Shown: positions 1 through 29,429 of the stretch, in pieces
How positions within the stretch are numbered: position 1 is the stretch's first letter
How the letters are laid out: the number at the start of each line of letters is the position of its first letter
Assembly (NCBI GenBank): GCA_049976845.1
Contig: JBMFHL010000008.1
Coordinates: 1 to 29,429 of the forward strand
Length of the DNA: 29,429 nt
From: Candidatus Micrarchaeia archaeon
Lineage (GTDB): Archaea; Micrarchaeota; Micrarchaeia; Micrarchaeales; CABMGC01
Direction: 5' to 3'
Notes under the pieces: model-generated
Databases searched by the model: none
Told to the model about the DNA's origin: nothing
The model's input: the letters and a program-made list of their open reading frames with translations, nothing else
Translations under genes and position numbers: made by a program

Positions 1-1036
1 GTACCTGCTTACAAAAGATGCAACACGGCTATCCAAAAAAGAGGCGAGTATGCTGCTTTCGCTTGCAGAAATATATTCTCTGCCAAAGCCAGACAAAGAT
101 GGGATGTACAGAGGTAAGGACATATTCTCGATGCTGCTGCCAAGCACGCTGAATTTTGAGATAAAGACAAAGAAGCAAACCTTCAAGATAGAGCATGGAA
201 AACTTGTGGAAGGGGTTATAGACAAAACCCTATATGGAAGGGCAAGCAAGCTACTTGCTAAAATCGCATTAGACTTTGGAACCGACGAACTTCAAAAATT
301 TATAAACAGGTCTTCAAGGCTTGCAGATGCATACGTCACGCAGCAGGGCTTTACAGTAGGAATATCAGAGTATATAGTAAGCAAGGAAATTGAAGCAGAG
401 AGATCTGCAATAGTTGAAAAAGCATTCAAAAAAGTGGCAGAGCTTATAGAAAGCTACAAGAGCAGGAAGCTTGAGCCACTTGTAGGCTATACGCTGAAGC
501 AATCCCTTGAAAAACTGATAATATCTGAATTAGATCTGGCTAGATCAGCAGCAGGAGAATACGTTGTCACGCACAGCAAAGAAGACAACAGCGTGGTGCT
601 CATGGCCTTCGCAGGCTCTAGGGGGAGCGTATTGAATGTAGTGCAGATGGATATGCTGCTGGGCCAGCAGTCAACGCAGACAGGAGGAAGGATAAAGAGG
701 GGATATTATACGAACAGGGTGCTGCCACACATAAGGCCAAACGACATAACGCCTCCGGCAAGGGGTTTTGTCACGACAAATTATTTCTATGGCCTATCGC
801 CAATAGACTTTTACATGCACACTATAGGATCAAGAGGTTCTGAGGTATACAAAGCCTTACTCACTGCAAGGGCAGGTTACCTCTATAGGCGTGTGAGCAA
901 CGCATTGCAGGACTACTATGTAAAAGAGGACTTTAGCGTAAGAGATGTTCATGGCAGACTAATACAGACAATATATGGTGGAGACGCGGTTGATCCTGTG
1001 AAAGAAGGTTTGAAAGAGGTAGAAGGAACAGAGTGA
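1..1036 (+). CDS. rpo1N: DNA-directed RNA polymerase subunit A' (Rpo1N), C-terminal part; 5'-truncated by the window edge
   Basis: The frame is open from position 2 (YLLTKDATRL...). It has funnel/F-loop motifs (GSRGS..N..QM...LGQQ, LPH...ARGFV) and the bridge-helix end GYLYRRVSNALQD...YGGD. It is followed directly by Rpo1C. Confidence 0.95.
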   Translation, partial: YLLTKDATRLSKKEASMLLSLAEIYSLPKPDKDGMYRGKDIFSMLLPSTLNFEIKTKKQTFKIEHGKLVEGVIDKTLYGRASKLLAKIALDFGTDELQKFINRSSRLADAYVTQQGFTVGISEYIVSKEIEAERSAIVEKAFKKVAELIESYKSRKLEPLVGYTLKQSLEKLIISELDLARSAAGEYVVTHSKEDNSVVLMAFAGSRGSVLNVVQMDMLLGQQSTQTGGRIKRGYYTNRVLPHIRPNDITPPARGFVTTNYFYGLSPIDFYMHTIGSRGSEVYKALLTARAGYLYRRVSNALQDYYVKEDFSVRDVHGRLIQTIYGGDAVDPVKEGLKEVEGTE

Positions 1037-2088
1037 TTGCGATGGATAAGAAAAATTACAAAATTGAATCTGGCGAGCCCGTAGGCATAATTGCAGCTCA
1101 GTCAATAGGGGAGCCAGGAACTCAGATGATTATAGGTTCATTCCACCTTGCAGGTATAGCCTCTATGATGGCTACTTCAGGATTGCCTAGAATGGTAGAG
1201 TTAGTTGATGCTAGGAAAAAGCCTGCTTCACCTCTTACTTTCATATACCTTGATGACAAAATAAAGAACAATTTCGAAAAGGCAGATGCGTTGGCAAGAA
1301 GGATAAGTGAGGTCAAGATTGCAGACATAACTAAGCATGTTGTAGAAAATTTCTCAAAAGGCCTCATAACGCTGATAATTGACAGGCAGAAGATAGAAGC
1401 ATATAATTTAACAGTAAAAGCGGTGGAAAGCAAGATAGGCAAGCTTTTGAAGGTGGATGTAAGCTCAAGCGAGCACAAGATAATACTTAGCATGCACACA
1501 AAAAATCTCAAGCTCATAAGAGATACTGCAGTAAAGGTAATGTCTCTTACAATCAATGGCATAGAGGGCATAGGGCAGTGCGTGCTGCAGCAGGACCAGA
1601 AAACCGGCGAAATGTATATCATAGCAGATGAATGCAACATAGCGCCCCTGCTTGAAGTTGAAGGCGTTGACAAGTCGAGGATTTACACTAATAATATCTA
1701 TGAAATGTATAGAATTTACGGAATAGAGGCAGCAAGGAATGCCATTGCTAATGAAATAATGACCACACTAAAGGAGCAGGGCATAAGCGTGAGCCCACGC
1801 CATATAATGCTTCTTGCCGATGCAATGACATATACCGGCGAGATAAAGAATGTCGGCAGGCATGGATTGAGCGGTGAAAAGAAATCTGTTTTTGCAAGGG
1901 CAGCATACGAAGAAACTGTTAAGCATCTTATAAACGCTGCTGCTTTCGGTGAGATAGATCCAATGAGTGGCGTAACAGAAAGCATACTTATAGGCAAGCA
2001 AATCCTTCTTGGAACAGGCACAGTGGAGCTTGCAGTAAAGAAAGATGACCTTTCGAAGATAAGCAGGAAGGAGCAGAAGAAAAGCTGA
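1033..2088 (+). CDS. rpo1C: DNA-directed RNA polymerase subunit A'' (Rpo1C)
   Basis: Motifs GEPVGIIAAQSIGEPGTQM, GLPR, GIEAARNAI, RHIMLLADAMT, SVFARAAYE, GVTESILIG. The start is either GTG 1033 (overlapping the rpo1N stop) or ATG 1042. Confidence 0.96.
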   Translation: MIAMDKKNYKIESGEPVGIIAAQSIGEPGTQMIIGSFHLAGIASMMATSGLPRMVELVDARKKPASPLTFIYLDDKIKNNFEKADALARRISEVKIADITKHVVENFSKGLITLIIDRQKIEAYNLTVKAVESKIGKLLKVDVSSSEHKIILSMHTKNLKLIRDTAVKVMSLTINGIEGIGQCVLQQDQKTGEMYIIADECNIAPLLEVEGVDKSRIYTNNIYEMYRIYGIEAARNAIANEIMTTLKEQGISVSPRHIMLLADAMTYTGEIKNVGRHGLSGEKKSVFARAAYEETVKHLINAAAFGEIDPMSGVTESILIGKQILLGTGTVELAVKKDDLSKISRKEQKKS

Positions 2089-2129
2089 TGCATCTATAAT
2101 ATTTAATTAATTGAATTTTTGGTGGAAAA

Positions 2130-2354
2130 ATGGTACAAGAGAGACCTTTCGATCTGCTCAATAAGGCAATTGGGCAACAAGTGCTGATAAGGCTGAAGAA
2201 CAATATGGAGATAAGAGGCAGAGTCACGTCATTCGATGTGCACATGAACATAGTGCTAGAGGATGCGGAAGAGCTTGATGAAGGAAATCTAAAGGTCAAG
2301 CTGGGCACTATCCTGCTAAGGGGAGGAAACATTTTATTTGTTTCTCCTGCTTAA
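2130..2354 (+). CDS. Sm-like archaeal protein (SmAP/Lsm)
   Basis: 74 aa with Sm1 (RGRVTSFDVHMNIVLEDAEE) and Sm2 (ILLRGGNI) motifs; GGTGG RBS at 2121-2125. Confidence 0.93.
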   Translation: MVQERPFDLLNKAIGQQVLIRLKNNMEIRGRVTSFDVHMNIVLEDAEELDEGNLKVKLGTILLRGGNILFVSPA

Positions 2355-2371
2355 TCACATAATTCATTCTT

Positions 2372-2471
2372 GGGCTCCTAGCGCAACGGTAGCGCGCCTG
2401 CATGGCATGCAGGAGGTTGCGGGTTCGAAATAAATTTGTGCTGCAAATATACGAAATTCCCGCGGAGTCCA
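2372..2471 (+). tRNA. tRNA-Ala(GGC) with a 28-nt intron at position 59/60 (2430-2457)
   Basis: Acceptor stem GGGCTCC/GGAGTCC with G3:U70 and A73; anticodon arm CCTGC-ATGGCAT-GCAGG; T-stem GCGGG/CCCGC. The T-loop insert forms a BHB (TTCG/CGAA helix, AAA and ATT bulges), and its removal restores TTCGAAT. Confidence 0.93.
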
Positions 2472-2574
2472 TTAATCTAGGTTACTGCTACTAATCTAAT
2501 CTAATGTTAATCAAATAACATTAAGCTAAACAAATTGTGGTTAAACTATATATATAAGTTAAGCTAATACATAA

Positions 2575-3102
2575 ATGACTATTATGATTGCTAATAGAAA
2601 TAGAGAAGATTTGCCATCAGAAAGGCACAAAAGAATTGAAGAAACAGTATTTGAAATACTCAAATTAGAGAACGAGCTTTATCCTAAATTGCATTATCAA
2701 TTTACAAATGCAGTGAAAAAATTTCCTGATGCTTTGAAAATGGCATTCAGAGGCGAGGCGAATAATAAAGTTCAACAAGAGGAGCAAATAAAGGCAATAT
2801 ACCATGATTTATTAAACAGATTTAAATCGATTGACGAGGTCGGTGCCTCTCTATTTTATGCGCAGTCTACAAGCATAGACAGGATAAAAGCAATATACAA
2901 TATAGATGCGACAGAGTTATACAAAAAATTTGATCTCGTCATTTTTGGAGAATCATTGCTAATACACTTGGATCAGCCGCTGCTTTTCATACCTGATGCA
3001 AAGAGCATCAATTCAAACAAAAAGGTTGCAAAAGAGCTAACAGATAAAATAATTTCAAGCATAGAGAGCTCAAGCCTGAATGTAAGCCAAAAAACAGGCT
3101 AA
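2575..3102 (+). CDS. hypothetical protein
   Basis: 175-aa ORF filling the gap, with a TATA-like run at about 2547-2556; no recognisable motif. Confidence 0.6.
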   Translation: MTIMIANRNREDLPSERHKRIEETVFEILKLENELYPKLHYQFTNAVKKFPDALKMAFRGEANNKVQQEEQIKAIYHDLLNRFKSIDEVGASLFYAQSTSIDRIKAIYNIDATELYKKFDLVIFGESLLIHLDQPLLFIPDAKSINSNKKVAKELTDKIISSIESSSLNVSQKTG

Positions 3103-3185
3103 AAGCATTAAAAATCAATAAAATGTTATTTTTATCAATAAATTATGCAAAACTTTTAACTTTTTATTGTAAAAATCAAAAGGTA

Positions 3186-3211
3186 TTTAAATATATTCAT
3201 GCATAATATAT
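3186..3211 (+). promoter_or_regulatory. Putative TATA box (TTTAAATA) with an overlapping inverted repeat ATATATT-N7-AATATAT
   Basis: The TATA-like element lies about 22-29 nt before ATG 3215, the geometry of a leaderless transcript. The repeat arms are at 3191-3197 and 3205-3211. Confidence 0.4.
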
Positions 3212-3214
3212 AAC

Positions 3215-3643
3215 ATGTCAGCAGAAGGAAGATTAGTCATACGGCAAGTAGCAAAACCTTCAAAGTACACTGCAGACGAGTTTGTAAATTGGTTCTGCAA
3301 GGTCTTCAACCTTTCTGAAAGCAGATCCAGCGTGGAACCAAAGATGCTCAGGATAATTGCTAGCAGGAGCCTTTCAGGAGAGGGCGTAACTAGCAAAGAG
3401 CTAAATAAAATCCTAAGCATGCCGAGAAGTACAGCAATATACCATTTAAACAGGTTCATAAACTCTGGAATAGCTGTAAGGAAGGGGAGGAAGTATTATT
3501 TAAGGTCAGAAAGTATGGAGGACACTATAGAAGAGCTACAAGACGACATGCTAAGGGAGTTCAGCAAGCTTATGGAACTTGCAGAGAAATTTGATAGGAT
3601 CATGGAAGGCGAATCTTATGGAAGAGGGAAAAAACCCAAATGA
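3215..3643 (+). CDS. winged helix-turn-helix transcriptional regulator (ArsR/TrmB-like) with a C-terminal coiled coil
   Basis: HTH pattern GVTSKELNKILSMPRSTAIYHLNRFINSGIAVRKGRKYYL; overlaps the grpE start. Confidence 0.75.
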   Translation: MSAEGRLVIRQVAKPSKYTADEFVNWFCKVFNLSESRSSVEPKMLRIIASRSLSGEGVTSKELNKILSMPRSTAIYHLNRFINSGIAVRKGRKYYLRSESMEDTIEELQDDMLREFSKLMELAEKFDRIMEGESYGRGKKPK

Positions 3644-4151
3644 AGAAAAAAGCCAAAAAGGTAAAGAGAACGACGCAGAATCTGAAAGCAAAGCTGCCGC
3701 TTCAAGCAATGTCAGCGAAAGCGAATATGTCGATCTCAAGGAAAGGCACCTGAGGCTGGCTGCAGAGTTTGACAATTACAAGAAAAGAGCAGTAAAAGAG
3801 TTTGAGAATTCAAAAACATTCGGAAAAATAGAGCTGATTAAAAGACTACTTCCAGTGCTTGATGAATTTGAGCTTGCATTATCCATAGAGAAGGATGAAA
3901 AGAATGGAGGCACTAGAAAAGGGATAGAGATGATCTACTCAAATCTAGTCGATGCGCTAAAAGCCGAGGGCCTTTCAATAATAGACACTAGCGGGTCTTA
4001 TGACCCATACAAGCATGAGATAGTAATTACAAGAGAGAGTAAAGAGAAGGAAGGCAAAATACTTGAAGTCGTAAGGAAAGGATACATGCTCAATGGCATA
4101 TTGGTAAGACCGGCATCTGTCATAGTTGCAAAAGAGATGCCGCAAAAATAA
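3618..4151 (+). CDS. grpE: nucleotide exchange factor GrpE
   Basis: Motifs [50 protein letters not shown] prefer ATG 3618 over the longer ORF-track start at 3579. Confidence 0.95.
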
Positions 4152-4164
4152 ATTTGGTGATAAG

Positions 4165-6027
4165 ATGAAAATTATAGGAATAGATTTAGGAACATCTAAT
4201 TCTGCCGCAGCAGTTTTAGAGGGTGGCAGGCCAACGATAATCCCAAGTACCGAAGGGATAACTTTGTATGGTAAAGCATTCCCAAGTTACGTTGCTTTCA
4301 CAAAAGATGGCCAAAGGCTTGTAGGAGAGCCGGCGAGGAGACAGGCCGTCGCGAATCCGGAAGGCACAGTTACAGCGTTCAAGAGAAAGATGGGCACAGA
4401 TTACAAATACAATCTTCTTGGCAAGAGTTATACTCCGCAGGAACTTTCAGCAATACTTCTTCAAAAAATAAAAAGGGATGCAGAGGCATTTTTGGGAGAA
4501 GAAGTAAAGCAGGCAGTAATAACAGTACCAGCATACTTTAACGATAACCAAAGGCAAGCAACCAAAGACGCAGGCGAAATCGCAGGCCTCGAAGTAGTGA
4601 GATTGGTAAACGAGCCTACAGCAGCGTGCCTTGCATATGGCTTGGACAAGCTAAATAAAGAGATGAAAATATTGGTATATGACTTTGGCGGCGGAACATT
4701 GGATGTAACAATAATGGAATTTGGAAATGGTGTATTTGAAGTTAAGTCCACAAGTGGCGACACCCAGCTTGGCGGCACAGACATGGATAATGCACTCGTA
4801 GATTTACTCTTAAAAGAAGTCAAAAACACGACAGGCGTTGACATATCAAAAGACAAGCAGGCGCTTCAGAGGCTAAGGGAAGCAGGAGAGAAAGCGAAAA
4901 TAGAACTATCAACGGCGCTGCAAACAGAAATAAATCTACCATTCCTTACAATGGGTCCTGGCAATACGCCAGTGCACTTTGCTTATACTTTCACTAGGGC
5001 AAAGCTTGAGGAAATAGTACTGCCAATAGTGGAAAGGACCACAAAGCCGGTAATGCAAGCGCTAAAGGATGCAAAGCTCGAGCCGAAGGACATAGACAAG
5101 GTGATCTTAGTCGGAGGCCCAACACGCATGCCCATAGTGCAGAGATATGTCGAGCAGCTTCTGGGCAAAAAAATAGAGCGTGGCGTGGATCCAATGGAAG
5201 CCGTAGCTTTCGGTGCAGCCATACAGGCAGGCGTGCTTACAGGCGAGGTTAAGGATATAGTGTTATTGGATGTTACCCCTCTTTCGTTAGGCATAGAAAC
5301 ATTGGGGGGAGTAATGACGAAATTGATAGAAAGGAATACAACAATACCAATAAAGAAATCGCAGGTATTCACAACTGCAGATGACATGCAGACCAGTGTA
5401 GACATACATATATTGCAAGGCGAAAGAGCAATGGCAAAAGACAACATATCATTAGGCAATTTCACGTTAACAGGCATACCTCCTGCTCCAAGAGGGTCCC
5501 CGCAGATAGAAGTAACTTTCGACATAGACGCAAACGGCATATTGCACGTTACTGCAAAAGACAAAGCCACTGGCAAGGAGCAAGGAATGAAGGTGGTTGC
5601 TCCAAACAAGATGTCCCAGCAGGACATAGAAGCGAAAACAAAAGAAGCAGAGAAGTACGCAGAGGAAGACAGAAAGCTGCGCGAGCAGGTAGAATTGAAG
5701 AATACTGCCGAATCGCTGATATACACAGCAGACAAAACCCTAAAAGAAAACAAAGACAAGATATCGAGTGATGTTGTGCAGGGTATTGAGAAAGCCAAAA
5801 GCGATCTGAAAGAAGCAATAAATAAAGAAGACTATGATGATATGAAGAACAAGCTCGAAGATCTCAAAACCGCACTTGAGAAAGTTGGCGAAGAGCTTTA
5901 TAAAAGTGGCTCAAACCAGCAAGGTCCGCAGGGTCCTCAAGGTCCTGACGGCACTTCTCCAGGATTCGGAGGCAGCGAAGGTCCAGATTCAAGCACTTCA
6001 GATGCAGATTTCAAGGTAGAAAAATGA
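4165..6027 (+). CDS. dnaK: molecular chaperone DnaK (Hsp70)
   Basis: Motifs [41 protein letters not shown]. The GGTGA RBS at 4156-4160 supports ATG 4165. Confidence 0.98.
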
Positions 6028-6040
6028 AAACAGTGCTCAA

Positions 6041-7159
6041 ATGGCAAAGGATTTCTATGAAATATTGGGTGTTCCGAGGAGTGCAAGTCTAGATGACATT
6101 AAAAAAGCCTACAGAGAACTTGCGCTAAAGTACCATCCTGACAGGAACAAGTCAAAGGAAGCAGAAGAGAAATTCAAGGAGATAAACGAAGCATACGCAG
6201 TCTTGGGTGACGAGCAGAAGAGGAAGCAATACGACGCTTATGGCCCAGCAGGCTTTGAGCAGAGATATTCAGAAGAAGACATATTCAGAGGCTTTAATTT
6301 TGACGAGATATTCAAAGACCTAGGAATAAATCTGGGCTTCGATTTTTCAAATTCTGATTTTTTTGGCAATTTCTCTCAACAAGGCAGTAGAAATCGTGAG
6401 ATAGGGCAGAGCATATTATACAAGCTCAGCATAACCTTTGAGGAAGCCGCGCGAGGCGTAGAAAAGGAGATAAAATTCAGGCACGTGAAAAAATGTCCAA
6501 GATGCAATGGTACAGGAGGAGAGCCTGGAGCCAAGACCATAAAATGCCCCGAATGCAATGGCAGGGGGGTAATAGTTATGGTTAGAAATACTTTCTTCGG
6601 GCGTATGCAAACAACGTCTACTTGTCCAAGGTGCAATGGTGCAGGCAAAATATACGATAAAGTGTGCAGAACTTGCAATGGGACTGGCGGGGTCATAGGA
6701 GAAGACACGGTACTTGTCAAAATACCTGCTGGAGTAAGCAGTGGCATGAGGCTAAGGCTAAAAGACATGGGCGATTACGCAAGAGGCGGTGCAGGCGATC
6801 TCTATGTGGAAGTTCATGTCCAAAAGCACAAAGTCTTTGAAAGAGAAGGCGACAATATCTATGCGAATGTGGAAGTGCCTTTCTACACAGCAATACTCGG
6901 AGGCACAATAAAAGTTCCAACGCTAAGCGGCACAAAGGAAATAAGCATACAGCCAGGAACACAGCAGAATTCAAAGATAGTTATCCATGGGGAAGGCATA
7001 AAGTCGATGCGTGGCAGTGGCACAGGAGACGAAATAATAACGCTCTCGATAGGCATACCAAAAAATCTTACAAAGGAGGAAGAAGAGCTGCTTAGGAGGT
7101 TTAAATCACTTAGGGAAGAAGGAGACGAAAAGCAGAAGAAAAAGTTTGGCTTCTTCTAG
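6041..7159 (+). CDS. dnaJ: chaperone DnaJ
   Basis: J-domain with HPD, G/F-rich region, four CxxCxGxG repeats. Confidence 0.97.
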
Positions 7160-8184
7160 CGCCTGAGCTTTGAAAGCAGGAGCAGAAGCATAACTATGCC
7201 CAAGCCGATGAAAAGTGCTGAAAACTGCAGTTCTATAGGTATAAAATATACTCCTATAAAGATGCTCATAAATGAAAATAGAGGAGGTATTGCAGGAAGC
7301 GGCACCATATACTTTTTGAGCAGATGCATTGTGAAAGCAAGCCCAAATATGCCTCCTATAATCACAAATAACGAAGTGAAATAGCTGAAGAATATTTTGT
7401 AAGAGCTTATTGCAAGCATCAGTGGTATGCCCAGATCTCCTGCTCCAAGCTGGACTTGGCTTACAAGAGGCAGCTTTCCAGACTTTATTAGCTTCCTTAT
7501 GACCGGGCTATTTATCTTGGCAATCTCCTTCTTGTACTGTGCATACTCCTTTGCCTCTTTCTTGTTTAAATAATTCTTTGGCATTACCTCTATATCAGAT
7601 GTGCTTACAAGAAAAGCAAGGTTCTTACTTGAAAGCGCCTTCGCAAGCATTATCATGTGCTTTGTCACAAACACCGCCACATAGTCATATATAGCTATAA
7701 GCGCAACAAGCAGGTATGCGATTCCAAAGCTGAAGTCTAATCCAAGGATAAGCCCTACGCCTATGCTAGCTATTATGGCGACAAAATTTGTAAGGGATTT
7801 GCGCTTATTCTTGGCGATTATCATTGCTACCGCTGCCAATAGCGCAATAGCGTAAACAAAATTTACCCCTGCATTTGGCACAAGGTAAGAGATTACCACT
7901 ATAAATACGAAGAAAGAAGAGGCTATCACAACGAAGGCCTCCATCAGCACAAAAAGGGCCTCTCCATGGTATATTCTGAAAACCAAAAGGATTATGATGG
8001 CAGTAACTATTATGTAAATGAAAAACCAGATTGCTTCCATCGGTGTATTTACCGCGCTTCCCACGGCAAGTGTAAGTGGAGTCGTTGTAAACACGAGCGA
8101 GCTTACAAGGAGGCCGCCGAATTGCACAAGCATGAATATTATAAGTATATGAACGAGTTGCCTGGCCTCTATTCTCCTAAACAA
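7156..8184 (-). CDS. presenilin/signal-peptide-peptidase family (A22) intramembrane aspartyl protease
   Basis: Multiple hydrophobic helices; catalytic YD (IAIYDY), GxGD (LGAGD) and PAL-like (PAIP) motifs; TTG start preceded by GAGGTG. Confidence 0.88.
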
Positions 8185-8199
8185 GCATACACCTCTAGA

Positions 8200-10260
8200 T
8201 TATTCCTCGTCGTGCTTGACAATTTTTATTATTCCTGGCTTAGGGCTGTATATGTCGCCGCTGCGCTCTAGCTCATTTATGTATCTTGTTGTTGTAGCCC
8301 TGTCAATACCTTGTTTCTCAGCCTCCTCAAGCACTCTTATGACTTTTGCATTCTGCTCCTGCTCCTCAAGCGTCTTCACAATTTTCATTATCACATTTAT
8401 CTTATCTACCTTCTCTCGCGGCATGCCGGTAAGCAGCGTGTCGATATCTTTCCTGCCTCCCCTATCAACCGCAAGCGTAGTAAGCATATAGTCAAAGAGT
8501 GATATTGCAAGTTCAGCATCCTTAAGCTCTATCTTCTCCGAGAGCCTTGATTTTGCACTTGCTTCTGCAAGCCTGATAAGCCCTTCTATCTGCCTTGGTG
8601 TCATTGGCACTGCGCCTTGTTTTATGCCAAGCTTCCTAAGCTCTACATAAAAATCTTGTATTCTATTGCTTGCCTCTGCTGCCAATATGGGCTTTACCTG
8701 CTGCCTTGCATAAGCGATATACTTCCTAAGCAGTTCAGCATCTATTGGAGGGGCCTCCACCTGCTCATAATTTTCCACCTGCGCAATTTTAGCGCCTGCC
8801 GCCTCATGCTGCACCAATATGTGCTTTGCTATCTTCTTGTCCTGCTCCTCGTCAAGAACATCCCTTATTGGAAAGATAAGGTCAAACCTGGAAAGCAGAG
8901 CCGGTGGTATATTGAACTGGTCTGCAGGATACTGGTTCTGCTCGAATCTTCCATATTTGGGATTGGCAGCTGCAAGTACGGCAGCCTTAGCATTGAATCT
9001 TGCAACTATTCCTGCCTTCGCAACGCTTATTGTCTGGGATTCAAGCGCCTCGAGCAAGGCCGATTTGTCATCATCACTTATCTTGTCAAATTCATCAATG
9101 CTCACCTCTCCCCCAGAGCCAAGAACAAGTGCGCCAGCTTTCAAGGTCCATCCTCCTTCCGCAAGCTCATCCCTCTCCGCAGAAGCAGTCAGGCCAGCTG
9201 AGCTGGTAGACTTTCCGCTTACATATATTCCTTTTGGCACTATCGTGGTTACTGCTTGAAGCAGCCTTGTTTTAGCAGAGCCAGGATCGCCTATCAAAAG
9301 TATGTGTATATCGCTTCTTATAGGCCCTCCATCAACAAGCTTCTTGTCCGGCGTTCCGCCGAAAAGCTGCAGTGCCAAAGCCTTTTTTATCTCGTCATAC
9401 CCATATATTGAAGGGGCTATTGATTTGGCAATTTTCTCAAATACGTGCGGGTCCTTTGCAAGCTCCCTTATCATCTTTTCTTCATCCGGCGTTACTTCTA
9501 TCTCTATAAACTCTTTCTGCCTTGGCTTGAGCGAAACCGCATCGAAGAGCATCGTGAACAAGCTTTTCTCCTCTTTTCCCTTGGAATTGCGCCTAGGCCT
9601 TATCCTAAGTATGCCTGTAACATCAACTCTGTCCCCAGGTATCACTGTATTTACAAGATCATCCTCAAGCCACACTTCAAGCTGCCATGTCGGCGTGCTT
9701 CCTCTTAGCCTCTCTAGCGGGTCCTGTACTGCAATCCTCTGCAGATTTATGAATTCCGATTCTTCATTGACTTGCTTGAGCGATCTCCTCTTGCATTGTG
9801 GGCAGAATTCGGGTATATTCTCGTTGTCTATGTTAACCTTTATTACAGTGTTGCAATATGAGCATTTGAAGACTCCAAGATGCACCTTCGGGGTTATTTC
9901 AGATCTCTTCACGATTAGTGCATCTAAGGTTAGCAATTTACCTATATACTCTGAGCCAACATCCTGTATCAATATGCCTTCTGGATTTAGCCCTGTAAAC
10001 CTTGCATGTACTGGCTCTTCAAGGTCTGGATTTGGGCTCATAGCAGCAAGCGCTGCATTTGCAATAGGTATTATATCATCTGGCTTGTTTATCAATTCGC
10101 TCGCAATATCGCTGTCATACTTTTCAAGATCTTTAATGTAGATGAGAAGGCTCCTTTTTTTAGGGTAGCCAATATACATTTCGTTGATTTGATCTATATA
10201 ATATATATTGAAGAAGTCTATGAATTTGTTTTTATATTCCTCTCTGGCTATGTCCTCCAT
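8200..10260 (-). CDS. mcm: replicative helicase MCM
   Basis: C4 zinc finger (CSYC/CPQC), Walker A GDPGSAKT, Walker B IDEFDK, arginine finger SRFD, C-terminal wHTH; no intein. Confidence 0.97.
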   Translation of the reverse strand: MEDIAREEYKNKFIDFFNIYYIDQINEMYIGYPKKRSLLIYIKDLEKYDSDIASELINKPDDIIPIANAALAAMSPNPDLEEPVHARFTGLNPEGILIQDVGSEYIGKLLTLDALIVKRSEITPKVHLGVFKCSYCNTVIKVNIDNENIPEFCPQCKRRSLKQVNEESEFINLQRIAVQDPLERLRGSTPTWQLEVWLEDDLVNTVIPGDRVDVTGILRIRPRRNSKGKEEKSLFTMLFDAVSLKPRQKEFIEIEVTPDEEKMIRELAKDPHVFEKIAKSIAPSIYGYDEIKKALALQLFGGTPDKKLVDGGPIRSDIHILLIGDPGSAKTRLLQAVTTIVPKGIYVSGKSTSSAGLTASAERDELAEGGWTLKAGALVLGSGGEVSIDEFDKISDDDKSALLEALESQTISVAKAGIVARFNAKAAVLAAANPKYGRFEQNQYPADQFNIPPALLSRFDLIFPIRDVLDEEQDKKIAKHILVQHEAAGAKIAQVENYEQVEAPPIDAELLRKYIAYARQQVKPILAAEASNRIQDFYVELRKLGIKQGAVPMTPRQIEGLIRLAEASAKSRLSEKIELKDAELAISLFDYMLTTLAVDRGGRKDIDTLLTGMPREKVDKINVIMKIVKTLEEQEQNAKVIRVLEEAEKQGIDRATTTRYINELERSGDIYSPKPGIIKIVKHDEE

Positions 10261-10344
10261 AATTAACCCCCAAGCAGCATTCAGTAATATTAATCAAAAA
10301 CAATAAAAAATGTATCTAATAAATCATATTACTGGAATGATTTG

Positions 10345-12012
10345 ATGAAATATATAATAACCTCTGCACTTCCTTATGCTTCAGGAATACCTCACTTAGG
10401 CAATATGGTAGGCTCTGTACTTCCTGCTGACATATTCTTCAAATTCATGAAAATGTGCAATGAAGATGCCATATTCATTTGTGGCTCTGACCAGCATGGC
10501 ACGCCTATAGAATTAGAAGCTTTAAAAAAGAAGGTAAAGCCCAGCGAATTTGCAGATTCGATGCATCTGAAGATAAAAGAAGGATACGAAAATTTTGGAT
10601 GCGAATTTACCTACTATGGGAAAACAGCCACGGAGGAAAATAAAGAAGTAGTTTATGAGATTTTCAACAACCTAAATGAAAACGGCTACATAACGAGGAT
10701 CAAGTCTGAGCAGGCGTACTGCACATTTGACAAGAGATTTCTAAGTGACAGGTTCATAGAGGGAACATGTCCATACTGCGGCTATGCCAGCGCCCGTGGG
10801 GATCAATGCGATAACTGCGGAAGGCTTCTGAATCCAAAAGATTTGGTAAAGCCGCATTGTACAATCTGCGGAAAAGAAAGCATTGAGTTCAGGGAAACCG
10901 AAAATCTTGCTTTTGACATGAAGCTGCTTGACAAACAGATATCAGATTTCATAAAGGAGAATTCGAAAAACAACTGGAGCAAGAACGCCATAAACCATTC
11001 GTTAAACTACATAAAGCGCGGGCTTGAGGCAAGGGAGATAACAAGGGATTTAAAATGGGGTTTTGAAGTTCCATTAGAGGGATTCAAAGACAAGGTGTTC
11101 TATGTATGGTTCGATGCGGTGATAGGTTATATAGGCATAACCAAAGAGTGGAGCAAGTCAAAGTGGCAGGAATACTGGAAAGGTGATACTGAGCTTATCC
11201 AGTTCATGGGCAAAGACAATATAGAATTCCACACTCTGCTCTGGCCGGGGATTTTAATCGGCTCCAAACTCGGGTATGTGCTTCCGCACACAATATACGC
11301 ATACGAGTACTTGAACTCAGGCAAGCTCAAGTTCTCAAAAAGCAGGGGCATAGGCCTCAACATAGAAAATGCGCTCGAAATAATGCCCTCCGACTATTGG
11401 AGATTTGTTCTTGCAGAGCTGCTTCCAGAAGGCGCCGATGTCGAATTCTCTGTAGAAAGGGTAAAGGAAATCGTTGACAATGACATGAACAATATAATAG
11501 GTAATTTTGTACACAGAACCCTTTCTCTAGCGAAGTCAAATACTTCAAGCACAGTTCCAGAATTCAACGAAGAACTGCTGGACAAAGACGCAAAGGAGTT
11601 CATTAAAAAAAGGGAAGAAGCAGAGAAGAAATATATTGAAAGCTTTAGGAACATACAAATAAGGGAAGCACTCCATTCAATAATAGAAATATCTTCGCTT
11701 GGAAATGCATATATAAGTGCAACAGAGCCCTGGGTGCTTGCAAAGTCGGAAACAGAAGATGCAAGGCGCAGGCTTGGAAACATAATGTACCTGCTTCTTG
11801 ACACTGTATACAAAATATCAAATCTGCTTTATCCGTTTACGCCAAAAGCAAGCCTTGCGCTGCTTAAAAGGTTTAACATGGAGCACGCTGAAGCTTCATG
11901 CACTGTAAGCAGCATCAGGAGCGGCTCAAAAATAGACCTAAGCAATTTAGAACCTATATTCAGCAAGTTAACTGACAAGATGCTGGGCAGTTTCAAGAAA
12001 TACAAAGAGTAA
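10345..12012 (+). CDS. metG: methionine--tRNA ligase (short form without the C-terminal OB domain)
   Basis: ITSALPY..HLGN (HIGH motif), zinc knuckles, YVWFDA, GKDNIEFH, KFSKS (KMSKS motif). Start is ATG 10345 or TTG 10342. Confidence 0.96.
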   Translation: MKYIITSALPYASGIPHLGNMVGSVLPADIFFKFMKMCNEDAIFICGSDQHGTPIELEALKKKVKPSEFADSMHLKIKEGYENFGCEFTYYGKTATEENKEVVYEIFNNLNENGYITRIKSEQAYCTFDKRFLSDRFIEGTCPYCGYASARGDQCDNCGRLLNPKDLVKPHCTICGKESIEFRETENLAFDMKLLDKQISDFIKENSKNNWSKNAINHSLNYIKRGLEAREITRDLKWGFEVPLEGFKDKVFYVWFDAVIGYIGITKEWSKSKWQEYWKGDTELIQFMGKDNIEFHTLLWPGILIGSKLGYVLPHTIYAYEYLNSGKLKFSKSRGIGLNIENALEIMPSDYWRFVLAELLPEGADVEFSVERVKEIVDNDMNNIIGNFVHRTLSLAKSNTSSTVPEFNEELLDKDAKEFIKKREEAEKKYIESFRNIQIREALHSIIEISSLGNAYISATEPWVLAKSETEDARRRLGNIMYLLLDTVYKISNLLYPFTPKASLALLKRFNMEHAEASCTVSSIRSGSKIDLSNLEPIFSKLTDKMLGSFKKYKE

Positions 12013-12025
12013 AACAAAATTCCAT

Positions 12026-12565
12026 TCAGGTATATTTGACAGTGAATGACGCTACCTTTTGTACTGTGTTACCGTATCCTGGGATCGTGTAGTTAAGCCA
12101 TATAAAGCCGTAGAATGCATCGCCAAGCGCCCCAGTGGCAACGCCTCCTGCTTCATAGCAGTTGGTTTCAAACATATTCCCGCTGCCGCTATAGACAACA
12201 ATGCCGTTTGAAAGTGCATTGTTCGGATATGCATTATAAGGATAGTAAGCAGGATTAGAGGTTACATATATATTGCCATAAGCCGGCAGGCTGCCTGTCG
12301 CATTCTGCGAGGCGGAGCATGCAATACCTTTCACGGTTATTGGTCCGCCTGTTGCCTGTGCAAGATATATACTCATGGCGCCTGTAGTGTTTATTGAAAA
12401 CAACGAGCACGAAAAACCAGGTTCCGGCGTGCAAGAAACGGGCGCCGCAGTCGGATTCAGGACACCCACTTTATATATTACAGCGACAGCTATCACGATT
12501 ATTATTATTGCTATTCCGTAAGACATTAGGAAATCAACGGAAGCTTGCGCTTTCAAACGCATCAT
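12026..12565 (-). CDS. pilin-like protein with a class III signal peptide
   Basis: N-terminus RLKA|QASVDFLMSYG followed by a hydrophobic helix; Cys-containing, beta-rich, N/S/T/G-rich ectodomain. Confidence 0.72.
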   Translation of the reverse strand: MMRLKAQASVDFLMSYGIAIIIIVIAVAVIYKVGVLNPTAAPVSCTPEPGFSCSLFSINTTGAMSIYLAQATGGPITVKGIACSASQNATGSLPAYGNIYVTSNPAYYPYNAYPNNALSNGIVVYSGSGNMFETNCYEAGGVATGALGDAFYGFIWLNYTIPGYGNTVQKVASFTVKYT

Positions 12566-13176
12566 CTTGCCTTTATCTCCATTTTGGCCTCGAAATCAGA
12601 GATATTGTAGTTGAATTCCTCATTAGACTTTATTATACCTTTCTCTTTCAGGTATTCCCTAGCAAGAAGATAATATACAACTGCAAGCGATCTCCTTCCC
12701 TTGTTGTTGCATGGTATTATAAGGTCAACGAATTTTACCCAGTTGTCTGTGTCGCACAGCGCAATGACCGGTATGCCTGTTTTGCTTGCCTCTTTTATCG
12801 CCTGCCTCTCATTCCTTGTATCGCTGATTAAAACTATGCCAGGCTCGATGAAATCCTTCCTGTTAGGATTTGTGAAGATCCCAGGCATAACGCGACCCTG
12901 CATAAACTTCATTTTTGTTATCTCTGCAAATTTTGAAGCTGCTGAAATTGCATAAATTCTAGAAGCGGTAACTACTACCTCTTTTTCATCGTATCTCGCA
13001 AGAGTCTTAGCAGCAATCTTTATCCTATTGTCTATTACTGGAAGGTCAAGAAGGTAAAGCCCATCTTCCCTAACCTTGTATATAAACTTCTTCATTCCTG
13101 GAGTTTTAATCTTAGTGCCTATATGCACGCCAGCTTCCAAATATGTCGCTTGATCTATAAGTAATTCATTGCCCAT
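12562..13176 (-). CDS. rps2: 30S ribosomal protein S2 (uS2)
   Basis: Motifs YLEAGVHIGTK, PGIFTNP, IPVIALCDTDN, IPCNNKGRRSL. Confidence 0.97.
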   Translation of the reverse strand: MGNELLIDQATYLEAGVHIGTKIKTPGMKKFIYKVREDGLYLLDLPVIDNRIKIAAKTLARYDEKEVVVTASRIYAISAASKFAEITKMKFMQGRVMPGIFTNPNRKDFIEPGIVLISDTRNERQAIKEASKTGIPVIALCDTDNWVKFVDLIIPCNNKGRRSLAVVYYLLAREYLKEKGIIKSNEEFNYNISDFEAKMEIKAR

Positions 13177-13193
13177 ACAAACACCATATATTT

Positions 13194-13291
13194 CGGGGTC
13201 GCCGAGATTTTCATTCTCATTTTGAATTCCCGACGTTCTCGGGTCATGTGCCCCCTAAGCACAGAGCCTGACCAGGCTAGCAGACGACCCC
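13194..13291 (-). tRNA. tRNA-Pro(AGG) with two introns: 53/54 (11 nt, 13227-13237) and 59/60 (13 nt, 13208-13220)
   Basis: Acceptor GGGGTCG/CGACCCC; D-loop AGCCTGGTCA; anticodon arm TGTGC-TTAGGGG-GCACA; T-stem CCGAG/CTCGG. Removing both inserts restores TTCAAAT. It occupies the usual tRNA-Pro slot after rpoN. Confidence 0.88.
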
Positions 13292-13339
13292 TTATCTGTT
13301 ATTTAACTGCAATTGGTTTTTATCCTTATCGCTTCCTAG

Positions 13340-13537
13340 TCATTTCCTTCCGTACTCTATTACTTCATCTATGAGGTCTACATGCCCTACAAGCATTCTC
13401 CTGCAGCAATATCTTTTAACACCAAGGTCATCAAGTGCCTTCTCGGGGTCTTCTCCTTTGTCAACCTTATCTTTGAATTTCTCCCATTTGTTTCCTATCA
13501 CTTGGCCGCAGGAAAAACATCTTACTGGTATCATCAT
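13340..13537 (-). CDS. rpo10: DNA-directed RNA polymerase subunit N (Rpo10)
   Basis: [10 protein letters not shown]...[14 protein letters not shown]. Confidence 0.97.
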
Positions 13538-13546
13538 ATTAACACC

Positions 13547-14059
13547 TTACCTGTATGAGGTCTGGAACCTCGCCCTTGCTTTAGGGCCTTTGAACTTCTT
13601 TGGCTCTACCTGCCTCACATCGTCAACAAGCAGTGCCCTATCATATTTCATATATGCCTTCCTAACAACGTCGCTGCCCGCAGCTTCCGCTATTGCTTTT
13701 GCTATTGCTGTTCTAGCAGCTTGAGCTTGTCCACTAATCCCTCCTCCTCTAACATTCACTTTTATGTCAGAAGCGTCTGCTATCTCTTTTGTAAAGCTCG
13801 AAAAGTTGACGGGCTCCAATATAAGCTCCCTTATCTCTTCAGGTTTTATCATGTCAACATTTACATTATTCACTCTTATAGTGCCATTGCCCTTCACAAG
13901 CCTGACTCTTGCAACAGCGCTTTTCCTTTTCCCTTTGGCGAGCACGACCTTCTGCTTTATGCCCCTCCTCTTCTGCTTGGCTCCCTTTTTCTCTGCTTGG
14001 GCAGGCGCAAGCGAGCCAAGTTCTTTGTTCAGATTTTCTATATTTTGGTCCTGTGCCAC
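13547..14059 (-). CDS. rps9: 30S ribosomal protein S9 (uS9), N-terminally extended
   Basis: Motifs GKRKSAVAR, VRGGGISGQAQA, EPKKFKGPKARARFQTSYR. Confidence 0.96.
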   Translation of the reverse strand: MAQDQNIENLNKELGSLAPAQAEKKGAKQKRRGIKQKVVLAKGKRKSAVARVRLVKGNGTIRVNNVNVDMIKPEEIRELILEPVNFSSFTKEIADASDIKVNVRGGGISGQAQAARTAIAKAIAEAAGSDVVRKAYMKYDRALLVDDVRQVEPKKFKGPKARARFQTSYR

Positions 14060-14063
14060 AAAA

Positions 14064-14501
14064 TCACTCCCTAACGTAACCTAATTTCTTGGAAAATTCT
14101 CCAACTGAAATAGTTCTCTCAAACATATCATAAGACTTATTTTTGTCCAACTCGACATACTTCTTGTCTTTATATTCTGAAGGAATCCCTATATAAACCC
14201 TAAGCAGTTTGTAAGCTTTCTTGCCTTTTGCTTTCTTATAAGGCAGCATGCCTCTTATAACCCTCTTTACAAACAAATCAGGCTTCCTTGACCAGTATGG
14301 AGAATGTTCTGGATTTGCCTTGTCCCTCAAATCCATTTTTCTCTTGTATTCTTCCAGAATATCATCGATATGACCGCTTATAAGTACCTTATCTGCATTA
14401 AGCAAGACAACATGCTCGTTCTGAATAAGCATCTTGGCTATCCTGCTTGCTACCCTACCCAATATCATGCCTTTGCCATCAACTATCTTCTCATCGCTCA
14501 T
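14064..14501 (-). CDS. rpl13: 50S ribosomal protein L13 (uL13)
   Basis: Motifs ILGRVASRIAK and RVIRGMLPYK; lies between L18e and S9. Confidence 0.95.
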   Translation of the reverse strand: MSDEKIVDGKGMILGRVASRIAKMLIQNEHVVLLNADKVLISGHIDDILEEYKRKMDLRDKANPEHSPYWSRKPDLFVKRVIRGMLPYKKAKGKKAYKLLRVYIGIPSEYKDKKYVELDKNKSYDMFERTISVGEFSKKLGYVRE

Positions 14502-14513
14502 GCCAAAACCCTG

Positions 14514-14864
14514 TCATATTATAATCCTAGCATTCTTAGCCTTAAGGGCTTCTTCTATGCTTAACATATTGCATTTTCCCTTTTTAAGCTTTTCAATAGC
14601 AGAACCTGAATACTCAATTGCAGCAACGCTGAAGCTCTTGTTCACAGTGCCGACGCCCAGGATCTTGCCAGGAATTATTAAGCTTTCCCCCTCCTTCGCT
14701 ATCTTGTCGAGTCTGTTTAAGTTTACAACTACTCTGGATCTGCGTGGCTTAGCTACAATAGCTGCAAGTTCCTTGAGGAACTTCGGGCTTTTTGCCTTTT
14801 CTATTCTAGCCTTTTCTATAGAAGAAAGCCAATTGTTTATGCTGTTTTTCTCTATGTACTTCAT
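14514..14864 (-). CDS. rpl18e: 50S ribosomal protein L18e (eL18)
   Basis: Motifs PRRSRVVVNLNRL, IPGKILGVG, SAIEKL; conserved operon position. Confidence 0.92.
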   Translation of the reverse strand: MKYIEKNSINNWLSSIEKARIEKAKSPKFLKELAAIVAKPRRSRVVVNLNRLDKIAKEGESLIIPGKILGVGTVNKSFSVAAIEYSGSAIEKLKKGKCNMLSIEEALKAKNARIII

Positions 14865-14882
14865 TACATCACTCTATATTCA

Positions 14883-14982
14883 TGCGGGGGGTGAGATTTG
14901 AACTCACGCAAGCTCTAAAGCTACAGGAATTTTGAAAAAATTCCTCAATCCTGCGCGTTTGACCAAGCTCCGCCACCCCCGC
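14883..14982 (-). tRNA. tRNA-Leu(GAG) with a 13-nt canonical 37/38 intron (14930-14942)
   Basis: Acceptor GCGGGGG/CCCCCGC with A73; long variable arm; anticodon stem CAGGA/TCCTG. The intron AATTTTTTCAAAA forms a TTGA/TCAA helix with GG^A and AA^T cut sites. Confidence 0.93.
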
Positions 14983-14987
14983 GTAGA

Positions 14988-15563
14988 TCATTTTAACTCC
15001 TTTTGTGTAGCCTTTAGTTCTTCATCTAATATATCCAATGCTCTGTCTAGCATATCTCTTGCGGGCATCTGGCCAAAGGTTTCGATATAAAACTCAAACT
15101 CATTATCTGAAATAATTTCGTATGTTGCTAATCCAGGCTGGAATTTAGCACTTTTGCTTGCATTGCCAATTATAGCCTTGCCCTCAAGCTTGATCCTCTG
15201 CCCTTCGCCAAGCTTCATTATAGGTATATCCTCTATCGCCACCTTTACCTTCTTGTCGCTGCTTACAATGTCTTTTGAATATATCATGCCGGGTCCGTCC
15301 ATGTCTAAGCTAAAGAGCACTTCGTCCCCTTCGTCATAATCCTCTGGAGTTATTATAGGTATGAGCCCTATCCTGTGTGCTATGTACTCATCGAACATGG
15401 CGCTTGTATTAATATAAAAAGTAATCTTATCTATTGCGAAGCACTTCACGCTGCTTATTATAGTCCTCCTCAGCGCATTTACAAATTCTACGCTAGTATC
15501 ACTAATCTTGAATCTAACTGCTGCCGGAGAGGACTCTATGATGCTAACCTTCATATAATTCAC
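14988..15563 (-). CDS. rpo3: DNA-directed RNA polymerase subunit D (Rpo3), short form without the Fe-S domain
   Basis: Motifs FVNALRR, FDEYIAHRIGLIP, AKFQP, IETFGQM. The start may be ATG 15554. Confidence 0.94.
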   Translation of the reverse strand: MNYMKVSIIESSPAAVRFKISDTSVEFVNALRRTIISSVKCFAIDKITFYINTSAMFDEYIAHRIGLIPIITPEDYDEGDEVLFSLDMDGPGMIYSKDIVSSDKKVKVAIEDIPIMKLGEGQRIKLEGKAIIGNASKSAKFQPGLATYEIISDNEFEFYIETFGQMPARDMLDRALDILDEELKATQKELK

Positions 15564-15680
15564 AGAAATTAGCTAAGCTTTAGCTTATAGCTTAAATATA
15601 CTCATATTAATATATTTAATCCTTTCGGGCGCCGAAATGCAGTGCCTCAAGCGCATCTTTCCAGAAAAACCATTGCAATG

Positions 15681-16430
15681 CTACTTATAATTGAATTCTG
15701 GTCCTAACCTCCTGCCGTTTTTCCTGAGCCACACTACTGCCTCTTTGTAACGTGGGAAAGCCTGAGAGACAATGGCCCAGAAGCGCTCAGAATGATTAGG
15801 CTCCTTGATGTGGGCAATTTCATGGATTATAACATAATCAAGAATCCACTCTGGCGCAAAGAGCAGCAGAAAATTTATATGTATATTCCTGCTCCTTACA
15901 TTGCAGCTTCCCCATCTGCTTGAAGTAGACCTTATTGCAACTTTATTTACCTGCAATCCAAAGCTTCTCTCACCGATATCCCTAACCTTATTTGTGATTT
16001 TATCGAGCAATAATCTTGAGATAAGCCTTCTAGACCGTTTTGAGACTATTACTTCTTTTTCTTCTTCTCCAATGCCTATGGGGATTTTTATTAAAATAAT
16101 ATTCCCATGAAACGAGGCCCGAGTTCTTTTAATATGGTGCTCTTCTATAACAATCTTGAAATGGTCTCCATACAAATCAAACTCCTGCCCATCGTAAAAA
16201 TGAATTGCGCTGCTAATGCTGCCCCACCACGGATCTTTCCTTAACCTCCTTATAACCTTCTCGCGCAATGCCCTAAATACCTCTTCCTTCTCCTTCTCGC
16301 AATATCTCTTTGGCATCTTTATAACGACAACTCCATCGCGTACAGTAGCGCGAGCGATCTTCGAATCTGTATGCAAATACTCGACTTTGTATGCTCTGCC
16401 ATCTACTTCTATAACATTATCAAGTTGCAT
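15681..16430 (-). CDS. YgjP/DUF45-like zinc metallohydrolase (M48/SprT-like)
   Basis: SRWGSC, LDYVIIHEIAH (HExxH), NHSERFW. Confidence 0.88.
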   Translation of the reverse strand: MQLDNVIEVDGRAYKVEYLHTDSKIARATVRDGVVVIKMPKRYCEKEKEEVFRALREKVIRRLRKDPWWGSISSAIHFYDGQEFDLYGDHFKIVIEEHHIKRTRASFHGNIILIKIPIGIGEEEKEVIVSKRSRRLISRLLLDKITNKVRDIGERSFGLQVNKVAIRSTSSRWGSCNVRSRNIHINFLLLFAPEWILDYVIIHEIAHIKEPNHSERFWAIVSQAFPRYKEAVVWLRKNGRRLGPEFNYK

Positions 16431-16483
16431 GTTTGGTTTTTAATGCTACAAGAATATAAAATTAGCCATGTGCTTGATGTCAG

Positions 16484-16555
16484 CGCCCGAAGCAGGGATT
16501 GAACCTGCGACCTACTGGTTAACAGCCAGTCGCTCTACCACTGAGCTATTCGGGC
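16484..16555 (-). tRNA. tRNA-Asn(GTT), intronless
   Basis: Acceptor GCCCGAA/TTCGGGC with G73; ACTGG-CTGTTAA-CCAGT; GCAGG-TTCAATC-CCTGC; TTTATA box about 25 nt upstream. Confidence 0.96.
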
Positions 16556-16595
16556 ACAAAGTATTTTTTACATTACTTAATATAAATGTATTTAT

Positions 16596-17291
16596 TTATG
16601 CATCAAAGAATGGGAAATGCTCTGCAAGCCTTATAAGCTTCACATACAGGTATGTGTGTTCTCCAAATCCATTTGAAAAGTCAATAACATTCTTTGAGTA
16701 ATCATATCTTGCAAATCCCTCATTTTTATAATTATGCAATTCTGCGTAATAAAAAGTCTTTATCGTATCTTCAAGACCTTCCAAAACGTCAAAGGCTGCA
16801 ATATACGCCTTGCCCTTATAATTAAACACATATGCGCAGCCTATCTCTTCATTCTCAACAGCCTTCCTTATTATGCTTTTTATCAAGTCGTTGCTTTCTT
16901 TGACTTTTATCTGTGCAAGGGCTTCTTTCTTCACAGTTTTTGCAGTTTTGAAAGGTAACATGTCCAAAGCAATAATCTCTATGTACTGCGAATTGAGCCT
17001 GTTCTGGTCAACGCTATCTGTAAATGTAATCTTATCTCCGTCAGAGCCAAAATCATATCGGATTATTTTTTCTCGGGGTTTGAAATTTATATAATAAGCA
17101 ATAGCAGAATCATCAATGCTTTCACCTATTGCAACTATCCTATCACTTCCATCTACATTTAAATTGAGTAGTCCTCTAGAATTAGAATCAAATTTGGAAG
17201 CATACCTTACAATATCTTCAAGACCACTTACTTTAACATATACAAGCTTTTTGGCTTCCTCTCCTCCCTCCTTTTTATTTTTCTTAGCCAT
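16596..17291 (-). CDS. hypothetical protein with two tandem copies of a ~100-aa domain
   Basis: 231-aa ORF with a GGTA-type RBS; internal repeat visible by eye (see findings). Confidence 0.7.
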   Translation of the reverse strand: MAKKNKKEGGEEAKKLVYVKVSGLEDIVRYASKFDSNSRGLLNLNVDGSDRIVAIGESIDDSAIAYYINFKPREKIIRYDFGSDGDKITFTDSVDQNRLNSQYIEIIALDMLPFKTAKTVKKEALAQIKVKESNDLIKSIIRKAVENEEIGCAYVFNYKGKAYIAAFDVLEGLEDTIKTFYYAELHNYKNEGFARYDYSKNVIDFSNGFGEHTYLYVKLIRLAEHFPFFDA

Positions 17292-17302
17292 GATACCACA
17301 AA

Positions 17303-18142
17303 TTATCTTGAAGCCATATTGTACAAATCTCCAAGGAAGAGCATAACTGCATACATGGGCTCGTAGACTATTGGCGCAAGCAGGACGCCTTGGCCTATAG
17401 CGCTGTAATCGTTTGGCACACTAGCTTCGCCAACTAACTTTATAACGTATTGCTTGTGTATGAGTGGGCTGGTAGTTGAACTTACGCTCAGGTTAAAGAT
17501 GTAAACCCCTGGCTCATTCACATAGACTGGATATACAAAAGAAGTTGATTTTGAATGCAGTGCAATTACTGTATCAGAAGCATTCCATGCCGGCAAGCCA
17601 GAAGCATTTATAACAAACGGATCATCAGAAATGCCCGTATTGTTTATTGTTATAAGCAGGCTTGCAGGCTGCCCAATCCCAGTAGTAAGCACATCAGGAG
17701 TGACATTTAATTCATAGACATTTGGAGTAACATTTATGTATGCATCAAATGTGAGGTTACCTATGCGGGAATAATTCTGCAGATTGACAGCTCGCAGCAC
17801 CATAACATAAGTTCCATTTCTTGTGTTTGGTGCTACAGTGACCTTCATTTTCATAGGGTTTTCATAAAGTGGTGAAGCCTGCGCAGACCAGCCTTGTGGC
17901 AAGCTCACAGCTTCGAGCGTATCCCATCCAATATTTATCGCAAATCCTGTAGCATTTACAGTTGTGGGAGATGCCATTATATAGAAGCTTTCTCCAGGCC
18001 CTACTTTGCCTAGAAAAATGCTTCCGCTACTGTAAATCTTTCCTGTAGTAGGGCCCTGTATAGCTAAGTATGGCGCTGCATTTGCGCTAGCAAATACCAA
18101 TGCAAGCATAAGAACCGCAATAATAGAAGTTCGCAAAGCCAT
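17303..18142 (-). CDS. secreted/membrane-anchored protein with probable Ig-like beta-sandwich domains
   Basis: N-terminal signal peptide (..ASANA), beta-rich S/T/N/P segments with repeated LPxW motifs (LPQGW, LPAW), several NxS/T sequons and a hydrophobic C-terminus. Confidence 0.65.
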   Translation of the reverse strand: MALRTSIIAVLMLALVFASANAAPYLAIQGPTTGKIYSSGSIFLGKVGPGESFYIMASPTTVNATGFAINIGWDTLEAVSLPQGWSAQASPLYENPMKMKVTVAPNTRNGTYVMVLRAVNLQNYSRIGNLTFDAYINVTPNVYELNVTPDVLTTGIGQPASLLITINNTGISDDPFVINASGLPAWNASDTVIALHSKSTSFVYPVYVNEPGVYIFNLSVSSTTSPLIHKQYVIKLVGEASVPNDYSAIGQGVLLAPIVYEPMYAVMLFLGDLYNMASR

Positions 18143-18335
18143 CTACCTATACCAATTACATATTTAGTATGTAGAAATTAAATTATTAATGCTATTGTTT
18201 TTCAAATGTCTATGCATTTATATAATTTAAAGCTCTATCGCGCTTTCTTCCAATGTAATCCATGATAATGCAAATACAATGGGGCATCAAAAATGTTACA
18301 TTACCTATCTTTCTATTGTAAAAGAAAATTTCGAA

Positions 18336-19439
18336 TTAAACTAAGCTCTTGCAGAATTTTGCAAATTTCTTTCTAAGCTTCTCTTCTGAGAACTCTTGTA
18401 ATACAGTGGGTATATTTTTCTGTATCTTTGCAATTAGCGCAGGGTCATCGTCAAGCTCCTTTATGCGCCTAGCAAACTGTTCTGGGTTGTCCTCTATAAG
18501 GGCGCTGAAGCGGTCTCTAACTGCAAATCCTTGGAATGCAACGTGCGTTCCAATTACAGGTTTCCCATAGCGCAGGTATTCAAGCACCTTGGATTTGAAT
18601 CCTGTGCCATGCAGCAATGGTGCTATGCATAGGTCTGCGTCTTCGAGCGTTTTATATAATTCTTCTTCGCTTACTTCCCCAAGACAAGAAAAATTATCGT
18701 GCGACCTTGCAGTGCATCCAAGGCCTAGCACATAAAAAATTTTGTTTGGCAAAGCAGGAGCGATCTTCTCTTCTATTATATGAACAGCTTCATTATTAGG
18801 AGGATAATTGCATGCTCCAACAAACAGCACCTTCCTTACCTTCTTAACAGGTCTGGTTTTCTTGACGTTGCCTAAGGGGATTAGCTGCATCACGTAGCTC
18901 TTACTTTTTGCATAAGGCATCAAGGCTATTAAGCGAGCCCTATCCTCTTCGGTAGGCAATATTACATGCGTAGCCGCGTTTATGGTCCTTTTATAAACTC
19001 TCCTCTGACGCCAAAGATAAACACTTCTAATTAGCTCCTTAAGCAAGCCCGGAATGCGCATGTGATCTATGCGCATGGCGAAATTGTAAACAACATCAGG
19101 CGAATCTGTCAATACTATTACATTTGCTTTGCCATTGCGGGCTTTAATGTATGCCTTTGCAATGTCGGCAAGCTCTCTGTCAAATACTATTATCACTCTA
19201 GGGTTAAATTCAATCAGTTTATCAAGCATCTGATTCCGTGCAAAAGGGCCGTTTGAACGCAGCACATGTTCCTCTATACTGTTATCTCTTCTTACCTCAT
19301 CTTTTTCTCCAAACGAGAACGCCATAAATTTTGCACTGCACTCCTCTCTGAACATTCGGACAAGCCCCATCAGAGCTCTGTCATGGCCTACTGGGGTACC
19401 AAAGGGCGATTTGCGTATTAAGGCAATATAAATCATCAA
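18336..19439 (-). CDS. glycosyltransferase family 4 (GT-B)
   Basis: VLFVGACNYPPN, ADLCIAPL..GTGFKSKVLEYLRYGKPVIGT. Confidence 0.88.
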   Translation of the reverse strand: MMIYIALIRKSPFGTPVGHDRALMGLVRMFREECSAKFMAFSFGEKDEVRRDNSIEEHVLRSNGPFARNQMLDKLIEFNPRVIIVFDRELADIAKAYIKARNGKANVIVLTDSPDVVYNFAMRIDHMRIPGLLKELIRSVYLWRQRRVYKRTINAATHVILPTEEDRARLIALMPYAKSKSYVMQLIPLGNVKKTRPVKKVRKVLFVGACNYPPNNEAVHIIEEKIAPALPNKIFYVLGLGCTARSHDNFSCLGEVSEEELYKTLEDADLCIAPLLHGTGFKSKVLEYLRYGKPVIGTHVAFQGFAVRDRFSALIEDNPEQFARRIKELDDDPALIAKIQKNIPTVLQEFSEEKLRKKFAKFCKSLV

Positions 19440-19527
19440 ATCATACCTACAATTGCGCTCAATAATAAAAAACCTTTTGGTAATACACTAGAATGCAAGC
19501 TGAAGCTTTCAAATCCAAAAACAAAAA

Positions 19528-20094
19528 TCAACACGAACCTCTTTGCCTTTTAGGATATCTAATGCATATACTTTTTACTAGCGATCTTACGTCGTTTTTA
19601 AATGTTTTTTCATCTCCCACATTAGAAATAATATAATCAGCATCACTTATTGCTCCTCTTATACCAAATAAAGCCTCTTTTCTTTCCCTATAAACAAAGT
19701 CCCTGAAATTTTTAGGATCATCCGCCCTTTTCCTTGCTTTCATCCTCATATATCTAATTCTTGCAGGTGCAGTTATCAGGATCATATAAACATCTTTGAA
19801 TTTTTTCCTGAAGTAATCGAGCTCTTCGCTATTTCTTATGCCTACAATAAGCAAGTTCCCTCTCCTACTTCCTATGTATTTTGTTGTCCATTTTGCAACG
19901 ATGTCTTTGCCGTACTGTTTCCTTATCTGCAGGGCAAACTCCCTTAAGCTCTGATTTGTCACCTCTATATTTTTTCTTTTAAGTTTATCCCTAACTATGT
20001 CTCCCATCTCAATTTTCTTGAAGCCCATCTTCTCTATTGCCTCTGCGGCTATGCTTTTTCCTGAGCCTGGCATGCCTATAATGCAGATAATCAT
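19528..20094 (-). CDS. P-loop nucleotide kinase (archaeal dephospho-CoA-kinase-like family)
   Basis: GMPGSGKS Walker A, MGDIVR, GIR...E, R.R.DD, ADYIISN. Confidence 0.8.
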   Translation of the reverse strand: MIICIIGMPGSGKSIAAEAIEKMGFKKIEMGDIVRDKLKRKNIEVTNQSLREFALQIRKQYGKDIVAKWTTKYIGSRRGNLLIVGIRNSEELDYFRKKFKDVYMILITAPARIRYMRMKARKRADDPKNFRDFVYRERKEALFGIRGAISDADYIISNVGDEKTFKNDVRSLVKSICIRYPKRQRGSC

Positions 20095-20101
20095 AATATC
20101 A

Positions 20102-20434
20102 TCAATGAACTACGCTACCCTCGCTTATTTGCTTATCCGTTGTAAGTATAGATAATGTGCCATTCTCTCCCTCCGCTGCAAGCAGCATCCCATTCGACAC
20201 CTCGCCTGCAATCTCTTTTGGGTCAAGGTTTACTACCCCTATGATAAGCTTGCCTTCAAGCTCCTCCTTTTTGTAGACTGCAGCTATCCCTGCGATTATC
20301 TGCCTTACCCCTATCTCCTTTCCAAAATCGACCTTTAGCTTATACATTGGTTTCTTTGCCTTCTCATGCTCTGCAACTTCTAAAATTCTGCCTACGCGCA
20401 GGTCTATATTCATGAATTCTTTTATGCTTACCAT
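20102..20434 (-). CDS. stand-alone tRNA-binding OB-fold protein (Trbp111/CsaA/MetRS C-terminal-like)
   Basis: IDLRVGRI, LKVDFG...RQIIAGI, VVNL.P..IAG.VSNGMLLAA. Confidence 0.9.
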   Translation of the reverse strand: MVSIKEFMNIDLRVGRILEVAEHEKAKKPMYKLKVDFGKEIGVRQIIAGIAAVYKKEELEGKLIIGVVNLDPKEIAGEVSNGMLLAAEGENGTLSILTTDKQISEGSVVH

Positions 20435-20491
20435 AAATGCACCTCATAGTATAAAGGAAGAAATAAATAAATAAAATGCATTGTTAGCTTC

Positions 20492-21031
20492 ATGAGGCTC
20501 TTTACTGCAGTAGAACTAAATGAAGAGATAAAGAATGAAATAGTAAGGGTAGCATCCGATCTCAAATGCAATGGCGTAAAGGTTGCAAAAAGAGAAGAAC
20601 TCCACATAACGCTGACATTCTTAGGCGATGTTGAAGAAGCAAATATAGATTCAATAATAGATGCGTTAAAAATAGTAAAAAGTGCCTCATTCTCTGTTAA
20701 AGTACAGGGCATTGGTACCTTCAATCCAGAATACATAAAAATAGTATTTGCGAAGATAGCAGACGGGTATGAAGGGATTAAGGGCATTTACAGGCAAGCT
20801 GCAGAAGCATTGGATTCGCATGGCATATTCTTCGATAAAAAAGAATACCTGCCGCACATAACAATTGCAAGGGTGAAAAATCTGAAAGATAAGCAAAGCC
20901 TCTATTCATTCATAGAAAAGTACAAAAACAAAGAATTTGGAAGTTTTAAAGTCGATTCATTTTCGCTCTTCAAGAGCACACTTATGCAATCAGGTCCAGA
21001 ATACTATACATTATATAAATTTGATCTCTGA
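20492..21031 (+). CDS. thpR: RNA 2',3'-cyclic phosphodiesterase / 2'-5' RNA ligase (2H family)
   Basis: MRLFTAV start, two HxT motifs (LHITLTFLG, PHITIAR), C-terminal STL..SGPEY. Confidence 0.93.
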   Translation: MRLFTAVELNEEIKNEIVRVASDLKCNGVKVAKREELHITLTFLGDVEEANIDSIIDALKIVKSASFSVKVQGIGTFNPEYIKIVFAKIADGYEGIKGIYRQAAEALDSHGIFFDKKEYLPHITIARVKNLKDKQSLYSFIEKYKNKEFGSFKVDSFSLFKSTLMQSGPEYYTLYKFDL

Positions 21032-21619
21032 AACGGTGCTCTTAAAACTCTGTAACGCCTGGCTGTTTATAAGCTCTCCAGGCTTATAAATCCTATTGTC
21101 AAGTAGTAAATTATATGAGTGCCCAGTCTCAAGATCTATTGCGATATGCCTTATCTCATTGCCAAACAAATCCAACTCAACAAGTGAACCCTTTACTAAC
21201 TTTTTAAGTCCACTTATAACATCAATCAATTCGTTGTAACCATTTTGCATCCCAATAATTCTAAATTCAAGGTTCTGGTTCCTAAATTTGTCTAAATACT
21301 TTCTAATATTAGCCTTAGTAGCATTGCTAAGCAGCATAGAACTTCTTATAAAAAATCCAGAGTTCGAGTTTACATCAAAAATAGATACAAACAAGTCATA
21401 AGTTATATTTGTAGAGACAATATACCTAATATCTGCGGTTTCCTTCTGAAAAAATGCAGTATTTGGCTTTAGCTCTCTATGCAATCCATATACCGAATCT
21501 ATCGAGGCATGTGCCCTTTCCATTGGTATATAAGTAGACTTTCTGCTTCCTATAAAAATCCTTTCAGTTGAGAAATCCTTAAGGTAAACTGCTTTCTTAA
21601 ATGCATCCCAAGCGTCCAT
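21011..21619 (-). CDS. hypothetical protein, possible inactive CheD-like fold
   Basis: 202-aa ORF; the C-terminal ELDLFGNEIRHIAIDLETG resembles the CheD C-terminal motif (by eye only). Confidence 0.55.
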   Translation of the reverse strand: MDAWDAFKKAVYLKDFSTERIFIGSRKSTYIPMERAHASIDSVYGLHRELKPNTAFFQKETADIRYIVSTNITYDLFVSIFDVNSNSGFFIRSSMLLSNATKANIRKYLDKFRNQNLEFRIIGMQNGYNELIDVISGLKKLVKGSLVELDLFGNEIRHIAIDLETGHSYNLLLDNRIYKPGELINSQALQSFKSTVSEIKFI

Positions 21620-21709
21620 CCTATCGCAATCTTTATTATATCTTCTATTTATATAAACTTATTTTGAATAATCTTTCAATGCTCTGTGCCAATGCGGCAA
21701 TCACATCAA

Positions 21710-21784
21710 GGGCCCGTAACTCAGTTTGGCCAGAGTGGGAGGCTTTTAACCTCTAAGTCAGGGGTTCAAATCCCCTCGGGCCCG
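21710..21784 (+). tRNA. tRNA-Lys(TTT), intronless
   Basis: Acceptor GGGCCCG/CGGGCCC with G73; GGAGG-CTTTTAA-CCTCT; AGGGG-TTCAAAT-CCCCT. Confidence 0.96.
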
Positions 21785-21811
21785 AATAATAAAAATGAAT
21801 GGTGTTGCGAT

Positions 21812-23299
21812 ATGGTTGATGAATTCAGGCTGGCAAAGCTAAAATCCCTTAGAGAAATAGGCATTAATCCTTATCCTTACAATTATGTCCAGACTGCACA
21901 TGCAACCGAGATAAAGCAGGACTTCGAAGGCTTCAATAACAAACAGGTAAGCATTGCTGGCAGGGCAATAAGCATGCGTGAAATGGGCAAGCTATACTTT
22001 ATAGACATTTTAGATGGCACTGGCAAGATACAAGTGTTAGTCAGGAGTGACAAAGCCAGTGCAGAAGCAATGAAAATACTTAAGCTGGCAGATGTAGGGG
22101 ACATACTAGGCGTGGGCGGAACCGTAATAAAGACTAAAAGAGGCGAGATAACAGTAGAAGCTACAAATATAGTAATGCTTGCAAAATCTTTACGCGTCCT
22201 CCCAGAAAAATTTCACGGACTTACAGATACAGAGCTAAGATACAGGAAGCGCTACCTTGACTTTATAGCAAATCCAGAAGTAAAAAATTTTTTCATCACG
22301 AGAGCAAAAATACTAAAGTATGTGAGAGACTTCCTAGATTACCACGGGTACATTGAATTTGAAACACCTGTATTGCAGCCCACATATGGTGGTGCGAATG
22401 CAAAACCTTTCATAACATACTACAATGCATTGGATTCAAAAGTGTATCTTAGAGTCGCAGACGAGCTATATCTCAAAAGGCTTATAATAGGCGGATTTGA
22501 AAAGGTATATGAAGTTTCAAAAGACTTCAGAAATGAAGATATAGATTCTACCCATAACCCTGAGTTCACGCAAGTAGAGTTCTACGAGGCATACAAAGAT
22601 TACAACTATCTCATGGAGTTTACCGAGGAAATGCTTAATGGCATGGTGAAAAGTCTCTTCAATTCGGAGAAGGTAGTGTATAAAGGTGCAGAACTAGATT
22701 TCAAAAGACCTTTCGAAAGACTATACTGGGTAGATGAGCTGCGCAAAAAAAGTGGCATAGACGTTTCAAAGCTCACTGACGAGGAAGCCGAAAAGATCGC
22801 AGAAAAAGAGAACCTCCCTGTTCCAATAAAGAACGCTTACCATGTTGCAGATGCACTTTTTGACAAATATATACAGCCGAACCTATTCAATCCAACGTTT
22901 GTGACCGATTTTCCCTCTTATATGTGCCCTCTTACAAAGGATAAAAGAGGCAACAGCATGCTGAGCGAGCGCTTTGAATTATACTTAGCCGGCAAAGAGG
23001 TTGCAAACTGCTATTCAGAGCTTACAGATCCAATAGAGCAGAGCAAGAAGTTTAGTGAACAGGAAGAAGAGCGCAAGCATGGCGACGAAGAAGCGCCACC
23101 GCCAGATTCGGATTTCATAGAAGCGATAGAGTATGGAATGCCCCCTACGGCTGGCATAGGTGTGAGCATAGATAGGATAGCAATGCTGCTTACAGGTAAC
23201 GATTCTATCAAAGAGGTTATAGCATTCCCTGCAGTCAAACCAATCCCAAAGAATTTGCAAAAGCCCAAAGAGGCAAAAGGAAAAGAAGATAAAAAGTAG
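21812..23299 (+). CDS. lysS: lysine--tRNA ligase, class II
   Basis: LPEKFHGL, RYRKRYLD, motif 2 FRNEDID..HNPEFT, motif 3 YGMPPTAGIGVSIDR. The likely start is ATG 21812 after GGTG, because the ORF-track extension runs through the tRNA. Confidence 0.96.
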   Translation: MVDEFRLAKLKSLREIGINPYPYNYVQTAHATEIKQDFEGFNNKQVSIAGRAISMREMGKLYFIDILDGTGKIQVLVRSDKASAEAMKILKLADVGDILGVGGTVIKTKRGEITVEATNIVMLAKSLRVLPEKFHGLTDTELRYRKRYLDFIANPEVKNFFITRAKILKYVRDFLDYHGYIEFETPVLQPTYGGANAKPFITYYNALDSKVYLRVADELYLKRLIIGGFEKVYEVSKDFRNEDIDSTHNPEFTQVEFYEAYKDYNYLMEFTEEMLNGMVKSLFNSEKVVYKGAELDFKRPFERLYWVDELRKKSGIDVSKLTDEEAEKIAEKENLPVPIKNAYHVADALFDKYIQPNLFNPTFVTDFPSYMCPLTKDKRGNSMLSERFELYLAGKEVANCYSELTDPIEQSKKFSEQEEERKHGDEEAPPPDSDFIEAIEYGMPPTAGIGVSIDRIAMLLTGNDSIKEVIAFPAVKPIPKNLQKPKEAKGKEDKK

Positions 23300-23430
23300 C
23301 TTCCAAATATATTACAGCAATTTAAGCATCTGGAAAGTAAGAAAGCGTAAAAAGGCTTATTAGAGGCAGTTCCCTAAAGATACATATTATTTTAAATATC
23401 TTTACCGATATTATCTAAGCTGAAACCTCT

Positions 23431-23437
23431 TTATAAA
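23431..23437 (+). promoter_or_regulatory. Putative TATA box for the tRNA-Ser-rps13-rps4-rps11 operon
   Basis: TTATAAA about 26-32 nt upstream of the tRNA 5' end, flanked by the inverted repeat AAACCT...AGGTTT. Confidence 0.45.
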
Positions 23438-23462
23438 GGTTTTCAATTAATATATTTAGCAA

Positions 23463-23573
23463 GCCAGGGTGGCGGAATCCGGTAACGCGTACGCCTGGAG
23501 AAAGATCCTGCAAGCGTATGGCTCTCTGAGCCTTCTGGGTTCAAAAGACTTTCTGAAAATCCCAGCCCTGGCG
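23463..23573 (+). tRNA. tRNA-Ser(GGA) with two introns: 37/38 (12 nt, 23501-23512) and 59/60 (14 nt, 23546-23559)
   Basis: Acceptor GCCAGGG/CCCTGGC with G73; anticodon stem TACGC/GCGTA; long variable arm GGCTC/GAGCC; T-stem CTGGG/CCCAG. Intron removal restores the loops CTGGAGA and TTCAAAT. Confidence 0.92.
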
Positions 23574-23585
23574 TTTGGTGTTATA

Positions 23586-24149
23586 ATGAGTGAAGAAACA
23601 AGTGCAGAACAGAAAGGCAAACAGCCTCAAGCCCAGCCTCAGCCACAGCAGCAGGCAAAGGCAAAGAAAGATGAAACAAGCATAGTAAGAATTGCAGGCA
23701 GAGACATAAATGGCAATTATAAAATATCAAAAGCGCTTGACCAGGTAAAAGGCATTGGCAATAACATGGCAAACGCTATAATGCTTGTAGCCCAGAGAAA
23801 GTTTAACATAAATCCAGAGTCAAAGATTGGTTCGCTTGGGGACAAAGAGATATCTGAAATAGAATCTATAATGAAGGATCCAATAAAATTCGGCATACCT
23901 TCATATTTTGTGAATAGGAATAAGGACAGGGAAACTGGTAGCAGCATGCATATTATAGGAAGCGACCTCACAGTAAGAGTAAAACAAGATGTAGACAACG
24001 ATATAAAGTTGCAAACATATCGCGGTTTCAGGCACCAGTACGGGCAAAAGGTGCGCGGGCAGAAGACAAGGTCAACAGGAAGGACTGGCGCCACAGTTGG
24101 AGTTACAAAGAAAACTGCCGAAGCGGCAAAGGATAAAGAGAAAAAGTGA
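23586..24149 (+). CDS. rps13: 30S ribosomal protein S13 (uS13)
   Basis: IVRIAGRDI, KGIG, YRGFRH..GQKVRGQKTRSTGR. Start ATG 23586 after GGTG; the ORF-track start lies inside tRNA-Ser. Confidence 0.96.
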   Translation: MSEETSAEQKGKQPQAQPQPQQQAKAKKDETSIVRIAGRDINGNYKISKALDQVKGIGNNMANAIMLVAQRKFNINPESKIGSLGDKEISEIESIMKDPIKFGIPSYFVNRNKDRETGSSMHIIGSDLTVRVKQDVDNDIKLQTYRGFRHQYGQKVRGQKTRSTGRTGATVGVTKKTAEAAKDKEKK

Positions 24150-24153
24150 TTAA

Positions 24154-24678
24154 ATGGGAGCACCTAGAAGACTCAGAAAAAAATACGAGAAACCCAAGAA
24201 CATGTGGGACCTGCATAGGATAGAAGAGGAGCATGCCCTAGTAGAAAAATATGGACTCAAAAATCTTCATGAGCTTTGGAATGCGACAAGCGAACTCAGG
24301 AGAATAAGAAGGAATGTAAGAGAAGTTTTCTCAGGAAGGTCTGATGAAGAGGTTGGAAAAGAGCTTATAAGTAGGTTAGCAAAATATGGGATTGTAAGGC
24401 ACGACGCAACCCTTGACGATCTATTGGTAATAGATTCAGAAGCTTTTCTAGAGCGCAGATTGCAGTCAATTGTATTAAAAAAAGGTCTTGCAAAAACGGC
24501 AAAGCAGGCTAGGCAGCTTGTGACCCACGGATTTATAGCTATAAATGGAAAAAGAGTAACTGTGCCTGGATATATGGTTAAGCCAAGCGAAGAAGGATCT
24601 ATCGGATATTACAAGCCGTTCAACATAAATCATAATATAGTGAGTTCGCCTGCAAATGCCGGCACTCCAGTAGCATAA
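24154..24678 (+). CDS. rps4: 30S ribosomal protein S4 (uS4)
   Basis: [35 protein letters not shown]. Confidence 0.96.
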
Positions 24679-24688
24679 AAATGGTGTT

Positions 24689-25201
24689 TTGGTGGCAGTG
24701 AAAAAAGAAGATAAAAATGCGCAGAAGAAAGAGCAGAAAGCAAAGGCTGCTGTAAAAAAAGGCAATGTGTCATTCGAGGCAGAAGTAGCAATGGCGCAGC
24801 AGAAGCACAAGCCCAAGGGCATAAGATGGGGCGTAGCTCACATATATTCTTCAAAAAATGATACTATAATAACGCTTACTGATCTATCAGGCGCAGAAAC
24901 AATTTCAGTGGGAAGCGGAGGCATGGTTGTTGACGCTGACCATGAAGAGGGCATGCCATATGCGGCAATGCAAGCAGCTTACAAGGTCTCTGCAGAAGCC
25001 ATAGAAAAAGGTGTTACCCACATTAATATAAAGATAAGGGCGCCAGGGGGCCACGGCACCAAAACTCCAGGCTCAGGCGCGCAAGCTGTAGTGAGAGCAT
25101 TTGCAAGGAGCGGATTCAAAATTGGGAGCATAGAAGACGTAACGCCTATACCTACAGATACTACAAAAAGGCCAGGTGGCAGGAGAGGAAGAAGAGTCTA
25201 A
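24689..25201 (+). CDS. rps11: 30S ribosomal protein S11 (uS11), N-terminally extended
   Basis: [27 protein letters not shown]...GGRRGRRV. The exact start is uncertain (TTG 24689, GTG 24692 or GTG 24698). Confidence 0.95.
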
Positions 25202-25211
25202 TCTTTTTAGC

Positions 25212-26129
25212 TTATCCAAAAGTAATAACAATAATTGCGAGCATAGCAAGCGCTATGGGTACGCTCAGATTGTCATCGACTTTTATTGGCAGACTTTCAA
25301 CAAAGCTTGCCAGTGCTCCGAATAAAATGCAATATGCGCCTATAAGCGGATATGAAGCAACTGCAACTATTAGAAAATAAACAAGCGACCCTATAACAGA
25401 TTTTCTACTATTATAAGATATTTTCATCTTTCCAAACGTTACTCCGAATATAGTGGCAGCAGGATCTGCAATGAATATTGTAATCAGGATAACCAGCACA
25501 TAACTTATCCCTGTAAACAAGGCAATGGGGACAAGCGACCCTAACGCAAGCCATATTGCGCCATGTCCGAATGTCGTATAATCCCTTTCAAGCTTTCTAA
25601 GAAATTTTGACAAGGTGCCTTTTGTCAATATAACATAATTGCCTGCAGCATAGCCCAATAAAATCAACAAGATAAGCAGAATTTCAGCGCTCTGCATGGC
25701 AATAAAATAAAACAAAGCAATTACCAGAATGCCTATAAGCAACTGCACAACGTCCCTGTTAACCTCAACTGCGTTTGCATCAGGTTTATTGGCTCCTTGC
25801 AGTCGGTGCGTTTCCGAAATCAATCCAAGAAATATCGCTTGCGCAAGATAAATTGCAGGCATGCTAGAAAGGTATGCAATGTATGCAATTGCCAAAATGC
25901 TCAATAAAAAGCCTTTTCTTGATCCGTAGGCAAATGCAACCAAATCAAAGACTATTAGAACAGAAACAAGTAAAGCTGCATTTGCGCCTTCGTAAATGAA
26001 TATCATACTGCCTATAATTGCGAATACAATTAAAGGCAAGAACAACCTAGCGTGTTTTTCCAAAATGCCAGCATAAACCCTGTATGAAAGCAGAATTAAT
26101 GAAACTATATATACCGGATAATAGATCAT
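25212..26129 (-). CDS. dolichol/phytol kinase-like CTP-dependent membrane kinase
   Basis: Polytopic membrane protein with ADPAATIFG, KSVIGS and ESLP..DDNL motifs of the SEC59/VTE5 family. Confidence 0.78.
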   Translation of the reverse strand: MIYYPVYIVSLILLSYRVYAGILEKHARLFLPLIVFAIIGSMIFIYEGANAALLVSVLIVFDLVAFAYGSRKGFLLSILAIAYIAYLSSMPAIYLAQAIFLGLISETHRLQGANKPDANAVEVNRDVVQLLIGILVIALFYFIAMQSAEILLILLILLGYAAGNYVILTKGTLSKFLRKLERDYTTFGHGAIWLALGSLVPIALFTGISYVLVILITIFIADPAATIFGVTFGKMKISYNSRKSVIGSLVYFLIVAVASYPLIGAYCILFGALASFVESLPIKVDDNLSVPIALAMLAIIVITFG

Positions 26130-26162
26130 AATACCATTACAAATATCAGAATCTTCTGCAAA

Positions 26163-27476
26163 TCATTGCAGTATACCCAGATCCCCAAGATTTATCTTTT
26201 CCAAAGCTAACTGTGGGTTTTCATAGTACCCCTTTGCAAATTCATTTATGCCTTTAAGATCTGTAATTCCCAGCTTGTTCAACCTCTCAAGTATCTTTGC
26301 TCTCCTCTCCTCTTCAATTATTATCTCTGAAGGTGTATATCCAGTAAGCCGTGAAAGCGTATCCCTATACGTCACGCTTGGTAGTATCTCAGAGCTCTTA
26401 TGCGTTTTATAATCGTAAGTATACAGGTCTGAAAGCAAAACCTGCGTTTCTATTCCAGATATTTCACTTACCTGCGTTATCTTCCTAACTAACTTTCCAC
26501 CTTCAGGTACCTGCGATACTATTATTATCGTATCAATGAGCGGTATTATATCCATCTCAATGTCCATTGGGGTATGCTGCAACCTTGTTATTACATCCCT
26601 AGCAGTGCTTGCGTGTATAGTTCCCATTGCTATTTTACCTATGTTCATTGCAGTCATCATGTCTTTAGCTTCCGCGCCCCTAACTTCTCCTATTATTACC
26701 CTATCAGGCCTCATCCTGAGAGAATTTTTTACAAGCTCTTCCATTGTAACCTCTGGGCTTGTCTCAAGCCTAACACAATTCTCCTGTGTCGAGCTGTTTA
26801 TCTCGTATGTCTCCTCTATTGCGACTATTCTCTCTTCAGGCCTGAAGAAGCTGAACATTGCATTAAGCAGCGTGGTTTTGCCGCTTGCAGGCATGCCGCC
26901 AATCAGTATGTTTGCAGGCCTTACCTTTAAACCATCGGTATAAATCCAAAGCCTTGCTGCCATCGCATAGCTAAGCTCTCCCCTGTTTATAAGATCTATT
27001 ATACTCATTGCCTGGCTCTTAAAATTCCTTATTGTTATATCTGCACCTAGCGGAGAATCAACAATATTAACCCTCGAGCCGTTTGGCAGGTGCACATCGA
27101 AGACCTTCTCATGTGCAGTAGCGGTAGTTGCATACATCTTGAATTTTTTGACAAGCAAATCAAGCTCAAATTTATTTTCAATTTTCTCTGGAGCTTTCAT
27201 CTGCCCTGCATTTGTAGTATATAAAAATATATTCTGGGTGTTGTTTATCATTATATCTTCAATGTTCTGATCCTTTAGATATTTGTCAACAGGATAAAAT
27301 GTGTTTGCATCATTAATAACAGCATCAATAACATCTTTGCTCGCTGCCGGGTTCAACCCTTTGGCAACCATCTCTATATAGTCCTTTTTTTCCTTATCGC
27401 TTGGCAATGAACTCAGGACGCCACTCAACTGTTCAAATACATCGCTCTCAAACATCTTGAATTCAGAATCATCCAT
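26163..27476 (-). CDS. type II/IV secretion-system (VirB11/CpaF/TadA-like) ATPase
   Basis: IEDIMIN, Walker A GMPASGKTT, Asp box IEETYE, LRMRPDRVIIGEVRG, His box GTIHA. Confidence 0.92.
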   Translation of the reverse strand: MDDSEFKMFESDVFEQLSGVLSSLPSDKEKKDYIEMVAKGLNPAASKDVIDAVINDANTFYPVDKYLKDQNIEDIMINNTQNIFLYTTNAGQMKAPEKIENKFELDLLVKKFKMYATTATAHEKVFDVHLPNGSRVNIVDSPLGADITIRNFKSQAMSIIDLINRGELSYAMAARLWIYTDGLKVRPANILIGGMPASGKTTLLNAMFSFFRPEERIVAIEETYEINSSTQENCVRLETSPEVTMEELVKNSLRMRPDRVIIGEVRGAEAKDMMTAMNIGKIAMGTIHASTARDVITRLQHTPMDIEMDIIPLIDTIIIVSQVPEGGKLVRKITQVSEISGIETQVLLSDLYTYDYKTHKSSEILPSVTYRDTLSRLTGYTPSEIIIEEERRAKILERLNKLGITDLKGINEFAKGYYENPQLALEKINLGDLGILQ

Positions 27477-27530
27477 AGCATCAGCTGAGTATATTTAGCA
27501 AGATAAGTTTTAATCTGTTTCCATGTCTTA

Positions 27531-28109
27531 TTAAGTTGGCAGATACAAACCTATATGCTCATATATAGCAGTGTAAGCCAAAAAGAGTGCTATCAGCATT
27601 ACTAATATCATAACTATAAATTCAAGGTAATACAGATACCTGCTATTTCCCTTTGGATTAATGTTAATTATAGGTGCAAGTACCGCAGCCAGCCCGCTAA
27701 GCATATATAGGCCAAATGAAGGCAAGAAATGAACCCCCGGCTCCAAGTTATAGCTCGCGATGGCATATGCGCCTACGAACAAGTATATGCCTAAGAAAAT
27801 GCCGAGGTAAGAAAGTGAAGAAAGGGCAGTTTTCTTATAAAGCATATAAGCGCCAGCCATCATGAGCAATCCCAAGAAAAGTATGGGGTCCCCGAAAAGT
27901 ATGTTATAGCTGACCAATGGCGCAGTAAACGGCCATGTGAAAGACATGAAAAATCCACTTATGAAATCGAATGCACCTAGCACAAATGCAGGCACTATTA
28001 TCGAGTCCAACTTCCTTCCCTTGACCACATAATAAAAGTAGAGTGCTAAAATAAATGCACTCGAGCCTAGGCTCAGCAACATAATCGCAAGTGGATTCAC
28101 AAACGCCAC
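27531..28109 (-). CDS. membrane protein, DUF981-like
   Basis: About six hydrophobic helices; TWP...SYNILFGDP motif; GTG start after GGTGAG. Confidence 0.65.
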   Translation of the reverse strand: MAFVNPLAIMLLSLGSSAFILALYFYYVVKGRKLDSIIVPAFVLGAFDFISGFFMSFTWPFTAPLVSYNILFGDPILFLGLLMMAGAYMLYKKTALSSLSYLGIFLGIYLFVGAYAIASYNLEPGVHFLPSFGLYMLSGLAAVLAPIININPKGNSRYLYYLEFIVMILVMLIALFLAYTAIYEHIGLYLPT

Positions 28110-28184
28110 GCTCTCACCACTCTTACCTCTGATAGAAATTTTAATAATTTTTCTGTCAAATAGTTGCTTTCAAATAAACAGCAA

Positions 28185-29273
28185 TCAAAATATGCTGTTC
28201 ACAATATCCTCGGGATTATATCTGACAAGCGCATCATAGTTCTCTCCAGTGCCAAAATAAAGTATTGGTATATTAGTATCACTAAGAACTGAGAGTGTGT
28301 TGCCACCCTTTGCGTCGCAATCCAATTTTGTGAGCACTATTCCATCTAGCTTTATGGCATCGTTGAATTCCTTGACCTGTTCCAAAAGTGCATTTCCTGC
28401 GATGCTCTCGCCTACAAATACCTTCAGATCAGGCTTTGCAATTCTCACCATCTTCTTCATCTCCTCAAGCAAGCTCTTGTTTGTCTCCTGCCTGCCTGCG
28501 CTGTCTATTAGCACAACATCTATGCCATGTGCCTTGGAATAAGCTACCGCATCAAAAGCAACACTCGCCGGATCTGCGCCATAAGTGCCTTTTATAACCG
28601 GCACACCAAGCTTGCCTGCATGATAAGCAGTCTGCTCTATTGCGGCAGCCCTGAAAGTATCACTTGCCGACATAGTGCATGAAAACCCTTCTTTCAAGAG
28701 CATATTTGCAATTTTTGCTATAGTTGTAGTCTTCCCTGAGCCATTTGGTCCTATAAAAAGTATCCTGAAAGGGTCTCCAGGCGCTTGCGCCTTCTTCTCT
28801 TTCACGAGCTTTACAATGTCAATGCCTGAGCCTTTGCTGAGAATATTGAATAGCGCATCTTTCAAAATCTTATTTATGTTGCCTTCTATGTCCTTTGCAT
28901 CTATCTCCTTGTCTATAAGCATCTCCTTGGCGTTTTGTATGAACCTTTCAGCTACATCATAGTTTACATCCGATTGCAGCAAGGCTATCTTTAATTGCTC
29001 AAGCAGATAGTCAACGTCACCCTCCTTTATTTTTACCTTTTGAAATATGACTCCTTTTATTTTAGTCGAAGCAGAAACCTTTGCCTTAATCTCATGTTTT
29101 TCCTCTTCGGCAGTTTTCTTCTGCTCCTTGCTTTCCTTGTGCTCTACCTCTTCCTGTAAACCTATATTCTCTTCTGCTTTTTCTTCTCGCTTCTTTTCTT
29201 CTGCCTCTATCTCCTCCTTTTTTGTCAATGAGCCTACAAAATTAGAAAGTTTCTTTTTTATGGATTCAAACAT
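28185..29273 (-). CDS. ftsY: signal recognition particle receptor FtsY
   Basis: MFESIKKKL start, acidic region, GPNGSGKTTT, DTFRAAA, DSAGR, TKLD.DAKGG. ATG 29273 is preferred over the ORF-track start at 29309. Confidence 0.96.
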   Translation of the reverse strand: MFESIKKKLSNFVGSLTKKEEIEAEEKKREEKAEENIGLQEEVEHKESKEQKKTAEEEKHEIKAKVSASTKIKGVIFQKVKIKEGDVDYLLEQLKIALLQSDVNYDVAERFIQNAKEMLIDKEIDAKDIEGNINKILKDALFNILSKGSGIDIVKLVKEKKAQAPGDPFRILFIGPNGSGKTTTIAKIANMLLKEGFSCTMSASDTFRAAAIEQTAYHAGKLGVPVIKGTYGADPASVAFDAVAYSKAHGIDVVLIDSAGRQETNKSLLEEMKKMVRIAKPDLKVFVGESIAGNALLEQVKEFNDAIKLDGIVLTKLDCDAKGGNTLSVLSDTNIPILYFGTGENYDALVRYNPEDIVNSIF

Positions 29274-29429
29274 TTCGCTCACTGCCGATACTTTCAAGCT
29301 CGAATGCAATATTTATAAGTTCTTTTTCTATCTTATTTTTCTGTTCGGCAATCTGCTTTAACAGCTCTTCTTGCCTCTTCGCGCTTGAGCTAAGGAACTC
29401 CTTTGCCTCTTCAACATTCTTCTCAACGA
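29266..29429 (-). CDS. pfdA: prefoldin subunit alpha, 3' fragment (not in the ORF track)
   Basis: Manual translation gives VEKNVEEAKEFLSSSAKRQEELLKQIAEQKNKIEKELINIAFELESIGSERNV*. The VEK..EEA.EFL plus coiled-coil pattern fits, and pfdA-ftsY is a common archaeal gene pair; the stop overlaps the ftsY start. Confidence 0.75.
   Translation of the reverse strand, partial: VEKNVEEAKEFLSSSAKRQEELLKQIAEQKNKIEKELINIAFELESIGSERNV

Follow-up and report, generated by a model that had tools for sequence, protein, structure and literature searches.

A tRNA-Pro gene with a genome-encoded wobble adenosine (anticodon AGG) and two T-arm introns, conserved throughout a family of Micrarchaeota

The window analysed here, i.e. 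the whole 29,429-nt stretch of Candidatus Micrarchaeia archaeon DNA (GCA_049976845.1 JBMFHL010000008.1:1-29429), carries on its minus strand a doubly intron-split tRNA-Pro gene with an adenosine at the wobble position of its anticodon (AGG). An adenosine is present at this position in 105 of the 117 other genomes of the same family (f1), whereas the gene found in the same slot in the sister family (f3) reads GGG. It is probable, in our view, that this A34 is left unmodified, and that tRNA-Pro(AGG) serves both CCU and CCC in this one family of Micrarchaeota (DPANN archaea).

The gene was parsed by hand, and the parse was then checked with ARAGORN after in-silico splicing. Its parts are the following (positions counted from the first letter of the window):

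13194..13291, minus strand: pre-tRNA-Pro(AGG), 98 nt, from G1 (13291) to the discriminator G73 (13194); CCA is not encoded
13238..13291, minus strand: exon 1, comprising the acceptor 5' strand, D arm, anticodon arm, 4-nt variable region and T-stem 5' strand CCGAG
13247..13263, minus strand: anticodon arm, with the stem UGUGC (13263..13259)/GCACA (13251..13247) and the 7-nt loop UUAGGGG
13254..13256, minus strand: anticodon A34 (13256) G35 (13255) G36 (13254), from the sequence reading and from ARAGORN on the spliced product
13227..13237, minus strand: intron 1, 11 nt, position 53/54, with helix CCCG/CGGG (4 bp), 3' bulge AAU and outer helix UGA/UCA
13221..13226, minus strand: exon 2, UUCAAA, i.e. 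T-loop positions 54-59
13208..13220, minus strand: intron 2, 13 nt, position 59/60, with helix UUCA/UGAA (4 bp), bulges AAA and AAU, and the T stem as outer helix
13194..13207, minus strand: exon 3, comprising U60, T-stem 3' strand CUCGG, acceptor 3' strand CGACCCC and the discriminator G

The acceptor stem, GGGGUCG/CGACCCC, is followed by U8 C9 and by a weak D stem, UGCU/GGCU (U10.U25, G11-C24, C12-G23, U13.G22), which closes the loop AGCCUGGUCA; the variable region is the 4-nt UGAC. Read on the minus strand, the anticodon loop consists of U32 (13258), U33 (13257), A34 (13256), G35 (13255), G36 (13254), G37 (13253) and G38 (13252), so that the G35 and G36 of a tRNA-Pro anticodon are present together with G37. 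Between the T-stem strands CCGAG and CUCGG there are 31 nt instead of 7. Removal of both introns in silico leaves a 74-nt product which ARAGORN calls as tRNA-Pro(agg) and which displays a 7-bp acceptor stem, a D arm with G18G19, a 5-bp anticodon stem, U33, a 5-bp T stem and the T loop UUCAAAU. The unspliced pre-tRNA has a minimum free energy of -42.2 kcal/mol (z = -4.41), and none of 200 shuffled sequences folded equally well. Other registers were considered, namely a 9-bp extended acceptor helix, a T arm UGAGA/UCUCG with the loop AUGAAAA, and a shifted anticodon stem; each of them would abolish the D arm or leave the T loop without its UUC, and relatives lacking an intron give the true junctions, so that none was retained.

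In its unspliced form the gene is missed by ARAGORN, whether its intron mode is on or off, and by the Rfam tRNA model, both at the gathering threshold and at E values up to 10; the cause is the presence of the two short T-arm introns. Since these hide the gene from tRNA finders, an automatic annotation will report a missing CCY (CCU/CCC) decoder. U8 C9 and the D stem UGCU/GGCU with its U10.U25 mismatch (window 13270-13284, minus strand), as well as the discriminator G73, are common to the tRNA-Pro(AGG) and the tRNA-Pro(CGG) of the same genome, the latter lying at G000:C23:734-807 (plus strand). The tRNA-Pro(UGG) of relatives has the D stem GGCU/GGCU.

Both introns, at 53/54 and 59/60, have the geometry of a 3-nt bulge next to a 4-bp helix. 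The 5' cut of intron 1 falls in a loop, two bases beyond the helix, which by hand analysis is the relaxed hBH form; in the relative L010 a full inner helix turns intron 1 into a strict BHB motif. At intron 2, runs of A allow the cut to shift by up to 3 nt further 5' with no change in the product. The predicted junctions hold beyond hand folding, as they are displayed naturally by relatives devoid of one intron: intron 2 is absent from L008, L012 and L016, which read UUCAAAU CUCGG, and intron 1 is absent from L013-L015 and L018-L020, where UUCAAA directly follows CCGAG. A single 24-nt T-loop intron was discarded, as it could not yield a UUC T loop. As both motifs need the same CCCG bases, the cuts are probably made sequentially, one intron being removed before the other. 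A candidate for the enzyme was found in the same genome: a 391-aa open frame with two matches to the tRNA-intron-endonuclease family PF01974 (at G000:C1:33321-33794, minus strand), which to judge from its length and domains is probably a three-unit epsilon2-type splicing endonuclease as in ARMAN-2. The ARMAN-2 EndA is described, in the part of PMC3239211 that deals with it, as a three-unit epsilon2 enzyme of 387 aa that cleaves relaxed motifs. Across orthologues, intron bodies are free to vary, and the 4-bp helices and bulges are kept. All 105 parsed A34 loci (within the set L002-L115) have at least one T-arm intron, with 18-53 nt between the T-stem strands; 2 of the 13 parsed G34 loci are intron-less.

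The gene lies on the same strand as its neighbours, in the order L13, S9, rpoN, tRNA, S2:

13547-14059, minus strand: rpS9, upstream of rpoN
13340..13537, minus strand: rpoN (RNA polymerase subunit N), the upstream neighbour (PF01194, 112 bits)
12562..13176, minus strand: ribosomal protein S2, the downstream neighbour (PF00318, 84 bits)

The initial annotation had described an AGG anticodon in the loop UUAGGGG closed by a perfect 5-bp stem, a position after rpoN as usual for tRNA-Pro, and two intact splice motifs; on each of these points our parse agrees with it. The source genome (G000) is a metagenome bin of 731 kb in 52 contigs, with 41.7% GC and an estimated completeness of 90%. Searching sequencing runs for the gene sequence returned six small-share DNA runs, from hot-spring metagenomes; no RNA run was listed.

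Conservation was assessed by an order-wide pattern scan of 248 genomes. A purine at position 34 (R34 pattern) was matched in 106 of the 117 family relatives; one of these, G071, had a chance match in a non-stem context only, and the listed rows for the others gave A34 in a stem-forming anticodon arm, i.e. in 105/117 genomes (a count that includes G054, flagged as unpublished, on which alone we base no claim). The 12 family genomes devoid of a stem-forming A34 arm are all less than 90% complete, the 11 non-matching ones being 65-88% complete. When 19 relatives' loci were parsed by pattern, 18 had a YUAGGG loop and the nineteenth (G023) was found as A34 in the order-wide scan. In a public genome collection, an A34-specific anticodon-arm pattern matched 84 species genomes; among the 80 titles listed, nearly all were Micrarchaeota, Micrarchaeia, Micrarchaeales or Micrarchaeaceae, and the remainder consisted of two Marsarchaeota, one 'bacterium' and one 'archaeon'.

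At thresholds of at least 4/5 anticodon-stem, 4/5 T-stem and 6/7 acceptor pairs, 118 loci could be parsed (some genomes being present in more than one set), of which 105 had A34 and represented 38 distinct exon sequences. In all 38 the stems pair at every position, save the family-typical U10.U25. Double changes are seen in the anticodon stem, at 27:43 (UA to AU), 28:42 (GC to AU), 29:41 (UA to CG) and 30:40 (GC to CG), and in other stems at 52:62 (AU to CG or GC), 5:68 and 6:67; such compensatory changes mean that the gene is under selection for structure. The anticodon loops found in the 118 loci were UUAGGGA, UUAGGGG, CUAGGGC and UUGGGGU. Positions 32 and 38 thus vary while A34 is invariant in 105 species-level genomes. 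The claims of the initial annotation that the gene is real rather than decayed, and that A34 is truly genome-encoded, are borne out by this conservation, by the compensatory changes and by the lack of a GGG copy in G000; same-family relatives have AGG, GGG being confined to the sister family, which is the opposite of the finding (relatives with GGG, and a normal tRNA-Pro(GGG) alongside) that it had named as fatal to its proposal. In one family member, G073 (73% complete), the A34 gene is accompanied by a GGG copy, which lies on a short contig (C84:423-449) and has the stem CCAGC/GCUGG, as in the sister family; this contig is probably mis-binned.

In the sister family f3, the same rpoN-tRNA-rpS2 slot holds a gene with the same two introns and the loop UUGGGGU, hence the anticodon GGG, in each of the 10 orthologues parsed. 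The order-wide scan matched 80 of 129 f3 genomes and the single f2 genome, and among the rows listed (all but 45) all stem-forming f2 and f3 matches were G34. With an A-only pattern applied to a phylum-wide sample of 401 genomes, 74 of 82 f1 genomes were positive, against 1 of 94 in f3 (a match without complementary stem) and 0 of 1 in f2. Among 33 other families there were 3 matches in 223 genomes, none of them stem-forming; since the pattern relies on the GGCU D-stem strand typical of this order, the lack of matches there is not evidence that A34 is absent. The simplest history would be one G34-to-A34 change at the base of f1, with A34 kept since. A34 does not revert in any of the 105 genomes, and the sister family is just as constant in its G34; some factor seems to keep each state in place. 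A neutral choice between A and G would be expected to flip; the invariance of A34 argues that something selects for A, possibly a modification enzyme.

The other tRNA-Pro genes were listed for G000 and its relatives. In G000 only AGG and CGG were found, and no GGG copy. Among five well-assembled family members examined through the D-arm pattern, G002, G004 and G009 have AGG, UGG and CGG, G016 has AGG and UGG, and G023 has UGG and CGG (its AGG gene was seen in the order-wide scan). Overall, tRNA-Pro(UGG) is present in 86 of the 117 family relatives and in 29 of the 33 high-quality genomes. It was not found in G000 (90% complete) by motif search, by anticodon-arm scan, by BLAST with the gene of a same-genus genome or at a partly syntenic place on contig C3. 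The UGG gene is present in 5 of 6 same-genus genomes, and in the family it is often no more than a few hundred bases away from where a contig ends, as if the locus were hard to assemble; for these two reasons we take the gap in G000 as incompleteness, and the relatives suggest that G000 would have the full set of Pro isoacceptors. With UGG and CGG kept in the family, it is GGG that AGG replaces as the reader of CCU and CCC; the set is otherwise unaltered.

Pro is the only amino acid with an A34 anticodon among the 40 tRNAs parsed in G000; Leu keeps GAG. The tRNA-Leu concerned, a class II tRNA at 14883-14982 of the window (minus strand), was called Glu(ttc) by ARAGORN without introns and Leu(gag), with a 13-nt intron, when introns were allowed; the hand parse gives the anticodon GAG and a 13-nt intron after position 37, so that G34 is kept for Leu, unlike in ARMAN-4/-5. 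Several other features of the tRNA complement of G000 were noted. A tRNA with the anticodon UAU (Ile) and a 33-nt intron is present at G000:C31:5248-5355 (minus strand), which fits the use, reported in the relevant section of PMC3239211, of tRNA-Ile(UAU) by ARMAN archaea in place of agmatidine-modified CAU. Three partial or sub-threshold tRNA matches of 26-29 bits (G000:C1:94580-94638, C9:15268-15339 and C9:26932-27000), one resembling a tRNA truncated beyond the T stem, the others covering only model positions 8-63, may represent tRNA genes that are split, permuted or interrupted by several introns. The 887-base contig G000:C47 has two intron-less, AT-rich tRNAs back to back (Asn GUU, 476-547, and Ala UGC, 563-634), the anticodons of which duplicate ones found elsewhere in G000; this contig may be a bin contamination.

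We looked for an enzyme able to deaminate A34. The deaminase family PF00383 has matches at one place only in G000, and the protein is a tetrameric cytidine deaminase (TIGR01354, 131 bits for a cut-off of 114), which is the only CDA-fold protein of this genome. PF00383 was matched in none of the 6 same-genus genomes searched, in 8 of the 24 family relatives and in 9 of the 15 genomes from the G34 sister family; being commoner in the G34 family and sparse in f1, PF00383 does not track A34. The family proteins looked at were of the cytidine-deaminase, dCMP-deaminase or RibD type. The exception was a 209-aa TadA-like protein in G023, which scored 73.9 bits on the TadA model for a cut-off of 150. 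PF14437, which is matched by TadA proteins and was positive in 12 of 14 control genomes, gave no match in G000, G004, G009 and G016, and PF02137 (the ADAT1/ADAR family) gave none in any of five genomes. When all six frames of G000 were scanned for the zinc-deaminase motif, only the cytidine deaminase and one non-coding-looking frame came up. Overall, no TadA/ADAT-type deaminase was found in G000 or in three of four near-complete relatives, these negatives coming from HMM and motif searches of incomplete metagenome-assembled genomes (90% for G000) which a non-CDA or very divergent enzyme would escape. Within HMM sensitivity and genome completeness, it thus appears from the genomes searched that none of the known kinds of A34 deaminase occurs throughout the family. 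G000 encodes A34 and has no detectable TadA/ADAT2-type deaminase and, within the same bounds, this is the combination expected where A34 is left unmodified. Of the two options put forward by the initial annotation, an unmodified A34 or an unrecognised editing activity, the result leans towards the first.

Codon usage was then compared. In 592 crude ORFs of G000, CCU was counted 2525 times, CCC 753, CCA 2525 and CCG 1156. The CCC/(CCC+CCU) ratio of 0.23 is the lowest such ratio of all codon boxes, which fits weak reading of CCC; the sister family is similarly depleted. Relative to five other four-codon boxes, the log-odds of CCC versus CCU were -0.72 for 9 A34 genomes and -0.55 for 11 G34 genomes (Mann-Whitney p = 0.49, with crude ORF calling, loci of ~20 kb (12.6-20 kb) and related genomes that are not independent), so that CCC depletion is no greater in the A34 family than in the GGG family. 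In GC-rich A34 genomes CCC even exceeds CCU (82 versus 53; 56 versus 47), which indicates that CCC is still well served after the switch.

How, then, is the gene to be understood? An assembly or binning error, or a decayed pseudogene, might be suspected since the source genome is a 52-contig metagenome bin and since standard tRNA finders miss the gene. However, A34 recurs in 105 species-level genomes that are independent of one another, its pattern is matched by 84 public records, and all stems and both splice motifs are maintained; in addition, two Logan contigs from other runs (X1 and X4), which belong to relatives ~90% identical, span the gene and show no difference over 13180-13309 among the rows listed (all but 19), a weak argument in the same direction. 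Conservation and the maintained stems and motifs effectively refute this reading, to which we leave hardly any weight. It is rather improbable, too, that the tRNA is a minor one, with tRNA-Pro(UGG) reading all four CCN codons and AGG being redundant and lightly used, or bearing some other A34 modification. The presence of UGG in 86 of 117 family relatives and the unresponsiveness of codon usage to the G34-to-A34 switch would suit such a role, but a redundant gene should decay or vanish in genomes of 0.6-1.1 Mb, yet this one persists in 105 of 117 relatives with compensatory changes and splice motifs maintained, and in the sister family its G34 counterpart is conserved to the same degree.

Conversion of A34 to inosine by an enzyme outside the TadA/ADAT2-3 and ADAT1 families, giving a tRNA that reads CCU, CCC and CCA as in eukaryotes, is unlikely but ranks second among the readings. 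The strict invariance of A34 in the 105 family genomes, next to variable positions 32 and 38, is what selection for a substrate base would produce; CCC use is not lowered relative to the G34 family; and Fujishima et al. 2011 (PMC3239211) compared what they saw in ARMAN-4/-5 with the way eukaryotes proceed. Against it, there is no candidate enzyme: the PF00383 proteins are of cytidine, dCMP or RibD type and are found in a lower share of f1 than of sister genomes (8/24 versus 9/15), PF14437 and PF02137 have no match in G000, G004, G009 and G016, and the sole TadA-like protein (G023) falls far short of its cut-off (73.9 bits versus 150). Moreover, tRNA-Pro(UGG) is retained, so no codon needs inosine, and reviews know of no A34 deaminase in archaea (PMC8007984). 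The broader proposal that f1 turns A34 into inosine or another modified base through an enzyme unrelated to TadA/ADAT, for which an A34 invariant in more than 100 species without a known deaminase leaves some room, is a long shot; if true, no wobble inosine would have been known in archaea before it, and the enzyme would found a new family of tRNA editors.

We therefore favour an unmodified A34: as no tRNA-adenosine deaminase is detectable, this base most likely stays an adenosine. The course of events could be as follows. In the ancestor of f1, the wobble G34 still present at this locus in the sister family would have changed to A34 and then become fixed. The two T-arm introns of the transcript would be cut out, presumably by the 391-aa three-unit endonuclease. 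A34 would then pair with CCU by Watson-Crick geometry and read CCC too, a reading that G-C pairs at the two remaining codon-anticodon positions would make tolerable; the Pro box is thus where a G34-to-A34 change costs least. The tRNA-Pro(UGG) and tRNA-Pro(CGG) would take CCA and CCG. Such decoding has bacterial precedents: as summarised in sections of Schmitt et al. 2024 (PMC11066159), an E. coli orthogonal tRNA(AGG) shown to be free of inosine reassigned CCU and CCC about equally, and the same behaviour is given for a tRNA-Pro mutant of Salmonella whose A34 was unmodified (Chen et al. 2002, cited in that article).

In reviews, archaea are described as having neither tRNA genes with ANN anticodons nor an A34 deaminase (PMC8007984, and the corresponding passage of PMC11066159). 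The novelty implied by the initial annotation was nevertheless overstated, since a section of Fujishima et al. 2011 (Nucleic Acids Res 39:9695, PMC3239211) had already reported tRNA-Pro(AGG), together with tRNA-Leu(AAG), in ARMAN-4/-5, with no G34 counterparts; a literature search for A34 tRNA-Pro in Micrarchaeota found only this ARMAN-4/-5 statement. New in the present analysis are the family-wide fixation of A34 (105/117 relatives) and the fact that two sister families divide cleanly into G34 and A34 at a single orthologous locus interrupted by two introns; that no TadA-like gene was found and that codon usage shows no response are new as well. Taken together, this locus and the ARMAN-4/-5 report mean that the archaeal no-ANN rule has exceptions in DPANN. 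With more than 100 species-level genomes seemingly devoid of an A34 deaminase, f1 is a natural test case for decoding by an unmodified wobble A, and also for the question of why ANN anticodons are normally avoided.

Four known systems can be set beside this one. As depicted in the sections of PMC3239211 devoted to them, ARMAN-4/-5 (Candidatus Parvarchaeum) are also DPANN/ARMAN archaea with a wobble A in tRNA-Pro and no G34 copy in the genome; they differ in being Parvarchaeota instead of Micrarchaeota and in having A34 in Leu as well as in Pro, whereas here only Pro has it and Leu keeps GAG. The gene has two T-arm introns here, and fixation in more than 100 species genomes does not appear in those sections. 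The legend of Figure 1C in the same article places T-loop introns at 53/54 and 59/60 in the pre-tRNA-Pro(GGG) of ARMAN-2 (Candidatus Micrarchaeum acidiphilum), and a weak D arm is reported there for the ARMAN-2 tRNA-Pro isoacceptors. Thus the phylum, both intron positions, the weak D arm of tRNA-Pro and, probably, a three-unit endonuclease of ~390 aa are shared, and the anticodon differs, being reported as GGG there and AGG here. The bacterial tRNAs(AGG) with unmodified A34 (the Salmonella mutant and the E. coli orthogonal tRNA) have the same anticodon and, in the account given by the sections cited above, a tested deaminase-free mechanism; they are laboratory constructs, whereas the archaeal gene is natural, long fixed and known from sequence. 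In eukaryotes, finally, tRNA-Pro(AGG) is converted to IGG by ADAT2/ADAT3 (PMC8007984). There as here, a genomic AGG stands for GGG beside UGG and CGG; unlike in eukaryotes, no ADAT2/3 or TadA homologue is detectable here, and one codon box, not eight, is concerned.

Follow-up and report, generated by a model that had tools for sequence, protein, structure and literature searches.

How can a tRNA mature when two introns interrupt one T arm and only six nucleotides of exon separate them? The question is raised by a tRNA-Pro(AGG) gene in the window analysed here, a stretch of 29,429 nucleotides from a Candidatus Micrarchaeia archaeon, where the gene sits in the cluster rpoD-rpl18e-rpl13-rps9-rpoN-rps2. 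On the minus strand the precursor's acceptor stem has 7 bp, its D arm is weak and an anticodon stem of 5 bp encloses TTAGGGG; 24 extra bases enlarge the T arm. The original prediction divided these bases into two mini-introns with mutually exclusive splicing motifs, and held that the first must be cut and ligated before the motif of the second can form. The elements on which that reading was built (TGA, CCCG, both introns, TTCAAA and CTCGG) were all located where it had placed them, and the parsed locus is as follows.

13194..13291, minus strand: tRNA-Pro(AGG) gene, 98 nt with its two introns and 74 nt when mature, CCA not encoded (from ARAGORN on the spliced form and from orthologs)
13238..13291, minus strand: exon 1, tRNA positions 1-53 (acceptor 5' strand, weak D arm, anticodon arm, variable loop, T-stem 5' strand)
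13254..13256, minus strand: anticodon AGG (A34), replacing the GGG of the sister family
13240..13246, minus strand: 5' side of the intron-1 motif, with TGA (13246-13244) as outer helix h1 and CCCG (13243-13240) as central helix H1
13238/13237, minus strand: 5' cut of intron 1, G53^A
13227..13237, minus strand: intron 1, AACGTCGGGAA, 11 nt, position 53/54; its CGGG (13232-13229) pairs with CCCG in a bulge-helix-loop (hBH)
13221..13226, minus strand: exon 2, TTCAAA, 6 nt, T-loop positions 54-59; TCA serves h1 and TTCA serves central helix H2
13208..13220, minus strand: intron 2, ATGAGAATGAAAA, 13 nt, position 59/60; its TGAA (13213-13210) pairs with TTCA
13194..13207, minus strand: exon 3 (T60 at 13207, T-stem 3' strand CTCGG at 13206-13202, acceptor 3' strand, G73)
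13340..13537, minus strand: rpoN, RNA polymerase subunit N, upstream neighbour (NF003089, E 2.4e-34)
12562..13176, minus strand: rps2, ribosomal protein uS2, downstream neighbour (TIGR01012, E 7.9e-76)

When both introns are deleted in silico the remainder forms a normal cloverleaf that ARAGORN calls tRNA-Pro(agg), and its spliced T arm agrees at 20/20 bases with that of the intronless tRNA-Pro(CGG) of the same genome. The expectation that standard scanners would miss or miscall the unspliced gene was borne out: ARAGORN called three other tRNAs in the window and missed this one, as it did when run on the whole genome with intron search, and Rfam RF00005 missed it at the gathering threshold. 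A sigma-70 promoter scan, with a model unsuited to archaea, gave no match. All but three of 50 loci found by way of rps2 are recorded under Micrarchaeota or its subgroups.

To place the junctions, every single and double deletion was enumerated across the 45-nt T-arm region. No single deletion yields a canonical T arm, and a single large insertion cut at other junctions was rejected on that ground. Six double deletions do yield one; all share the 11-nt intron 1 (13237-13227) and differ only in how the 13-nt intron 2 slides through a run of A. Motif geometry selects among these sliding solutions and thus places intron 2 at 59/60. In the parse each central helix has 4 bp and each cut follows the second base of a 3-nt bulge, and the inner helix h' of intron 2 is a single U-A pair closing a GAGA loop. 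Several short 59/60 introns have a GNRA-type loop closed by one U-A pair.

A scan for T-arm introns matched five genes here, against zero when the genome was reversed, which argues that such introns are not chance. Four of the five genes have a 59/60 intron only, and tRNA-Pro(AGG) is the only match with an intron at 53/54. The 59/60 intron of a tRNA-Ala(GGC) at 2372-2471 of the window (plus strand) is 28 nt long; neither ARAGORN nor Rfam finds this gene, which ARAGORN calls once the intron is deleted. The central helix there is TTCG/CGAA rather than TTCA/TGAA, both strands having changed. A further tRNA, at 23463-23573 (plus strand), has a long variable arm and G73 and is most likely Ser(GGA); one intron of 12 nt lies in its anticodon loop and another of 14 nt at 59/60. 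Both scanners miss it, and if the 59/60 intron is deleted ARAGORN calls Ala(ggc) in a different register. Two arginine tRNA genes (TCT and CCT by eye) carry 59/60 introns of 16 and 20 nt elsewhere in the genome (G000, contig C1 near 94638, minus strand, and contig C3 near 5028, plus strand). A tRNA-Leu(GAG) with a 13-nt anticodon-loop intron lies between rpoD and rpl18e (14883-14982, minus strand) and is miscalled Glu(TTC) by ARAGORN run without intron search. Finally, a tRNA-Lys(TTT) (21710-21784, plus strand) sits right at the head of the gene for a class II lysyl-tRNA synthetase (21686-23299, plus strand), whose listed ORF start overlaps it; the true start is probably downstream.

Orthologs were identified by a pattern combining anticodon and T arm, which matched 102 of 118 host-family genomes and 78 of 129 sister-family genomes, its misses including incomplete genomes and over-long introns (one of 31 bases). 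An 11-base pattern run over the host family was set aside as too short, with matches at background level. Four DNA sequencing runs were likewise left out of the evidence, their contigs coming from more distant relatives only. Scored by eye, the 180 Micrarchaeales orthologs comprise 71 with both introns, 97 with only the 59/60 intron, 9 with only the 53/54 intron and 3 with none. Also by eye, these states number 27, 65, 9 and 1 in the host family and 44, 32, 0 and 2 in the sister family. Because orthologs with one or no intron exist, the junctions are fixed. A scripted set of 150 loci, of which 132 were parsed, gave 103 distinct genes; 40 of its regions were hand-picked, mostly intron-1 carriers, so that it is enriched for intron 1. 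At the predicted register the central helix is fully paired in 61/64 genes for intron 1 and 91/92 for intron 2, with at most one at registers slid by 1-2 bases. The two motifs and the 6-nt exon hold up exactly as they had been written. The inner stem begins right after the 3-nt bulge in 49/60 and 81/86 distinct introns respectively, above all 2000 shuffles (kin are not independent), and the 3' end of intron 1 reads NGGGAA in 60/60 distinct orthologous introns. Exons are near-invariant across orthologs, whereas intron interiors are diverse in sequence and in length (11-23 bases for intron 1, 11-32 for intron 2) yet keep the motifs. Position 52 is A in 80/80 genes with intron 1 and C or G in 16 of 66 host-family genes without it (by eye, in four genera, kin not being independent). 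Altogether we regard it as virtually certain that the gene is real, essential-looking and correctly parsed, junctions included.

A uS2 tree of 73 rows (quick search, 36 of its 70 inner branches being open) calls for 13 changes of state in intron 1 as against 5 in intron 2, and it does not reveal their direction, gain or loss. We can reasonably infer that the 53/54 intron is a later, repeated gain atop an older 59/60 intron. The 97:9 excess of orthologs with only the 59/60 intron over those with only the 53/54 intron might be taken for a relic of the order of splicing; we rejected it as evidence, as neither the mechanism nor the direction of intron change is established.

The order of splicing was approached by partition-function folding, with acceptor and anticodon stems fixed, of 55 of the 56 double-intron genes (one is without its 5' end). 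The nearest-neighbour energies used take no account of Mg2+, the enzyme, tertiary structure or folding during transcription. Because the 53/54 intron falls where the T stem meets the TTCA strand, the precursor cannot hold a strict 59/60 motif without a break; with intron 1 present, the would-be outer helix of that motif has only 2 of 5 pairs, the substitutes that the 3' end of intron 1 provides, in 56/56 double-intron genes. For the window's precursor the computed probabilities are 0.99 for H1, 0.007 for the full intron-1 motif and 0.003 for H2, and the full intron-2 motif rises from 3e-9 in the precursor to 0.046 with intron 1 removed. Over the 55 genes, removal of intron 1 raises full motif 2 by a median of 1.3e4 (about 13,000-fold), whereas removal of intron 2 raises motif 1 by a median of 2.3. 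Full motif 1 is a minor state of the precursors (median 0.0014), and it exceeds full motif 2 there in 51/55 genes at 37 C and 52/55 at 55 C; four of the 55 genes (L120 and L149-L151) show the opposite ranking. By computation, then, full motif 2 becomes formable only after intron 1 is removed, and the direction originally proposed, 53/54 first, is the one that folding favours.

The accompanying claim that the two folds compete for TCA and CCG holds in part: the outer helices clash, but the central helices can coexist, with H1 and H2 formed together at a median of 0.089 over the 55 genes and up to 0.6 (0.003 in the window's gene). The TGA/TCA pairing proposed as outer helix of the first motif is likewise present, but it amounts to 3 pairs in 24/64 intron-1 genes and 2 pairs in 40/64, including all 33 of GGG type, and its G45 and A46 are set by the tRNA itself, intron or no intron. 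Covariation across orthologs, put forward as a check on the prediction, gave nothing for h1: neither G45 nor A46 varies, and position 44 is independent of intron presence.

The host genome encodes a predicted endonuclease of the relaxed-motif type together with the ligase RtcB. Its EndA, of 388 aa, is a full-length match (residues 13-388, E 7e-153) to 4FZ2, the structure of the ARMAN-2 epsilon2 enzyme, and an RtcB gene is present (E 5e-168). In vitro, the ARMAN-2 EndA was described as cutting 59/60 introns of the relaxed hBH type (PMC3239211). Because the folding gain is so asymmetric, and because the ARMAN-2 enzyme cuts hBH, the type of motif that intron 1 offers, removal of the 53/54 intron first is the likely route. 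We picture a sequence in which the 53/54 intron, lying at the joint of outer helix (T stem) and central helix, would break the 59/60 motif; the precursor would fold the CCCG/CGGG hairpin, offer it as a relaxed bulge-helix-loop and be cut there first; the T stem could then form, the 59/60 motif would appear and the second cut would follow. For the product to be of use, the first ligation would have to precede the second cut, since otherwise the 6-nt exon would be freed, and this would be a kinetic requirement rather than a strict folding one. Overall we think it probable that this is a working Micrarchaeota tRNA-Pro gene spliced in two rounds, 53/54 then 59/60, by an epsilon2 endonuclease and RtcB.

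The strongest competitor, which we consider unlikely, is a free or loosely biased order in which the central hairpins stand side by side, the broad-specificity epsilon2 enzyme cuts either relaxed motif first and each cut is ligated in turn. The coexistence of H1 and H2 and the two-pair outer helix of many genes speak for it, as does an account of the ARMAN-2 enzyme that describes it as tolerant of both BHB and BHL substrates (PMC12397907). So do the nine genomes with intron 1 only: if intron loss goes via partly spliced RNA, then a partly spliced intermediate that keeps 53/54 exists, and these genomes are a point against a fixed order. A tolerant enzyme might also cut 59/60 first where the inner stem of intron 2 has 5-6 bp, as in 5/56 double-intron genes. 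However, in the window's own precursor H2, at 0.003, would stand without an outer helix and with at most one inner pair, and the relaxed substrate described in vitro retained its outer helix (hBH) (PMC3239211).

The prediction went furthest in stating that the first intron must be ligated before the second motif can form, and here it was overstated. In a nicked model, with intron 1 cut out and the ends unligated, motif 2 forms at a median of 0.084, and in the ligated form at 0.042; these models do not bear out a strict requirement that ligation come before refolding. Since the nicked form pairs, ligation would be needed to retain the 6-nt exon, not for motif pairing. This result also gives some footing to a scheme in which the nicked RNA refolds and is recut before any ligation, the 6-nt exon being held by the enzyme complex or by tertiary contacts and then joined at both ends, as across orthologs the 59/60 motif pairs as readily nicked as ligated. 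We nevertheless judge this scheme quite improbable. In the window's gene the motif is about ninefold lower nicked than ligated (0.005 vs 0.046), and a free hexanucleotide would be expected to be lost: the mature T loop gives positions 54-59 no Watson-Crick anchor.

Two rounds of splicing with the 53/54 intron removed first thus remain the preferred reading, and their product would be a tRNA with an unusual anticodon. AGG was found in 102/102 matched host-family genomes, which disposes of a sequencing error, and GGG in 78/78 matched sister-family genomes. The A34 gene is the counterpart, at the same locus, of the sister-family GGG gene. In an isoacceptor survey of 46 family genomes, each at least 88% complete, 44 yielded 82 other tRNA-Pro matches; every one was CGG or TGG, and Pro(GGG) was not among them. 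In this family tRNA-Pro(AGG) takes the place of tRNA-Pro(GGG). The uS2 tree places the AGG genes together on one side of a branch supported at SH-aLRT 97. When 301 genomes sampled from the phylum were scanned, the AGG pattern matched 53/53 other family members and 15 outsiders, of which 4 contain an ARAGORN-confirmed intronless tRNA-Pro(AGG) (genomes G175, G391, G412 and G419); the matches in the other 11 are without a stem by eye. Of these four genomes, G175 belongs to the sister family, and G391, G412 and G419 to one distant family, which suggests further independent origins of A34 in proline tRNA. The intronless genes lie at L184:728-800, L197:14009-14083, L198:7066-7139 and L199:1846-1919 and have different bodies.

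Leucine retains a GAG anticodon in the host genome, and A34 in the mature tRNA-Pro is probably unmodified. No TadA-like gene tracks the family: a search gave PF14437 matches in 12 of the 46 family genomes and none in the host genome, figures to be read with the genomes being incomplete and an unrelated enzyme possible; the single PF00383 match in the genome is a free cytidine deaminase, and a PF02137 search gave no match in any control genome, which makes it uninformative. Codon usage offers at most a hint of weak CCC reading by the A34 tRNA. Relative to other four-codon boxes, the CCC vs CCU log-odds averages -0.93 over 13 genomes of the AGG family and -0.62 over 13 of the GGG family (p = 0.051; samples of 20-40 kb, the whole genome for the host only, kin not independent), and of four other AGG genomes two show little depletion (-0.27 and -0.20). 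A Salmonella Pro(AGG) mutant has been reported harmless, as cited in a preprint whose own survey found A34 near-absent in archaea, at 3 among 10,517 archaeal tRNAs (both from bioRxiv 10.64898/2026.05.15.725136).

That the locus is a pseudogene or assembly artefact with unspliced insertions, as its weak D stem (2 Watson-Crick pairs) might suggest, is highly improbable given its near-invariant exons beside variable intron interiors that keep their motifs, its standing as the only reader found for CCU and CCC, and the weak D arm also described for the ARMAN-2 tRNA-Pro (PMC3239211). Beyond the order of removal, we offer a wider proposal tentatively, as one that may well fail: the 53/54 intron would have inserted repeatedly into the motif of a 59/60 intron older than itself, forcing a cycle of cutting, ligation, refolding and cutting, in which the 53/54 nick or the epsilon2-RtcB hand-over would act as a checkpoint protecting the 6-nt exon; to read CCU and CCC the whole family would depend on the resulting tRNA, with its A34 unmodified. 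If the checkpoint reading is true, the four intron states across Micrarchaeales are a ready test set for endonuclease-ligase coupling. The practical value of the locus lies in its very small substrate, a T-arm region of 45 nt, on which one could ask if an archaeal endonuclease holds back until ligation is done, and the relevant enzyme type (epsilon2) has already been purified and its structure solved. Genes invisible to ARAGORN and Rfam can moreover hide A34 anticodons from surveys, and annotators are described as overlooking many such introns in Asgard archaea (bioRxiv 10.64898/2026.10.13.758758).

As a discovery the locus carries little weight, since its layout and the notion that introns come out in order have both been published; our literature search, thin on subscription journals, brought up nothing on Pro(AGG) in Micrarchaeota or on the order in which this precursor is spliced. 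The closest known system is the pre-tRNA-Pro(GGG) of Ca. Micrarchaeum acidiphilum ARMAN-2, given with introns at 53/54 and 59/60 in the legend of Fig. 1C of Fujishima et al. 2011 (PMC3239211). The two precursors share the proline isotype, both intron positions, the phylum and the epsilon2 endonuclease type, but the anticodon is GGG there and AGG here and family-wide. The ARMAN-2 motifs are called strict hBHBh', whereas intron 1 of the host is without an inner stem (hBH). In the available portions of that account removal order is absent, and the in vitro tests described concern tRNA-Ile and tRNA-Cys, not this precursor.

The family-wide A34 is rarer, and has a precedent in the Parvarchaeum lineages ARMAN-4 and -5, for which tRNA-Pro(AGG) and tRNA-Leu(AAG) are described (PMC3239211); Ferroplasma acidarmanus is described with tRNA-Leu(AAG) (PMC6000648). 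These cases resemble ours in having an A34 isoacceptor instead of G34 in an archaeon. Unlike in those archaea, A34 is here fixed across a Micrarchaeota family (53/53 sampled genomes) and resides in an intron-split gene that scanners miss. For ordered removal the precedents are nested multi-intron archaeal pre-tRNAs (Sugahara 2007/2008; Tocchini-Valentini 2009), in which the BHB of the last intron is said to form only after the other has been processed (PMC3978253, PMC3728597). As predicted by folding for the host gene, one motif awaits removal of the other intron. Those reports reportedly concern mainly crenarchaeal genes with other enzyme types. What sets the present gene apart from them is that both of its introns are minimal, lie in one T arm and are independently present or absent across one order.
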